From a virus, in IMG/VR virus record IMGVR_UViG_3300025127_006147, positions 1 through 64,000 of that record: a stretch of DNA of 64,000 nt, one strand, 5' to 3'. How positions within the stretch are numbered: position 1 is the stretch's first letter; each line of letters starts with the position of its first letter. The position numbers were made by a program, and so were the translations under genes. Under the pieces are notes generated by a model. That model had not been told where the DNA came from, made no database searches, and saw only the letters and a list, made by a program, of their open reading frames with translations. Shown piece after piece: positions 1 through 64,000 of the stretch.

Positions 1-1628
1 ATAGGTGGTACTGGGGGTAATTTAATATATCTTAGTAACGTATCTAATAAACTTCTACAATCAGAAATGTTATCTATACTTTCAGTAGCAGCTAAAAGTG
101 TTTGTATAAGTGAATTTATAATAGCTGATTGTTTTACATCATTTTCTTTTAGAATTTTTTGTACTATGTATGATACTATTTGTATTATAAATTTTTTAAC
201 TTCCTCCCAAACATATTCTAAAATTAAATCTTTAATACGTTTTAAAATTTTAAAGATTATTCTAAAAAATTTCTTAATTAAATCCATTATATCTAAACTT
301 TCTAAAAAAGCTCCTACAGCTTTTAAGGCTATAGAAATACCCAATAAGACTTTAGGTGTTAGAATTAAACTAATTAATATTAATGGTAATTTTTTAATTA
401 TATTAAAATCAAAATCTACTTTAAGATTCGGTAATTTAAAACCTAATCCTAATTCTTTATCTACACTCATCCCATTTATAGCATTTTCGATAGCTGTATT
501 TATCATTACACCTTCCACGGTAGAGTTAGACTCGTTTAAAAGAGAATCTATAGCATTATTCATTTCATCTATATTTATTTCTCCTTCTATGTCATTACAA
601 GTAACAAACTTAATTAAACCTTTTAATTTTAAATTTACATCTTCATTTAAGTTTCTTAGGTCCTGGTCACCAAACTCAAAAAACTTGTCAATATCTTCAT
701 CCCCACCATCTTCGGATAAATGGCCAACACCAGAAGAATTTATAGACCCACCTAATGAACCATCTCCTTCATCACCACAAACATTTAAAAGTTTATTTAT
801 TAAAGCACCAAATTTACCTTTTAATTCTACTTCTGGTCCACTTAGGTCAGCCTGTATACTTAAGAACCCAGACATAGAATCTAATAATGTAGCTAAAAAA
901 TTATGGGGTTCAAATATTTTAATCGAATCATAATAATCTCTTAAAAATGTGGTTATTTTTCTATCATTATCGTTGGTTATTGTATTATCATTAAATGTAT
1001 TATCTAGACCTACTGGCTTAATTATATAATTAGCAGACCCGTCAAACTCTATTGTAAACAGTCTTTCACCTGACACCCCGAAGTAATCTTGAGGTGCTGT
1101 AGGATTTTCTAGTCTGGAGTATAACTCTTTGTTTGTTGAGTAGGGGAAATCTAGTTGTACTGGGTCATTTTTTTCGTAGGTGGATTTACCGACATTAGTT
1201 GTAGGTGCGTTTTGTAACATTTTAAATGGGTCCAGACTCTTTACTGGAATAGTCATAGAATTATCTACACCACCTGAACCATCCGCAGAGGGAATAACAA
1301 AATCTAAATTACAATTAATAAATTGTATTAATTCTTCAAATATAATTTCTTTACACTCCTCGCTTACCTTACCACCAATTTCGTTACTTATTTTTTTTCT
1401 AACTTTTTTTACAGATTCATCCCCACCTAAATTTTGTAAAAGGTCCATAAAATATTGTATCATATTTCCTTCACCCTCCTCTACGTTAGCACTTACAGAG
1501 TCCAATGAAGACATGAGACTATTTAATTTTGCCTCTTTATCTAAAGATTCTATAGCGTCTTTGGTATTAGTTAGATTTTGAATACCATTTAATCCATCTT
1601 TTTTAGTATTTCCAATATCCTGAGCCAT
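1..1628 (-). CDS. Hypothetical protein, 3'-truncated by the window edge (>540 aa; possibly virion-associated)
   Basis: Not in the ORF track. ATG at 1628 overlaps the stop of the upstream gene. Manual translation begins MAQDIGNTKKDGLNGIQNL and was still open at position 3 (..LRYIKLPPVPP). It explains the antisense shadow ORFs 67-933 and 1180-1581. Confidence 0.8.
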   Translation of the reverse strand, partial: MAQDIGNTKKDGLNGIQNLTNTKDAIESLDKEAKLNSLMSSLDSVSANVEEGEGNMIQYFMDLLQNLGGDESVKKVRKKISNEIGGKVSEECKEIIFEELIQFINCNLDFVIPSADGSGGVDNSMTIPVKSLDPFKMLQNAPTTNVGKSTYEKNDPVQLDFPYSTNKELYSRLENPTAPQDYFGVSGERLFTIEFDGSANYIIKPVGLDNTFNDNTITNDNDRKITTFLRDYYDSIKIFEPHNFLATLLDSMSGFLSIQADLSGPEVELKGKFGALINKLLNVCGDEGDGSLGGSINSSGVGHLSEDGGDEDIDKFFEFGDQDLRNLNEDVNLKLKGLIKFVTCNDIEGEINIDEMNNAIDSLLNESNSTVEGVMINTAIENAINGMSVDKELGLGFKLPNLKVDFDFNIIKKLPLILISLILTPKVLLGISIALKAVGAFLESLDIMDLIKKFFRIIFKILKRIKDLILEYVWEEVKKFIIQIVSYIVQKILKENDVKQSAIINSLIQTLLAATESIDNISDCRSLLDTLLRYIKLPPVPP

Positions 1629-1999
1629 TACATTTTATATTCTGTCGGATTATTGTCATCTTCTTTGTCTTTATTTAAAAGACTATTTAAGGTCTCCCGG
1701 TCCTCTAAAGAAAAGCCAGCAGAAGCATTACTACTACTTAAATCTTTTTGTACTAATGTACTTTGTATTTTTGCTAACTGAATTTTTTTCTCTAAAGCGG
1801 AGTCTATAACCTTTTGTTGTTCTTTAATTACTGGACCTAATTGTTGTAAATCATCAGGACCTTGCATAAAACTCAACATTTTATTTTGGATACGAATAGC
1901 TGTAGTTCTTTGTTCTACACATTCATTATAAACTTCTTGTAACAAAGCTAACACACTCTCTTGGTCTAACTTTATTTCCTTTTTTTTAGGTCTAGGCAT
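1628..1999 (-). CDS. Hypothetical helical protein (123 aa)
   Basis: ORF track; preceded by a TATTTAT motif (2018-2024, minus strand). Confidence 0.8.
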   Translation of the reverse strand: MPRPKKKEIKLDQESVLALLQEVYNECVEQRTTAIRIQNKMLSFMQGPDDLQQLGPVIKEQQKVIDSALEKKIQLAKIQSTLVQKDLSSSNASAGFSLEDRETLNSLLNKDKEDDNNPTEYKM

Positions 2000-2017
2000 A
2001 GTAAATTTATTTATTGC

Positions 2018-2024
2018 ATAAATA
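2018..2024 (-). promoter_or_regulatory. Putative late promoter TATTTAT
   Basis: One of about 15 copies located 7-40 nt upstream of start codons. Confidence 0.55.
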
Positions 2025-2041
2025 CCACAATAATAAAAACC

Positions 2042-2746
2042 TTAGTCCTTGTACCCGTCCATAACCCCCTTATAGATGATTTTAAATTTCTTTAGAGAAC
2101 TTCGAATTTCTTTTGTGGATAAATTAGTCATTTCTCTTAAATTTAAGAGAACTAAATTTTTATTAAATTTATTTCCTTCCCCATGAATAAAAATTTCATC
2201 ATAGTTAGTGAAAACTTCTATTAAAGCTGAACCCACTTTAACCTCATTTTCATTTAATGGTGTTATGGACATAAATTCTTCTATCTCATCTACTAAGTCA
2301 ATAAAAAACCTAGTAGTATCTGTTTCTTCTCCAGTACCCATATAATATACTTGGTCGGGCCTTTCTTCTATGGATTTGGAGATATCTTCATAGGATACAC
2401 TTCTATTCTGTAATTTTTGGTCTTTTATTATTTGACCCATTAAGTAGTTTTTACATATAGTACCAAAATATGAGTAGGCTTTTTTACCTTTAGCTGGTTG
2501 AAATTTTTCAGCTTTTGTAATTAGAAAGGAAAGTACATCTGCATGAATATCTCTAAATTCTAAACCTTTTCGATATAATTTATACCTTCTTATTATACTA
2601 TCTATCATTTTATTTAATGGTTCATATAAATAAGATGTATAAATTTGATTTCTTTCGGTAAGAGTAGTAGCTGTTAAAAACATTTTAACAGCGTACTCTT
2701 GTTCCTCTCCGAAGTACATATTATTTTTAGACTTAGGCCTTGGCAT
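2042..2746 (-). CDS. Phage sigma factor, T4 gp55-like late sigma
   Basis: Sigma region-2-like segment DVLSFLITKAEKFQPAKGKKAYSYFGTICKNYL resembles the gp55-type 'KNAFAYFT' block; 234 aa is typical of truncated phage sigmas. Confidence 0.7.
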   Translation of the reverse strand: MPRPKSKNNMYFGEEQEYAVKMFLTATTLTERNQIYTSYLYEPLNKMIDSIIRRYKLYRKGLEFRDIHADVLSFLITKAEKFQPAKGKKAYSYFGTICKNYLMGQIIKDQKLQNRSVSYEDISKSIEERPDQVYYMGTGEETDTTRFFIDLVDEIEEFMSITPLNENEVKVGSALIEVFTNYDEIFIHGEGNKFNKNLVLLNLREMTNLSTKEIRSSLKKFKIIYKGVMDGYKD

Positions 2747-3550
2747 TTAGTCAGCTGTTTCTGGAGTATATTTTATTCCCCTATCGGTAGTGAAAAAATA
2801 TTCTTTTTTAGCAGTCTCAATCCAAAAGTTAGCTTCCGTCGCATCGATTAACTCTTCCTGGTTAAACTTATAATTCCAAAATAAAGAGTCAGGACGCATA
2901 TTAGTATGTTTATAACCTACTTTAGGTATTGTGAAAACTTTTAAATCGTTATAAGTAGCTCTAAGTAAGAATTCGTAGACAAAAGTTAATCTAACAGTAC
3001 TTTTAAATCCTCCGACTTCTTGGAACTTTTCTTTATTTATTACCATTCCACTAGTTTGGAAATTAGGGTACCGTAATAAACACTGATTATCTAGATATCC
3101 CATTTTATCACTAAAATTCATAGCCCAAACTGCTTCATTTGTAAAATTAATAAATTCACCTTCCGCAGTTACATCTACAACTAATGGTAAGAAAATATCC
3201 ACATCCTTATATTCATTAGAATATTTAAACACATTTTTAAACCATATAGTTGCATATTCATCATCATATTCTAATACTGAGAACCATTTGGTTTTTACAT
3301 TATCAACACCAAAATTAATTTGTCCCATAAATGAAGTATCTCCTGTGTTTTCCACAATATCTACTTCTAAATTTTGAAAATCGAATTGGTCTAGGTAACT
3401 TTTAAGTTTAGGGTCATTACTACGTACAATTAAAAGTTTTGGTTTTTCTTCTACGGTTTGAGTTGTGATGCTTTTAATAGCATTCTTAAATAGGTCGTCT
3501 GTTTTTTCATTTGTTAAATGAATGGGTAATATAATAGTTAAATCTTTCAT
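2747..3550 (-). CDS. Glycosyltransferase family 2 (GT-A fold)
   Basis: N-terminal LTIILPI..AIKSI, acidic YDDEY motif, GGF..YEFLLR acceptor region. Confidence 0.8.
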   Translation of the reverse strand: MKDLTIILPIHLTNEKTDDLFKNAIKSITTQTVEEKPKLLIVRSNDPKLKSYLDQFDFQNLEVDIVENTGDTSFMGQINFGVDNVKTKWFSVLEYDDEYATIWFKNVFKYSNEYKDVDIFLPLVVDVTAEGEFINFTNEAVWAMNFSDKMGYLDNQCLLRYPNFQTSGMVINKEKFQEVGGFKSTVRLTFVYEFLLRATYNDLKVFTIPKVGYKHTNMRPDSLFWNYKFNQEELIDATEANFWIETAKKEYFFTTDRGIKYTPETAD

Positions 3551-3551
3551 T

Positions 3552-4646
3552 TTAATTTTCTTCGTTTACAGTAAGTTTATTAATAGCGTCTTCTAATTCT
3601 TTTTCTTTATCTTTCATTAATCCATCAATAAAAGATTTGATTTCTTTATCTTGTCTTTCAGTGGTGTAAGGTGAAACAGTTTCTTCCATTTTTTCGAATA
3701 ACTCAGACGGTACCGAATCCTCTAACCATGTTTTCATGTACGCATTTATGACATCTACCATTTGATTAAATTCGTAACTCCAAAAACCATTTTCCTCTTG
3801 TAACCATTCAGGTTTAAGATTAGGTATTTTACCAATTACTGGCACACCACTTTTCATACACTCTAGTGGGAAAGTACCAAAACCTGAAATATCGTCTACC
3901 CACACACCTACTGCAACATCTTTTAAAGTTTCAGCGAATGTTTTAGTGTCCATTCCTCTCATATCTCTAAATGTTATCCATTTAAATTGTGGGTATCTAG
4001 CATAAAAAGTTTTAACAATTTTCATAGTATCTCTAGGTTCTCTTGTATGGATAGCCACTAAAGGAGTTCCAGGTTTTTCAGTTTTAGTAAAATCGTCAGT
4101 GATAGATGGTGGAACTACTGAAACATTGACATTAGGGAATACTGAAAGTATGTATTCTTTTGAAATTTCAGAAGTAGTAATAACGTGATTATACCCATAA
4201 CTCATCCATTGTACACCAGGTTGTAACATCTCAAATATATAATCATATGACTGACATAGAACAACTTTAGTACAAACCATTTCTTTAGTTTGTTCCATAA
4301 CATGACCAAATAATTCTGGTACAATTAAAACATCTGCTGGTCCTACAGATAACCCACCTGAACTTACACAAGCGTGTGGTAAAGAAGAGTACTCTTCCCC
4401 TAACCATTCACTTATAGACATCCATTCTCCGTTTTGAGTATCGTTAATTTTATAGTCTTCATTTTCATGTAGAATAAAAGCGTTATACCCCTCATCAACT
4501 AAAGATTTAACTAATTGGTAGTTATATCTGATAGACGCTTTAGGGTTACCTTTACTATCTTGTGTTAAAATAAAAATTTTACCTTCTTTATCTCTGACTA
4601 GATTTAAAGCAAGTTCAATTTTTTGTACGTTAATGTTATTTTCCAT
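3552..4646 (-). CDS. Glycosyltransferase, GT-B fold (GT1/GT4-like)
   Basis: C-terminal GFGTFPLECMKSGVPVIG matches the GT4-like E-x-M-x-x-G-x-P-V signature. Confidence 0.75.
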   Translation of the reverse strand: MENNINVQKIELALNLVRDKEGKIFILTQDSKGNPKASIRYNYQLVKSLVDEGYNAFILHENEDYKINDTQNGEWMSISEWLGEEYSSLPHACVSSGGLSVGPADVLIVPELFGHVMEQTKEMVCTKVVLCQSYDYIFEMLQPGVQWMSYGYNHVITTSEISKEYILSVFPNVNVSVVPPSITDDFTKTEKPGTPLVAIHTREPRDTMKIVKTFYARYPQFKWITFRDMRGMDTKTFAETLKDVAVGVWVDDISGFGTFPLECMKSGVPVIGKIPNLKPEWLQEENGFWSYEFNQMVDVINAYMKTWLEDSVPSELFEKMEETVSPYTTERQDKEIKSFIDGLMKDKEKELEDAINKLTVNEEN

Positions 4647-4654
4647 TTTTTAAT

Positions 4655-4981
4655 TTAATTTACTTCTTTTATTATTTTATATTCAATTAAGGTATTAAAA
4701 GACAATTTAAACGGAAAACTCAAATTATCAAGACTTTTATAACCCATCTTTTCATCAATTTCTTCATTGGTAGATAATATAACATCTAAAAATAATCTTA
4801 ACATTTCATATTTTGCAGCATTTATAGCTAAATTATCTGTAACCTCTTCATCCTCTTTGGTTTTAGATTCTTTTTCGAGCGTTATACAGTTCATTAACTC
4901 GTCTAAGTCAACAACCATTTTAGTTCCCATAATGTCCACTTGAAAATCTTTAAGCGAACTCATTTCTCTCAATATACTCAT
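4655..4981 (-). CDS. Hypothetical protein (108 aa)
   Basis: ORF track, co-oriented in a tight operon. Confidence 0.7.
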   Translation of the reverse strand: MSILREMSSLKDFQVDIMGTKMVVDLDELMNCITLEKESKTKEDEEVTDNLAINAAKYEMLRLFLDVILSTNEEIDEKMGYKSLDNLSFPFKLSFNTLIEYKIIKEVN

Positions 4982-5546
4982 CTTCTATTAAATCTTTAAT
5001 CGAGGAGACATATAAGACATTTCCGTGATAATTAGATACCTTATCATCTTTATTATATTCCTCTTTGTTTATTTTTATATACTTAGTTTTTTTATAGTTA
5101 GTAATGTTTGAATTATTTGTAATTATTATATCTGCTTTTTCATTAACAGATTTAAAATCCTCTAAAGGAAAAAACTCTATATTATCTATTAGGATACCCA
5201 TTCTAGCTAAAAACATTAAAGTAGCGGGTTTAGATTTCTCAATTTCGTTAGAAAATAAAATTATATTAAATTTATCTCTATATTTTTTATAAAATTCATT
5301 AACCATAAATGAAGTTCCTTCTTCACACTCGTTGGAGTAACCAAATATTCTCATAGGACATTCTATGTACATATACTCAATTAAGTCCTCTTTAGAATCA
5401 AATCCTAAATATTCTTGTAGACCTTGTCCTTCATACTCATTTTCAAACTCTTTTTCTAAATTATCAGCCTTGTAAACTAATATAGTTTTACTTTCAATGT
5501 CTCTAATCAAATTATTTAATTCTATGTAAATATTTTTTTTCATCAT
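4950..5546 (-). CDS. HAD-fold 5'(3')-nucleotidase-like protein with degenerate motif I
   Basis: N-terminus IYIELNNLIRD aligns with HAD/NT5C 'IxIDxDGVxRD' but both Asp residues are replaced; KSKPATLMFL and ADIIIT regions are consistent with the fold. Confidence 0.5.
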   Translation of the reverse strand: MMKKNIYIELNNLIRDIESKTILVYKADNLEKEFENEYEGQGLQEYLGFDSKEDLIEYMYIECPMRIFGYSNECEEGTSFMVNEFYKKYRDKFNIILFSNEIEKSKPATLMFLARMGILIDNIEFFPLEDFKSVNEKADIIITNNSNITNYKKTKYIKINKEEYNKDDKVSNYHGNVLYVSSIKDLIEDEYIERNEFA

Positions 5547-5558
5547 TTAAAAAATAGG

Positions 5559-5565
5559 ATAAATA
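5559..5565 (-). promoter_or_regulatory. Putative late promoter TATTTAT
   Basis: 12 nt upstream of the gene at 4950-5546. Confidence 0.55.
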
Positions 5566-5581
5566 CTATAGTAGTAAACTA

Positions 5582-6244
5582 TTAATAACCCGTTAATAAA
5601 GTTAAAACTTCATCTATAGCTTCATGTCTGTGATTATCTTCTAAAACAGCTTTAAAAACAAATTCTGAATCTTTAATTTTAGGAATTTCATGTATAGCAG
5701 AGTAATTTTTATCTTTGAGGTCGATTTGTTGATTATCACCACAAAATATCATAGTAGAATTTTTACCCAACCTACCCAAAGCCATGTTTAACTGGGACTT
5801 AGTTAAGTTCTGAAATTCATCTACAATCACCACACAGTTTTCAAAAGTTCTACCCCTAAAGTGAGCTAATGAAACTAATTCTATACTTTCGTCTTCTTCC
5901 ATTCTAGAAAGTATTTGTGGTTTATTATATACCTTTCTCATATTACTTCTAATAGGAACAAGCCATGGTTCCATTTTTTCTTTTTCAGAACCAGGTAAAA
6001 ATCCATTATCTTCAGTAGATACTGTAGGTCTAGTTATTATAACTTTATTAACCATTCTTTTAAAGAACATATCTAAAGCACTTTGACAAGCTAATAGTGT
6101 TTTTCCGCTTCCAGCCTTACCCACAATAAAATTAAATGGGTGATTTAATATAGCTGCTTTTGCTGTTTTTTGTTCTGGAGATAAGGTTATTGAAAATCTA
6201 ACGGGCCCTTTAGGGGGGACCTTATCTATGTTTTGTTTTGCCAT
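5582..6244 (-). CDS. phoH: PhoH-family ATPase
   Basis: GKAGSGKT Walker A, ITRP, GFLPG, RGRTF, DEFQN, GD..QID and R(H)E motifs typical of PhoH. Confidence 0.93.
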   Translation of the reverse strand: MAKQNIDKVPPKGPVRFSITLSPEQKTAKAAILNHPFNFIVGKAGSGKTLLACQSALDMFFKRMVNKVIITRPTVSTEDNGFLPGSEKEKMEPWLVPIRSNMRKVYNKPQILSRMEEDESIELVSLAHFRGRTFENCVVIVDEFQNLTKSQLNMALGRLGKNSTMIFCGDNQQIDLKDKNYSAIHEIPKIKDSEFVFKAVLEDNHRHEAIDEVLTLLTGY

Positions 6245-6252
6245 CTAAATTT

Positions 6253-7308
6253 TTATTTTTTATATTTATTTAACCAATACTCTATCATTTCATCTAACAT
6301 AGTTTCAAAAGTGTATTTAGGTGTCCAACCTAATTCACTCCTTAATTTAGTAGAATCACCTTTTAAATCATGTAACTCTTCAGGTCTCATATGTTTTTCA
6401 TCAATCACTACATAATCCCTAAAATCTAAATCTAATCTATTAAAAGTATATTCACATAAATCTTTAACCGAGTGTGAAATACCTGTGGCACACACATAAT
6501 CATCTGGTTTTAAAGTGGATTGTAACATAAGCCACATAGCTTCCACATAATCTTTAGCATGACCCCAATCACGAGTAGCGTCTAGGTTACCTAAATGTAA
6601 TTTGTCTTGCAATCCTAATTTAATTCTAACTGCAGCTTTAACTACTTTATTTGTTACAAAATTTGTCCCTCTTCTAGGTGATTCGTGGTTAAAAAGAATA
6701 CCGTTCCATATTTTCATACCATAAGAATTTCTATAATTTCTTGTTATGTTGTAAGAAAATACTTTTGCACAACCATAAGGTGATACTGGATTCATAGCTG
6801 TAGTTTCCCTTTGAAATCTATCTGAATCTATATTATTACCAAACATCTCAGATGAACTAGCTTGGTATATTTTGGAGTTAGGTGACACCATCCGACAAGC
6901 TTCTAGTAAATTTAAAGTACCTAAACCTGTTGCATTTACAGTATATAGGGGTTGGTCAAAACTTACTCTAACATGTGATTGAGCTGCTAAATTATATATT
7001 TCGTCTGGTTCTACTTTTTGTAATACTCTAACTAAAGAAGCCATATCAGTTAAATCAGCATACTCTAAATTTAAATAATCGAATATATGGTCAATTCTAA
7101 CTGATTGAGTTTCGGAAACTGAATTTCTTTTTACAATACCCCATACCTCGTAATCTTTTTCTAATAATAGTTCTGCTAAATAAGAACCATCTTGTCCATT
7201 AATTCCAGTAATTAATGCTCTTTTTCTTCTATAATGTTTTTCACCCATATCTATAATCCCTAATTTAGATTCTTTAGGGTCAACTTCTACCCATCCGTCT
7301 TTATTCAT
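6253..7308 (-). CDS. gmd: GDP-mannose 4,6-dehydratase
   Basis: [67 protein letters not shown]. Confidence 0.96.
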
Positions 7309-8449
7309 GTTTATTTATTATATTAACTATTACGTCTATATTTTGGGTTGTAAGTCCTTGATGGTTAGGAATATAGAAACCCTGTGACTCAAGTAGTTCA
7401 CAGTTATTCAATCCCCCTTTATCACCTTTCCACATAGGTTTATTTGCCATATTTCCAGCAATTAATGGCCTAACTTCTATATTATTATCCACTAAATCTT
7501 TAATAATGTTATTTCTTTTCGGGTGAACTATCGGTATAGCAAAACTAGAAACGTAATCACTAGGTTTTTCATCTAAATCCAACAAATTAGTTTTTAACTT
7601 ACTAATATAATATTTAAAATTTTCTCTACGTCTTTTAGAATACTCATCTAGTTTTTCGATAGCTCTTAAACCTATAAAAGCCTGTAAATCAGTAGACCTT
7701 AAATTCATTCCAGGAACATAGAAATTATATAGTGCATCAAAATCCGTACACCCATATTGTTCTCTTAATTGTTTTTGTTTCCATTTAGGTAAATCTCGGT
7801 CCCACCCATGACTTCTCATCATTAGTAATAAATGATAAAACTCTTCATCATTGGTATTTATAAATCCACCCTCGATAGTTGATAGATGGTGACCAAAGTA
7901 CATAGAGAAAAAAGATGCGAAACCAAATGAACCTAAGTAATCTTCATTAAATTTAGAACCCATACTTTCACATACATCTTCTAATAAAATTACATCATAC
8001 TTATCACAAAGTTTGTTTATTTCTACCATATCGGGTACTAATCCTAAAGGAGAAACTAAAATTAGAGTAGATGGATTTTCTTTCTTAAATATTTTTTCTA
8101 ATGATTTTAAATCACACGACAAATCTGTTAAGTTACAATCACACATTACAACATCATAATCTAATAACATAGGGGAACTTACATCAGTTGCCCAACTTAG
8201 AGCTGGTACAACTATTTTATTATTTTTTAATTTACCTGATTCTTTTAAAGCAGCTAAAGTTAATAAAATAGAAGATGAACCAGAATTTACAAATACAGAA
8301 TATTTAGTTCCTATTTTTTTGGCCCATTTTTTTTCTAGTTCTTTGGTGAGTTCACCTTTTGTAAGTCTGGGTATTGGGTCCTGTTGTAACCAGGAAATGA
8401 GATGGTTTATATCCTCTCTATCTATTGTATCACTAACTAATTTTATCAT
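7301..8449 (-). CDS. colD: PLP-dependent GDP-4-keto-6-deoxy-D-mannose 3-dehydratase (ColD-type, DegT/DnrJ family)
   Basis: [22 protein letters not shown] (His where aminotransferases have the Schiff-base Lys), [26 protein letters not shown]; sits between gmd and an fcl-like reductase. Confidence 0.82.
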
Positions 8450-9326
8450 ATACTTTTTTTATTCCTTTACTTAAAGGTAATGTTTTAAACTCAGGGAGTA
8501 AACCTTTTAATTTATCTATTGACACATCTTTTCTGTGTTGCCCATCTGGTTTAGTAGAATCAAATACTATTTTTATATTTTTTAAATTACAGGATTCTAA
8601 GGCTATCTGAGCCATATCTTTTATTGTAAGGTTATCTTCAGTAGCTACATTTAAGTTTTCGTAGATTTGTTTATCTAAACATTCCTTTATTACCCAAGCT
8701 AAATCATCTGAATGCATAAATTGTCTTAAAGCTTTACCACTTCCGAAAAGATTTAGAGTGTCTCCCCCTTCTTTTTCTACTTTTACTATTTTTTTAACTA
8801 ATGCAGCTATAAAATGACTATTTTCCCCGAATTTATCATTTTCTCCATATAAATTACATGGTGTTAAATACTGATATTGTGTACCGTATTGTTTATTACA
8901 AGCTTCTATGTGTACCGCTAAACATCTTTTAGCGTAACCATACGAAAAATTTGTAGGTGTAGGAGGTCCAGAGTGTAACATCTCTTCAGTCATTGGGTAG
9001 GTGTCTACTTTGTCTGGATATATACAAGTACTTAATATCCCTATAAATCTTTTTACTCCAGTAAGCCGTGACCACTTAACTATATTTGTATTCATTTGGA
9101 TGTTTTCAGTAAAATAGCTTTCAGGGTTATTCATATTATCTATTATTCCACCACATTTTGCAGCTAAATGAATTACAACATCAAATTCATTTTTAACCAT
9201 TAAAGATTTTACTTCTTTTTCATTTGTCAAATCACATTCTTGTGAAGATAAGTACATGGCGTTCGGTAAATATTTTTTTAATGATTTACCAACCATACCA
9301 CTACCACCTGTAACTAATATATTCAT
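8433..9326 (-). CDS. fcl: GDP-L-fucose synthase family epimerase/reductase (probably ColC-like in this context)
   Basis: VTGGSGMVG, HLAAKCGGI, LSTCIYP, YGYAK, PCNLYG, RQFMHSDD, KPDGQHRK motifs of the Fcl/WcaG family. Confidence 0.88.
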   Translation of the reverse strand: MNILVTGGSGMVGKSLKKYLPNAMYLSSQECDLTNEKEVKSLMVKNEFDVVIHLAAKCGGIIDNMNNPESYFTENIQMNTNIVKWSRLTGVKRFIGILSTCIYPDKVDTYPMTEEMLHSGPPTPTNFSYGYAKRCLAVHIEACNKQYGTQYQYLTPCNLYGENDKFGENSHFIAALVKKIVKVEKEGGDTLNLFGSGKALRQFMHSDDLAWVIKECLDKQIYENLNVATEDNLTIKDMAQIALESCNLKNIKIVFDSTKPDGQHRKDVSIDKLKGLLPEFKTLPLSKGIKKVYDKIS

Positions 9327-9350
9327 ATTAAAATTATAATTAAATTTATT

Positions 9351-10184
9351 TTATAATAAACCCGTTTTTATGTAGTCATTAAAAATTTGATTTTCACCTA
9401 ACGTGAAATTTTTAGATAATTCTAAATTCTTTTTAATATGAGGTAACATTTTTTCATATTTTTCCACACTTAAGTCATTTAAAATTTTACTTATATCGTT
9501 TACATTATTAATAATGATAAATCCACGAGTATCAAAAAAGTCCCCTATTGATGGACATCCCCAATAAATTGGTACGGTACCAGTAATTAAACAATCTATA
9601 AGTTTTTCAGTAAACCAATAATCTCTTTTACAATTTTCTATCACTACTGAAAATCTATAATCACCTAAACCTTCTATTTTTTTATTTACATACTTATACC
9701 CATTACCGAATACATCTAATTTTTCTCTATTAGTTCCAATAATGTGATGTCTAATTTTATGTCCCTCCAACTGAACTTTATTCGATGCTATTATGGAAAC
9801 CAACTTATTTTTGGGGTGTAATTTTCTATCTTCAGGTTCTATCCAACAACCACCAAAAGGTATAAATTTAAAATTATCACCTAAATCTAATAGACTTTTT
9901 TCGTGCGTAAAAACATATTTAAAACTACTATTATTATTTTTAATAATTTCATAGGCTGTTGGAACAAAATCATATGGTTCTAATAACCAACAAACCTTAT
10001 TATTATTTTTATCATTGAGGGCTTCATTTACTGTACTATGTGTATAAAAAGTTAGTTCATTTTCTGATGGAGTACTCCAGTCCCATTCCATATGTTCACA
10101 AAAACTAACAGGAGGCATAGGATTATTACTATAACTACAGTGTTGAAATGAGGTGTCTTTTATTTTTACTTTTATTTTATCCAT
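9351..10184 (-). CDS. Glycosyltransferase family 10 (alpha-1,3/4-fucosyltransferase-like)
   Basis: YRFSVVIEN..DYWFTEKLIDCLITGTVPIYWG is the GT10 donor-binding motif. Confidence 0.8.
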   Translation of the reverse strand: MDKIKVKIKDTSFQHCSYSNNPMPPVSFCEHMEWDWSTPSENELTFYTHSTVNEALNDKNNNKVCWLLEPYDFVPTAYEIIKNNNSSFKYVFTHEKSLLDLGDNFKFIPFGGCWIEPEDRKLHPKNKLVSIIASNKVQLEGHKIRHHIIGTNREKLDVFGNGYKYVNKKIEGLGDYRFSVVIENCKRDYWFTEKLIDCLITGTVPIYWGCPSIGDFFDTRGFIIINNVNDISKILNDLSVEKYEKMLPHIKKNLELSKNFTLGENQIFNDYIKTGLL

Positions 10185-11124
10185 TTTTTATTTCTTTTTT
10201 AAACCAATTAACAAACTTAACTAATCCTTCATTAAGTGTACACACTGGAGACCACCCAATGTCCTTATAAAGTTTGTTAGATGTAGTGTAAGCATGCATT
10301 ATATCACCTTTTCTATGATAATCTGTTACAATTATTTTAGAATTAGAGTCTATTAATTTTTTTAACTGTTGAGTAACATCTAGAATTTTGGATGGTATAC
10401 CTGTACCTATATCGTAAGTTTTGTAGTTAGTATTTTCATTAATTATACAACCTAGTGTAGCATTTACCACATCGTTAACATATATGAAGTCTCTAGTAGG
10501 TTTTCCATTATCAAATATTGTGACATCTTTATTATTAATAAATAAATTACTAAAAATACTAATGATACCAGTATATGGATTATTTAAACTTTGTCCATCT
10601 CCAAAAACATTTTGATACCTTAAAATGGTATACGGTACTTTACTAGATGTTTTTATTAATTGTTCTTGTGTTAATTTTGTAATAGCGTAGACTGATTTGG
10701 GTTCTAAAAATTTATTATTTTCATCATTAATACCTTCACCATAGACCGCTCTACTAGAGGATAATATAATTTTTTTAGTACCATACTTACCACTATTAAT
10801 TAAATCTAACATTAATGAAGTTCCTACAATATTGGTAGTGGTGTACCTGTTAATTTCATCCATGGATTGTCCTGTACCAGTTTCTGAAGCTAAATGTAGT
10901 ATTACTTCAGGATTAAATTCTAGAGCCTTTTTCCAGTCACTCTCATTTCTAACATCACCAATAATATAAGTAACACCATCAATTAACTCTGGTGTATTAC
11001 CGTGAATTTGTTCTAACATATTGTCAAGAACCACAATTTTATAAGTTTGTGAGGAGTCCAAAACTAATTTATTAATTATTTTAGAACCTATAAAACCTGC
11101 TCCCCCCGTTATTAATATTTTCAC
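10177..11124 (-). CDS. NAD-dependent nucleotide-sugar epimerase/dehydratase (extended SDR)
   Basis: GGAGFIGS, SSRAVYG, YAITK (YxxxK), RYQNVFG, RDFIYVND. Confidence 0.9.
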   Translation of the reverse strand: MKILITGGAGFIGSKIINKLVLDSSQTYKIVVLDNMLEQIHGNTPELIDGVTYIIGDVRNESDWKKALEFNPEVILHLASETGTGQSMDEINRYTTTNIVGTSLMLDLINSGKYGTKKIILSSSRAVYGEGINDENNKFLEPKSVYAITKLTQEQLIKTSSKVPYTILRYQNVFGDGQSLNNPYTGIISIFSNLFINNKDVTIFDNGKPTRDFIYVNDVVNATLGCIINENTNYKTYDIGTGIPSKILDVTQQLKKLIDSNSKIIVTDYHRKGDIMHAYTTSNKLYKDIGWSPVCTLNEGLVKFVNWFKKEIKNG

Positions 11125-12521
11125 TGTTTATTTATTAAACAAAGTTTATTTATACCCCACATTGTTTTTGGTAATAAAAACATTTTCATGTCTTTAATGT
11201 TTTTTGTTAAAAACTCGTTTTCATTTTTAGTTAAATGATTACTACTAAAAATATTTTCATCTATATATCTTTCTAATACATTTACTGTAGACTGTCCCTC
11301 TTTGAAAGACATGTCATACCCATAAAGGGTTTTACCTTGCCAAACTTCTCCGTCCGAAGTGTGTAAATCTTCAATCCAGTACTGGCCTCCTTTTTTAAGA
11401 TGTTTAAATAAAGTACCTAAACTAACTAGTTGATGTTCTATTACATGTGAACCATCGTCTAGTATTACGTCTAAAGGACCTATTTTTTCCATTAAAGATT
11501 CTAGTTGTTCCCTATTTCCTTGGTCACAGACATGTGTTGTTACTCTATCATTATTGTGTCCTGAACAATCATTAATATCTATAGCGTGTATTGTCGCGTT
11601 TGGAAAAAACTCATACCACATTTTAAGTGATGGGCCACCACCAATTCCAATCTCTAAAAAGTTAAGTTTATCATACCTTATCTTTTCAAGATAATCACCA
11701 TAAATTGTACTAAAATGTAGTCTTGGCCCATGTCTTCTACCATCATTAGGTATGGTAGTACCCTTATCGGAACTATATTTATTTGCAAGTTCTGTTAAAA
11801 AATTATCCATATTTTTACTATCTTTCTTGTGTATTTTATTTTTGTAATATCTCCATTCTTTTTCTTCTAATTCTCTATGGGTCTGATATACCTGGTCATC
11901 ATGTATTCTAATTATTATTGATATTTCTGGAATTACTAGAGGTGCACCATAAAGTTCATACAACTGTTTATGCATATCTAAGTCATTTATTATTATCAGA
12001 TTTTCATCAAACAATGTCATATTATTTCTATCGTGTTTAAAAAATGAAATGGAAGGACAGCCAAAAAATTTAAAATTTTCACCATCAAATTGTGGGAAAG
12101 GAGAGGCTGGGTCTTTAAATATGTTTTCATTTTCGTGGTAGTGAATAAACCCCAAACCACCCCATTTATATTCAGTTCCACTTAACGATTTATTAAGTGT
12201 TTCTAAAACATTTGGGTTAGAAAACCTATCATCCATATGCATTATTTTAATAAAATCACCCGTTGAATGTTTAATAGCGTTATTCATATTGATGGAACTG
12301 TTACCCCTACCTTTTTCACAAAATATATGTTTAACATTTAATTTTTTTTCCCATATAGTTATAAGATTTTTTATATCATTATTTTTAGAATGGTCTGACA
12401 CAATAACTTCATAGTTATCGTATGTTTGCCCTTGAATTGTCATTAACAAATCAGTAAGTAATTCACACCCTTTATTATTTGCCTCATAAGTGGGGATACA
12501 TATTGAAAATTTCAAACTCAT
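11121..12521 (-). CDS. Fusion: GT2 glycosyltransferase + sugar O-methyltransferase (MycE/ElmM-like class I SAM MTase)
   Basis: N-half FSICIPTY..EVIVSDHS..MHMDD (GT2). C-half KYSSDKG..LEIGIGGGPSLKMWYEFFPNA..AIDI..LDDGSH..GGQYWIEDL. ATG at 12521 (ATGA overlap with the GT11 stop) preferred over the track's TTG at 12533. Confidence 0.78.
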   Translation of the reverse strand: MSLKFSICIPTYEANNKGCELLTDLLMTIQGQTYDNYEVIVSDHSKNNDIKNLITIWEKKLNVKHIFCEKGRGNSSINMNNAIKHSTGDFIKIMHMDDRFSNPNVLETLNKSLSGTEYKWGGLGFIHYHENENIFKDPASPFPQFDGENFKFFGCPSISFFKHDRNNMTLFDENLIIINDLDMHKQLYELYGAPLVIPEISIIIRIHDDQVYQTHRELEEKEWRYYKNKIHKKDSKNMDNFLTELANKYSSDKGTTIPNDGRRHGPRLHFSTIYGDYLEKIRYDKLNFLEIGIGGGPSLKMWYEFFPNATIHAIDINDCSGHNNDRVTTHVCDQGNREQLESLMEKIGPLDVILDDGSHVIEHQLVSLGTLFKHLKKGGQYWIEDLHTSDGEVWQGKTLYGYDMSFKEGQSTVNVLERYIDENIFSSNHLTKNENEFLTKNIKDMKMFLLPKTMWGINKLCLINKQ

Positions 12522-13285
12522 ATTATTTTCCAAGTATTAGGTATTAAATCTTTAGTTTCGTGATTTACTCCAGGACCAAACCAAATTGAGGGGGCTACTA
12601 CTTTTTTATCGACATTTTTATTTAACCAAGCACCCCACCAAGAAAAAGAAGAATTTGCTATTATATTATTTTTACACATACTCATTAAGTATAAGTCCTC
12701 AAAATCGGTATTGCCTTCTACAAATATAAATGAACTTCCTTTAAAAGTATTTTTACACCATTCTATATCATCCGAAAAAACTAAAAAAACATTATTACCA
12801 CCGATATAATTTATAGCTTCACCATAATAAACAGAAGAACAAACCGGATGGTGATTAGGTAATCGTAAATAATCTCCTCGTCTAACATGAATACTACAAA
12901 TGTTAGATTTACTAATAAAAGGATATTTGGTTTTTAGTTTTTCTATTATATCCTGTGTCGGTGAAAAAAACTGTAAAATTTCTTCCCTACGGTGATTAAA
13001 ATATTTTTCACTTTGAAAGTACCCATTTAATCTAATATTGGGTACATAATCAATTTTGTTGAAATGGAAATTAGGTTCGTTGTAGTGAACTACACTAGAA
13101 TTAATTTTATTAAAATTTATATTTCTAAAAATATTATCTCTATAACTATCAATGGGTTTATGGACTACCGTAGCATCATTATCGTCATATACTAATGTGT
13201 CTTTATTATCAAGACATAAAGCCAAACTAGTTGCTATTTGAAATAGATAATTTCCTAAACCCCCTATAAGATTAGAATTAACCAT
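12518..13285 (-). CDS. Glycosyltransferase family 11 (alpha-1,2-fucosyl/colitosyltransferase-like)
   Basis: GGLGNYLFQ, GYFQSEKYF, SIHVRRGDY, FSDD, NSSFSWWGAWL: the full GT11 motif set. Confidence 0.92.
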   Translation of the reverse strand: MVNSNLIGGLGNYLFQIATSLALCLDNKDTLVYDDNDATVVHKPIDSYRDNIFRNINFNKINSSVVHYNEPNFHFNKIDYVPNIRLNGYFQSEKYFNHRREEILQFFSPTQDIIEKLKTKYPFISKSNICSIHVRRGDYLRLPNHHPVCSSVYYGEAINYIGGNNVFLVFSDDIEWCKNTFKGSSFIFVEGNTDFEDLYLMSMCKNNIIANSSFSWWGAWLNKNVDKKVVAPSIWFGPGVNHETKDLIPNTWKII

Positions 13286-13289
13286 TTTA

Positions 13290-13913
13290 TTACTTTATTA
13301 AACATCTATTAAAAAATTCTATCATCCAACCATAGTCAGCGTGTTGGTTTTCTATATTACTATACCCTTCTTGTTGTATACATAACATGGGGTTCATAAT
13401 AAAAGTTTTTTGTCTAGGGACGATATGCCTACAGTAAAAAACATCTATAATCGGATGAAATGGTGCTTCTTTCAATATAAAATCATACATGGTATGATTT
13501 ATTGCGTAAGCGTGAGTTGTGTAAGCAAAATTAGTTTTAACTAAATTAGGTGTGTGGGTTACTAATCTCCCCACATTAGGGTCTACCGTAGCTCCTAAGT
13601 AAAATAAATCCCAATCCTGGTCCGTGAGTTGGTCTAGAGATTTATTTAAATGTGTGATGTTTTCATCTATAACTAACACATCATCTTCAAATATTAAGAC
13701 GTTTTTTAATCCTTCATCTTTAGCTTTTTTAATAATACTTAGATGACTTTCTCTACAACCTAAAGCTCCATTATCGAATTTTAATGCTGGAAAATGTAAA
13801 ACTTTATCCTTTATGTTTAATTTATCGAATTCTTTTTGTGCTTGTTCCCACCTATCAGTTCTTTCTTCTAGGTTTATACAAAACATCCCATCAAAAAATT
13901 TTTCTAGTCCCAT
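13290..13913 (-). CDS. Glycosyltransferase family 25
   Basis: CINLEERTDRW, GCRESH, LIFEDD, THAYAI. Confidence 0.87.
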   Translation of the reverse strand: MGLEKFFDGMFCINLEERTDRWEQAQKEFDKLNIKDKVLHFPALKFDNGALGCRESHLSIIKKAKDEGLKNVLIFEDDVLVIDENITHLNKSLDQLTDQDWDLFYLGATVDPNVGRLVTHTPNLVKTNFAYTTHAYAINHTMYDFILKEAPFHPIIDVFYCRHIVPRQKTFIMNPMLCIQQEGYSNIENQHADYGWMIEFFNRCLIK

Positions 13914-13932
13914 GAGTCAAATAATTTATTGA

Positions 13933-14580
13933 TTACTTTAATTTATTTTTAAACTCATCCACAGTAACCACATTCATTAGTGAATTACGTTCATTTTTAA
14001 ATAATTTCCAGTTAAGTTCCTCCATGTTTAAAATTTCTTTTTCCGACACAAAAGGTTCTTGTTCTCCTTTTTGTATAATACCTAAACCACAATCAGTGTC
14101 AATAGTATACATATTCAGGTCTTTTCTAGTCATCCGATAAAAAGCAAAAGATTTCCACACAGTACCCCACCAACCAAAACCAAAGTCTTTTTCTAATTGA
14201 CCTTCGTATCTTTCTGGCAAACAGTCATGTATTACAATAGTCCCACCCTCGTTTAAAAAACGTAATGAGTTATCGATATCTCTTTTAACCTGCCAGTCCA
14301 AATGAAGACCATCTATAAACACAATATCTAACATTTGTTTATTCTGTTCAAAAAACTCGTCGGAAGTCATAACGAATTGTATTTGATTAGAAAATATTTC
14401 CCTATTATCATCACCCCAATGTGTAGCTACTCTTAGGTTTTTATCGTATGGGTCAACACCTATTTTATTTTCAATTTCTATTTTATTAAAATTTAAATCT
14501 GGATTATCTATTCCAATCTCTAAATAGGTTTTATACCCATTATGTTTTATAAATTTATTAATTGCTTCTGTTCTAGTCAT
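13933..14580 (-). CDS. Class I SAM-dependent methyltransferase (Methyltransf_24-like)
   Basis: YLEIGI, GVDP, TSDEFF, DIVFIDGLH, GGTIVIHDC. Confidence 0.85.
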   Translation of the reverse strand: MTRTEAINKFIKHNGYKTYLEIGIDNPDLNFNKIEIENKIGVDPYDKNLRVATHWGDDNREIFSNQIQFVMTSDEFFEQNKQMLDIVFIDGLHLDWQVKRDIDNSLRFLNEGGTIVIHDCLPERYEGQLEKDFGFGWWGTVWKSFAFYRMTRKDLNMYTIDTDCGLGIIQKGEQEPFVSEKEILNMEELNWKLFKNERNSLMNVVTVDEFKNKLK

Positions 14581-14588
14581 GATTGTAT

Positions 14589-15350
14589 TTAAATTTTTAT
14601 TTTAAAGTAATTAGGTACTATTTCACATTTAGGTTCGTCAGTATCTATATTGTATGTTATTATTTTATTTGCTCTTTCATCTATAACACCGTCATTTTTA
14701 TAGTTTAATCTACAAGTCCAAGACTCATATTTTTTTCTAATATCTTTTCTTATTGTAGTATAGTGGTGCATAAGAATATCTTTCTTATCAAATAAGTGAG
14801 GGTTATGGTATGTGTTAACTATTCTAGTCGGGTCTATCTGTGAAACAAAATATTCACCACCCAAAACTAACTGTGTATTATCATAAATTTTATTAATAAA
14901 AGGTACCTTATAAGGTTCTGACAAACCAATAACTCGATATTCAGGAATTTTGTGGTAATTCTGTATCCAACACACTGAAGTGTCTATATCTTTAGTTTTA
15001 ATAAATTCTTTAGCTTTATTAAACTCTTCTTTAAAATAAAATTCATCACAATCCATTGTCATAAAGTGTGTGTAACCTAAACTTTTAACTTTTTCTAAAC
15101 CTATATTTTTTTTATTTAGTTCGTTCATTTGAGGACCGATAGGTGATGTCTTGTAAGAGATATATTCATTTATGAGTCCTTTTTTATAAAGATTAATGAC
15201 AGTATCTTCCACATCTGGATTAAAAACACCAAAATTAGAGGTGGTCTGATATACCACTATAATATAATCCACACATTCTTTTATAGAGTTAATTGATTGT
15301 TCTAATAGTTCTTCACCATCAAATACGTTATATATTGCTGCTAATTTCAT
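14589..15350 (-). CDS. Putative GT-A-fold glycosyltransferase, paralog 1
   Basis: YNVFDGEELLEQSINSI, DYIIVVYQ, NIGL, MDCDEFY (DxD), DPTR, MHH; near-identical architecture to the next gene. Confidence 0.6.
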   Translation of the reverse strand: MKLAAIYNVFDGEELLEQSINSIKECVDYIIVVYQTTSNFGVFNPDVEDTVINLYKKGLINEYISYKTSPIGPQMNELNKKNIGLEKVKSLGYTHFMTMDCDEFYFKEEFNKAKEFIKTKDIDTSVCWIQNYHKIPEYRVIGLSEPYKVPFINKIYDNTQLVLGGEYFVSQIDPTRIVNTYHNPHLFDKKDILMHHYTTIRKDIRKKYESWTCRLNYKNDGVIDERANKIITYNIDTDEPKCEIVPNYFKIKI

Positions 15351-16114
15351 AAAAATAATTTTTTAGTTTTCTTTAAATTTACAAGTTCTTCATTAGGTTT
15401 ATACATCAAACCTTGTTGTGGATATTCCCACTCATTAAAATGTTTAACTATTTTATTTATATTATTAAAATTAGGTGATGATGAAGAGTTAGTCAACTTA
15501 ATCTTTAAATCTTTTCTAATATAACTCATATGGTGCATTTCAATTTCTTCTCTGGTAAATATTTTACATTTACCGGATTCCATTCTTCTCGTAGGGTCCA
15601 CTAACGTGGGAAATGGTAAACCCATAACATATTGTTTACCACTCTTTATTTTATAAATTAAAGAAACGTAGTAGTCTTCATGGGGGTCTAACCTATAGAT
15701 TGGTTCCTTATAATAAGTTACCATTTGGCAACACGAAGAATCATAATCACCTTCTATCATTTCTTTTTTTAAAAATTTAAACTGTTCGTCTGTATAAAAT
15801 TCATCTGAATCCATGGCCATATGATGTGTACATTTTGCACCTTCAGATAAAAATAAACCTATATTTCTTTTACTTATTTCATTAAAGTGTCCTCCTCTTT
15901 GAGGTTGTGGCCTGTACTTAAAAACTTCATCTACCAGACCTTCATTTTTTAATCTATTAATTAGTGGTATTAAATTTTCGTTACATGGATTACCAAAATT
16001 CGATATCTCTTGATAAACCACAGAAATGTAATCTACGTTTTTTCTAATACTTTTTATAGAATTCTCTAGGAGCTCCTCTCCGTCAAATATATTATAACTT
16101 ACACCTAATTTCAT
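15347..16114 (-). CDS. Putative GT-A-fold glycosyltransferase, paralog 2
   Basis: YNIFDGEELLENSIKSI, DYISVVYQ, NIGL, MDSDEFY (DxD), DPTR, MHH. Confidence 0.6.
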   Translation of the reverse strand: MKLGVSYNIFDGEELLENSIKSIRKNVDYISVVYQEISNFGNPCNENLIPLINRLKNEGLVDEVFKYRPQPQRGGHFNEISKRNIGLFLSEGAKCTHHMAMDSDEFYTDEQFKFLKKEMIEGDYDSSCCQMVTYYKEPIYRLDPHEDYYVSLIYKIKSGKQYVMGLPFPTLVDPTRRMESGKCKIFTREEIEMHHMSYIRKDLKIKLTNSSSSPNFNNINKIVKHFNEWEYPQQGLMYKPNEELVNLKKTKKLFL

Positions 16115-17649
16115 ATTGTCAATTCTTTATATTTATTTTTTATTAGTAAAGATAAATTGTTTTTATCTATATTAGAAAAATTACTATGACATCCTTTAGA
16201 TTTTATTATTTTAGGTAATAAACGATACATATAATCTTCAGCTTCCCTTTTTAATTTTTCTTTATCTTTATTTCTAGTTTGACTTTCATAGTGATAAGCA
16301 ACCGCTGTCCCTATAAAGTAATTTTTATATTTTCTATTTAAACATTCTATGTTTAATTCTACATCTTCAAAACATTCGGTATATGACTCCTTAAATCCAC
16401 CAATCTGTTTAAACAAATCTTTTTTAATCATCATAAAAGCTGCGGTATTACCAAAAACTTCCTTTCTACCCTGATGGTAATTAAAGTATGTACCTATACC
16501 ATGATGACTAACCCTAATGTTATATTTGTCATCTACAAAAGCAATAACACCAGAATGTTGCACCCTATTATCACCAAAGTGTAACCTTATACCCACTGTA
16601 CCAGTTTTTTTATTAGTATTGTAAACCTCAACCATCTGAGTAATTGAGTTATTTAATAATTTAATATCATTATTACAAAACAACAGTAATTCTACATCGT
16701 CATCGACATGGTTAGATACTATGTCATTATTAATACTTGCAAAGTTATAGTAATTATATTCTATTAATTTAATATTTTTTTTATCCTTTATGTATTCCTC
16801 TATTTCATCTAACTCTTCTAGTGATGAACCAGTATCACCTATATAGATTTTTAAATTAGGATACCCATCCATATCAAATATGGAATCTATACAGTCTTTA
16901 AGTAGGTTAACATTACCTTTAGTGGGAATTACCACACCCACACCTGGTAATTTTTTAAGTTTAATTTTTTTATCTGTTAATAAGATTTGTGGGGTAAGTT
17001 CGTAAGGTAGATTTTGTGAGTTTTTTTCAACAAACTGTCTTCTATTCACTTCCCATTCTTCGTTAGTTTGGCCTATAGATTTATGGGTTATAGTTATGTT
17101 GGTTATCACACCTACTTTAGTTCCTTTTAAATGGTTATTAAAACAAAAATCTATTTCATAAAAGTGAAATCCTTTAATATTTTCGTCGAAGTCAGTACTT
17201 AATCTGTTTTTAGAAACAGCAAAAAATAAACCATCTACTAATATACTTTCTAATATTTCGTCCCCAAATTTTGGTGAGTAAGCACTATTCCAAGTTTTAC
17301 CTTCATGTGTGTGTTTAACTTGACCTAACATTAAAGATGGGTTTTGCCACCATCTTCCAGTAGATTGCATTTCAGTAGTTCCCGCAACACCTAGAATACC
17401 AAAATTAGTATTATTAAAATGGGATATAATCCTCTTACCCCAATTTTTAGTATTGAAGATGATATCATTGTGACAAAAAATTACAATATCATTTTTAGTT
17501 TCTTTTAAAGCTTTATTGTAAAATTTTGTTAGGGGTTCTCCTTTATTAATATATTCGATTATTTCTACTTCTTTTAAACCCACAGTTTTTTTAATGTGAG
17601 AAATATGAGATTCCATAGGTTTTGGAGTACAATAAACAACACTTAACAT
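16111..17649 (-). CDS. Two-domain GT2-like glycosyltransferase
   Basis: N-domain FCHNDI..GVAG..DGLF..GFHFYEIDFC; C-domain VVIPTK..DTGS..NFASINN..CNNDI..TAAFMMI..GGF..FEDVELN. Confidence 0.82.
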   Translation of the reverse strand: MLSVVYCTPKPMESHISHIKKTVGLKEVEIIEYINKGEPLTKFYNKALKETKNDIVIFCHNDIIFNTKNWGKRIISHFNNTNFGILGVAGTTEMQSTGRWWQNPSLMLGQVKHTHEGKTWNSAYSPKFGDEILESILVDGLFFAVSKNRLSTDFDENIKGFHFYEIDFCFNNHLKGTKVGVITNITITHKSIGQTNEEWEVNRRQFVEKNSQNLPYELTPQILLTDKKIKLKKLPGVGVVIPTKGNVNLLKDCIDSIFDMDGYPNLKIYIGDTGSSLEELDEIEEYIKDKKNIKLIEYNYYNFASINNDIVSNHVDDDVELLLFCNNDIKLLNNSITQMVEVYNTNKKTGTVGIRLHFGDNRVQHSGVIAFVDDKYNIRVSHHGIGTYFNYHQGRKEVFGNTAAFMMIKKDLFKQIGGFKESYTECFEDVELNIECLNRKYKNYFIGTAVAYHYESQTRNKDKEKLKREAEDYMYRLLPKIIKSKGCHSNFSNIDKNNLSLLIKNKYKELTI

Positions 17650-18617
17650 TACAAATAAGATTTTACAGTTTCAGTGATTCCTAAGTTAAAGTTTACTTCT
17701 GGTTTCCATCTTAACTTTGTGTAAATTTTATCAAAGTTTATAGAGTACCTTAAATCATGACCAGGACGGTCACCAACAAACGATATTAATCTAGAAGACG
17801 TTCCAGGCACTAAACCCTTTATGTTATCGTAGGTTGAACAAATTTTCTTTATTAATTCTAAATTAGTTAATTCAAAGTCACCACCAACATTATATCTTTC
17901 ACCACTTTTTCCCGAATGAAAAACTTTATCTATGGCTTTTACATGGTCGTTTACGTGTATCCAATCCCTTATATTACCACCATCACCATATACAGGGATT
18001 TGTGTATTTTCTTTTAAACATTTAATTACTTTAGGTATTAATTTTTCTGTGTGTTGTTTAGGACCATAGTTGTTAGAACAATGGGTAATACAACCAGGTA
18101 AGTTAAATGTTCTAAAAGCGGCTAAAACTAAAAAATCTGCAGACGCTTTAGACGCTGAATAGGGAGAACTTGGTGCAAAAGGAGTAAATTCATAAAAAGT
18201 TCTTCCGTCATCAAAGTTAAGACTTCCATAGACCTCATCAGTAGATACTTGTAAAAATTTGTTAACTTTATATTTTAAAGAAGCATTTATTAATGTTTGG
18301 GTTCCTATGACATTTGTCTCTAAAAAGATATCGGGACTATCAATTGAATTATCTACGTGTGTTTCTGCTGCTACGTTTATAACACCATCATAATTGTTTA
18401 ACTCAAACAAACTGTTTACATATCTTTTATTAGTTATATCTACTTCGTGAAATTTTATTTTATCAATATAATCCTCTAAATTTTTTTTGTTTCCAGCATA
18501 GGTTAAACAGTCCATGACATGAATGTCGTAAGTAGGATAGTTGTCTACCATATGTTTAACTAGATGTGAACCTATAAATCCAGCTCCTCCAGTTATTAAA
18601 ATAGTTCTTTTTTGCAT
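17649..18617 (-). CDS. rfbB: dTDP-glucose 4,6-dehydratase
   Basis: GGAGFIGS, DCLTYAGN, AAETHVDNSI, STDEVYG, SPYSASK, SNNYGP, RDWIHV, DRPGHDLRY. Confidence 0.92.
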   Translation of the reverse strand: MQKRTILITGGAGFIGSHLVKHMVDNYPTYDIHVMDCLTYAGNKKNLEDYIDKIKFHEVDITNKRYVNSLFELNNYDGVINVAAETHVDNSIDSPDIFLETNVIGTQTLINASLKYKVNKFLQVSTDEVYGSLNFDDGRTFYEFTPFAPSSPYSASKASADFLVLAAFRTFNLPGCITHCSNNYGPKQHTEKLIPKVIKCLKENTQIPVYGDGGNIRDWIHVNDHVKAIDKVFHSGKSGERYNVGGDFELTNLELIKKICSTYDNIKGLVPGTSSRLISFVGDRPGHDLRYSINFDKIYTKLRWKPEVNFNLGITETVKSYL

Positions 18618-18625
18618 TAGATTTT

Positions 18626-19255
18626 TTATTTTATACCAGTACTACCAAAACCTCCTTTTTCTCTGTTAGAGGCATTTAGTGTACCCACTTTATTTAATTT
18701 TCCCCACACCTTATCTAATACTGGTGATATAACACCTTGAGCTACTCTGTCACCATTAGTAATAACAAAATCTTTTTCACCTAAATTAATTAAAATTATT
18801 TTAACTTCTCCTCTATAGTTACTATCTACAGTACCTGGTGTATTTAAAACGGTTATCCCGTTTTTTAATGCTAAACCACTCCGTGGTCTTACTTGTAATT
18901 CATAACCTCTAGGTACCTCAAAGTAAAGGCCTGTAGGAATCAATTTTCTAGACCCAGGTTTTATAGTTATGCTTTCTTCTTGATTTAAGTTTGCTCTAAA
19001 ATCAAAACCACTATCTCCTTCATGAAAGTAATCTGGGTCCGTATTATTACTTTTATTTAAAAATTTTATTTCTATTTTAGGTTTAGTTATCTTTGTACTA
19101 TTGGTGGGTAGTGTTAAAGTCTCACCAATGTCACTAAATTTTTCTAAAATCTTTTCGGTCTCTGGTAGGGTGTCAGATTGTGGAATTAAATTATTAATTT
19201 CACTAATCGTTTCTTTTAATTTTTTAATATCAGCTATTATTTTTTCTTTTCCCAT
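18626..19255 (-). CDS. dut: Trimeric dUTPase with N-terminal extension
   Basis: DSGFD, PRSGLA, GTVDSNYRGEV, DRVAQ, RxxGGFGSTG motifs. Confidence 0.95.
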   Translation of the reverse strand: MGKEKIIADIKKLKETISEINNLIPQSDTLPETEKILEKFSDIGETLTLPTNSTKITKPKIEIKFLNKSNNTDPDYFHEGDSGFDFRANLNQEESITIKPGSRKLIPTGLYFEVPRGYELQVRPRSGLALKNGITVLNTPGTVDSNYRGEVKIILINLGEKDFVITNGDRVAQGVISPVLDKVWGKLNKVGTLNASNREKGGFGSTGIK

Positions 19256-19944
19256 TATGTAATATGTTTTACTAATTTTATAGTTGCCGTAACATCATTT
19301 TCACAATACTCCCTTATTTTATCCATATCTCTTTTTTCACTATAATAAAATTGATGCAGGAGGTCACCCTTTAGGTCTCCAGATTTAGGAGATTTTATAC
19401 CTAAAGAAGCACAAATTAAGTCTAGTGACGATAACCCAATATACGAATTAAAACCCCATACCTCTTTGGTGTCAACAACTCTGGTCTCCCAAGGTTTATC
19501 ATTATAGGTGGGTAAAATTTTAGGTAGAGTTATACCATGTACTAACATTTTTTTACCAATATACGGTAAATCAAAGTTTTTGATATTGTGTCCACAAATT
19601 CTAAACCCTAATTTATCAACCCTATTAAATAACTCACAAAGATTACCCAATATTTCTTTTTCCTCACCAACAAAACTATCTAGTTTAATTTCTCCATTAG
19701 GCACTATAAACCCTACAGAGGCACAAACTATTTTACCAAACTCAGGGAGTAAGGCTGCTTTTTTAATAAACATTTCATTACTATATAGGTCTTCATTGGG
19801 GTACCTCCTTTTACAGTAATCGTATCCAGTTTCATCCCACATTTTACTTAAATGTGGAAACTCTACATGTAAAGAATCCAAATCTTCCTCAATACCTACC
19901 GTTTCTATGTCTAGAAATAAAAGTTTATTTATATCTTTAATCAT
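19255..19944 (-). CDS. Stand-alone 3'-5' exonuclease related to the PolB proofreading domain (DnaQ-like)
   Basis: LFLDIETV (ExoI), GHNIKNFDLPY (ExoII), YCENDV (ExoIII). Confidence 0.87.
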   Translation of the reverse strand: MIKDINKLLFLDIETVGIEEDLDSLHVEFPHLSKMWDETGYDYCKRRYPNEDLYSNEMFIKKAALLPEFGKIVCASVGFIVPNGEIKLDSFVGEEKEILGNLCELFNRVDKLGFRICGHNIKNFDLPYIGKKMLVHGITLPKILPTYNDKPWETRVVDTKEVWGFNSYIGLSSLDLICASLGIKSPKSGDLKGDLLHQFYYSEKRDMDKIREYCENDVTATIKLVKHIT

Positions 19945-20174
19945 TGTTGATAATACTTAGGAGTTAACGTTGGGTGTAAAATATCTTCGTAAGGTGCTTT
20001 AATAAGAGACACAATTTCAGAATCTCTAGTGTCTTCTGACAAATATCTACTTACTCTTGTAGTAGCTTCATACACTGACTCAGCTTCTACAATATATTTA
20101 AATTTTTTAACTTTAGGGTTACCATTACCATCCAAGGCCCCTGTTTCAAATGCTACGATTGCTTGATAATACAT
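19941..20174 (-). CDS. Small hypothetical protein (resembles Bacteroidota DUF4494 N-terminal domain)
   Basis: KKFKYIVEAESVYEATTRV pattern; resemblance from memory only. Confidence 0.55.
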   Translation of the reverse strand: MYYQAIVAFETGALDGNGNPKVKKFKYIVEAESVYEATTRVSRYLSEDTRDSEIVSLIKAPYEDILHPTLTPKYYQQ

Positions 20175-20189
20175 GTTTTTCTTTTTTTT

Positions 20190-21413
20190 TTAATGTGATT
20201 TTATTATTTGTTTATATAATTCAGCTCTTTCCTCAGTAACTCTATCTATATGATATTTTTGAACCGATTCATAAAGCCTTTCACCTAAATCTTCTATCAA
20301 AGAAGGGTTGGTGATTAGTCTTTTTATGTGTTGTGCCCATTGTTTGTGATTTCTTGAAGCATCTACCAATAATGAATTTCCTTTATTGTTAAATGTTCCA
20401 CCCCTTTCGTAAGCGTTCACACAATCTATTTGGTACGGACCAAAATTTTGAGCTATTAACGCTTTTTTATGAAACCCAGCCTCAATTACCTTGAGTTGTG
20501 ATTTAACTCTATTAAATGTGTGGTGTTTAAGAGGAGCTACACTAATATCGAATTTGTTGTAGTTACTAGCGTAGGTAGTGATGGGTTTGGTCCAAACTCT
20601 TCTGTACGGTGTATCTGAATCCCCAAACTCCTCACCAAATTTAAACTGCATTAGTTGGAACATCTGGTCTTTGTCTACAATTTTGTAATTACCAGTAAAT
20701 ATTTTTTCGTACTCATACCACACCGATTCTTTAGGTTTAATTTTTCTAGTCATTTCTTCACCAGTCTGTGGATTTATTTGAGTTATACTACCTCTGGTGT
20801 CAAATCCACAAAGTACAAATTGCATTTTATCCTTTAAAGAGGTTAACTTATCTACAGTACCTCTTAAAATTTCTAAATCCGCTAAGTGTGATGAACCACC
20901 TAACCAACCCACCCTTATTCGGTCACTTTTTTCAGGGTTGTGATGGAATTGTTTTTCGTTAGGGTCTACACAATTAGGTAGTACATAAACATTTTTACAT
21001 ATTTTTTTAATTTCATCTGCAAATAAAGGTGTGGTGGTCGTCACATAATCTGCTAAGTTTAAATTAGCTGTAATAAGTTCATCCATCTTTTTATTTCTTA
21101 TTATCATATAAGCTGGATGTTCTTTGTTCGGCAACCAGTAATCATCAATATCCATAATACTAGGGATTCCTAACTTTTTAATTTTAGGCATTATTTGTCT
21201 AGAAAAGTTATAATCAGGATGTAAAGTTCTATGATAATGAATTAAATCATATTGTTTAAGGTAATTGTCATCGTTTAGTTTTGGGGAATAATCAATGTCA
21301 ACCCAAAAATCATCTCCAAATTTTTCTTGTAATTTTAAGTGTTGGTCTATCGACCTAAACTTAGATACACCAGTTCGGTCACTAGGTAAAACTAATATTT
21401 TGTACTTTGCCAT
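20190..21413 (-). CDS. Glycosyltransferase, GT-B fold (GT4-like)
   Basis: DIDDYW, VTTTT, RVGWLGGSSH, DISVAPL..FNRVKSQLKVIEAG. Confidence 0.82.
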   Translation of the reverse strand: MAKYKILVLPSDRTGVSKFRSIDQHLKLQEKFGDDFWVDIDYSPKLNDDNYLKQYDLIHYHRTLHPDYNFSRQIMPKIKKLGIPSIMDIDDYWLPNKEHPAYMIIRNKKMDELITANLNLADYVTTTTPLFADEIKKICKNVYVLPNCVDPNEKQFHHNPEKSDRIRVGWLGGSSHLADLEILRGTVDKLTSLKDKMQFVLCGFDTRGSITQINPQTGEEMTRKIKPKESVWYEYEKIFTGNYKIVDKDQMFQLMQFKFGEEFGDSDTPYRRVWTKPITTYASNYNKFDISVAPLKHHTFNRVKSQLKVIEAGFHKKALIAQNFGPYQIDCVNAYERGGTFNNKGNSLLVDASRNHKQWAQHIKRLITNPSLIEDLGERLYESVQKYHIDRVTEERAELYKQIIKSH

Positions 21414-21440
21414 ATATTTTTTTATATTTTATATGGAAAA

Positions 21441-21469
21441 AAGATACGAGTAATTGTAGAAATAGTCAA
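21441..21469 (-). promoter_or_regulatory. Host-RNAP-type promoter for the glycan/dUTPase operon
   Basis: Minus strand TTGACT-N17-TATCTT. Including flanking bases it also reads TTTG-N20-TATCTTTT, one mismatch from the Bacteroidota consensus. Confidence 0.55.
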
Positions 21470-21471
21470 AC

Positions 21472-21500
21472 AAAAAAAGAGAGGAAAACCTCTCTTTCTA
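21472..21500 (-). terminator. Intrinsic terminator
   Basis: Minus strand AAAAGAGAGG-TTTT-CCTCTCTTTTTTT hairpin with U-tract, downstream of 21522-22160. Confidence 0.8.
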
Positions 21501-21521
21501 ATCTTATTTAAAATAGTAATT

Positions 21522-22160
21522 TTATTTTTTTTGTGGTTTTACAGACTTAATAGATTTTATATTACCTACGAATATTTTATTACCAACTCTAATTTGTAAA
21601 TTTTCTTTAATGTTTTTAGATTCCATTAGTAAATTTTCTTCTACCATAATTTCTTTAATACATTCTTTTATGGTTTCTTTTAAAGAATTGCTATCTACCG
21701 AAGATGATTCAAATGGTGAAGGTATTGGGTCAGTAGATTTATTTTCTTTAATCTGTGTAGTTGGAATTGAAACTCTATTAACATTACTGTTAGCTGTATT
21801 TCTCATATTTTGAATACTATATTCTTCGGAGTTCATTTTTTGACTTACTTTTTCCATAAAGGACTCTGATAGATTAGGGGTCGGTGAAACATCAGGAATT
21901 GGATTAGTAATCATAGCTTGTTTAATAGCGTCTGGGAGTTTAGAATTTCTGATTGATTCTTCTGTCATCATCGCCTTAGGGTTCATGTTTGGTGAACTAG
22001 GAGTAGGCATTGACATTGGTGGCGTTTGTGTATTTTGTGGTGGTACGGTAACTGATTCTGTTTGTACATTAGAAGTTACCCTTCCTTGTCTATTATTGTT
22101 CATGGCTTTGTGTTCCATGAATTTTTTAGCGTTTAATAATGATTGTTCTAAATTTTTCAT
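21522..22160 (-). CDS. Hypothetical low-complexity protein (212 aa)
   Basis: ORF track; Pro/Ser/Asn-rich linkers, C-terminal LKETIKECIKEIMVEENLLMES. Confidence 0.75.
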   Translation of the reverse strand: MKNLEQSLLNAKKFMEHKAMNNNRQGRVTSNVQTESVTVPPQNTQTPPMSMPTPSSPNMNPKAMMTEESIRNSKLPDAIKQAMITNPIPDVSPTPNLSESFMEKVSQKMNSEEYSIQNMRNTANSNVNRVSIPTTQIKENKSTDPIPSPFESSSVDSNSLKETIKECIKEIMVEENLLMESKNIKENLQIRVGNKIFVGNIKSIKSVKPQKK

Positions 22161-22526
22161 TTAATCAAATTTTGCATTAATCCATACTTGGTTCATGCTT
22201 TTATCACCATTTGGGTTATAGTTTGGTCTAGGTTCATTAAAATTTTCAGTTGTAGGATTCCAATTACGTACCCTATCTAGTCTAAAAAATTTCCACCCAG
22301 GAACTTCAGTATCTGTAGCTCCTTCGGTTTGCCAAGCTCTAACTACAGGATTATTTCTTTTAGTTGTTCCTGCACACACTGGTTCTATTGTTCTCCATCC
22401 AGGATTATTAATAGTATCTCCCTCATAGTAAATAACAGCAGTATTTCTATTTTTTATAGCTTTTTGGACTTCGTCCCTATTAGCTACTTCAAGTATAATG
22501 GAAGACAGTGTGTTGTAAAGTTTCAT
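22161..22526 (-). CDS. Stand-alone WYL-domain-like protein
   Basis: IYYEG..WRTIEPV..VVRAW..WKFFRLDRV matches the WYL R-x-I-E-P and F-R-L-D-R-I/V signatures. Confidence 0.75.
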   Translation of the reverse strand: MKLYNTLSSIILEVANRDEVQKAIKNRNTAVIYYEGDTINNPGWRTIEPVCAGTTKRNNPVVRAWQTEGATDTEVPGWKFFRLDRVRNWNPTTENFNEPRPNYNPNGDKSMNQVWINAKFD

Positions 22527-22536
22527 CTTAAAAAAC

Positions 22537-22860
22537 TTAAGAAGGTGTTAAACCTATAGTACCATTAGTGACATTATCGTCAGGAACACTATATCCATTT
22601 TTTGAATTATATGAATTAGTTTTTACATTTTCTTTTCTAGTAAGAATATCTGTTTTTGTTCCTGTTTCTTGGTCTCTTACACCTAAAAATACCGCTGTAC
22701 CTCTACCTTTTTCATCACCGTCACTTAACGCGTTCTGATGTTGTGGTCCGTACTGGTCAGATTTTGGGCTATAAAGATTTTTAGGGAATAATTTATCCCT
22801 TTCAGCTTTAGCAAACTCTGATAGTTTTGCTCCTGGTTGCATTTGTTGTTCTCCTGCCAT
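22537..22860 (-). CDS. Hypothetical protein (107 aa)
   Basis: ORF track; TATTTATA motif 12 nt upstream (22873-22880, minus strand). Confidence 0.75.
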   Translation of the reverse strand: MAGEQQMQPGAKLSEFAKAERDKLFPKNLYSPKSDQYGPQHQNALSDGDEKGRGTAVFLGVRDQETGTKTDILTRKENVKTNSYNSKNGYSVPDDNVTNGTIGLTPS

Positions 22861-22897
22861 AACTTTTTATTTTATAAATATTTTATTTTATTTTTAT

Positions 22898-23068
22898 TTA
22901 TAGTTCAAAACCAAGATTTAATACCATAAATCTAAATTTAGAACATTTGTCAGTACTACACGGACAAATCTTAACTTCAAATACAGTTAATTTACCTAAT
23001 CTAAAAGTTAAACTATATTTTTCTTTTTTATTTCCACTTTTCCAGGAATTAATCCAATCTATTTTCAT
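22898..23068 (-). CDS. Small hypothetical protein (56 aa), below the ORF-track cutoff
   Basis: Manual translation MKIDWINSWKSGNKKEKYSLTFRLGKLTVFEVKICPCSTDKCSKFRFMVLNLGFEL*; starts 2 nt after the upstream stop and fills the gap. Confidence 0.65.
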   Translation of the reverse strand: MKIDWINSWKSGNKKEKYSLTFRLGKLTVFEVKICPCSTDKCSKFRFMVLNLGFEL

Positions 23069-23070
23069 AA

Positions 23071-23529
23071 TTAATAATTTATTAGTTTATTCATTCTTTT
23101 TATTGTTTCACTTAATGTCATCATATTATTTACATTATCTGGTGTTGGGACATTTACTTTAGTTGGATTTTTATTTCCGTCTTTTTCATGCTCATCATAG
23201 TGAGTATTCATCATACCACTGTTCATTTTTGTTTTTCTTCCAGATGATTTTCCATCTCTTAATTGTTTTTCTAACTCTAGAAAAACTTTTTTTCCGTAAT
23301 CACCTCCTGTTAAATTATATGGTTGTGTACCTTCTTCTTCATTCCTAAAAAAATTATTTATCTTTTTTAGTAATTCCATACTAATTACAGGATTTTTAAT
23401 AATGTTAAGTGCTCGTTGGTAACCTTCAGTAGTTTTTGGACCATTGAAGTCATGCACCGCGATTTTAATATGTTTTACACATTTATCGGGTACTTTAATC
23501 TGGTGTCCTTTTAAAACTTTATCAGGCAT
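23071..23529 (-). CDS. Hypothetical protein (152 aa)
   Basis: ORF track; abuts neighbours. Confidence 0.75.
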   Translation of the reverse strand: MPDKVLKGHQIKVPDKCVKHIKIAVHDFNGPKTTEGYQRALNIIKNPVISMELLKKINNFFRNEEEGTQPYNLTGGDYGKKVFLELEKQLRDGKSSGRKTKMNSGMMNTHYDEHEKDGNKNPTKVNVPTPDNVNNMMTLSETIKRMNKLINY

Positions 23530-24195
23530 TTAAAATTTATTTAATACTTCATTAGGGTCCACTCCTTGAGCTTCACACGCTTTTTTAAATCTAGAACCTA
23601 GTTTATCTAATATCGGATAATTCATTCTATCACGTAATTCCATTTCTACTCCTGGTTTAATGTCGTCTACTTCATCTTTTTTATTTAAGATTACTTCTAA
23701 CATATCTTTCATTTTTTTATTAGATAACTCTACCAGTCTTTTTCTTTCATCGTTTTCAGCTTTTTCTTGTGATACATCAGTTGCGTACCCATTTTCTTCA
23801 CATTTTTTAACCGCTTTTTCTCTAGTTAAACCATAATTACCCATAAAGTATTCCATACATTCATTAGTAGTTTCTACTTCACTATCTAATTCTTCGTTGT
23901 CACCAAGACCACCACCTAGATAAGCTTCTCCCCAGTATCTTTTATAATAATAACCAAAACCATTACCTTTTTGATGTGCGGTTTTTACCATATCATCACT
24001 AGTACTTCTACTAATTTTGTTACTTTTATTAATACCTAAAGGAATTTTTGAGTTCATCATTGAACCATCATAATCCACTAATTCTTCTAGTTCTTCTTCA
24101 TTTTTACCGTCTAAGAGTTCAGTTTCGGACATTTCCTCCTCTTTATCTAAGTAAGTTTTTTTAGAAGTTTTACCTTTATGTTTTAATCTATCCAT
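23530..24195 (-). CDS. Hypothetical acidic protein (221 aa)
   Basis: ORF track; TATTTATA upstream (24210-24217, minus strand). Confidence 0.75.
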   Translation of the reverse strand: MDRLKHKGKTSKKTYLDKEEEMSETELLDGKNEEELEELVDYDGSMMNSKIPLGINKSNKISRSTSDDMVKTAHQKGNGFGYYYKRYWGEAYLGGGLGDNEELDSEVETTNECMEYFMGNYGLTREKAVKKCEENGYATDVSQEKAENDERKRLVELSNKKMKDMLEVILNKKDEVDDIKPGVEMELRDRMNYPILDKLGSRFKKACEAQGVDPNEVLNKF

Positions 24196-24247
24196 AGTTT
24201 CTTTTTATCTATAAATATTAATGCATTCATTAAATATTTATTTATGT

Positions 24248-27040
24248 ATGGGACCACAGAATTTAAATAACTATTATTTCAATAAATTAGACGCTAGACT
24301 AGATTATAGCAGCTACTATGACATATTTTTAACGTCTGATGAGCGGGATTACAACCGAGAAGTTGTATTTTCTCCTTATCTTATTTGTGTGGGTGACCAC
24401 ATTAACGCTTATCTAAGTGGCAATACTTGGTGTTCAGATTGTTTACCTCTTTGGATTGACTTAAATAATCCCCAGTCCAGTAGACAGTTAGACCCCTACT
24501 TATGTACAGAATATAATGAAAATAATACTTTATTGAGTTTACCTTATTGGTGTTCTGCTAGACCAAATTCAGGTGACACACGATGTACGTGTCCTAAATG
24601 TGAAAACCGAGAATTTACAGGAAACACTTCATTCATAGAATCTATATGTGATGTTGGTTTAACTGGTGTAGATAATGGTTTGGTACAATATATGAGTGGA
24701 AACACTACCGAATATGATAAGTGTAAGGTAGAATTTATTAAAAGCACAGCATTTACAGTAACTATAAGTGCAGAAACAGGAACAAACTGTGTCGGCACAA
24801 TTCGTAGTCTTATAAGTGGCTTTATACCAGTTACCGTGTTAAGTTCTATAGTGGGTGGTAGCATCCCTTTAAAATATCCATGTACTGGAAGTACTACATC
24901 AGTTACTAGTGGGACCACAATAAATTGGAATAATTTTTATGATTCAGCAGTGGGTATACCTGCACTCGAACCTGATATGGCTTTATCTGGATGTTGTTTT
25001 TTTACCGCTGGTCAAGATGGTGGACAAGGAGACGGTTATAATTTAAATTTTACTAATTTTCAATCAACCTTTAGTGGGGAGACATTTACGGTTGACCTAA
25101 TTACCGAAAAGGGTTATTGGCAAGCGCCTTGTCAACTAGAGTCTATAAAATTGTGGACAGACATGCCAGACCAATACAAATGGGACCATTTACATTATGA
25201 TAGAAGATTTAAAATGAAACAAGTTACTGGTTTAACTCACCAGTATAGTTACGGTATCGAATCTGTTTCGGGAGGTCCAGAAGGTTATTACAACAATCTT
25301 AGGGGTGGATTCTACCAAGGATTCTATGAACTTTATGGGTATCCGTACCAAGTTTTACCAGAAAGAGTAGAGTGTGGTTGGACCGTAGAAAGTTTATTAA
25401 AATTTGATGTTAAATGTGTGACAGAATGTATAATATCTGGGACACAAACTTTAAATGATAAGTACCCCAACAATAAAGGTATATACTTCTATATGGGAAC
25501 ACGAGCAGAAAATAAATTCCATAATTATTATTCTGCAGAAACCCACCTACAAACTTGTGACCAAGGAGACTTTAGTTGTTCTGGGATACCAACACCAATT
25601 ATAACTACAGGTACAACAGGTCACTGTGGAACCTTAGTTAATGTCATAACATCAACATACGATGAAAAAATAGATTCTTTAAGTAATGCTTTTGCTTTGA
25701 GATTAACCGACGACGGAAGAGTAGGATATAGGGCTTTATATTACACGGGTAACTGTATAACCACATATTCTGAAAAAAAGGTTTTAGATTGTGAAACAAA
25801 TGAGTATTATGTTGTTGAGGATTGTGTGACTGGTTTAACCTATAGTTCAGGTTACACCGTAGTAGAAAAATATAGTAATATTGTTTGTGGTTTAACAGGT
25901 TCTACATTCGTAAATACTTGTCCTTGGTTATTGGTAAGTGCGAGGTTCCAAAGAGATTATTGTTATGAAGGTTGTGATTTAGAAAATGAGGGTGGGGTTA
26001 ATGATTTAATAGATATTCCAGTAATGGATACACCAGGTTACATAGATTCAGGTTTAAATAGTACCTCAACTACCTTAGTTAGGGAAGCTCCATTAATGCC
26101 TGGATGGCAAGATAATGGGAATAAAGTTGTTGTAACAGGTCAATACTTGGGACCGGGTCAAATTGCTACAGGGTGTACGGAAACTGAATGTTGTACTGGT
26201 TGTACTAAAACTGATTGTCATACTTGTGGCCCAGCTACTGGATGCACTACTAATTACACAAAATTAGTTGAAAAAATAAAATTTTCTAAAAAGTGGTCCG
26301 ATGAAAGATTTTTAAGAAAGGGAACTTTAACAATTTTTGTTAATGGTAGACCAGTATTGACAGACCCAGATTTTGAAGAAATAATACCTAGAAGACTTAA
26401 CACAGAAAAACAAAAACAGGTTGGTGTGCCATTTAATATCTCTTGGGGTGGTGGAACACAGGGTCTAATAGATAACCAGACATTTTCTGCTGACACTAGT
26501 GGAAACACCATAACTTGTCCACCTTATGTGCAGGACCCAGCAGATTTAGGGTTGTTAATAGAAAAGAATTTTGCGGGAACCTATATCGGAGGAATATCCC
26601 AATTAAGATACTACATAAGGCCGTTGGGTGTCGATGAAATATTTCATAATTTCTTGGTTAATAAAGACCGATATGATTTAGTTGATTGTGCTGGTGGTTG
26701 TACCAATGGTTGTGGTCCTTGTCCCGCTATAATAATACGTGACTGTGACTCATTAGATATCATTTTAGATTACGCTATAGGTCAAACTAGCACATCAGTA
26801 GACAGTTTATCTCAATTTATTGTGTCCCCAGAATATACATCAGTTAGGTTTACAGGAGTTCTTGTAGATAATGTTGTAAGTTATAGTATTAGGTTAATTG
26901 AAAACATGGGTACAGGAAGTGGTTCTATAGTCACCACACCATTTTTAGCTACACCCACAGATGTAATACAGGTTGAGATAATAAAATTTGATGCAACTAA
27001 AGAAGCAAAAGTTACCATTATAGGCAACTTAACTAAGTAA
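24248..27040 (+). CDS. Large Cys-rich virion protein with LamG/concanavalin-like segments
   Basis: About 40 Cys by manual count and many [S/T]GxT motifs; LTIFVNG and IGGISQLRYY are LamG-like. ATG 24248 (MGPQ) preferred over 24221 because TATTTAT lies at 24235-24245. Confidence 0.65.
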   Translation: MGPQNLNNYYFNKLDARLDYSSYYDIFLTSDERDYNREVVFSPYLICVGDHINAYLSGNTWCSDCLPLWIDLNNPQSSRQLDPYLCTEYNENNTLLSLPYWCSARPNSGDTRCTCPKCENREFTGNTSFIESICDVGLTGVDNGLVQYMSGNTTEYDKCKVEFIKSTAFTVTISAETGTNCVGTIRSLISGFIPVTVLSSIVGGSIPLKYPCTGSTTSVTSGTTINWNNFYDSAVGIPALEPDMALSGCCFFTAGQDGGQGDGYNLNFTNFQSTFSGETFTVDLITEKGYWQAPCQLESIKLWTDMPDQYKWDHLHYDRRFKMKQVTGLTHQYSYGIESVSGGPEGYYNNLRGGFYQGFYELYGYPYQVLPERVECGWTVESLLKFDVKCVTECIISGTQTLNDKYPNNKGIYFYMGTRAENKFHNYYSAETHLQTCDQGDFSCSGIPTPIITTGTTGHCGTLVNVITSTYDEKIDSLSNAFALRLTDDGRVGYRALYYTGNCITTYSEKKVLDCETNEYYVVEDCVTGLTYSSGYTVVEKYSNIVCGLTGSTFVNTCPWLLVSARFQRDYCYEGCDLENEGGVNDLIDIPVMDTPGYIDSGLNSTSTTLVREAPLMPGWQDNGNKVVVTGQYLGPGQIATGCTETECCTGCTKTDCHTCGPATGCTTNYTKLVEKIKFSKKWSDERFLRKGTLTIFVNGRPVLTDPDFEEIIPRRLNTEKQKQVGVPFNISWGGGTQGLIDNQTFSADTSGNTITCPPYVQDPADLGLLIEKNFAGTYIGGISQLRYYIRPLGVDEIFHNFLVNKDRYDLVDCAGGCTNGCGPCPAIIIRDCDSLDIILDYAIGQTSTSVDSLSQFIVSPEYTSVRFTGVLVDNVVSYSIRLIENMGTGSGSIVTTPFLATPTDVIQVEIIKFDATKEAKVTIIGNLTK

Positions 27041-27045
27041 AAAAC

Positions 27046-27053
27046 TATTTATA
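27046..27053 (+). promoter_or_regulatory. Putative late promoter TATTTATA
   Basis: 12 nt upstream of the fibre gene. Confidence 0.6.
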
Positions 27054-27065
27054 AAATAAAAAAAT

Positions 27066-29150
27066 ATGTCTTGTAAATGTAAAAATATTATAGAAAACTT
27101 CCAAGGAGGAACAATTCCTTTAGATACCATATTCAATGGAAACGTTCAAATTTGTGGTGCTGGTAAAACTTTAAAGGTAGAAAATATAATAGGTTGTTCT
27201 CCCACAACTATAGGGGCAGAGAGTGGTTGTACTTCTGCTACCACTACAGTTTTAATAGTTAGTGGTAAAACTAATTTTGGTTGTGATATTAATATTGCAA
27301 ATGGAGGTGGAATATTTTCAGGTGGTACAAATTTATTAGATATTTTTTCCACCACTACCTCATCAGGTTCCACAGGAGGAGGAACCTTTACTGGAAATAC
27401 TTCAGCTACCTGTATTAATGAATTATGGGTTTCTAATATTTCTGGATGTAGTCCAGTTACTATCGGAACAGAAGCAGAATTTTCACAAGACGTGTCGGTC
27501 TCACAATACATCAGACATACAGGTGATGCTGACACACATATTCAATTTTTAGATAATAAACTTCAGTTACATGCTGGTAACATACCTTTTATTCAACTTG
27601 ATAAAGATGCAGCAACACCTTACCCTCTTACAATTAATCATGGTGGTAATAGAGTTAACTTTAGGGTTCTAGATAAAGATAGTAACCTACTTTTAAAAAC
27701 CGATTCTGAAGCATCTAAGGTAAATTTATACCATGCTGGTAATATGAAATTAGAAACACAAATCGGAGGTATTGATGTAATAGGTGAACTTAATGTGACT
27801 AGTGGTTTAACTGTAACGGGAGACACTATAGTAAAGGGGGGGAAAATATTACTGGATGATGGTGATGTTAGTAATAACTATGCTGGATTTGGTAATAATG
27901 ATGACCTAAAAATATTCCACAATGGAGGCCATTCAGTAATAAGAGAAACAGGAACAGGAAACCTATACCTACAAAGTGATAATAATGTCATAATTTCTAA
28001 GGATTCGGCTACAGAAACTATGATTAAGTGTATTGCCGATGGAGCTGTTGAACTCTACCATAATAATGTTAAAAAGTTTGATACGGGTAGTCATGGTGTT
28101 GATATAGTAGATGAAGCACACATAGAAGGTGAGACTCCACACCTAACACTTAAAAGGACTGACAACGCAAATGTTCCTAGTCTACGTTTTAAAGGCAGTG
28201 GTGGTACTATAGGTGCAAGTATTGATTTTGACGGTACAGCAGGCAGTTCCAATGAACTTATATTTAAAACTTTTCCAGGACTTACACTTACAGAAAAATT
28301 TAGAGTTACATACACTGGAGCAAAAGTTTCAGGTGAACTTAATGTGACTAGTGGTTTAACTGTAACAAGTTCAGGCACAAATACTTCAGATACGGTATTT
28401 TTAGTACAAGATAGTGTCGGTAATCATATCATAGAAGGTTTAGATACTGGACAAGTTCATGTTGGAGACTTAGTTAATAGTGCCCTACCAACAAATCCAA
28501 CACTTATGATTGGTGCGGGTAAAACACCAAACGATAGAGGTTCGTTAGCCTTTACTTCTTCAGGTATAGGTATCGGGGGAGATAATGATGCAACTGGAGA
28601 TTTTCTACACTTTCTTTTACCAGGAAGTGATGATAGTAGATGGAGATTTGATACTAGTTCCGCTTTTGGTTTTACCTTAATAAGTAGACAAAGTAACGCT
28701 TTTGGTTCGGGTGCGGGAACTAGAAGTAGTATTTACACTAGTAGGACATACGGTATAGATTTTTTACTCGGTTATTCAAGTGGCCTAGGTGTTACCGATA
28801 CTGTCGGATATAGATTTAATACTAAAGATAGTACTAGTGCGGGTGCAAATGATATAGAAAGGTTTGTTATTGAAAACGGTACGAGTGAAACTAAATCTTA
28901 CTTTGATAATATTAGTGTGTTGGGTGTTGGGACACCTAATCCTGACACTAACGTTAAAGTACACATTAGTGGAGATACTTTAATAAGTGGTAGTTTTACC
29001 GCAAGTACCATGACACTTAAAAATGTCCCCGCTTTTCAAGATGAAGCAAATGCTGCACTTGGGGGACTCACAACTGGAGACGTATATCAAACAACTGGAA
29101 CTGGACCCTCTCCGTTAAATGTGGCGGGAATATTAATGATAAAACAATAA
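27066..29150 (+). CDS. Tail fibre / fibre-like virion protein
   Basis: Gly/Thr-rich beta repeats, e.g. GNNDDLKIFHNGGHSVIRETGTGNLYL and GAVELYHNNVKKFDT, typical of phage fibre modules; TATTTATA 12 nt upstream. Confidence 0.72.
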   Translation: MSCKCKNIIENFQGGTIPLDTIFNGNVQICGAGKTLKVENIIGCSPTTIGAESGCTSATTTVLIVSGKTNFGCDINIANGGGIFSGGTNLLDIFSTTTSSGSTGGGTFTGNTSATCINELWVSNISGCSPVTIGTEAEFSQDVSVSQYIRHTGDADTHIQFLDNKLQLHAGNIPFIQLDKDAATPYPLTINHGGNRVNFRVLDKDSNLLLKTDSEASKVNLYHAGNMKLETQIGGIDVIGELNVTSGLTVTGDTIVKGGKILLDDGDVSNNYAGFGNNDDLKIFHNGGHSVIRETGTGNLYLQSDNNVIISKDSATETMIKCIADGAVELYHNNVKKFDTGSHGVDIVDEAHIEGETPHLTLKRTDNANVPSLRFKGSGGTIGASIDFDGTAGSSNELIFKTFPGLTLTEKFRVTYTGAKVSGELNVTSGLTVTSSGTNTSDTVFLVQDSVGNHIIEGLDTGQVHVGDLVNSALPTNPTLMIGAGKTPNDRGSLAFTSSGIGIGGDNDATGDFLHFLLPGSDDSRWRFDTSSAFGFTLISRQSNAFGSGAGTRSSIYTSRTYGIDFLLGYSSGLGVTDTVGYRFNTKDSTSAGANDIERFVIENGTSETKSYFDNISVLGVGTPNPDTNVKVHISGDTLISGSFTASTMTLKNVPAFQDEANAALGGLTTGDVYQTTGTGPSPLNVAGILMIKQ
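27782..27817 (+). repeat. 36-bp perfect direct repeat, copy 1
   Basis: AGGTGAACTTAATGTGACTAGTGGTTTAACTGTAAC, identical to 28331-28366. Confidence 0.92.
28331..28366 (+). repeat. 36-bp perfect direct repeat, copy 2
   Basis: Identical to 27782-27817; both encode GELNVTSGLTV. Confidence 0.92.
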
Positions 29151-29178
29151 AATCGGTATTTATAACTAAAACACACAC

Positions 29179-29553
29179 ATGGAATTTTTTATAAGAAAAG
29201 ACTCATTAGAACCAGTATTAAAAATGCAATTAATACAAGATGGTAGAAACGATTTCAGAAAGTTTTACCAAGGTTTAGAAAATGCTATGTTAAGTTTTTC
29301 TATGAAAAAGGTAGATACTGGTGAGTACGTAATTTTAAATAAAGCTGCTGGTATCGTACAAAAGACACAGGTAGACCCAATCAACGACCCCGAATATTAT
29401 ATATACTACAGATGGCAACCAACAGACGTAATGGAAGAGGGAAGATATCAAGGTCAGTTTTTAATCGAATTTTTAACAGACGGGACCCAGTTAGTGGCTC
29501 CAGTAAGAGAAGATTTATATATCAATATTCAAGAAAGTTTTGGAATTATTTAA
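29179..29553 (+). CDS. BppU N-terminal-like (Ig-like) virion protein
   Basis: FFIRKDSLEPVLKMQL..YYRW..GRYQGQFLIEF pattern; TATTTATA at 29157-29164. Confidence 0.55.
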   Translation: MEFFIRKDSLEPVLKMQLIQDGRNDFRKFYQGLENAMLSFSMKKVDTGEYVILNKAAGIVQKTQVDPINDPEYYIYYRWQPTDVMEEGRYQGQFLIEFLTDGTQLVAPVREDLYINIQESFGII

Positions 29554-29554
29554 A

Positions 29555-29583
29555 TTGACATCTCACAAATAGTTTCTTATATT
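29555..29583 (+). promoter_or_regulatory. Host-RNAP-type promoter upstream of DNA polymerase
   Basis: TTGACA-N17-TATATT. Confidence 0.6.
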
Positions 29584-29651
29584 TTAATTAATGTTAAGTA
29601 AAATTCACTAATAGAGTGAAGCTAATATTACAAACGAAAATTATTATATAC

Positions 29652-32363
29652 ATGAAACCTACACAAGAAGAAATCCAACAATTTTTAGAAGGGAGTGACC
29701 CAGAAAAACACATAGTAGCGGTAGAATATGACTATCGTAGCAGTTCTATATTTAAAATCAAAGAAGACCCAATTAATGGTAAACAAATAGTTAAAGATAC
29801 TTTCGTACCTTTTGCTTGGGTTGGAGACTTAAGACCTTACAATTTTTATTCTAATAGTAAAGCTAGACAAAAAGAAGCTATGAGTAAGCATGGTATTCTT
29901 ATAGAAAAACTAGACAACCATAACCAACCAAGATTAGTAGAAGGATTAAATTTTATAATTAAAACTACTAAAACATATCAAAACCTAGTTTCATTTTTTA
30001 GAGAAGGTGGTGTAAACCCTTGGGGAGAAAATACTAGGTCATCAATTATTATACTTAGTCCTGTAGAACAATATTTAATTCAAAAAGAAAAAAGACTGTT
30101 TAAGGGTTTTGAAGATTATAACGATATCCATAGATTAGTTTTCGATATTGAGACTACCGCACTCAGACCTTCTGATGGTATGATATTTTTAGTAGGGATA
30201 TTAGATAATAGAGGCAATAGTGAAATATTTTATGCCCATGATGATGAAAGTGAAAGACAATTAATTATTAATTTTTTTGAAACTATTAATAGAATTAGAC
30301 CTACCATAATAGGTGGTTATAACTCCGCGTCCTTTGACTGGGAATGGATGTTTAAAAGAGCAGAAATATTAGGATTAAACATAAATGAAATTTCACATAC
30401 ACTACATCCAAATATTAATATTAGAAGAAAAGAATCTATACTTAAGTTAGGTGCAGAGATAGAAGATTATATGTCTACAAATATGTGGGGTTATAATGTT
30501 ATTGATATTGCACATGCGGTTAGAAGAGCACAAACAATTAATTCTGACATTAAGTCTTGGGGACTTAAATACATCACACAATTTATTGGAGCAAATAAAG
30601 AAACTCGTGTATACGTACCTGGTGACAAAATATCCTCGATATATGAAGAGAATGAAGACTATTATTTTAATCCAAGAACTGGAAAATATAAGTTAAGAAA
30701 TACAGAAGGGTTAGAAAATTTATTACAGAGACACCCAAACGTTTACGAAGAAGTTAATGGACAATTTATAATTAAAAAATATCTTGAGGGTGATATTGAA
30801 GAAACACTAACCGTTGACGAGGAATTTAACCAAGCTTCATTCTTATTGGCTTCAATGGTACCAACTACCTATGAAAGGGTGTCTACTATGGGAACCGCTA
30901 CACTATGGAAAATGTTGATGTTGGCTTGGTCATACAAACAAGGTTTAGCTATACCTAAAAAAGATGAAAAAAGACCTTTTGTTGGTGGATTGTCAAGATT
31001 ACTTAAGACTGGTTATTCTACTAATGTACTTAAACTGGACTTTAGTTCACTATACCCTTCAATACAATTAGTACATAAAGTTTTTCCTGACTGTGATGTT
31101 ACAGGTGCGATGGAATCTATGTTAAAATACTTTAGGGACACTAGAATAAAGTATAAAAAATTAGCTGCAGAATATTATGGTGTAGACAATAAAAAATCAT
31201 CATCTTATGGTAGAAAACAATTACCTATTAAAATTTTCATTAACTCGATGTTTGGTTCTTTATCCGCTCCTCAGGTTTTTCCTTGGGGTGAAATGGATAG
31301 TGGTGAAATGGTGACTTGTACAGGAAGACAATATCTAAGACACATGATTAGGTGGTTTATGGAACGTGAGTATTCTCCTTTAGTATTGGATACTGATGGT
31401 GTAAACTTTTCATCACCAGAAGGTGTAGAAGAACGTCTTTACATAGGTAAGGGACATAATGAATTAGTGGTGGAAGGTAAGGAATATAAAGGTGCGGATG
31501 CAGATGTAGCTGAATATAATGATTTATATATGAGAGACGAAATGGGTCTAGATACAGATGGTACTTGGCCTTCTTGTATAAATGTAGCTAGAAAAAACTA
31601 CGCTCTTTTAACAGATAAAGGAAAAGTTAAATTAACAGGAAACTCTATTAAATCCAAAACATTACAGGGATTTTTGGTTGAGTTTATAGACGAAGGTCTA
31701 CAAATGTTGTTAAAAGGTGACGGTAAATCTTTCATAGAACACTATTACTCTTACGTTGAGAAAATTTACAACAAGGAAATCCCACTATCTAAAATAGCTA
31801 ATAAATCTAGAGTTAAATTAACTGTCGCGGAATACAAAGAAAGAGCTAAAAAAGTAACCAAAGCTGGAAACCCTATGTCTAAAATGGCACATATGGAATT
31901 AGTTTTAAAAGAAAATCTTAGAGTTAATTTAGGTGACACTATCTATTACGTTAATAACGGAACGGCTATGTCTCACGGTGATGTACAAAATAAAAAATTA
32001 AAAGATGGAACTAAAGAAACTATATTAAGATGTTACAGAATTCCTGAAAAAGACATAGAAGAAAAACCTGAGATGTGTGGAGACTACAACGTACCAAGAT
32101 ATATGAACACTTTTAATAAGAGGGTTGAACCTTTATTGGTGGTTTTTAAACAAGAGGTGAGGGATAGTTTAATTGTGAATAAACCAGAAGATAGGCAATT
32201 TTTCACGACTAAACAATGTGAGTTAATAAATGGTTTAGCTAGAAAAGAAGGAGACCAAGATGATTTAAATGAAGTTTTATCATTGTCTGATGAAGAAGAT
32301 GTCTTCTGGGATAAAATGGGTCAGGACCCAGAAAAATTTCTAGAACCTCTAGGAATTTTTTAA
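29652..32363 (+). CDS. DNA polymerase family B
   Basis: FDIETT (ExoI), YNSASFDW (ExoII), LDFSSLYPSI (motif A), KIFINSMFG (motif B), LDTDG (motif C). ATG 29652 (MKPTQEE) preferred over the track's 29616. Confidence 0.95.
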   Translation: MKPTQEEIQQFLEGSDPEKHIVAVEYDYRSSSIFKIKEDPINGKQIVKDTFVPFAWVGDLRPYNFYSNSKARQKEAMSKHGILIEKLDNHNQPRLVEGLNFIIKTTKTYQNLVSFFREGGVNPWGENTRSSIIILSPVEQYLIQKEKRLFKGFEDYNDIHRLVFDIETTALRPSDGMIFLVGILDNRGNSEIFYAHDDESERQLIINFFETINRIRPTIIGGYNSASFDWEWMFKRAEILGLNINEISHTLHPNINIRRKESILKLGAEIEDYMSTNMWGYNVIDIAHAVRRAQTINSDIKSWGLKYITQFIGANKETRVYVPGDKISSIYEENEDYYFNPRTGKYKLRNTEGLENLLQRHPNVYEEVNGQFIIKKYLEGDIEETLTVDEEFNQASFLLASMVPTTYERVSTMGTATLWKMLMLAWSYKQGLAIPKKDEKRPFVGGLSRLLKTGYSTNVLKLDFSSLYPSIQLVHKVFPDCDVTGAMESMLKYFRDTRIKYKKLAAEYYGVDNKKSSSYGRKQLPIKIFINSMFGSLSAPQVFPWGEMDSGEMVTCTGRQYLRHMIRWFMEREYSPLVLDTDGVNFSSPEGVEERLYIGKGHNELVVEGKEYKGADADVAEYNDLYMRDEMGLDTDGTWPSCINVARKNYALLTDKGKVKLTGNSIKSKTLQGFLVEFIDEGLQMLLKGDGKSFIEHYYSYVEKIYNKEIPLSKIANKSRVKLTVAEYKERAKKVTKAGNPMSKMAHMELVLKENLRVNLGDTIYYVNNGTAMSHGDVQNKKLKDGTKETILRCYRIPEKDIEEKPEMCGDYNVPRYMNTFNKRVEPLLVVFKQEVRDSLIVNKPEDRQFFTTKQCELINGLARKEGDQDDLNEVLSLSDEEDVFWDKMGQDPEKFLEPLGIF

Positions 32364-33221
32364 ACCATCAGAAGAAAGTATAAACCAGTTAGTGTTGTCC
32401 GATAATACCTCAATACTACTTTGTGGTCCCATATTAATTTCTTCCCACTCACCGTCTATTTTACCAGATTTTGTTTTTACTGTAATATTAGCCATAGATT
32501 TAATATAAAAACGGTTAAGGTTAGTATCATTAAGTGTGATGGTTAAATCTTCTGTAGCTATAATATATCTTGTATTAAGAGTAGTGTAGTTTGAATTTAT
32601 ACTTACGGGGATATTCTCTATATTTTCAACTGTCTTCTCAACCACAGGGATTTTACCCTGTTTTAATACAGCAATTAATGCTATAGTAAGTAGTTTATAG
32701 TTTATACCATCAGGTTCACCGTTTTCATCATAAATTACAAAATCTTTAAGACCTACGGAATCTACTTCCTCAGCAATTAATCCTACTGAAGATTTTCCAT
32801 TATTTTTCCATTTAAATTTTACTGGTGTTAATTCTAAAATAGAATTCAATTCAGTAAGATTTATTGGTTTTACATCTTTTTTATATTTTAAAGATGAAGC
32901 TACTCTAAAAACTTCGTTAGTGGACACATCTATTTCTAAGTCTGTCCCAGTACCTGTTGGGATTAGGTCTGAATTAATCTGTATAGCTGACTTACCAAAA
33001 GTTAAATCTGGGTCTAACCCCATAGAAAAAACCGCTGTATTAGCTGATGTAGATGTAAAATTAAAATTATAAGTAGACGAATCACCAGATTTACTAATTA
33101 AAACATTTTGTTGTAATCTACTACTACCAGACATTTCTGCAGTTGTATCACAATTTTGATAAACTTGTCTAGAAAAATCTATTTTAGTTCTTAGTCCGAA
33201 TCCTGGATAACTATATCCCAT
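32349..33221 (-). CDS. Fibre/spike-associated protein with an internal intramolecular chaperone (peptidase S74) domain
   Basis: SSLKYKKDV..ILELTPVKFKW..GLIAEEV..GINYKLLTIALIAVLK, followed by about 95 further residues. Confidence 0.72.
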   Translation of the reverse strand: MGYSYPGFGLRTKIDFSRQVYQNCDTTAEMSGSSRLQQNVLISKSGDSSTYNFNFTSTSANTAVFSMGLDPDLTFGKSAIQINSDLIPTGTGTDLEIDVSTNEVFRVASSLKYKKDVKPINLTELNSILELTPVKFKWKNNGKSSVGLIAEEVDSVGLKDFVIYDENGEPDGINYKLLTIALIAVLKQGKIPVVEKTVENIENIPVSINSNYTTLNTRYIIATEDLTITLNDTNLNRFYIKSMANITVKTKSGKIDGEWEEINMGPQSSIEVLSDNTNWFILSSDGLKNS

Positions 33222-33222
33222 A

Positions 33223-34344
33223 TTATATTACATTATAAGGGTCCTGGAATGGTCTGTATCCCAAGGCTTTATTAAGATTTTCAGCTACTAGAGCTTTTCT
33301 TTCCATTAATTTATCTTCTCTTAATCTTTCTAATCGTCCCATTAACTCCTCTGATAATTTTGTTTTTTCATCTTGTGATTCACTAAACAACGACGAATAA
33401 TCCATAGTCAATTCACTATCAGGAACTTTTAAAGCTCCACTAAATTTACCTCTTACTCTACCTAAAGTTTCTTTTGCGAGAGCGGTAAAATATCTCCTAA
33501 CCCAAGCTCTAGCTGGAGAATTTAAGTCAATCCATTCTATATCACTAATAGGTGCGTCGGAAGGAACTCTAATAATGTCTTTATTTTGAGCTAAACAATC
33601 ATTCACATTATCATCATTAACATCATAATACCAATACCAAACACGAGCTCCATTTATTTCAGAGTTTCCAAAATCAAATTTACCACCAGGTACATTGTAC
33701 AAGTGAAGATATCTAGTACCTTCTGGTCCAGCTGTAACTCTATATGTTAAGTCAGAACCTATAAGTCTATTTTTAATATTCCTATCTTGCATTCTTAAAA
33801 GAATATCATAAGCCGGCATCATGTAATATGAACCAACAATACCCATTTGTGCAAAACCACCAGCTCCACCCATACCAATTCCACCAAAACCACCAAACCC
33901 ACCTAAGAATGGGTCCACCAACATTTCATTTAATTCTGGTCTATTAAACCAAAGAATTTCGTTTATTTCCCTTCCTGCTGGAATTTGATATATTTGTTGG
34001 TTAGTTACTAATTCAACGTAGTCTTTTTTAAGAATCCACGGACCCATTGTTTGTAAACCAACAATTTTAGAATAAGCATAAGTAAACGAACTTTCCCAAT
34101 CCAAACTACGGGTAGTATATGCTCTAGCTAAATCAGCCTCGTCTACATTAATACCGTCTAATGATGCCCATTGGTTTTCAATTAACCAGTCGTTAACATA
34201 CATAGCATAGTCTTGTATCGCTATTTCTAATAACGAATCCAACATATCATCCTCTAATTCTACACCGACAATCGGTGCACCTAGTTGATGCCTAAGTTGG
34301 GTATATAGTCTCTGTTTGTCTATTACTGAAATATTAGTTGGCAT
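33223..34344 (-). CDS. Neck protein (T4 gp13-like head-tail adaptor)
   Basis: LRHQLGAPIVGVELEDDML..W(V)RRYFTALAKETLGRVRGKF; TATTTATA at 34357-34364 (minus strand). Confidence 0.8.
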   Translation of the reverse strand: MPTNISVIDKQRLYTQLRHQLGAPIVGVELEDDMLDSLLEIAIQDYAMYVNDWLIENQWASLDGINVDEADLARAYTTRSLDWESSFTYAYSKIVGLQTMGPWILKKDYVELVTNQQIYQIPAGREINEILWFNRPELNEMLVDPFLGGFGGFGGIGMGGAGGFAQMGIVGSYYMMPAYDILLRMQDRNIKNRLIGSDLTYRVTAGPEGTRYLHLYNVPGGKFDFGNSEINGARVWYWYYDVNDDNVNDCLAQNKDIIRVPSDAPISDIEWIDLNSPARAWVRRYFTALAKETLGRVRGKFSGALKVPDSELTMDYSSLFSESQDEKTKLSEELMGRLERLREDKLMERKALVAENLNKALGYRPFQDPYNVI

Positions 34345-34382
34345 AATGTTTTTCTATATAAATATTACAAGTTATGTTACTT

Positions 34383-36143
34383 TCAATTATTATGTAACTC
34401 ATTAAATAATTCTGTCATAATATCTGTGTCAGGATGAGAAGAAATATCACCCATAACTGTATCGATAACGTTTTTTTTCTTTTGTAATATATTATATATA
34501 ATTCTTTCTATAGTGTTATCGAACGTTGGGTAAAAACATGAGACGTTTTTTTTCTGACCAATCCTAAAAGCTCTATCTTCAGCTTGTGAATGGTCTGAAG
34601 GAACAAAACTAAGGTCATTCATTATCACTGCCTCCGCTGAAGTTAATGTTATACCCACACCTCCCGCTTTTAAGTTCGATATGAATATTTTCACATCAGG
34701 ATTATTTTGGAATTCGTCTACAGATTTTTGTCTATCTTCTTTAGACATTTGGCCATTTAATATTACAGAGTTATTTGGGTAATGGGAATGTAACTCCATT
34801 AAAGGGGAGGTAAAGTTAGTGAAAACAATTACTTTTTTATCTTGTTCTAAAATATCATTTATTATTTGTCTAGTGTGTACAATCTTACTTGAAGCTATAA
34901 TTTGTCTAACCTTAGTTAGTTTAGCTAAGTGTATGGTTATACTTTCGTTTTGATTTTCATCAGACCAAGACAAATATTCTCCCATTTCTTTTTCATATTC
35001 TGAAGAACTTAATTCTAGATAAACTGGTGTAATAATTTTATCTGGTAAATCCAGTACATCTTCTTTTAATCTTCTAGTAATTTTGTCTTGGGTCCTGTCC
35101 CTTAATTCTTCTAAATTAGAAGCTCCACTAACATTCCATATTTTCCTACCGTTTGGTCCTCTGAATTGTCTACCTTCACAATATCTACTAACATAGGTTA
35201 TCCAGTTGTTAGCCACCCTACTTTTTACCAATTTTAATAAATTATAATAATTTATTGGTCTAGATGTCATTGGTGTTCCAGTTAGTAACCACACCTTACC
35301 TAATTTATTAACTATTTCATTAATAATTTTTGTTCTTTGTGCTTTGGGATTAGAAATGTAGTGAGCTTCGTCTATTATTATTCTTTCAATACCAGAATCT
35401 AATAAGGTTCTAATTGAATCATTTTTAAGTGAATGAAAATTTTTTAAAATATCGTAATTTACTATAATAAATTTACCTTCTTTCCATTTTTTACCTTCAA
35501 CAATAACAACCTCTTCATCTGTATAATTTTCTATTTCTCTTTTCCAGTTAATTTTTAGTGATGCTGGACAAACTATTAATGTACGTTTATTGTTTTCTAT
35601 TATACTAGCGAGAACAGCCGAAGTAGTTTTACCCAAACCCATATCATCAGCTAAAATATACATATCGTTTTTTAATAATGATTCTATAGCTGGGATTTGA
35701 TGTTCCATAGGTGGCCTATGTGAAAAGGGAGTATAATCTATTTTAATTTTTTTATTGGTGGATGGAACTACTTGAGACTTGGGTATCCAAAATGCATAAA
35801 GATTTTCCGAATCTATTACCTTACCCCAAATATGATATGATTTGTCACCCTCTACTAGTATTTTCTCAACCCATATCTCTGTTGGTGCTTTTGGTAGTAA
35901 TTTTTTTTCTTGTAGTTGTTCTGAAAGGTAAGGGTCTATTTTTACTTTTTTTCTAGCTACCTTAGGTATAATATTGTGATTATTTAATACATAGTCCGCC
36001 TGATTTCTAGTTAGATTAAAGTACTTACTTTTAATTTTTTCTTTTAAATCTAATATGAAATTATTAGCTCCACTATATGTGGAGAGTATGTTACGAGCTT
36101 CAACTTCCGGTATTTTTATTTCCACAATATGATAATTATCCAA
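34383..36143 (-). CDS. SNF2-family (SMARCAL1/HARP-like) helicase
   Basis: LADDMGLGKT, CPASL, DEAH, LTGTP, GGVGITLT, QAEDRAFRIGQ. Confidence 0.93.
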   Translation of the reverse strand: MDNYHIVEIKIPEVEARNILSTYSGANNFILDLKEKIKSKYFNLTRNQADYVLNNHNIIPKVARKKVKIDPYLSEQLQEKKLLPKAPTEIWVEKILVEGDKSYHIWGKVIDSENLYAFWIPKSQVVPSTNKKIKIDYTPFSHRPPMEHQIPAIESLLKNDMYILADDMGLGKTTSAVLASIIENNKRTLIVCPASLKINWKREIENYTDEEVVIVEGKKWKEGKFIIVNYDILKNFHSLKNDSIRTLLDSGIERIIIDEAHYISNPKAQRTKIINEIVNKLGKVWLLTGTPMTSRPINYYNLLKLVKSRVANNWITYVSRYCEGRQFRGPNGRKIWNVSGASNLEELRDRTQDKITRRLKEDVLDLPDKIITPVYLELSSSEYEKEMGEYLSWSDENQNESITIHLAKLTKVRQIIASSKIVHTRQIINDILEQDKKVIVFTNFTSPLMELHSHYPNNSVILNGQMSKEDRQKSVDEFQNNPDVKIFISNLKAGGVGITLTSAEAVIMNDLSFVPSDHSQAEDRAFRIGQKKNVSCFYPTFDNTIERIIYNILQKKKNVIDTVMGDISSHPDTDIMTELFNELHNN

Positions 36144-36166
36144 CCTAAATATAAGTAAAAACTAGA

Positions 36167-36178
36167 TATTTATAAATA
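36167..36178. promoter_or_regulatory. Palindromic double late-promoter site TATTTATAAATA
   Basis: Reads TATTTATA on both strands, between the divergent helicase and gp14-like genes. Confidence 0.6.
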
Positions 36179-36191
36179 AAAAACGTTAACA

Positions 36192-36707
36192 ATGAGTGAA
36201 AAAAGAGTGCCCATAACGAGAGTAAATAAGTTTTTCGGTGATGAAGACTTCCGACTCCAGGAGTCCATGGGTATGGAATACCTACACGGCAATTTAAATT
36301 TTACTCTGGTTTTATATAGTGTAGATAGGGGTAAAAGTGTTACTGATGATGTTTACGGTGAAGCTGCTGAAGAAGAAATAAGATTTTTTCCTCCTGTAGA
36401 ATTTAAAGCCTTGGTTAACATTTCGGGCCCTACTAACGATAGTTATGCGGGTGGTCTAATGAGATATTTAGAAAGTGGTAATCTTACTATTAGTGTCTAC
36501 AAAAAAGAGCTTGAACAGTTAGGTATAGACATAAAATATGGTGACTACATAGGTTATCCAGAAACTGAAGATTTTACAAGGTACTTTACTGTATCTAATG
36601 ATGGTAGAGTAGCTGGAGATAATGCACACACTATCCTAGGTTATAAATCTTTTTATAGAACCATAACATGTGTACCAACAAGTGAAAATGAATTTAAAGG
36701 AATTTAA
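36192..36707 (+). CDS. Neck/head-closure protein (T4 gp14-like)
   Basis: DDVYGEA..FFPPVEF..GDYI; position next to the gp15-like gene; TATTTATA at 36167-36174. Confidence 0.65.
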   Translation: MSEKRVPITRVNKFFGDEDFRLQESMGMEYLHGNLNFTLVLYSVDRGKSVTDDVYGEAAEEEIRFFPPVEFKALVNISGPTNDSYAGGLMRYLESGNLTISVYKKELEQLGIDIKYGDYIGYPETEDFTRYFTVSNDGRVAGDNAHTILGYKSFYRTITCVPTSENEFKGI

Positions 36708-36709
36708 TT

Positions 36710-37810
36710 ATGGGTAAAATAAATAAAAAAATTAAAAAGACACTTAACATGTATCCAGTGGTTAGAAATCAACCACAATATCCATCGGGTTATGATGGAT
36801 TATCAACGCCTAAAAGAAGAAAACAATTAGCTGAATTTATTAGTGAAGACGGTACATTTTTACCTAAGAGTGTTCTACACGCTGATTTAGATAAAGGTAT
36901 GTTAGATTTTGTTAAGGATAGACTTCAGATAAGTGTAAATGGTAAAGGAATTTCAATTGTGGACCAAATACTTACGATACAAAGGTGGGCAGAATTTTCA
37001 AATACTTGGTCATTTAGTGATAAGGATTTAAATCCTGAAATTCCGTTTTTGGTAACTGTAAGAAATCCAGCGGTACAGTACGGTTCCAACCCTTCTTTAA
37101 TTTATACTATACCAGATAGAAGAACTTTTCACTATGCTAAAGTTCCTACCTGGGATGGTCAAAGAAAAGGAATGGATTTATATAAAATACCACAACCAGT
37201 TCCTGTAGACATAACCTATAACCTTAAAATAGTATGTAATAGAATGAGGGAGTTAAATCAATTTAATAAAGTTATGATGCAAACTTTCACATCTAGACAA
37301 GCATATACGTTTGTAAAAGGACATTACATACCTATTATTTTAGAAACACTTAGTGATGAGAGTCAAATTTCAGATAATGATAAAAGAAAGTTCTACACAC
37401 AAGACTATCAATTACAACTTCAAGGATTTTTAATAGATGAAGAAGAATTTGAGGTAACTCCAGCAATTACAAGAAAATTATTAGTTTTTGAAACAGATTT
37501 AAAAACTAAAAAACGTGACGCAGGCCCAACTAAAGAAAACCCACTTAGTATTTTTACTGAAACTTTTACTATTGACGCTGGTGTAACCACACTTACCATA
37601 CCTTTTGAATTTGACGCTAATGTTCAGGTTACTGAAACTACCAATAATAATAACTATACTGTAGGTATTGTGATTGACGGAGTTACTGAATTAGTTAGTG
37701 ACGAATTTACAACATACTATGTGTCTAGAGGTCAGAGTTTAAGATTTAATTTAACTCCATTAGATGCGTCAGAACCCCAAACAATTACTTTACAAACAAA
37801 ATTTATTTAA
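36710..37810 (+). CDS. Tail sheath stabiliser/terminator (T4 gp15-like)
   Basis: PQPVPVDITYNLKIV..ELNQF segment; lies upstream of the tail sheath. Confidence 0.68.
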   Translation: MGKINKKIKKTLNMYPVVRNQPQYPSGYDGLSTPKRRKQLAEFISEDGTFLPKSVLHADLDKGMLDFVKDRLQISVNGKGISIVDQILTIQRWAEFSNTWSFSDKDLNPEIPFLVTVRNPAVQYGSNPSLIYTIPDRRTFHYAKVPTWDGQRKGMDLYKIPQPVPVDITYNLKIVCNRMRELNQFNKVMMQTFTSRQAYTFVKGHYIPIILETLSDESQISDNDKRKFYTQDYQLQLQGFLIDEEEFEVTPAITRKLLVFETDLKTKKRDAGPTKENPLSIFTETFTIDAGVTTLTIPFEFDANVQVTETTNNNNYTVGIVIDGVTELVSDEFTTYYVSRGQSLRFNLTPLDASEPQTITLQTKFI

Positions 37811-37968
37811 AGGTCTCCGTAAATGTCTTTTTTTGGTGAACATTTTTCTTTTATCAACTTCTCGACAAACTGAAACATTTTTAAACCGTTTTTACTACAA
37901 TAGTCTTTTAATAGTTTGTGAACCCCACTATCTATTTTAATGTTTTTTATGTTTTTAGGGTAAGGCAT
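37807..37968 (-). CDS. Small ribbon-helix-helix-like DNA-binding protein (53 aa), below the ORF-track cutoff
   Basis: Manual translation MPYPKNIKNIKIDSGVHKLLKDYCSKNGLKMFQFVEKLIKEKCSPKKDIYGDL*: an alternating beta strand followed by two helices. Confidence 0.62.
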   Translation of the reverse strand: MPYPKNIKNIKIDSGVHKLLKDYCSKNGLKMFQFVEKLIKEKCSPKKDIYGDL

Positions 37969-38102
37969 AACCATAAGTATGAAAAAAGTATGTTTTTTTT
38001 CTTACAAGAACTTGCAATAGTCAAAAATGTGGTAATCTTTTGGGATTAGAGATAATATTTATTAATAAAATAAAACCAAAAATATAAAAAAAATTAATTA
38101 AC

Positions 38103-41100
38103 ATGGCAACAGACGGAAAAGTTTTTGTATCCCCAGGGGTATACACGTCAGAGAAAGATTTAAGTTTCGTAGCACAAAGTGTGGGAGTAACAACACTTGG
38201 TTTAGCTGGTGAAACTCTTCAGGGTCCTGCTTTTGAACCTATTTTCATAAGTTCATATGGAGAATTCCAAACCTATTTCGGTTCATTAAACCCAGAAAAG
38301 TTTACGGAAACACAAATCCCTAAATACGAATTATCATATATAGCAAAAGCATATTTACAACAATCTAATCAGTTATTTGTGACTAGAGTATTAGGTTATT
38401 CTGGATATGACGCTGGACCTTCTTGGTCAATAACAACAATAGGTAACCCTGATTGTGAAACTATTAGAACTCAGTGTGCTGACACTACAAGTACAGTATA
38501 TAGTGCTTCTACATGTAACACTGGAACGGCTTTTGAGTCAACTAGTGGTTCTACTGCTGTGGTAAATAGTGGTTCTGTTGGGTTATACTTTACTGGAGGG
38601 ACTGACGTTTGGACTGATTCATCCACAACTGTTAAACCTATTGATTCTTTACCTTGGCCTATTTCTGAAAAAATAAATGAAACTTTAACAAAAACAGATG
38701 GTAGTAGTACAACTATTTCTGCCGAGTTAGATAGTATGTTATCTACATATTACTCTAGTTTATCACACATAGCAGTATGTGCAACTGGAGGTACCCCATG
38801 TTTCTTACCTATGACAGGAGGAACTAGTGTAGAAAAAGCTTTTGGTTGTAACTATGATGGAGATACGGTTTCAGGAAATACATTATATGAAGGAACATAT
38901 TTAGAAAATGCAGGAACACCAGCATCTTCAGGATACACTTACCAGTCTAAATTTAGTGGTATAACAGAAACACAAGTTTTAGGTTCTTCTTGTAACCCTA
39001 AACCTTCAGTATTCTGTAATGACATTAACGACCCTTGGTTATACGGATTCTTTGACCTAGTTCCTGGAACAGACCAGTATACTGGTTTCTCAATGAGTAT
39101 CGGTATCAATACTAATGATGTTTTAGATATTAGTACATCCGCTCAAACAACATTATATTCTGGAGATTCTGCTTTAAGATTCTCTTACACATTATATACA
39201 GGAGAAACTTTCTGTAACTACAACGATTTAGTAGTCGCAACTTTCCGTTCAAGAGGTGTAAGTACACAAAATTCAGGTGGACCTGTTTATCAAGTAACTG
39301 GTGGAACAGATGTTACAATGGTTTGTACGGGAGACACTTTCTCCAAAGTAAATACTGACCCATTTGCCACTTTTGGTATGGATGTTACAGATAAAGACGG
39401 TGATTCATTTAGATTTGAAACTTCTATGTCTCCATCATCTAAAGACTTTGTTAAACGAGTATTTGGGGTGGCACCGTTTGATAAACAAATGGAACAAGTT
39501 CCAATCTTTGTAGAGGAAGCTTATCCTAACATGTTAACATACGCTTATAAGAAGGGTTACATTAAAGGATTAAACTGTAGTCTACTAGATTTACCTTCAT
39601 TTAGAGATTCTAATAATACTGGAACTATTGGTTTCTACCAAGAACAATGGCAAACCCCAGTAACACCTTATGTTGTTTCTGAACTAAGAGGTACCAAAGT
39701 ATATAAATTATTTAGATTTATATCTATATGTGATGGTAACGCAGCTAACACACAAGTTAAAATATCTATTGTTAACATTTCATTTGAAAGAAATGAATTC
39801 GATGTGTTAGTTAGAAGTTTCTATGACACAGACGCTTCACCAGTTGTATTGGAAAGATATACAAGATGTAGTATGAATCCTAATTTGAACTCTTTTGTTG
39901 GGGTTAAAATTGGTACCGCTAATGGTGAATATGAATTGAAGAGTAGATACATTATGGTAGACTTAGACCCAGAACAAGAGACTGACACTAACCGTCATGA
40001 TGCTGTTCCTTGTGGATTCGAAGGTTATGTGACTAGAAATTACTTAGGAGAACAAAGTCCTACATTATACTATAAAACAAAATATAATAAACCAGGTGAT
40101 ATAATCTGGAACCCACCTTTCGCTGTAAGTTCAACTGTGGATAACTCAGTGATAAGTGCGGGAGATAAAATTAGAAGAGTTTATTTAGGTATTTCTGATA
40201 CTGCAGCTTCAGCTTATGACGATGACTTCTTCCAATATAAAGGAAAACAAGCACCTACAGATAAATGTAATGATTTAGATGGTACAGACTGGAATTGTTT
40301 AACTCAAGGATTCCATATGGATAGTGGAGCGACTTGTGTAAATACTTTAGGTGAGTTATGTGTAACTACACTTTGTAAAAATTGTGGTACTGGAACAACA
40401 ACTGAAGACCAGTTCGCTGTTGGTGTAGCACCGTTTAGAAGTGAACCAACTAATTCACAGGACCCATACTACACATTACAGTCTAGAAAATTCACATTAG
40501 CACCGTATGGTGGTTTTGATGGATGGGACATTTATAGAAAATCAAGAAGTAACGGAGATAGTTATGTTAGAGGTAAATCAGGGTTCTTAAACGGAGCTTG
40601 TACTTCAACTACATTCCCTAACGCGTCTGGTGATGGTTCATTTAAACTATTATCAAGCACTCCTTGGGGTGAATCAGGATTCTTCGCAACAACTGACTAT
40701 TACGCTTATTTCTTCGGTATTAGAACATTTAGAAACCCAGAAGCGGTTAACATTAACGTATTAGCAACACCAGGTATTGACTATGTAAACAATAGTAACC
40801 TTGTAGAGGAAACAATTGACATGGTAGAAACTGAAAGAGCTGATTCACTGTATGTTACTACAACACCTGACTACAACTTGTTTGTACCAGGAGCTACGGT
40901 AGCGGCAAACATAATCCAACCTACTGAAGCGGTAGATAACTTAGATTTAACAGCAATCGATTCTAACTACACCGCTACTTACTACCCATGGGTACAGTAC
41001 AACGACCAAGAGAACAATACAAGAGTATGGTTACCACCTACTTATGATGTAATGAGAAACATTGCTTTAACAGATAATATCTCATTCCCTTGGTTCGCGT

Positions 41101-41582
41101 CCGCTGGTTACACTAGAGGTATTGTAAACGCGGTTAAAGCTAGAAAGAAACTTACTCTTGATGAAAGAGATACGTTATACGCTGGTAGAATTAACCCAAT
41201 CGCAACTTACTCAGATGTTGGTACTATTATCTGGGGTAACAAGACACTACAAAGTAGACAATCTGCATTAGACAGAATCAACGTTAGAAGATTGTTACTA
41301 CAGGCTAGAAAATTAATTTCGGCAGTAGCAGTTAAATTGTTATTCGAACAAAATGACGAACAAGTAAGAAACGAATTCTTAGACTTAGTTAACCCAATCT
41401 TAGACTCTATTAGAAGAGAGAGAGGTTTAACAGACTTTAGAGTTGTTCTTTCTGACGACCCACAATTGATTGACCAAAATACATTAGAAGGTAAGATTTA
41501 CATAAAACCAACTAGGTCTCTAGAATTTATCGATATCGAATTCTTAATTACACCTACTGGAGCATCATTTGAAAATGTATAA
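38103..41582 (+). CDS. Contractile tail sheath protein (gp18-like) with large insertions
   Basis: N-terminal SPGVYTSEKDLS; C-terminal WFASAGYTRG, RINPI, IWGNKTL, DRINVRRLL, RSLEFI. Confidence 0.95.
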   Translation: MATDGKVFVSPGVYTSEKDLSFVAQSVGVTTLGLAGETLQGPAFEPIFISSYGEFQTYFGSLNPEKFTETQIPKYELSYIAKAYLQQSNQLFVTRVLGYSGYDAGPSWSITTIGNPDCETIRTQCADTTSTVYSASTCNTGTAFESTSGSTAVVNSGSVGLYFTGGTDVWTDSSTTVKPIDSLPWPISEKINETLTKTDGSSTTISAELDSMLSTYYSSLSHIAVCATGGTPCFLPMTGGTSVEKAFGCNYDGDTVSGNTLYEGTYLENAGTPASSGYTYQSKFSGITETQVLGSSCNPKPSVFCNDINDPWLYGFFDLVPGTDQYTGFSMSIGINTNDVLDISTSAQTTLYSGDSALRFSYTLYTGETFCNYNDLVVATFRSRGVSTQNSGGPVYQVTGGTDVTMVCTGDTFSKVNTDPFATFGMDVTDKDGDSFRFETSMSPSSKDFVKRVFGVAPFDKQMEQVPIFVEEAYPNMLTYAYKKGYIKGLNCSLLDLPSFRDSNNTGTIGFYQEQWQTPVTPYVVSELRGTKVYKLFRFISICDGNAANTQVKISIVNISFERNEFDVLVRSFYDTDASPVVLERYTRCSMNPNLNSFVGVKIGTANGEYELKSRYIMVDLDPEQETDTNRHDAVPCGFEGYVTRNYLGEQSPTLYYKTKYNKPGDIIWNPPFAVSSTVDNSVISAGDKIRRVYLGISDTAASAYDDDFFQYKGKQAPTDKCNDLDGTDWNCLTQGFHMDSGATCVNTLGELCVTTLCKNCGTGTTTEDQFAVGVAPFRSEPTNSQDPYYTLQSRKFTLAPYGGFDGWDIYRKSRSNGDSYVRGKSGFLNGACTSTTFPNASGDGSFKLLSSTPWGESGFFATTDYYAYFFGIRTFRNPEAVNINVLATPGIDYVNNSNLVEETIDMVETERADSLYVTTTPDYNLFVPGATVAANIIQPTEAVDNLDLTAIDSNYTATYYPWVQYNDQENNTRVWLPPTYDVMRNIALTDNISFPWFASAGYTRGIVNAVKARKKLTLDERDTLYAGRINPIATYSDVGTIIWGNKTLQSRQSALDRINVRRLLLQARKLISAVAVKLLFEQNDEQVRNEFLDLVNPILDSIRRERGLTDFRVVLSDDPQLIDQNTLEGKIYIKPTRSLEFIDIEFLITPTGASFENV

Positions 41583-41608
41583 TAAGAAAAGATAAAAAAA
41601 GGTAAAAA

Positions 41609-43558
41609 ATGAAACTTAATTATAAAAAACAAAAATTAGTAGAAAGTTTAGGTTTTAACGTAAATTTCAAAAACCATTATGGTAATAAACCACAAAACGT
41701 TAAAGTAACACCAGACCAGTTCAAAAGATTAATGGAGTCTTACTTAGTATATGAGGAAGAAATACACAAGGAAGAGGAGGATTTAGAGTTAGCAGAATTC
41801 TCTGATTCATTCCAAGACGAACTTGACCAAGACATATTAGATGAAATGGATATGGAAAAAGAAACCAAAGAAGGGTATGGTAAAAAACATATGGACGAAA
41901 TGAACTTTGGTGATGACGGTGGTTTGAATTTACCTTCAGATGTAGATATGGATACTGAAAACGACAATAACCCGATTGATTTAGATGAATATGGTTATCA
42001 GTCTATTGACCATTCTGATAGAGACGAGTTCGATGGTAGAAAATCTAGAGTTGTTGGGGTATATTCAGACATTAACAAACAACGTTATGGGATGAATGAA
42101 GATTCTGAAGGAGAGGAAACATATCACTACGATGAAGATTTACACCATGACAGAGATGAATTACATCATTTAGAACGTGAAAGAAGTCACGCTCATGGTG
42201 GACATAAGTCCGACCTAGACCAACATATCGCAGCTCTAATTGATTCAATGAAGTATGACGATAAAAGAGGTGTGGGTAAAGATGATATGTACAGAAGAGA
42301 ACCAGGAACACACTTTTACCATGAAGGAAACGGTTTAGCGGAATCTGTTGACAAAACTTTTAAAATGATTAGAGAATCTATTAGAAGAGAAAGACCAAAA
42401 GGTTTAAGAATGAGTAACTATAGTAGAAAAACTTTAAATGAACAATTTGTTGGTTATACTGAAATGGGTGAACAATTCTATGGTGGTAGAGGTAACTACA
42501 ATAATCCTGGAGTAAATGCCGCTAAGGGTATTGAAGAGTTAGTTAAGAACATTAAAAAAGCTTATAACTTTATTAAAGATTCAAGAACTAGAAAACAAAT
42601 TGAAAACACCTTAGTTAAGTTACAAAACTTTATGGCTATCACAGCTGACGCAGTTATGGCAGGTAAACAACAAAGAGCACCTAGAAGAAATGACCAATTA
42701 ACTAGACCATTACCTTATCCTGAATTAGACGAACCAGAAGATTTAGAGGATATTGATGATGAGTTAGATTTAGATTCACTTAATGAGTCCCAAAAACGTA
42801 GTTTGGTTAGAGAAGCTAAAAGAGAGTTGAGAAGAAGAGCTTTAGTTGAAGAATTTTATTTACTTAACGAACAGGACGGAAAAGATAAAATTAAACAGTT
42901 AAAAGACGCTTTAAAAAGAGAAAGACAAGCTAAAAGAGATTTAAACAAACTAGGAAGAAAAGAACAAAGAGAAGAAAGAAAAAAAGCTAGAGAACAAAGA
43001 AAAGAACTCAAAAAATTCGAACAACTATGTTCTAAATTTCCAGACGCTCCAGAATGTTCTGATAAAGATGAATTCGTAAAAGATGTTGAACAAGAAATTA
43101 CAAAGGTAGAAGTTGCAACAAAAGATGCGGAAAAAGATTTCCAAAAACCCCCATCTGGGATACCAGATAAAAAACCTGGTGATTCGGTTAGTGGAAAAGA
43201 AACATCAAAGTTATGTCAACTAAAAGGAGACAAAACCTATGAGTATAAAGTAGAAAATGATGAGTGGTACAGTAGAAAAAGAGGTACAACTAAATGGAAC
43301 TCATTAGCTGGAGATAAATTTACTTTAGCAAGAGCAAGGTTAGATAAAGGTTGCCCAACGTTTAGAAAAACTAAAGAAGAAATGCCAGATGACGCGGTTA
43401 GTTCACAGGAAGATAAAGTGAGTTCAGCTACACAAACAAATGACCCAGATTCTTGGAAATCAAATATTCCAGGAAATGACCCAAAAAAGGACGCTGAAGC
43501 AAGACAAAGAGCCAGAGAATTTGCAGCTATGGGGTACCAAGGTTATTCAGGTAATTAA
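41609..43558 (+). CDS. Acidic, His-rich, coiled-coil hypothetical protein (possible internal head/scaffold protein)
   Basis: ORF track; D/E-rich blocks, His cluster, K/R/E coiled coil, repeated L/M/I-x-E-S/Q junctions. Confidence 0.7.
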   Translation: MKLNYKKQKLVESLGFNVNFKNHYGNKPQNVKVTPDQFKRLMESYLVYEEEIHKEEEDLELAEFSDSFQDELDQDILDEMDMEKETKEGYGKKHMDEMNFGDDGGLNLPSDVDMDTENDNNPIDLDEYGYQSIDHSDRDEFDGRKSRVVGVYSDINKQRYGMNEDSEGEETYHYDEDLHHDRDELHHLERERSHAHGGHKSDLDQHIAALIDSMKYDDKRGVGKDDMYRREPGTHFYHEGNGLAESVDKTFKMIRESIRRERPKGLRMSNYSRKTLNEQFVGYTEMGEQFYGGRGNYNNPGVNAAKGIEELVKNIKKAYNFIKDSRTRKQIENTLVKLQNFMAITADAVMAGKQQRAPRRNDQLTRPLPYPELDEPEDLEDIDDELDLDSLNESQKRSLVREAKRELRRRALVEEFYLLNEQDGKDKIKQLKDALKRERQAKRDLNKLGRKEQREERKKAREQRKELKKFEQLCSKFPDAPECSDKDEFVKDVEQEITKVEVATKDAEKDFQKPPSGIPDKKPGDSVSGKETSKLCQLKGDKTYEYKVENDEWYSRKRGTTKWNSLAGDKFTLARARLDKGCPTFRKTKEEMPDDAVSSQEDKVSSATQTNDPDSWKSNIPGNDPKKDAEARQRAREFAAMGYQGYSGN

Positions 43559-43582
43559 TAACTTATAACATTTTTATTATTT

Positions 43583-43610
43583 AAAAAGGGTCCTAATGGA
43601 CCCTTTTTTT
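43583..43610. terminator. Bidirectional intrinsic terminator
   Basis: AAAAAGGGTCC-TAAT-GGACCCTTTTTTT between convergent genes. Confidence 0.88.
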
Positions 43611-43842
43611 ATTCATCTATTTTTCCTCCGTTTCCAAGGATTAGTAAAAATATCATAGGAAACATTAATGGTGCTTTTAAGATGTGGGTAAATATATAGA
43701 AGTTGAACCATCCGTTTGAAGGTTCCCCTGAGTTTTCCTGTTCAAGTTCCAAATAATTTTTTTCAATCTGTTTTTTATTTATTTCGATAAAGAAAATCAT
43801 AGTAATGATTGAAATCGTAAGGTATGTGATAATGTATGTCAT
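43609..43842 (-). CDS. Small membrane protein (77 aa, two hydrophobic segments)
   Basis: MTYIITYLTISIITMIFFI and LMFPMIFLLILG; has its own Bacteroidota-type promoter. Confidence 0.65.
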   Translation of the reverse strand: MTYIITYLTISIITMIFFIEINKKQIEKNYLELEQENSGEPSNGWFNFYIFTHILKAPLMFPMIFLLILGNGGKIDE

Positions 43843-43868
43843 TGGTTCGTATTTTAATAATTATGATA

Positions 43869-43901
43869 CAAAGATAATAAATTCGGTGGGACTACACAAA
43901 T
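43869..43901 (-). promoter_or_regulatory. Bacteroidota sigma-A-type promoter
   Basis: Minus strand TTTG-N21-TATCTTTG (consensus TTTG-N19-21-TAnnTTTG). Confidence 0.7.
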
Positions 43902-43926
43902 ATATACGTAATTAGTTTACGTGATG

Positions 43927-44709
43927 TTACGAAAAACTAAAACGTCTTTTACTGTAAATTCTCCAAGCTTCGTTGTTGTCATATTTCTCATTAATTTTAC
44001 TAACAACTTCTGTAGGTAATTCCTCTTCAATTAAACTTTTTTTGGTTATGTCACATTTAATATTTGTGATTTGACTGTTCAATGAAGACATTTTAGACCT
44101 TAATTCATCAATTTGTTTTGCCAACTCTTCTTTTTCTTTTTGAGCTTTTGTCAACTCTTCACTACCATTAAACTCCTTTTTCCAAGCGTCTTCATAAGTG
44201 TCATCAGTAAATAACTCAACGTGATTTCTAGTATACCTTTCATTGATGTTGGATACTTGACCTTCAAGGTAATCGTTAATGGTATCCAACAATTTATTTG
44301 TAAAAATTTCAGTTATCCTAGGAATGTCCTGAATAAAAGTATCATAGATACCATCGTACTTTTCAATTTTCTTTTTTCTTGTACGAATTCCAGTAAATTT
44401 AAATTCTACTCTATGTGTTTCGTGCATGTTATAACATTCTGACTCTTCTCTCAGAATTTGAGAAAGTTTGACAGCTTTTAATAATTGTGGGTTGATAGAC
44501 TTAAGTGTCTCTACAATTTCTGGTTTAAGAACAACATAAACACTCATCCAAAGAGAACGGTCAAAGGAATATTTAGCGTCAACAGCTCTGTCTGCGTCTT
44601 TTTTTGAGTTGGAGGTTTTGACTATTACATCATCTTTTGTGATTCCTTCTACAATTGTTAAATATTCTTTGTCGTTACTAAATAAGCTTTCTGTTTTTTC
44701 TATCTTCAT
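43927..44709 (-). CDS. Hypothetical early protein with C-terminal coiled coil (260 aa)
   Basis: ORF track; Bacteroidota-type promoter upstream. Confidence 0.75.
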   Translation of the reverse strand: MKIEKTESLFSNDKEYLTIVEGITKDDVIVKTSNSKKDADRAVDAKYSFDRSLWMSVYVVLKPEIVETLKSINPQLLKAVKLSQILREESECYNMHETHRVEFKFTGIRTRKKKIEKYDGIYDTFIQDIPRITEIFTNKLLDTINDYLEGQVSNINERYTRNHVELFTDDTYEDAWKKEFNGSEELTKAQKEKEELAKQIDELRSKMSSLNSQITNIKCDITKKSLIEEELPTEVVSKINEKYDNNEAWRIYSKRRFSFS

Positions 44710-44736
44710 GTTTTTCTTTTATCGTTTTGTTATATA

Positions 44737-44768
44737 CAAATATAAGAGCTTTATTTTAAAATACCAAA
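44737..44768 (-). promoter_or_regulatory. Bacteroidota sigma-A-type promoter
   Basis: Minus strand TTTG-N20-TATATTTG. Confidence 0.72.
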
Positions 44769-44788
44769 TTAAATTTATCTTTTTTTTG

Positions 44789-44819
44789 TTTGTTTACTAA
44801 ATATTTTTTCTTATATTTG
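44789..44819 (+). promoter_or_regulatory. Bacteroidota sigma-A-type promoter
   Basis: Plus strand TTTG-N19-TATATTTG, upstream of 44843. Confidence 0.72.
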
Positions 44820-44842
44820 TATCGAACTTTAAAACATAATAA

Positions 44843-45283
44843 ATGAAATTAGCACTTTTTGACTTTGATAATACATTATTTAAAACCCCTTATGACGAAA
44901 GTCCAAGTTATATGGATAAACCAGAAAGTTTATCAATACGTAAATGGAAATTCGAACCAATACTTGAGACTATAAAAAAGTTTAAAGAATGTAAAAAAGA
45001 AAAAAATACGAAAGTTATTTTACTTACAAATAGAATTGACAATGTTTACTCAGAATTAAAGACTTTATTAGAGGAATACGGTTTGGTATTTGACGACTAC
45101 AAAATGATTATTGGTGTGGATGGTGATAGGTCTAAAGGTAAACGAGTAAAGGACTTGATATTAAATAATAACGTGGGTTCTGTTGAGTATTGGGAAGATA
45201 AAGATAAACATATAGAAGATGTCAAAAACACCATGGACTTTTTTCCAGAGATAGAATTAAAAATAAATAAAGTAGTTATTTAA
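44843..45283 (+). CDS. HAD-superfamily phosphatase
   Basis: LALFDFDNTLFKTP (motif I), LLTNR (II), K (III), YWEDKDKHIE (IV). Confidence 0.85.
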   Translation: MKLALFDFDNTLFKTPYDESPSYMDKPESLSIRKWKFEPILETIKKFKECKKEKNTKVILLTNRIDNVYSELKTLLEEYGLVFDDYKMIIGVDGDRSKGKRVKDLILNNNVGSVEYWEDKDKHIEDVKNTMDFFPEIELKINKVVI

Positions 45284-45929
45284 TTCTATTAATACTACCA
45301 GTAGCCCTTTCTCCTTTAGGTAAATCTCTAGTATTATCTACAATCCAATAATTATCTACCATAGGAATTAAATCTTTAACAACTCTTCTAACTTTATCGT
45401 GATAATCAATAACCATGTCTCTAGGTAAACTTCGGTCTCTTTCTTGATTTCTCTCCAAAGCTTTATCCAATTCTGTAACAACATGAACTATAGTTACAGC
45501 ATAACCATTGTCTTTAGCTAAATTAATTACATCATTCATAACTTGTCTTTGACCACCACCCGCATCATATACAATATTAGGTGTGTGATTTCTCTCCACC
45601 TCTAAAAAGTTCTTTAAAAATCTAATAGTTAAATTTCTAGGGTCTGATGTGGTATATGACATATCTAATATCTTTTTATAACCCTCGTCAGTAGAAATAT
45701 TTTCTTTCCAAGAATCACCCCAGATTTTTTTAGCTAACGCTACTCTATAGTTGTCTACATTAAATTGTTTGTAATCAGGTAAGTCTATAAAGTTTTGTGT
45801 AACGAAACTTTTTCCCGCACCTGGGCCACCAGCAATAATTACAAAATTACCCTGAGGTCTATCAAATCCAACTACCCTGGACTCAACAAACATTAATCTT
45901 TTGATTTTCTCAATTTCTTTTAGTAGCAT
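45276..45929 (-). CDS. P-loop nucleotide kinase (zeta-toxin/AAA_33/PNK-like) with N-terminal leader
   Basis: IIAGGPGAGKS, FNVD, VYDAGG, ALERNQERDR lid. Confidence 0.82.
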   Translation of the reverse strand: MLLKEIEKIKRLMFVESRVVGFDRPQGNFVIIAGGPGAGKSFVTQNFIDLPDYKQFNVDNYRVALAKKIWGDSWKENISTDEGYKKILDMSYTTSDPRNLTIRFLKNFLEVERNHTPNIVYDAGGGQRQVMNDVINLAKDNGYAVTIVHVVTELDKALERNQERDRSLPRDMVIDYHDKVRRVVKDLIPMVDNYWIVDNTRDLPKGERATGSINRIK

Positions 45930-45937
45930 ATCTTTAT

Positions 45938-45951
45938 ATAAATATATTTAT
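45938..45951. promoter_or_regulatory. Back-to-back late-promoter palindrome ATAAATATATTTAT
   Basis: Gives TATTTAT on each strand, facing the divergent kinase and deoC genes. Confidence 0.62.
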
Positions 45952-45973
45952 TAATGATAATAATACAATAATC

Positions 45974-46780
45974 ATGAACACAAAATTACTTATCGAAAGA
46001 ATGATGAGATTAATGGAAATAGAAGACATTAAGTCTGATATTTCAAATTATCTCGATTCAACGTATTTAAAAACATCAGAACAAGCTGGTATCTCAGACG
46101 AAGAAACTAAAAACAACGTTATGTCATTATTAGATGACGCTTTAAACCATAATATGAAATTAGTTATGGTAAGACCAGAACAGGTAGAATTAGCCAGAGA
46201 AGTAATAGACCAAAGAAACGGTAATACTTTAGTTGGTACAGTAATTGATTTCCCGTTTGGAAATGGTAGTACTTCAGATAAAGTTAATGAAGCTAAAAGA
46301 GCCATTAATATGGGTGTAGATGAAATTGATTATGTAACGGACTATAAATCTTTTAAGGCAGGAAATATAGAAAAATTTATTAGAGACATTGTAGATGGAA
46401 CCAGGGTTGGTATGGATGCTGGTAAAGTTGTTAAGTGGATTATAGAAAGTGAAGCTCTTACAAACCAAGAAATACAAGACATAACTCAGCTTATCAGAGA
46501 TGTGGTAGTTAATGAGTTTGGTGAGATACCAGCATCATCTGTTTTTGTTAAAACATCTACGGGATTTTTTAACGGTGAAAAACCAAATCCTGAAAAAACT
46601 AAAGAAGAAGACGTAATAATTATGTCTCAAAATGCTGGACCACTGAGGGTTAAAGCTTCTGGTGGTATTTATACTATAGACGATTTAAATAAAATGGTTA
46701 AAGCTGGAGCTAGTAGAATCGGAACTTCAGCTGCCAAAGAAATAATACGTGGTGATAAAGACGTTATAAAAGATTATTAA
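45974..46780 (+). CDS. deoC: Deoxyribose-phosphate aldolase with N-terminal leader
   Basis: LDSTYL, TVIDFPFG, DEIDYV, VKWIIE, FVKTSTG (Schiff-base Lys), VKASGGI, GASRIGTS. Confidence 0.92.
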   Translation: MNTKLLIERMMRLMEIEDIKSDISNYLDSTYLKTSEQAGISDEETKNNVMSLLDDALNHNMKLVMVRPEQVELAREVIDQRNGNTLVGTVIDFPFGNGSTSDKVNEAKRAINMGVDEIDYVTDYKSFKAGNIEKFIRDIVDGTRVGMDAGKVVKWIIESEALTNQEIQDITQLIRDVVVNEFGEIPASSVFVKTSTGFFNGEKPNPEKTKEEDVIIMSQNAGPLRVKASGGIYTIDDLNKMVKAGASRIGTSAAKEIIRGDKDVIKDY

Positions 46781-46781
46781 A

Positions 46782-47663
46782 ATGAGTAAACGAATTAGAC
46801 AAATAATTAGAGAACAAGCTGGATTAAATTTATCCGTACAGGATGAAATCGGTAATTTGAACCCTAATGAAAGACAACAAATTAAGGGAGCGTTAATAGA
46901 TTTATTAAATAATAATCCAGAACAGGAAATGTCAGAAATAGAGTATGGTGGTATTCCTGAGTTAAAAGCTACTGGTTTAGTAGGTAAAATAGGTAAGTGG
47001 TTTAAAAGATTCTTAACAGATAAAGCTTCAGACTATTTAATCGACGCTAGTGCACAAGAAATGGAGGACACCATAAAATTAATTGACGCGTTAGACCCTA
47101 ATGACTTGACTGGTATATTCACTCCTAGAGCAATGTATTTAGGTGGTGGTATAGATTTTGCTGATGACGCGTTGTCATGGAGAACTCAGGTTGAGAACTT
47201 TTTTGGTCCTGGTCACGTAGTTAAAGGAGATAAATTATTTGAGTTAATTACCACGGGTAACATGAGTTTTAAAGGTCTTGATACTCCAGCAATACTTAAT
47301 CCATTAAGAGCAGAAACAGTAAGAGATGAAGACGATGAATTTCAACAAATGTTTAAACAGTGGAAAGCTGGTGAACTAGACGGACAGACATTCCAAAAAT
47401 TTAGAGAAAAGATTAGAGAACAAATAGTTGTACAAGATTTATATATGTTAAAAGTGTGTGACACTAACCTAATTAATTTTGATGGTACTGCTGGAGCTGG
47501 AACATTCGGAGAAGCTCAGTTTAGTGCTTTGAAAAACTCACAAATCTTTGTTTGGTTAACTAACGGAATGAAAATATCTAACATCTCTCCATGGATGATG
47601 CCCTCAATAACCAAAATTCTTCAAGAAGACGAACTTTGGCCTTTCTTGTCTAACTTCAAATAA
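46782..47663 (+). CDS. Nucleoside 2-deoxyribosyltransferase / DNPH1(RCL)-like N-glycosidase with ~100-aa N-terminal extension
   Basis: MYLGGG..SWR..LNPLR..DLYMLKVCD..AGTFGEA (catalytic Glu position)..SPW. Confidence 0.7.
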   Translation: MSKRIRQIIREQAGLNLSVQDEIGNLNPNERQQIKGALIDLLNNNPEQEMSEIEYGGIPELKATGLVGKIGKWFKRFLTDKASDYLIDASAQEMEDTIKLIDALDPNDLTGIFTPRAMYLGGGIDFADDALSWRTQVENFFGPGHVVKGDKLFELITTGNMSFKGLDTPAILNPLRAETVRDEDDEFQQMFKQWKAGELDGQTFQKFREKIREQIVVQDLYMLKVCDTNLINFDGTAGAGTFGEAQFSALKNSQIFVWLTNGMKISNISPWMMPSITKILQEDELWPFLSNFK

Positions 47664-48332
47664 ATGAATCTTGTCAGAAGAATATTAAGAGAATACACTG
47701 AACAACCATTAAATGAACTAGCTAGAACTAATCGTTTAATAGTTCTTGACGTTGACGATACATTACTTAAACCTTCTGGTGTATACATCTATAGAAATTT
47801 ACCTTCAGACCCCCAAGAAATTGCATTAACACCTTACGAATACGGTTTAGAAAACGTAACCCCAGAAACGAAACAATATTACGACTATAGGGACTTTTTA
47901 GACCCAGTAAAAACACAACAATCAATAGAACAAGCTGAACCAATAGTTACTAACTTATCAGTAATGGACGATTATTTAAAATTAGGTCATCAGATAGCTA
48001 TATTAACAGCAAGGTCTAATGAACAGGTTGTTTTTGACGGATTAAAACAATGGTTAATGTATAAAGACAGAAAAGGTAACCTAATACCAATAGGGGACCG
48101 TCTAAATAGAGAAAACGTATTTGCGGTAAACGACACCAACAGAATGAGTACACTAGAGTCGGAGACTGATTATGAAAAAAAGGCGGAGATAATGGAAAAA
48201 TTAGTTAAAGTTTATGACGAAATAGTTTTCATAGATGATGATATGAAAAATATTAAACAAATGAAGATGTTAAAAAGAGATTTACCGGAAGAGCTTGCTA
48301 AGAAATTATTTGTAATGCATGCTAAAGAATAA
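47664..48332 (+). CDS. HAD-superfamily phosphatase (PNK-phosphatase-like) with N-terminal leader
   Basis: LIVLDVDDTL, ILTAR, EKK, FIDDDMKNI. Confidence 0.85.
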   Translation: MNLVRRILREYTEQPLNELARTNRLIVLDVDDTLLKPSGVYIYRNLPSDPQEIALTPYEYGLENVTPETKQYYDYRDFLDPVKTQQSIEQAEPIVTNLSVMDDYLKLGHQIAILTARSNEQVVFDGLKQWLMYKDRKGNLIPIGDRLNRENVFAVNDTNRMSTLESETDYEKKAEIMEKLVKVYDEIVFIDDDMKNIKQMKMLKRDLPEELAKKLFVMHAKE

Positions 48333-48478
48333 TTAGTATTATTATATTTATATTATATAATAGCTTGTATGCTATATGGATATAAAATTAGAAAAATAAA
48401 GTAAAGGGTTAAATTGGTCGATTTTTAAAAACCCGTATATTTATTAAGAAATAAGAACACAAAACAAAAAAAACTAAC

Positions 48479-48967
48479 ATGGCTGACTTATTAATGAAAA
48501 TGCCCATACCGTATGAACCTAAAAAGAAAAATAGGTTTATCTTAAGATTCCCTTCGTCGTTGGGTATTAATGAGTGGTATGTGGAAAGTACTTCTAGACC
48601 TGCTGTTAATATTAACCCAGTAGAAATCCCTTTCTTAAACACATCTACTTATGTAGCTGGTAGATTTACATGGAACACAATCAGTGTGACATTTAGAGAC
48701 CCTATAGGACCATCAGCGTCACAAGCACTTATGGAGTGGGTAAGATTACACGCAGAATCTGTAACAGGTAGAATGGGTTACGCTGCAGGATATAAAAAGG
48801 ACATCGATTTAGAGATGTTAGACCCTACAGGTGTTGTAGTTGAAAAGTGGATAATGCAAGGAACATTCTTAACAGACGTTAACTTCGATAGTTTAGGATA
48901 TAGTGATGATGCAATTGCAACTATTTCAGCAACCTTGAGACCAGATAGATGTATATTAGTATACTAA
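48479..48967 (+). CDS. Tail tube protein (T4 gp19-like)
   Basis: YEPKKKNRF, WNTISVTFRDPI, ALMEW, YKKDIDLEMLDPTGVVVEKW; TATTTAT at 48438-48444. Confidence 0.9.
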   Translation: MADLLMKMPIPYEPKKKNRFILRFPSSLGINEWYVESTSRPAVNINPVEIPFLNTSTYVAGRFTWNTISVTFRDPIGPSASQALMEWVRLHAESVTGRMGYAAGYKKDIDLEMLDPTGVVVEKWIMQGTFLTDVNFDSLGYSDDAIATISATLRPDRCILVY

Positions 48968-48987
48968 TCTACATTACATAAAATTTT

Positions 48988-49016
48988 AAAACCCGTACTT
49001 AGTGTATGGGTTTTTT
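48988..49016. terminator. Intrinsic terminator (probably bidirectional)
   Basis: AAAACCCGTAC-TTAGT-GTATGGGTTTTTT between the tail tube and the convergent Mom-like gene. Confidence 0.8.
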
Positions 49017-49628
49017 ATTTAAAGGAGCTTTGTTTTTTATTTTAGGGTAAGGTTTTTCTTCCCATAAACAATTTAGTGTTTTATCAAAAACCATTAAGTA
49101 CCTGTGTTTACGTTCACGAGGTCGCCATTCACCTTTTTTACCTTTAACTGGACCTCTCTGATGTTTAACAAAAGAACCATCCCCTAACTCAAACCAAAAG
49201 TCTTTTTTAGAGTCAGTTAAACCGTAATATTTAAAATTTGTGGCTTGATATATAAAACCAGTGTGTAGAGAAGAATCTGCATAAGATAGTATGGACCTAA
49301 CCGTTGTTTCTTTTTTTAATTTTTTTATACATCTAGAAACAAACCAAGACAATATGTTCTTTTCTTTAATTTGAGGGTCTAAACATAAACGACCTAATTC
49401 ATATACACCGTTTTGTTCTGTTCTACTTAAACCAAAACAGCCTTTTAATGTTTCGGGTACCGATGGAGAGTGAAACACACAAACACCAACTAAAACAGTA
49501 TCCTTATATAAACCAAAATTAAAACCAGTTCTAAAGCCTTTACTTTTTTTATTTAAATAATGATATTGTGAAAGTATGGACTTACATAAATCTTTACTTA
49601 TTATTTGTATGTTATAGGTTTTATTCAT
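48999..49628 (-). CDS. Mu Mom-like GNAT-fold DNA-modification protein
   Basis: YHYL, VGVCVF, YELGRLCL, SWFVSRCIKKL, LSYAD, HTGFIYQATNFKYYG. Confidence 0.7.
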   Translation of the reverse strand: MNKTYNIQIISKDLCKSILSQYHYLNKKSKGFRTGFNFGLYKDTVLVGVCVFHSPSVPETLKGCFGLSRTEQNGVYELGRLCLDPQIKEKNILSWFVSRCIKKLKKETTVRSILSYADSSLHTGFIYQATNFKYYGLTDSKKDFWFELGDGSFVKHQRGPVKGKKGEWRPRERKHRYLMVFDKTLNCLWEEKPYPKIKNKAPLNKKPIH

Positions 49629-49676
49629 TGTAATAATTATAGCAAAAATAAACTAAAAAGTATATAAAATAAATAA

Positions 49677-50435
49677 ATGGACCCAAGAGAATACTCAGAC
49701 CCGTCACAATCAAACATCCCTTATGATGTGGTACCATTACCATCTAAAGGTATGTTTTACAAAAACAAACTGGAGTCTGTAAAGGTAACATATCTCACCG
49801 CAGCAGATGAAAATCTTTTAAGTTCCCCTAATATTGTTGAAAGTGGAAATATAATAGATGAACTACTTAGAAGAAAAATTTTAGGTAGTGAAGTTAACAT
49901 AACCGAAATGTTAGAATGTGATAAACAAGCTGTTCTAATATTTTTACGTAATACTGCTTTTGGACCAGTATATGAATTCACTTTAACTGACCCACAAACC
50001 AAACAAACATTTAATCACTCACACGATTTAAGTAACGTGAGTATGAAGGAGTTTAATTTAGTTGCTGATGAAAAGGGAGAGTTTTCTTACACACTTCCTA
50101 TAACAAAAAAAGTAGTTAAATTTAAATTCTTAAGTTCAACACAAGAAACAGAACTAACCAATATAGACACACAATATCAAGGACGAATTTCACCTAAAGT
50201 AACAAAAAGACTAGAATATCTTATACAAGAGATAGAGGGTGAAAGAGATAAGGGTAATTTAGCACAAATGATTCAATCAATGCCCATAAAAGATTCTCAG
50301 GAGTTTAGAAACTACGTTAGAGATAACGAACCTGGGTTGGATTTAAAAATAACAGTTAGGGCACCGTCAGGAGAAGAGGTTACAACTTCGGTTGTTCTTG
50401 GTGCCCATTTTTTTCGTCCTTTCTTCGGATTATAG
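49677..50435 (+). CDS. Tail/baseplate hub assembly chaperone (T4 gp26-like)
   Basis: VPLPSKGMFY..YLTAADENLL..DKQAVLIFLR; ends FFRPFFGL; located between tube and tape measure. Confidence 0.72.
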   Translation: MDPREYSDPSQSNIPYDVVPLPSKGMFYKNKLESVKVTYLTAADENLLSSPNIVESGNIIDELLRRKILGSEVNITEMLECDKQAVLIFLRNTAFGPVYEFTLTDPQTKQTFNHSHDLSNVSMKEFNLVADEKGEFSYTLPITKKVVKFKFLSSTQETELTNIDTQYQGRISPKVTKRLEYLIQEIEGERDKGNLAQMIQSMPIKDSQEFRNYVRDNEPGLDLKITVRAPSGEEVTTSVVLGAHFFRPFFGL

Positions 50436-50610
50436 GCAGGGTGTGCTCGACGAAATCTATTATCTAGTAAAATTCGCAAATTTTAATCATCAAGACTTAA
50501 CAAATATGCCTGTTTATGAACGTAGGTACTATCTTGGCAAACTTATAGAAGAGTTTGATAAGAAAAAAGAAGCTGCGGAAAAACAAAAGAACAAGTCAGG
50601 TGGGTTTTAA
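50392..50610 (+). CDS. Chaperone extension (gp51-like / GT-like), probably reached by frameshift
   Basis: DEIYYLVKFANFNHQDLTNMPVYERRYYLGKL; no ATG with an A-rich leader near its 5' end; overlaps the previous ORF in the +1 frame. Confidence 0.65.
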   Translation: MFLVPIFFVLSSDYRQGVLDEIYYLVKFANFNHQDLTNMPVYERRYYLGKLIEEFDKKKEAAEKQKNKSGGF

Positions 50611-50625
50611 AAATAGATAATTATC

Positions 50626-50633
50626 TATTTATA
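50626..50633 (+). promoter_or_regulatory. Putative late promoter TATTTATA
   Basis: 12 nt upstream of the tape measure gene. Confidence 0.6.
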
Positions 50634-50645
50634 TAAAAAAAGACT

Positions 50646-52715
50646 ATGGCTATGGAATCTTTAAATACACCGTGGAATAAGTTGACACCAACTCAACAAG
50701 CACAATATCCTGGTGGTCAAGCACAGTGGCAAAACTTACAAAGACAATTTAAAAGTAACCAGACCAAACAAACCGAATCTAACGATAATCTAGCGGAAGG
50801 TCAAAACAAACTTACAGGGATACTTACTAAAAACTTAAGTTTATGGACTAATCTAAGTCAATCCATAGTAAACGCGAATGAAGCTCAAACTACCCTTAAT
50901 AGTGTTACCGATATCGCGGTAGCAGCTCTACAAAGAGAACAAAAAATACGTACCGAAATAGTCCAAGAGTTAGGACAAGTTGGAAAACTCCAACTAATGC
51001 AAAACCAAAATATCCAACAAGCTGCGATAGAAGCTGAAAGATATGGTGTGAGTTTAGATGAGACATTGACCACTATGGTTAGTCTTGCTCAGGCTATGGG
51101 TAGAAACATGTTTATATCAGACGAGGATTTAGCTAGAGTAGCCATTTTCCAAAAATCCATGGGTCTTACCAGTACTGAAGCTGCAAATGTAGCTCAATTC
51201 TTTGACCAAATGGGATTATCTGTAGGAGAAGCTATAGACAAAGGTAATGAAATGGCCACAGTCGCAAGACAGATGGGAGTTAATGTTGGTGATTTCATGA
51301 GTACAATTTCAGGTAATATGAAATTGATGAATACCTTTAATTTTGCAGATGGAGTACAAGGATTTGCAAAAATGGCCGCACAAGCACAAAAATTGGGTAT
51401 CAGTATGGAGACCACCGCTGCTTTAGCAGAAAAAGTGATGGACCCAGAGGGAGCTATAGAATTAGCTGCAAATTTACAAGTAATTGGTGGAGCCGCTGGT
51501 GATTTAGCTGACCCATTTAAATTAATGTACATGGCTACAAACGATTTAGCTGGACTACAAGACTCCTTAGTTGAAGCGGGACAAGAACTTGCGATGTTTA
51601 ATGAAGAAACTGGTGAAATTTCTTTCCCACCTACAGCACAAAGACAACTACGTGCTATGGCAGAGGCATTAGGGATGAATAAAGACGAGTTTGCTCAAAT
51701 GATTAAACTACAAACGAAGTTTAAATCTATGCAAAATCAGTTCTCTTTTGAATTAGAAGGTAGAGAGGACATGCAAGAGTTTGTAACTAGTATGGCTAGT
51801 TTAAATCAACAAACTGGAAAATATGAAATTAAAGTTCCTGGTCTAGAGGACGCGGTTGAAATAGAAGACCTAACATCTAGACAATTAGACGCTTTAAAAG
51901 AAGTCCAAGACCAACAAAACATGACCGAAAAAGAGTTAATGGCGGAACAAACAGGACTCTTACAAAATATTGACAATAATACCAACGCTTTAAACAGTGC
52001 TTTATTAGCTGGTGTAGACCAAGGTTTGAATTTGGGTAAGATTGATGTAGATTTAAGTCAAGCGATAAGTAAAGCTTTCAGTTCTGACGAACTAGGTAAA
52101 GTTAGTGAACAATTTGCAGGACTACTATCAAGTGGTGTTGAGAATGTATTTGGTGATGAATTGTCAAATATTACAGAAATGATTGCTGGTGGTGGAAATG
52201 TTATGCAAGCTCTTATGGGCACAGCGATGAGTGGTACAGTGGATTTAATGTCATTAATGACCGAAGCGAGCCAAAAAGACTTTGTTGTACAACAAGGGTA
52301 TTTTAAAATTAGTGAAATGACCGCAGAAGGTGAAAACGCTAATGATTTTGAACTAGGTCCTGGTGAAGCTAAAGCGGTATTAACAGAGAGTGGTTTTGTA
52401 ATACCTTCAGTAAATGACACAGTAAGTGGTGTTGATTTAACAGCTGGTGCTAGAGGAGCAAACTTAGGTTCCTTAGTTAGTAATGCACAAACATTACCGC
52501 AACAAACTATGAAAGTAGAGTTTACGGGACTACCTTCCAGAATACCAATTGAATTAAACGGAACAAATATGGGTGACTTTAATTGGAGAGGATTGATTGG
52601 TAATAATTTATTCATGCAGAACTTAAAATCTATGTTAATTGAAACTAACTTAACTAGTGCTCCTGGTTTAGACAACGAAAGAGAACTTGCAAGGTATACT
52701 GAGTTATCAGCATAA
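50646..52715 (+). CDS. Tail tape measure protein
   Basis: Ala/Gln/Met-rich helical protein directly after the chaperone pair; TATTTATA at 50626-50633. Confidence 0.8.
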   Translation: MAMESLNTPWNKLTPTQQAQYPGGQAQWQNLQRQFKSNQTKQTESNDNLAEGQNKLTGILTKNLSLWTNLSQSIVNANEAQTTLNSVTDIAVAALQREQKIRTEIVQELGQVGKLQLMQNQNIQQAAIEAERYGVSLDETLTTMVSLAQAMGRNMFISDEDLARVAIFQKSMGLTSTEAANVAQFFDQMGLSVGEAIDKGNEMATVARQMGVNVGDFMSTISGNMKLMNTFNFADGVQGFAKMAAQAQKLGISMETTAALAEKVMDPEGAIELAANLQVIGGAAGDLADPFKLMYMATNDLAGLQDSLVEAGQELAMFNEETGEISFPPTAQRQLRAMAEALGMNKDEFAQMIKLQTKFKSMQNQFSFELEGREDMQEFVTSMASLNQQTGKYEIKVPGLEDAVEIEDLTSRQLDALKEVQDQQNMTEKELMAEQTGLLQNIDNNTNALNSALLAGVDQGLNLGKIDVDLSQAISKAFSSDELGKVSEQFAGLLSSGVENVFGDELSNITEMIAGGGNVMQALMGTAMSGTVDLMSLMTEASQKDFVVQQGYFKISEMTAEGENANDFELGPGEAKAVLTESGFVIPSVNDTVSGVDLTAGARGANLGSLVSNAQTLPQQTMKVEFTGLPSRIPIELNGTNMGDFNWRGLIGNNLFMQNLKSMLIETNLTSAPGLDNERELARYTELSA

Positions 52716-52747
52716 CAAAAGAAACTCTTAATATTTCTATTATGGAA

Positions 52748-52755
52748 TATTTATA
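52748..52755 (+). promoter_or_regulatory. Putative late promoter TATTTATA
   Basis: 16 nt upstream of the 1683-aa baseplate gene. Confidence 0.6.
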
Positions 52756-52771
52756 TTAAAAAAGAGACAAT

Positions 52772-55700
52772 ATGCCAGGGTCACCACAAAATAATAATTT
52801 TTCTTCATTAAGTTTTTCAGGAACTAAAGCTCTTAGAGATTTACTTCTAACTAAAAACTTACCTAACCCAGAAGGTTTGGGACCATACGGTAACTTTACA
52901 AATGCAACATATTCTACGGCTTCTTTATCAGTTAAAGATGTTGTAGACCAACCACCAGTAGAAGAAAATTCGGAGATGTTTTTAAATAAACTTTATTTAA
53001 ACAACGCTTACGGCCCAGAAGGAGGTTATTCTGACTTTGTTAAAATTTACACAACTAGTCAAGGAGTAGCTAAGGTTAATGAAGGTGAGTATCCAGATTT
53101 TACAGCACCCGAAACAGGAACTGGTTTATTCGGTGAAAATCCATTTAGGTTAGTGGGTAGATATTACTCACCGATAGACATACTTTTAGGTGTGTCCGCG
53201 GAAGGACTATTATCACAAACATTATTAGAAGATAGCCCACTTCAACAAGCTGGAGCTATTCAGTTAAGAGCAGAATTCCAAGAAAGGATAGCTCAGGAAC
53301 TTTATCAAGAAACTATAGGTAGATTAAGTTTTGTTGACGCTTTACAAGACCCTGTAGACGCATTAGAGATAGTAACTGGTAGACAACCATTAATAGATAG
53401 AAACTACAGTATAACACAACCTAAATCACTTGTAGGACAAGGTTTAGATTTTGTATCAAGACTTACTGGTGTTTATGTGCCTTATTCTTATATTCCTGGA
53501 GACTATTTTGAATTAGAACCACCAAGAGGATTAAGTACCGCTGGTAAAATAATATCAGATGTTACTGGTATTTTAGGTAGTTTAGTGGGAATTCCAAGAA
53601 GAAGACAATCACCATCACAAAGATTTTTAGAATATACTGGTGGTGGAACAAAATCAAAATTATTTAAAGCTATTAGATATAACAAATATGGTCCACAGTA
53701 TGGTGAAGGTGCACAAGCACAAACAGCTATTGGTGCTGGATTTGGTGAAGCTATAGACTTTATTGGTGGTGGAATACTAGGTTTTGGTAATAACCCACCT
53801 AATAGACCACAATATATCGGTGGACCAAGGAATAGAGTAGCTGATATGACTAGTCCTCCAGACAATACATTTGCTGGTAAAAATTATGTTCCTATGTTTG
53901 GACCAGACGCGGTGGCAAAGGAATTCGATTCTAACGAATATGAGTTTGGAATGAAAGGTAGAGCGTATACTAACCAAGGGAATGTTCCTGGTGGTTTTAC
54001 TTGGTTTACTGATAAAACACCTGGTGGTGGTTTCTTAAATAGTGTAGCGTCTTTATTCAATAATAACGCTAATAATAATAGAATAGGACCACAAGAACCA
54101 GGAGCTACACAAGGACCAGAAGCCTCAACAGACGATACTACCCGTTATCAAACACCAAACAACTACGACAGTACTAAATCTACTAACTATAAATTTAGGG
54201 AGGACAGTATAATGGACACCACCCAACAAATCATAGATTCTGTACCTAAAGGAGGTGCTGCATTAAAATCTGTGTCTCATGCCATGAATCAAGTTAGTAA
54301 AGTTTTTAATGATGGGTACAAAGAACTAACCAAAGGTTCTAGGGTTAGAAAATATGTAAATACAGACCCAACATCAGGTCAAGGTGTTGAAGAGGCAAGA
54401 GAATATTGTAGAGTATGGACAAAAGATGTTCCATATTACACATATGATAGATTAGTCAGGTTTAATATGAACCATAGAAAAGAAACTTATTCTGTTTTAG
54501 ATAGTCCATATAATTTAAATATTGCACCCCATAGAACAGATGAAAGTGGAAAAGGTTCTAGTAATATTGTTGATGGTAAAGTTAAAAAATATATGTTTTC
54601 TATAGAAAATTTAGCGTGGAGAACTAGTGGAGAACCAGGGTTTACATATGACGATTTACCTTCATGTGAAAAAGGCCCAAATGGAGGTAGAGTAATGTGG
54701 TTCCCACCATATGATTTAAGTGTTGACGAATCTAGTTCTGCAAATTGGACAGAAAATAATTTCTTAGGTAGACCAGAACCAATTTACACATATAATAACA
54801 CTAATAGAACTGGAAGTTTAAGATTTAGGATAGTGGTAGACCACCCGAGTATTTTAAACTTGTTAGTTAGAAAAGAATTGGAAAAACTAGGTCCAGAAGA
54901 AACGGATGCTATAGTAGACTCTTTCTTTGCTGGGTGTAAAAGATATGATATATTTGATTTAGCTAGAAAATGGAAACAATTTTCAGTTAATGAATTAGCT
55001 TCTTTAAATGAACAACTTAATACACCTGGTCTATCTGATAGAGCAACTAGAGAAATAATAAATGAATCAGCTACAGAAGAACCTGAAAAAATAGTAGAAA
55101 TACCAGAACCTAACTTACCAGATGGGTTAACTTTTTATTTTGATAACGATTATCCTAATCCAAATACTTCTAGAATAACTTCTACTGTTAGTTATGTCGC
55201 GTGTGCTGAAGGAAGTATGTCTAAATTTGGACAGTACTTGGTACCTGGAGGAACATCATTCCAACCTCAAATAGACAGAGCTACCACAAACGATAAAGCA
55301 GGTTTAACTAATTTCTTTGAAGAAAAAGCTTATAGTGAATACCAAGATAAATGGCCTACATTTGCACGTGAATTAAAAAGGGTGTTGGATACAGGGTTAT
55401 GGGAAGTCACACTAAATTTTAAAGGGTCTGCAAGTTCCATAGCCTCTAATTCTTATAATAAAAAACTTTCTAAAAGAAGACTAGACTCTGTTGTACAGAT
55501 GTTTCAAGAATATGAAATAGATGGTAAAAACGCTTTTAATAATTATTTAACTTCAGGTGACTTATCTATACCTACGGGTGAAGCTTTAGGAGAAGAGTTT
55601 TGTAATAATGTTTTATATTCAGCGACAACAGGTACTGGTGAGGCAGGAGAATCTGGAGCTGTTTATTCTGCTCCTGCAGCTAGTTGTAGATACGTTACTA

Positions 55701-57823
55701 TATCTTCAGTTAATTTGGTACCTAAACCACAACCCGAACCTGAACCAGAACCAAAACCACCAGTAGATAGAAAAAGAATTAGACCAATACAACAACAAGA
55801 AGAACTTAATATAGAAAAAGATAAAAATACTAGGAGAGAAATAGCTAATAAAGTTTTAATGAAAATGGTTACCGAATGTGACTATTTTGATATGATTCAA
55901 GAAGAAAACGAATTTATTTACGATTCTTTAAAACAAAAATTTAAATTTTTTCACCCAGCATTTCACGCTATTACACCAGAAGGGTTAAATAGTAGACTTA
56001 CCTTCCTTAATCAATGTGTAAGACCAGGAGCGACAATACCTACAGTTGTAGATAAAAATGGTACATTAAATAGGAGTGTTGATGCTAAAAATACATCTTT
56101 TGGTGCACCCCCTATATGTGTGTTAAGATTTGGAGATTTTTATCACACTAAGATTGCTATAAATCAAGTTTCTTTAACTTATGATGAAAACTTGTTGGAT
56201 TTAAATCCAGAGGGTATAGGTGTACAACCTATGATAGCTACTGTAAGTCTTAACTTTAATTTTATTGGTGGACAAGGATTAAAAGAACCCGTAAATCAAC
56301 TTCAGAACGCGTTATCGTTTAATTTCTTTGGTAATACTGAAATGTATGATGATAGAGCGGTATTAACAGTGACAGACGATGACCCAGATGAACAAGCCTG
56401 GATTGCTGAAAATTCAGACTTAATTAACAATACTGGTTTAGAAAACCCTGAAGGTACAGCTGATGAAACAGACGAACAAGACACATCAGCAAATGATGGA
56501 ATAACTATTGGTGATAGAACTAATTCATACGGTGGAACAACTGGACAAACTGGAACAATTAATTACAAAAATAATTGGAATGATTTAAGTAATGCAGCTT
56601 ACGAATATATTACTAGTACTAACAACGATTTATTTAATTACGTTAAAAATCAAAACTACGCAGGATTAAAAATATTCTTTGATAAAAAACAAATGTTTGA
56701 GGGTGAGTATACTGTTGCTACATCAACAGGTCCAATAGGTACTTCTGGAAATTTAATAGGCACATCAAAAGGTTGGGAAGTAAGACTTAAATCGATTGAG
56801 GATGATTATAAATCTAAAATTGAGGGAGGGACAACCCACATACAGATTTTAGCTACAGACCTAACACCAACCCAAGAAGACGATTTAAAAACATTCTTAT
56901 TAGAACAATTAGATTTAAATATATCAGATTATGAATACCAGTTTACACAGTTGGACCTAGATTTAAAAGCGGCCACACTAAAATATGTAAAAAATATAAA
57001 TGCGTTAAATATTATTAATAGTGGTGGTGACGGTTATGGTGAAAATGGTAAATGGACGGTATTAAAGTTATCGGGAGGTTCCGAAACGTATCCAGTAGCT
57101 AACGGTGTGACAGCACCAACAGATACACTAGAAGAATTAGGCAACGACTACAATTACTTAACCAACCTAATAACGTGTTATAGTCAAATTTATAATGGAG
57201 ACGATAATGGATTATCCGTAGGTAATGTCCTTAATGACGTTATAAGTGCCAAACTTACTGGCCCTAATGAATTACAGATGGGTGTGTTAGGTGGAGTAGG
57301 TAACACATTTAGTTCTCCATCTGCATCAAATTTAACCCCGTTTATTATGGAGTATTACTTATTTGGTATGGACTTAATGGACCAATCTACAATAGACTCT
57401 TTAGTTACTACTAATATTCAACCACTAAAAGATAATAATAGAAATTATACTGGACCAGCACTTTTTATAGATAATATGGTTAATGTACTTTATCCACCAC
57501 CATTTACAGTTCCTAACTGGGTAAGTACTTTTAGAAATGAAGTATCTCAGTACATCGCACTTAATGAAGATTTTTATATGAGAAAATTATTAGACATTAA
57601 AGAAGAATTTGTAGATAAAATGACACCACAAGGCAAGAGTACATTATCACAAGGACTAACCAACTTAATATACCCAACAAACTTAACTGACTTGAAAGAT
57701 GATAAAAAACGTGAAATGACATATGAACAGATTACTGACCAAAGTATAGAGGCCGAATTAAGAAAGTACGCGAGTAAAACAAATCAAGGTCCAGACAGTA
57801 GTTTTAATTTAAAATTTAATTAA
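52772..57823 (+). CDS. Giant baseplate/tube-initiator protein (gp48/gp54-like segments) with an inserted OmpA-like domain
   Basis: FPPYDLSVDESSSANW..LGRPEPIYTYNNTNRTGSLRF and PPICVLRFGDFY segments flank FYFDNDYP..GSASS..YNKKLSKRRLDSV; TATTTATA at 52748-52755. Confidence 0.7.
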   Translation: MPGSPQNNNFSSLSFSGTKALRDLLLTKNLPNPEGLGPYGNFTNATYSTASLSVKDVVDQPPVEENSEMFLNKLYLNNAYGPEGGYSDFVKIYTTSQGVAKVNEGEYPDFTAPETGTGLFGENPFRLVGRYYSPIDILLGVSAEGLLSQTLLEDSPLQQAGAIQLRAEFQERIAQELYQETIGRLSFVDALQDPVDALEIVTGRQPLIDRNYSITQPKSLVGQGLDFVSRLTGVYVPYSYIPGDYFELEPPRGLSTAGKIISDVTGILGSLVGIPRRRQSPSQRFLEYTGGGTKSKLFKAIRYNKYGPQYGEGAQAQTAIGAGFGEAIDFIGGGILGFGNNPPNRPQYIGGPRNRVADMTSPPDNTFAGKNYVPMFGPDAVAKEFDSNEYEFGMKGRAYTNQGNVPGGFTWFTDKTPGGGFLNSVASLFNNNANNNRIGPQEPGATQGPEASTDDTTRYQTPNNYDSTKSTNYKFREDSIMDTTQQIIDSVPKGGAALKSVSHAMNQVSKVFNDGYKELTKGSRVRKYVNTDPTSGQGVEEAREYCRVWTKDVPYYTYDRLVRFNMNHRKETYSVLDSPYNLNIAPHRTDESGKGSSNIVDGKVKKYMFSIENLAWRTSGEPGFTYDDLPSCEKGPNGGRVMWFPPYDLSVDESSSANWTENNFLGRPEPIYTYNNTNRTGSLRFRIVVDHPSILNLLVRKELEKLGPEETDAIVDSFFAGCKRYDIFDLARKWKQFSVNELASLNEQLNTPGLSDRATREIINESATEEPEKIVEIPEPNLPDGLTFYFDNDYPNPNTSRITSTVSYVACAEGSMSKFGQYLVPGGTSFQPQIDRATTNDKAGLTNFFEEKAYSEYQDKWPTFARELKRVLDTGLWEVTLNFKGSASSIASNSYNKKLSKRRLDSVVQMFQEYEIDGKNAFNNYLTSGDLSIPTGEALGEEFCNNVLYSATTGTGEAGESGAVYSAPAASCRYVTISSVNLVPKPQPEPEPEPKPPVDRKRIRPIQQQEELNIEKDKNTRREIANKVLMKMVTECDYFDMIQEENEFIYDSLKQKFKFFHPAFHAITPEGLNSRLTFLNQCVRPGATIPTVVDKNGTLNRSVDAKNTSFGAPPICVLRFGDFYHTKIAINQVSLTYDENLLDLNPEGIGVQPMIATVSLNFNFIGGQGLKEPVNQLQNALSFNFFGNTEMYDDRAVLTVTDDDPDEQAWIAENSDLINNTGLENPEGTADETDEQDTSANDGITIGDRTNSYGGTTGQTGTINYKNNWNDLSNAAYEYITSTNNDLFNYVKNQNYAGLKIFFDKKQMFEGEYTVATSTGPIGTSGNLIGTSKGWEVRLKSIEDDYKSKIEGGTTHIQILATDLTPTQEDDLKTFLLEQLDLNISDYEYQFTQLDLDLKAATLKYVKNINALNIINSGGDGYGENGKWTVLKLSGGSETYPVANGVTAPTDTLEELGNDYNYLTNLITCYSQIYNGDDNGLSVGNVLNDVISAKLTGPNELQMGVLGGVGNTFSSPSASNLTPFIMEYYLFGMDLMDQSTIDSLVTTNIQPLKDNNRNYTGPALFIDNMVNVLYPPPFTVPNWVSTFRNEVSQYIALNEDFYMRKLLDIKEEFVDKMTPQGKSTLSQGLTNLIYPTNLTDLKDDKKREMTYEQITDQSIEAELRKYASKTNQGPDSSFNLKFN

Positions 57824-57825
57824 TT

Positions 57826-58326
57826 ATGGCTAGATATTATAATAGATATAGTGATTTTAATATAAATGGAGAAAACCTTACTGTGCCATTTCTTAAACTA
57901 CCATCACTACCAACAGATAAAAAAACAATTTATAAAGTTAACAGTTCCAGATTAGATAAAATTAGTCAACAATATTATGATAGCCCTTACTTTGGTTGGT
58001 TAATTTTACAAGCTAATCCACAGGTTGGTGGGTTAGAATGGAATATTAAAGACGGACAAGTATTGATTGTTCCGTATCCTTTAGTAGCTTCTTTGCAAAA
58101 TTATAAACAAGCGGTAGACGACTATTTTTTCTTCTACGGTAAAAATTTACCTATGAATACATATACTGTTCCTAATATAACTTCAACACCAATAACCTAT
58201 GTAGCACCTGTATCTAATGGTACAAGTACAACACAGGGTAGTAACAACACAACTGGAACTCAAGGAACCATAAACACCACACCTAACACGTCTAATGGTG
58301 GTGGTTCATATTCGTCTTCTTATTAA
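57826..58326 (+). CDS. LysM-like baseplate wedge protein (gp53-like)
   Basis: RLDKISQQYYDSPYFGWLILQANP..GQVLIVP. Confidence 0.78.
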   Translation: MARYYNRYSDFNINGENLTVPFLKLPSLPTDKKTIYKVNSSRLDKISQQYYDSPYFGWLILQANPQVGGLEWNIKDGQVLIVPYPLVASLQNYKQAVDDYFFFYGKNLPMNTYTVPNITSTPITYVAPVSNGTSTTQGSNNTTGTQGTINTTPNTSNGGGSYSSSY

Positions 58327-58340
58327 CTGTATGATTAATT

Positions 58341-61300
58341 ATGGCAAATGAAATTTCTAATGGTGATAATGTCTTAGTAGAGTTTTCCGAAAACAATATA
58401 TTACTAGTAGACCCTAATAGAGTATTTGAGGGTGGAAGAGTAAAAGACCGTTTAGTTGACTCTGAAAATTTGGTTATATACGCTAGTTTAAAAGCTAGGG
58501 TAGTACCTCGTAGTAAATTAATTAGTGGTGCGGGAGTTGACAACCAGACACCAGAAGCGTTCGTAGATGTTTTTGAAGGAGAAATAAATTTTCTAAAACC
58601 CCAAGGAAAAGACTATTATACAAGTGATTGGACTGACACACAAACAGGCAAAGGATTTGGAAGTGAAGCAGGTTCTTTTAATCAAAGGGTACAAACTAGT
58701 ACTATTGGAGCTAACGGACAATTACTATTCAAAGAACAAATTAGAAATAAAATAGATTCCGAAGGTTTTGGTATTAATAACATTTCAGTAACACTTAACA
58801 GAGCGTTTACACCAATAGTTAATATTACTTTTACTGACGTTAGGGGTCAAACATTATTTGAACAAGGCCCTAATTCACCATATGCTGCTTTTTTCCAATT
58901 ACCATATCCTTTATTTAAATTAAAATTAAAAGGTTATTATGGTAAAGCGGTGGAGTATCAGTTAATGTTGGAAAAATTTAACGCGTCTTTTGATTCTAGT
59001 ACTGGAAATTATAATGTAACTTGTAATTTTAAAGGTAGGGTTACCGCTTTATTAGCTGATATTACCTTACAAGAAATGCGTATAGCACCTTATATGTTTG
59101 CTAGGTCATATGAGATAGAAACTGGAGAAGATGAAAAATCTTCTTTTATAAGTAGCAGAGGTAGACAAACCTTAAGTCAAGTTTATGCAGCTTATAAATC
59201 AAAAGGTCTAATTGGAGAAAGTTTACCTGATTTAACTATAGATGACTTAATTGAAAGAATAAAACAATTAGAAACTGATATAGAAAAAAAATTAAAAAGT
59301 TATAATTTAGACGCTTTAGATGACATTGAGACTTATGACAAGTATTCTACTTCCTATAGAAATAAAATACTTGCTTCTGGAGGTTGGAGAGCAACCTATA
59401 TAGATAATGATATAAATTCTGTAAGTGGCCCACAAGTAGATATATCTACAGATGTGGTTTATTATCAGTTTAAAAAAACATATAGAGATAATCCCGTAAA
59501 ACAAAAAGACGCTTTTGAAAATTTAAAGAAAAGGATAAAAGAAGGTAATGAAGCTTTACTTAGAAATAAAACATTTGGTAAAGGGGGAAAACAGGCGATT
59601 CCTGTAGATATAAAATTAGAAGATTTTGAAAGTTCACCCCCTACAGGGTTTGAAGACAGTACTAGTAATTGGTTTAGGTTTGATGTTTTTGAAGAAAAAA
59701 TTGGTAAAATAATTACAGTATTTAACACAAAAAGAACTGAGATTGAAACCACACTAACATCTGCTGTTAATGAAGTTGTGATAGAATCGTTAGGGTTTAA
59801 CCCAACAGTTAGAAATATATTTGCGATTATGATAGCTCATGCAGATACATTCTTAAGATTGATGGACGAAACCCACACCCAAGCTTTCGAAGTTAGAGAT
59901 GAACTAGATAGATTGAATGCGGTTAAAGGACCAGGAAATCCTAGTAGTGCTGATGAAGATGTTATAGTTTATCCTTGGCCACATTATTATATTGAAGAAA
60001 CAACAGAAAACGGACCACAATATGTAAGTACTTATCCTGGTTCACCCAAAGTTTTAGGACAAACCAAAGCTTATAACGCCACACTATGGCCTGAAGTTAA
60101 CTTTGTCGAAGAATTTTTTAAAGCACAAGTAATTAGTAATTCGGACACTAAACCCGAATTTTCTGTAAATACTGTGGGTGGTAATTGGGTACCCATATCT
60201 TCTTTTGAGTTGGGAGAAGAACAAGTTTATATAAACAAAGCTACAGTCCCATTCAACTACGAAATCTGGGACCGTTCAGTAGCTTTTTCATGTTTTTATG
60301 GTTTAGCTACTAGATTAAAAGATAATGTTGCTAAAAATACCTATTATGAATTATCTAAAATAGAAGCAGCAAATATAAAAGAATATCTTACAGGCCTGTT
60401 GGACCTTAACGAATTATTAAAAAATCAAAATTTTGATTATAATACTTACATAGATTACTTACAACAAATTTCACCACTAAATAACTACCAACTCTTATTA
60501 AGAGACCAGTTTAGTACACCCTACATTAGAGAAAAAGTTAATAACTCCACTTTTACTATTAGACCATTTAATTCTTTTAAAAGTTTAACATATCAACTAA
60601 ATGATGGTGAAATAGAAAGTTCATTAGAGTCTTTAAATACTGTATTAGCTTCTGGAAACATAAGAGAAAATAATATTTTAGAAACTTTTCCTTTTTCTCA
60701 TTTTGTTTCTAATGCACCAAACACTTCCTGGACAGTAAATAATTTAGCTGGTGGAGTACAAATATCTAGTTATGAAAATTTAAACAGTATATCACAGAGT
60801 ATAAGTTATCAATCAGACCAAAAAGTTTTTGCATCAATTATACCTAATAACACTACCTCATCTGTTATAGAAAATATTCAATTTTATACTGATGGGGATT
60901 GGGCAGCAAAAACAGCTATAACAGATTTAGCCACAAAAATAGATACAAGATTTATAAACAATCAAAATACTAAAAATTCTTGGCAAGTATTTTTCGATAA
61001 TGTACAATTCCAAGAAAACTCATCTTATGTTTCTAACCAAAATTTGGTAACTACAGAAGGTAGTTTGAATTATGGGGATGATTATGGTGGAGATATATCC
61101 TCTAAACAAATAACTTCATTATTAAATACACCATACTTTATTAATAGTTTAGTGGAAGGTGTAAATAATGAAATTAATAATACTAGTAATCCCTATAAAT
61201 CAGCAGCCTACTTATTTTTAAATTCATTACCTTTACCCACACTAAGAGAAAAAACATTATTATCTAATCAGTCTACATATAACTTATATGGTGATTATAT

Positions 61301-64000
61301 CGGTAAAACTCTGAACCAAGTTTCAGCAGTGCATCCTTTACCCAGTGCGTGGATTTTAAAGTATGGTGCTATTTGGCATAGATATAAAGAATTTACAAAT
61401 AACGGTTCTGACTTTCTTTCCTCTATTTGGGACAATTTTGATGCCAACACTTATTTTAATAATAGTAATGGTTTGGGTTATACCTATGATTTAAATGTCG
61501 GGCCCAATAATACATTAACAAGTTTTGGAGGACAATGGTCCCCCACCCCAACATCCGACCAGTTAAATCTTGGATTTTATCCTGAGTTAAACAACTATAT
61601 TTATTATTTTGTAACTGGTGAACTTTTATATGATGGGTTAAATATAAGTGGTTTCCCAATAACGGACAATCAAGTTAATCAGTTAATTTTACAGGAAGCG
61701 TTATTTCTTAAAAACGCGGAAGAATTAACAATAACTTCTATACCTACTGACCCAGTACAAACCAAAGCTAGTTTGTGGTTCAATTATTATGATTTAACCA
61801 GAGAGGGTTATCTTAGTGGATATACTACTGCACAGTACTTACTTTTCCCATGTGAAGGGGGTATGAAAAAATCACAACTAGAATTTGAAGTTAATACACC
61901 ATATAATTTAATTAATAATAGTAATGTAACTAATGGTGCCGCAAGACTAGTTTGGTCTTTATCGAATTACGGTTATTTTGAACACAATCAAAATACTTTC
62001 CCACAACCAGACCAATACCTTAAAGTGATTGATAGTACACAAGAAGAACAACTGTCTTTTAATATTAGTAATAATGAAAACTATTCTTCCATTGAAGAAT
62101 TATTTGATATTTTTACACCCCAGATACTCGATACATTTGAGGAGTATTTTCTAAATTTTACAGAAGCTTTTAATCCAGACCCACCAGTATATTACGATAG
62201 TGAAGACATTAGAAGTTTGAATTTCCAAAAAACCATTAGAGAATTTTTGAAAATAGACCAAGACAAAGTTAACGATTCTCAAAGTAATACACAACTAAGT
62301 TATAATTTAGGTCAAACACAGTTAAATAAAATTAACTCTACTTTAAGAGAATTTTTGTCACACCAAACAGCTTTTAATTTCTACAACCCAAAAGATATAG
62401 ATATCTTAGTATTTAAAAGTATGGCTCCCCAATCAGGAGCTACACCTTACATAACTTTTGGTCAATATAAAGGTAATTTACCCCCAGACATTTCTTTAAA
62501 TGATTCCACAACCCTATATGTAAACGAGTGGAAAGAATTAAGACAACAAGTAGGTTTTTATAGTGACTCTTTATCTTCCGCTTATACATTAAATTTAATT
62601 TATAACGATAGTGGAAACTATGTAACAGAATTTTTCCGTGAGTTTAATATCGACTTTAATGTCCCCAACATTAAAAACCTGAGAAAAATTATTAGAATGT
62701 ATGTAACTGCTAGAATTGAAGCGGGAGCGACACAAAATATAGACAATATAGAATTTTTACAAAGAATTAAAACGGAATCTATTGAAGCGTGGGAATTTGC
62801 ACAATTTGATTTTATAAATCAATTGTTTATACAACTAAAAAAAGTGTTACCACAAACAGCGGAAACAGAAATCGAAGAATTTACAAACAATTCTACTTTT
62901 GAAACTGATGAAGCTAAATTAGAACAATATCAGGTATTTAAGACTCTAAACGATAAGTGGGTAAGTGGGGAAGAATTCAGTAATAAGTATTTGTTTGAGG
63001 ATTTCTTATTTTATGATGTAGCTAACAGAGATGTGGGTGATAAAGCTATAATTACTACTGATGCTATTGCCAATTTTGATAGTATTAATAACGCTAATAA
63101 AAGTTTATTAACCATTATAGGAGCTATTTTACAAGGTAACTTCTTTAACTTTATGGGTATGCCTAGTTATATTAATTTTTACGGTATGACATCACAAGGT
63201 AACACACCCATCCCTAAATTAAGTACTCAAGAAGAAGCAGACGCTATTTTTGGTACACATTTAGAGGTAGATACTCTAGACTCAGGACCTAAATTTTTAT
63301 GTCAATACGTAGGACCACCGTCAACACAATTGGGTGGTGAATTAGCTAAACAAAGTAAATATGAAAATGATTCCTTCCTTTTAGGTAGGACAGCTCAAAA
63401 TCCATTACTTTCAACCGACTATGACCCACAAAAAAATAATAAGGTAGTTGCTTTTGCGGTAGATTTTGGAATACAGAGTCAAGGGGTATTTAAAGGAATT
63501 AGTTTAGACCAGAGTGAATTTAAAAACACTTCTGAATCTTTTGCTGTTACAGAATCCATGGCACAATCAGCGAATGATAAAAGTATTTTAACACAAGGAT
63601 TAAGTTTATTTAATATCTATAAAACTAGGTCGTATACATGTAAAATAGAAGCTATGGGTAATGTGTGTATACAACCAACAATGTACTTTTCACTCAGACA
63701 CATTCCAATGTTTAGTGGACCTTACTTAATATTAGACGTTGAACATACAATACAACCTAATACTATGACTACTAGTTTTACTGGAGTTAGAGTACCATTC
63801 CATAAAATGCCTGAAATAAGTCAACTAGTAGCTAAAGTTAATCAAACGTTTTTAAACAAACTAAGAAAAAAAGTAAAAGAAGAAAAAGCAATTCAAAGAC
63901 AAGGAGGATTTGAACCAGAGAGCACTACAGAAAGTAATTCAGTTAGAGAAGGTAATTATAATTTTAGGGGTAGAGATGATGGTAAGTTAGATTATATAAT
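58341..64000 (+). CDS. Very large baseplate hub protein (gp27/late-control-D-like), truncated by the window edge (>1880 aa)
   Basis: Not in the ORF track because no stop is reached. ATG 58341 gives MANEISNGDN, and the frame is open in both terminal segments I translated. N-terminal GFGINNISV..VNITFTDVRG..FKLKLKGYYG; near the end RSYTCKIEAMGNVCIQPTMYF..GPYLILDVEHTI. Confidence 0.75.
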   Translation, partial: MANEISNGDNVLVEFSENNILLVDPNRVFEGGRVKDRLVDSENLVIYASLKARVVPRSKLISGAGVDNQTPEAFVDVFEGEINFLKPQGKDYYTSDWTDTQTGKGFGSEAGSFNQRVQTSTIGANGQLLFKEQIRNKIDSEGFGINNISVTLNRAFTPIVNITFTDVRGQTLFEQGPNSPYAAFFQLPYPLFKLKLKGYYGKAVEYQLMLEKFNASFDSSTGNYNVTCNFKGRVTALLADITLQEMRIAPYMFARSYEIETGEDEKSSFISSRGRQTLSQVYAAYKSKGLIGESLPDLTIDDLIERIKQLETDIEKKLKSYNLDALDDIETYDKYSTSYRNKILASGGWRATYIDNDINSVSGPQVDISTDVVYYQFKKTYRDNPVKQKDAFENLKKRIKEGNEALLRNKTFGKGGKQAIPVDIKLEDFESSPPTGFEDSTSNWFRFDVFEEKIGKIITVFNTKRTEIETTLTSAVNEVVIESLGFNPTVRNIFAIMIAHADTFLRLMDETHTQAFEVRDELDRLNAVKGPGNPSSADEDVIVYPWPHYYIEETTENGPQYVSTYPGSPKVLGQTKAYNATLWPEVNFVEEFFKAQVISNSDTKPEFSVNTVGGNWVPISSFELGEEQVYINKATVPFNYEIWDRSVAFSCFYGLATRLKDNVAKNTYYELSKIEAANIKEYLTGLLDLNELLKNQNFDYNTYIDYLQQISPLNNYQLLLRDQFSTPYIREKVNNSTFTIRPFNSFKSLTYQLNDGEIESSLESLNTVLASGNIRENNILETFPFSHFVSNAPNTSWTVNNLAGGVQISSYENLNSISQSISYQSDQKVFASIIPNNTTSSVIENIQFYTDGDWAAKTAITDLATKIDTRFINNQNTKNSWQVFFDNVQFQENSSYVSNQNLVTTEGSLNYGDDYGGDISSKQITSLLNTPYFINSLVEGVNNEINNTSNPYKSAAYLFLNSLPLPTLREKTLLSNQSTYNLYGDYIGKTLNQVSAVHPLPSAWILKYGAIWHRYKEFTNNGSDFLSSIWDNFDANTYFNNSNGLGYTYDLNVGPNNTLTSFGGQWSPTPTSDQLNLGFYPELNNYIYYFVTGELLYDGLNISGFPITDNQVNQLILQEALFLKNAEELTITSIPTDPVQTKASLWFNYYDLTREGYLSGYTTAQYLLFPCEGGMKKSQLEFEVNTPYNLINNSNVTNGAARLVWSLSNYGYFEHNQNTFPQPDQYLKVIDSTQEEQLSFNISNNENYSSIEELFDIFTPQILDTFEEYFLNFTEAFNPDPPVYYDSEDIRSLNFQKTIREFLKIDQDKVNDSQSNTQLSYNLGQTQLNKINSTLREFLSHQTAFNFYNPKDIDILVFKSMAPQSGATPYITFGQYKGNLPPDISLNDSTTLYVNEWKELRQQVGFYSDSLSSAYTLNLIYNDSGNYVTEFFREFNIDFNVPNIKNLRKIIRMYVTARIEAGATQNIDNIEFLQRIKTESIEAWEFAQFDFINQLFIQLKKVLPQTAETEIEEFTNNSTFETDEAKLEQYQVFKTLNDKWVSGEEFSNKYLFEDFLFYDVANRDVGDKAIITTDAIANFDSINNANKSLLTIIGAILQGNFFNFMGMPSYINFYGMTSQGNTPIPKLSTQEEADAIFGTHLEVDTLDSGPKFLCQYVGPPSTQLGGELAKQSKYENDSFLLGRTAQNPLLSTDYDPQKNNKVVAFAVDFGIQSQGVFKGISLDQSEFKNTSESFAVTESMAQSANDKSILTQGLSLFNIYKTRSYTCKIEAMGNVCIQPTMYFSLRHIPMFSGPYLILDVEHTIQPNTMTTSFTGVRVPFHKMPEISQLVAKVNQTFLNKLRKKVKEEKAIQRQGGFEPESTTESNSVREGNYNFRGRDDGKLDYI

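Follow-up and report, generated by a model that had tools for sequence, protein, structure and literature searches.

Portable N-terminal leaders as candidate capsid-targeting tags on enzymes of an uncultured marine giant T4-type phage

In an uncultured marine giant T4-type phage, a slot flanked by the tail sheath and tube genes holds the genes of a kinase, an aldolase, a 293-aa protein and a phosphatase, each of which begins with a short stretch that its catalytic domain does not account for, raising the question of what these stretches are for. The window, meaning the whole stretch of 64,000 nucleotides analysed here, comprises positions 1 to 64,000 of IMGVR_UViG_3300025127_006147 (61% complete), and a set of 193 proteins from this genome underlies the genome-wide N-terminus counts. 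The original prediction had proposed that the leaders are capsid-targeting signals cleaved by a T4-like prohead protease, and the N-termini that it quoted (kinase, DeoC, 293-aa, HAD2 and WYL proteins) are exact in the sequence. No near-identical DNA was found among the GenBank phages searched, and the nearest cultured capsid-protein relatives of the lineage reach only 37-43% identity. The features at the centre of the analysis are:

45276..45929, minus strand: P-loop kinase of the polynucleotide-kinase/PSTK kind, N-terminus MLLKEIEKIKRLMFVES
45882-45929, minus strand: type A leader of the kinase, residues 1-16, MLLKEIEKIKRLMFVE
45974..46780, plus strand: deoxyribose-phosphate aldolase (DeoC), N-terminus MNTKLLIERMMRLMEIED
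45974-46024, plus strand: DeoC leader, residues 1-17, MNTKLLIERMMRLMEIE
46782..47663, plus strand: 293-aa protein, N-terminus MSKRIRQIIREQ
46782-46814, plus strand: type B leader of the 293-aa protein, residues 1-11, MSKRIRQIIRE, site I-R-E11
47664..48332, plus strand: HAD phosphatase (HAD2), N-terminus MNLVRRILREYTEQPLNEL
47664-47717, plus strand: two-site leader of HAD2, residues 1-18, MNLVRRILRE-YTEQPLNE, with L-R-E10 and L-N-E18
44843..45283, plus strand: leaderless HAD paralogue (HAD1), an internal control, starting MKLALFDFDNTL

That the leaders are N-terminal extras was borne out by the starts of homologues and domains. DeoC passes the TIGR00126 equivalog cut-off (138.4 bits vs 117.3), and the Met of its nearest full-length homologues (M..YLDSTYLKT; Flavobacterium commune, Polaribacter and Flavobacteriales MAGs, 41-47% identity, 240-248 aa) aligns at residues 18-21 of the phage protein, whose candidate sites are L-M-E15 and then I-E17. 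In the AF2 model of DeoC (mean pLDDT 91.7) the leader is a helix at residues 3-21 that precedes the barrel strand at 27-30, and seven DeoC orthologues share the leader consensus ML[NS]E[QE]I[KN]RI[KQ].LM.[IL][KR]E, followed by Q. Position 2 of the HAD-IIIC profile aligns with residue 25 of HAD2 as against residue 3 of HAD1, making HAD2 22 residues longer N-terminally, and Pfam and NCBIfam domains start at residues 23-30 in HAD2 and the kinase vs 2-3 in HAD1. The absence of a leader from HAD1, noted in the original prediction, is confirmed and extends to 17/17 orthologue variants, whereas [IL]-x-E is retained somewhere in residues 10-21 by each of the 10 full-length variants of the HAD2 orthologues.

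The ATG of the 293-aa protein abuts the DeoC stop codon and its next Met comes only at residue 51, so this leader must be translated. It is also the top-scoring leader-matrix match among all 193 proteins, and the leaders of its seven orthologues end in [IL]-[RK]-E before Y or F, in the form M[RK]N[RK]IK.LL[RK]E or MNT[RK][KR]I[LI][KR]E. The description of the protein as NDT-like fared less well, and is best kept as a weak lead: the test for a nucleoside 2-deoxyribosyltransferase or DNPH1-like protein gave, with PF15891, E = 0.029 (15 bits vs a cut-off of 30), Atlas scores were 0.77-0.78, a PDB profile search with the protein returned only noise, and its AF2 model, built on a 3-sequence alignment, was unusable (pLDDT 41.6).

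The kinase offers the deepest view of the leader motif. It matches Pfam AAA_33 (1.9e-10) from residue 30 and, in a PDB profile search, PSTK (6e-6) and the C. thermocellum Pnkp kinase domain (3e-3), and its P-loop is intact. Aligning 120 lineage kinases, which represent 89 distinct N-termini, we observed a Glu 18 residues before the P-loop (P1) in 89/89 and a hydrophobic residue at P4 in 89/89, with Leu or Ile at P3 in 83/89 (93%; L59, I24, F5, V1) and a variable P2. The distal site in our genome is F-V-E16, so the predicted I/L-x-E ending holds for DeoC, the 293-aa protein and HAD2 but not for this site. Since the invariant Glu adjoins the conserved EKVVGF strand, the kinase fold rather than a protease may constrain it. 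The motif is kept at two fusion joints: a 1787-aa ORF of the relative G005 has its kinase domain directly after ...ERLLRE, running on into EKVVGF, and in P0001 DeoC follows KKTLKE, with QEGED next. For G005, a frameshift artefact or an internal start concealed within the ORF may account for the fusion.

The leaders are also portable, with two types common to at least eight unrelated proteins, superoxide dismutase (SOD) included. Type A (ML..I.[KR]I[KQ].LM...E) is the leader of DeoC in one clade and of the kinase in the clade to which our genome belongs, and type B (M[KR]NLIKKILRE) occurs on kinase, SOD, HAD2 and the 293-aa, 114-aa and 193-aa proteins; the leaders are basic, with a net charge of +2 to +3. 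In L001 the SOD and kinase leaders are identical at 15/18 residues over RELIKKIL.E.FLSE.K. and match at 41/54 nt, the DNA differences being synonymous. The SOD of a relative retains both domains, with position 5 of the Sod_Fe_N profile at residue 25 and a domain start near residue 21. Two further proteins of the window begin in a comparable way:

22161..22526, minus strand: WYL-like 121-aa protein, N-terminus MKLYNTLSSIILEV, leader MKLYNTLSSIILE at residues 1-13
41609..43558, plus strand: acidic 649-aa protein encoded immediately downstream of the tail sheath gene, N-terminus MKLNYKKQKLVE followed by S

Position 4 of the WYL profile aligns to residue 18 of the 121-aa protein (E = 9e-4, below the cut-off), and the orthologue in G003 starts MKLFNTLKTLIVE followed by S. 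The 649-aa protein, for which no family match was found, is a possible additional leader bearer by its N-terminus; its orthologue in G006 has a very different length (248 aa), yet keeps MKFNYKKQKLVE followed by S.

In T4, the prohead protease gp21 clips the capsid-targeting sequences (CTS) off IPI, IPII, IPIII and Alt (Mullaney and Black 1996; PMC9026906, PMC3012670). Its cleavage motif is L/I-x-E, and within the CTS residues 4 and 7 are needed for targeting and residues 8 and 10 for processing (PMC9026906). The leaders agree with the T4 CTS at these positions, P7, P4 and P3 being hydrophobic and P1 being Glu, and likewise form a 10-20 aa N-terminal tag on unrelated, fast-changing cargo genes in plastic regions. 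Beyond that pattern their sequences do not resemble the T4 CTS (MKTYQEFIAE, the N-terminus of IPII and IPIII, or MKTFKEF...), they are basic and of two families whereas the T4 CTS is slightly acidic, and their genes, unlike those of T4 cargo, lie between tail sheath and tube genes. T4 cargo includes one enzyme, Alt, whereas the putative cargo of this lineage comprises host-type DeoC, Fe/Mn SOD, HAD phosphatase and a polynucleotide kinase (PNK)-like kinase.

A further likeness to T4, at the level of the lineage, is a gp21-family protease in relatives. Profiles of gp21 (PF03420) and gp23 (PF07068) were absent or below cut-off in our own record, because the head module is missing from it. Peptidase_S77, the gp21-type head protease, is encoded by 4/7 relatives (G002, G004, G005 and G007; 88.7-92 bits), including G004, the only 93%-complete genome among them; the protease aligns to T4 gp21 (5JBL) at 5.6e-14, with LNHPES and SSRG as the catalytic His and Ser motifs. 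In G002 the N-termini of the head proteins themselves contain candidate sites: LIE16 in the protease, LLE13 in the scaffold and INE60, followed by A, in the capsid protein.

What the sequence shows is that the leaders are conserved, portable additions with the motif at their end, and that the lineage encodes a gp21-type protease. We consider it probable that they are lineage-specific capsid-targeting, protease-clipped tags, a variant of the T4 mechanism. In that case the N-terminal 11-18 residues of these four proteins (kinase, DeoC, 293-aa protein and HAD2) would be counterparts of the T4 CTS: the basic amphipathic helix would attach each enzyme, once synthesised, to the prohead scaffolding core, the gp21-type Peptidase_S77 would cleave behind the hydrophobic-[L/I]-x-Glu that closes the leader, and the new N-terminus would lie 0-5 residues before the start of the cellular homologues. 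Host-derived and other enzymes in the presumably late slot would become cargo by gaining one of the two interchangeable leader types. We infer that the proteins bind the core, are cut, reside in the virion and reach the next host. The proposal of cleaved capsid-targeting signals therefore stands in part, with extra, portable leaders, a conserved motif, a promoter-like box in common with structural genes, a lineage protease and CTS on homologues in its favour, and the non-discriminating bare motif and the lack of head genes or protease in the record against it.

The CTS-bearing homologues are kinases of classical T4-like phages, with 24-28% identity to the lineage kinase (BLASTP E 1e-8 to 5e-13) and the following leaders:

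RB43 (CCL97701): MKSFKDFVSLDE, followed by A
Klebsiella phage Matisse gp236: MKSFKQFTESTLTE, followed by A
Aeromonas phage 65 65p142: MKKFSEFIKLEE, followed by K
Cronobacter S13: MNFKEFCQLDE, followed by A
KVP40.0065: ..FDSFLSE, followed by N

As in the lineage kinase, L-x-E closes these leaders at a distance of 24-27 residues from the lysine of the P-loop; unlike it, the homologues have a canonical T4-type leader (MK.F..F...L.E), are 280 aa long with a C-terminal extension, and are annotated as hypothetical. We found no literature describing them as head proteins, and nothing relevant on CTS in KVP40, RB43 or marine T4-like phages or on virion proteomes for the kinase family. The kinase homologues of RB43 and Matisse each have as neighbour a HAD gene that lacks a leader and lies behind an early-type promoter; HAD1 shows no significant similarity to the Matisse HAD (E = 0.085), so the pairing of kinase and leaderless HAD may be analogy rather than shared ancestry. 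We advance with some reserve, as slightly the weaker side of an even bet, a broader reading, in which a whole clade of marine Flavobacteriia-infecting giant T4-type phages would make host-type enzymes (aldolase, SOD, phosphatases, PNK-like kinase) into injected cargo via a few swappable tags, and the tagged kinase would have gone unrecognised as an ancient enzyme delivered from the head across the T4 superfamily, RB43 and KVP40 included, its tag co-evolving with the scaffold of each lineage.

If this holds, T4-type capsid delivery would extend beyond small anti-restriction proteins and Alt to a general, evolvable route for pre-loading enzymes that work from the first seconds of infection, and cargo would become predictable from sequence in uncultured phages by an amphipathic helix, hydrophobic-[L/I]-x-E and a late box. 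The kinase family would be a testable candidate in cultured RB43, Klebsiella Slopekviruses and KVP40, and the new tag sequences would widen the T4 protein-packaging toolbox. Any role after delivery is a guess, the originally proposed metabolic or anti-defence kit included; the invariant core consists of a leader-tagged PNK-like kinase and a PNK-phosphatase-like HAD (HAD2 matches phrog_415 'polynucleotide kinase' at 1.8e-8), which suggests healing of nucleic-acid ends. The reason for injecting an aldolase or a phosphatase is left unexplained by the capsid-cargo reading.

A different role for a helix of this kind is that of an amphipathic docking element, neither cut nor packaged, which attaches the enzyme to a membrane, an enzyme complex or another phage structure. 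Encapsulation peptides of bacterial microcompartments (BMC; PduP, PduD, EutC) are N-terminal amphipathic helices of ~18 residues with a linker that load ordinary enzymes into the shell, and the leaders resemble them in being amphipathic N-terminal helices added to ordinary enzymes. The basic, amphipathic character of the leaders, the modelled helix in DeoC, a periodicity that we take to resemble that of microcompartment encapsulation peptides and membrane-targeting helices, and the position of the genes in a tail operon outside the head module all fit such docking. BMC peptides are however uncleaved and lack a terminal Glu rule, and no BMC shell gene (PF00936) was matched in the record at E <= 1. 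A docking helix would also leave unexplained a terminal Glu that never varies, combined with [IL] at P3 and an unconstrained P2, the retention of the motif at fusion joints, and the canonical T4 CTS at the equivalent place on the T4-like kinase homologues. We regard it as unlikely, and favour a targeting tag that is cut.

Cutting need not imply injection: the leaders might be removed in proheads and the proteins act there or be cleared, as core or scaffold accessories. Most T4 core proteins and propeptides are indeed degraded and expelled (PMC9026906), and sequence reveals nothing of delivery into a host. The putative cargo, however, consists of intact enzymes, with the kinase P-loop, both SOD domains, the HAD2 catalytic DVDD (residues 29-32) and two DeoC lysines that are nearly invariant in A3, K193 (VKTSTG) and K227 (VKASGG), presumably the Schiff-base and helper lysines by comparison with E. 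coli DERA. Moreover, T4 Alt and internal proteins, which have similar leaders, are ejected (PMC9026906). In the giant phages phiKZ, 201phi2-1 and SPN3US, a protease related to gp21 cuts behind Glu in many head-internal proteins, among them ejection and inner-body proteins with propeptides and some enzymes such as the virion RNA polymerase, and paralogues have identical N-termini in common; that other phage lineage, known from virion proteomics, differs in its S/A/G-x-E motif and in propeptides often longer than 100 residues (PMC5694885). Proteins that stay behind in the prohead seem to us rather improbable, and delivered cargo remains the preferred reading.

The bare [IL]-x-E motif, taken by itself as the mark of a leader, does not discriminate: it occurs in the first 22 residues of 56/193 N-termini (29%) compared with 49 +/- 5 after shuffling (25%; z = 1.3), which is chance level genome-wide and no evidence alone. 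The amphipathic form h..h[IL].E is enriched, in 12 N-termini vs 5 +/- 2.2 shuffled and in 6.2% of N-termini vs 1.7% of interior windows, and a relative-trained matrix gives 5 to 49 times more matches per position in N-termini than in interiors. That the leaders are nothing but chance, composition or wrong start codons (A/T-rich 5' codons in a Lys/Ile/Leu/Glu-rich proteome, with the true starts downstream) is very hard to credit: the bare-motif count, the internal Met codons within the DeoC and kinase leaders and one database gene call that starts the kinase at MFTES speak for it, but no alternative start is available to the 293-aa protein, the DVDD of HAD2 requires the first ATG, the 89 variants conserve the leaders in frame, their DNA changes being synonymous, unrelated proteins bear near-identical leaders, and HAD1, of equal composition, never has one.

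The interval between sheath and tube is a variable, putatively late gene slot, and two kinds of promoter-like box lie within or beside the genes considered here:

44812..44819, plus strand: TATATTTG box, a -7 element of the TAnnTTTG type, ~23 nt upstream of HAD1
45937..45951, no strand assigned: palindrome-like TATAAATATATTTAT within the 44-nt divergent spacer between kinase and DeoC, with TATTTAT in both directions

The first box fits TAnnTTTG, which we take to be the Bacteroidota sigma-A-type -7 consensus, and the HAD1 promoter would thus be of host type; tatatttg or tatctttg lies upstream of most HAD1 orthologue variants (13/16 among the upstream sequences listed) and also precedes a 260-aa minus-strand gene. 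TATTTAT is not over-represented in the window as a whole (42 found vs 54 expected), only its placement before start codons being notable, and as a guess we treat it as a candidate late promoter. A tblastn search of G000-G003 with the late sigma factor KVP40 gp55 gave nothing significant, leaving this reading without a regulator so far. At 45/193 genes, those for sheath, tube and baseplate included, TATTTAT stands 11-48 nt upstream (mostly 11-29); it is also conserved upstream of kinase orthologues, and in G002 precedes the scaffold, protease and terminase genes. The co-occurrence of leader and TATTTAT that the original prediction had offered as a check is found, with an odds ratio of 3.7 (p = 0.014).

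The window covers the opening 64 kb of an IMG/VR virus record of 194,481 bp (32% G+C, CheckV ~61% complete) from a distant T4-type myovirus. Judged on sheath and capsid protein, the closest phages in culture (30–43% identity) are Microcystis phage Mel-JY01, Flavobacterium phage vB_FspM_immuto and Rhodothermus phage RM378. Several enzyme genes lie between its tail sheath and tail tube genes:

38103-41582, tail sheath gene
41609-43558 (+), acidic 649-aa protein, after the sheath gene
minus strand, between sheath and tube, 260-aa gene
44843-45283 (+), HAD1, a HAD paralogue
45276-45929 (-), P-loop kinase
45974-46780 (+), DeoC (TIGR00126 equivalog: 138 bits, cut-off 117)
46782-47663 (+), 293-aa protein
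47664-48332 (+), HAD2, a HAD phosphatase
48479-48967, tail tube gene
49677-50435, T4 baseplate protein

The same cassette is present in related IMG/VR contigs, and the slot is variable (L036:2197-4090; L001:8543-9929; L003:9024-9949): the closest relative (kinase 87% identical) carries HAD1-kinase-HAD2 only, and other relatives add an Fe/Mn superoxide dismutase (SOD), a Cys-rich basic 233-aa protein and unknowns of 193 and 114 aa, all leader-bearing. The acidic protein varies from 248 to 649 aa among relatives, which retain its N-terminus MK.NYKKQKLVE/S (here and below, / marks the predicted cut) plus a KTRKQIENTLVKL block; in the related genome G002, a paralogue-like protein with a MWANLAKIAAGA block in common with it lies ~5 kb past the portal/terminase genes of the head-gene region. 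Between the tube and baseplate genes, a Mom-family protein (48999-49628 (-); PF25680, 3.9e-30), kept in relatives, hints at DNA base modification.

The original prediction held that these enzymes carry extra N-terminal leaders ending in I/L-x-E, and every N-terminus it quoted is exact in the window translation. That the leaders are additions was confirmed by alignment with cellular homologues. When 1.84 billion representatives were searched in full with HMMER, the best full-length DeoC matches (240–249 aa, 36–47% identity) were proteins encoded on the chromosomes of Flavobacterium commune, Polaribacter and Flavobacteriales MAGs; they begin MKTENYLDSTYLKT, MIISGYLDATYLKT or MDIRPFIDSTYLKS, and their residues 2–6 pair with query residues 22–24; residues 1 to ~20 of the phage protein are therefore an addition. 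An AlphaFold2 model (22-sequence alignment, mean pLDDT 91.7) places the DeoC leader in a separate helix, residues 3–21, ahead of the first barrel strand (27–30), with confidence dropping to 62 at residues 11–20. Position 2 of the HAD-IIIC profile pairs with residue 25 of HAD2 and residue 3 of HAD1, the AAA_33 domain starts at kinase residue 30, and Sod_Fe_N position 5 pairs with residue 25 of a relative's SOD. From the boundaries of DeoC, HAD2, kinase and SOD, the predicted cuts thus fall 0–5 residues ahead of normal protein starts.

The leader ends are conserved among relatives. The DeoC leader follows ML[NS]E[QE]I[KN]RI[KQ].LM.[IL][KR]E/Q in seven variants; in the 293-aa protein, seven variants close the leader with [IL]-[RK]-E/[YF], in the forms M[RK]N[RK]IK.LL[RK]E/[YF] or MNT[RK][KR]I[LI][KR]E/F; and all ten full-length HAD2 variants end the leader in [IL]-x-E within residues 10–21. 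HAD1, as the original prediction observed, has none: 17/17 variants start MKL.LFDFDNTL, which makes it a negative control of the same fold at the same locus. A kinase search over 5.8 billion proteins found 306 lineage kinases, with N-termini taken from the 120 listed. Among these listed matches, all 89 distinct N-termini have Glu (P1) at -18 from the P-loop and a hydrophobic P4; P3 is L in 59, I in 24, F in 5 and V in 1, P2 is free (K, L, V, S, N), and P1' is E in 76, D in 7, S in 5 and G in 1. Part of the Glu invariance may be structural, because this residue adjoins the conserved EKVVGF strand. The P3–P1 pattern is the L/I-x-E logo of the T4 head protease gp21 (PMC9026906).

The leaders are also portable and fall into two families. 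In the window genome's clade the kinase carries type A (ML..I.[KR]I[KQ].LM...E), which DeoC bears in clades whose kinase has type B (M[KR]NLIKKILRE, often then.LL.E), the kinase leader in most clades; orthologous kinases therefore carry different leaders. Type B also occurs on the SOD (MRELIKKILKEGFLSE), HAD2 (MKNLIKQILKE), the 293-aa protein and the unknowns of 114 and 193 aa that are insertions in the cassettes of relatives. In L001, SOD and kinase leader DNA are identical at 41/54 nucleotides and the changes are synonymous, indicating selection on the peptide, not the DNA. The motif persists at fusion joints, preceding the kinase in related genome G005 (...ERLLRE/EKVVGF) and DeoC in database protein P0001 (KKTLKE/QEGED). 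The G005 kinase domain ends a 1787-aa ORF (L059:9840-15203) that has very acidic stretches as well as an HExxH motif (SLLHEHTHS); this ORF may be a polyprotein or stem from a frameshift artefact, or may contain an internal start at MSQKAPLYERLLRE.

Tblastn with the kinase found 211 GenBank phage records at 24–28% identity (pairwise BLASTP against the Klebsiella phage Matisse homologue, E = 5e-13). All six homologues read have a canonical T4-type leader, resembling the capsid targeting sequence (CTS), that ends in L-x-E:

RB43, MKSFKDFVSLDE/A
Klebsiella phage Matisse, MKSFKQFTESTLTE/A
Cronobacter S13, MNFKEFCQLDE/A
Aeromonas phage 65 (adjoins hoc), MKKFSEFIKLEE/K
Vibrio EniLVp02, ...YLEE/A
KVP40.0065 (adjoins gp24 and gp55), ..FDSFLSE/N

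They compare with the N-termini of T4 IPII and IPIII (MKTYQEFIAE/A) and IPI (MKTFKEF...ITE/A). L-x-E lies 27 residues ahead of the P-loop lysine in these homologues versus 24 in the window lineage. Within the kinase family a leader at this position is thus ancient, its sequence tracking phage lineage, as would be expected of a tag fitting each lineage's own core. We found no paper describing a CTS-bearing P-loop kinase family of T4-like phages. In RB43 (L062:1201-2545) and Matisse (L064:901-2254) a HAD gene without a leader (MKFFFDMDGV...) comes after the CTS-bearing kinase homologue and has its own sigma70-type promoter (TTGACA...TATAGT/TATGAT, the slash here separating alternatives), mirroring the window's tagged kinase and leaderless HAD1; similarity between the two HADs is not significant (E = 0.085). 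After the KVP40 kinase homologue, KVP40.0066 (L063:2643-3005) starts MKQFCNFLAE, a near-canonical T4 CTS, with a methyltransferase-like LDYGAGKYG motif downstream, and is possibly another enzyme cargo.

Neither Peptidase_S77 nor a capsid gene was found in the window's record, which is ~61% complete, but relatives G002, G004 (297 kb, 93% complete), G005 and G007 have Peptidase_S77 (88.7–92 bits). The G002 protease aligns to T4 gp21 (PDB 5JBL, 5.6e-14), and the catalytic His and Ser positions read LNHPES and SSRG. Leader-type motifs appear where T4 cuts: LIE16 in the G002 protease (LIE-9 in T4; PMC9026906), LLE13 in the scaffold and HLINE60/A in the capsid protein, 14 residues ahead of VFPIVRRV (T4 VMGMVRRA). 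We weigh three alternatives beside the reading we favour as probable, that the leaders target enzymes to the capsid and are cleaved by a gp21-type protease. A docking helix with another role is unlikely, though the modelled DeoC helix would suit it; it would leave the invariant Glu with L/I at P3 unexplained. To cleavage in the prohead with no delivery we give somewhat less credence still. Chance or wrong starts are very improbable, and a wrong start is ruled out for two genes: the ATG of the 293-aa gene directly adjoins the stop codon of DeoC, with no further Met before residue 51, and the first ATG of HAD2 is required for the catalytic DVDD (residues 29–32). The putative capsid-targeting leaders would add a new variant to the T4 CTS/gp21 system already known.

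The bare I/L-x-E criterion proved too loose: [IL]-x-E occurs within the first 22 residues of 56/193 predicted proteins, against 49 +/- 5 with each N-terminus shuffled (z = 1.3). Narrowing the motif to the amphipathic form h..h[IL].E does give enrichment (12 observed against 5 +/- 2.2 shuffled; 6.2% of N-termini versus 1.7% of interior windows). When an 8-column matrix was trained solely on the leaders of relatives, its per-position hit rate was 5 to 49 times higher at N-termini than in interiors; over the whole proteome the 293-aa protein ranks first and HAD2 third, which measures rarity, not independence, because both are orthologues of training sequences. As to the putative cargo, the kinase matches PSTK and C. 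thermocellum Pnkp kinase domain profiles, and HAD1 and HAD2 each hit the PHROG for 'polynucleotide kinase' phosphatase, so the invariant core may be a split end-healing pair.

TATTTAT(A) stands 11–48 nt (mostly 11–29) upstream of 45/193 genes, including sheath, tube, baseplate, kinase and the DeoC operon, and in G002 ahead of scaffold, protease and terminase genes; we infer a late promoter. For the proposed genome-wide co-occurrence of leader and box, the odds ratio is 3.7 (p = 0.014). HAD1 and the 260-aa gene have instead a conserved TA..TTTG box upstream (within 44772-44842 and 44710-44780), the Bacteroidota sigma-A -7 element. These boxes point to a Bacteroidota host, as do the nearest DeoC homologues, from Flavobacterium and Polaribacter. 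The kinase/DeoC spacer contains TATAAATATATTTAT, which serves both directions. Read on the opposite strand, the candidate late box TATTTATA gives the T4 late promoter TATAAATA, and at 45937-45951 in this spacer the two overlap in a single palindrome-like 15-mer.
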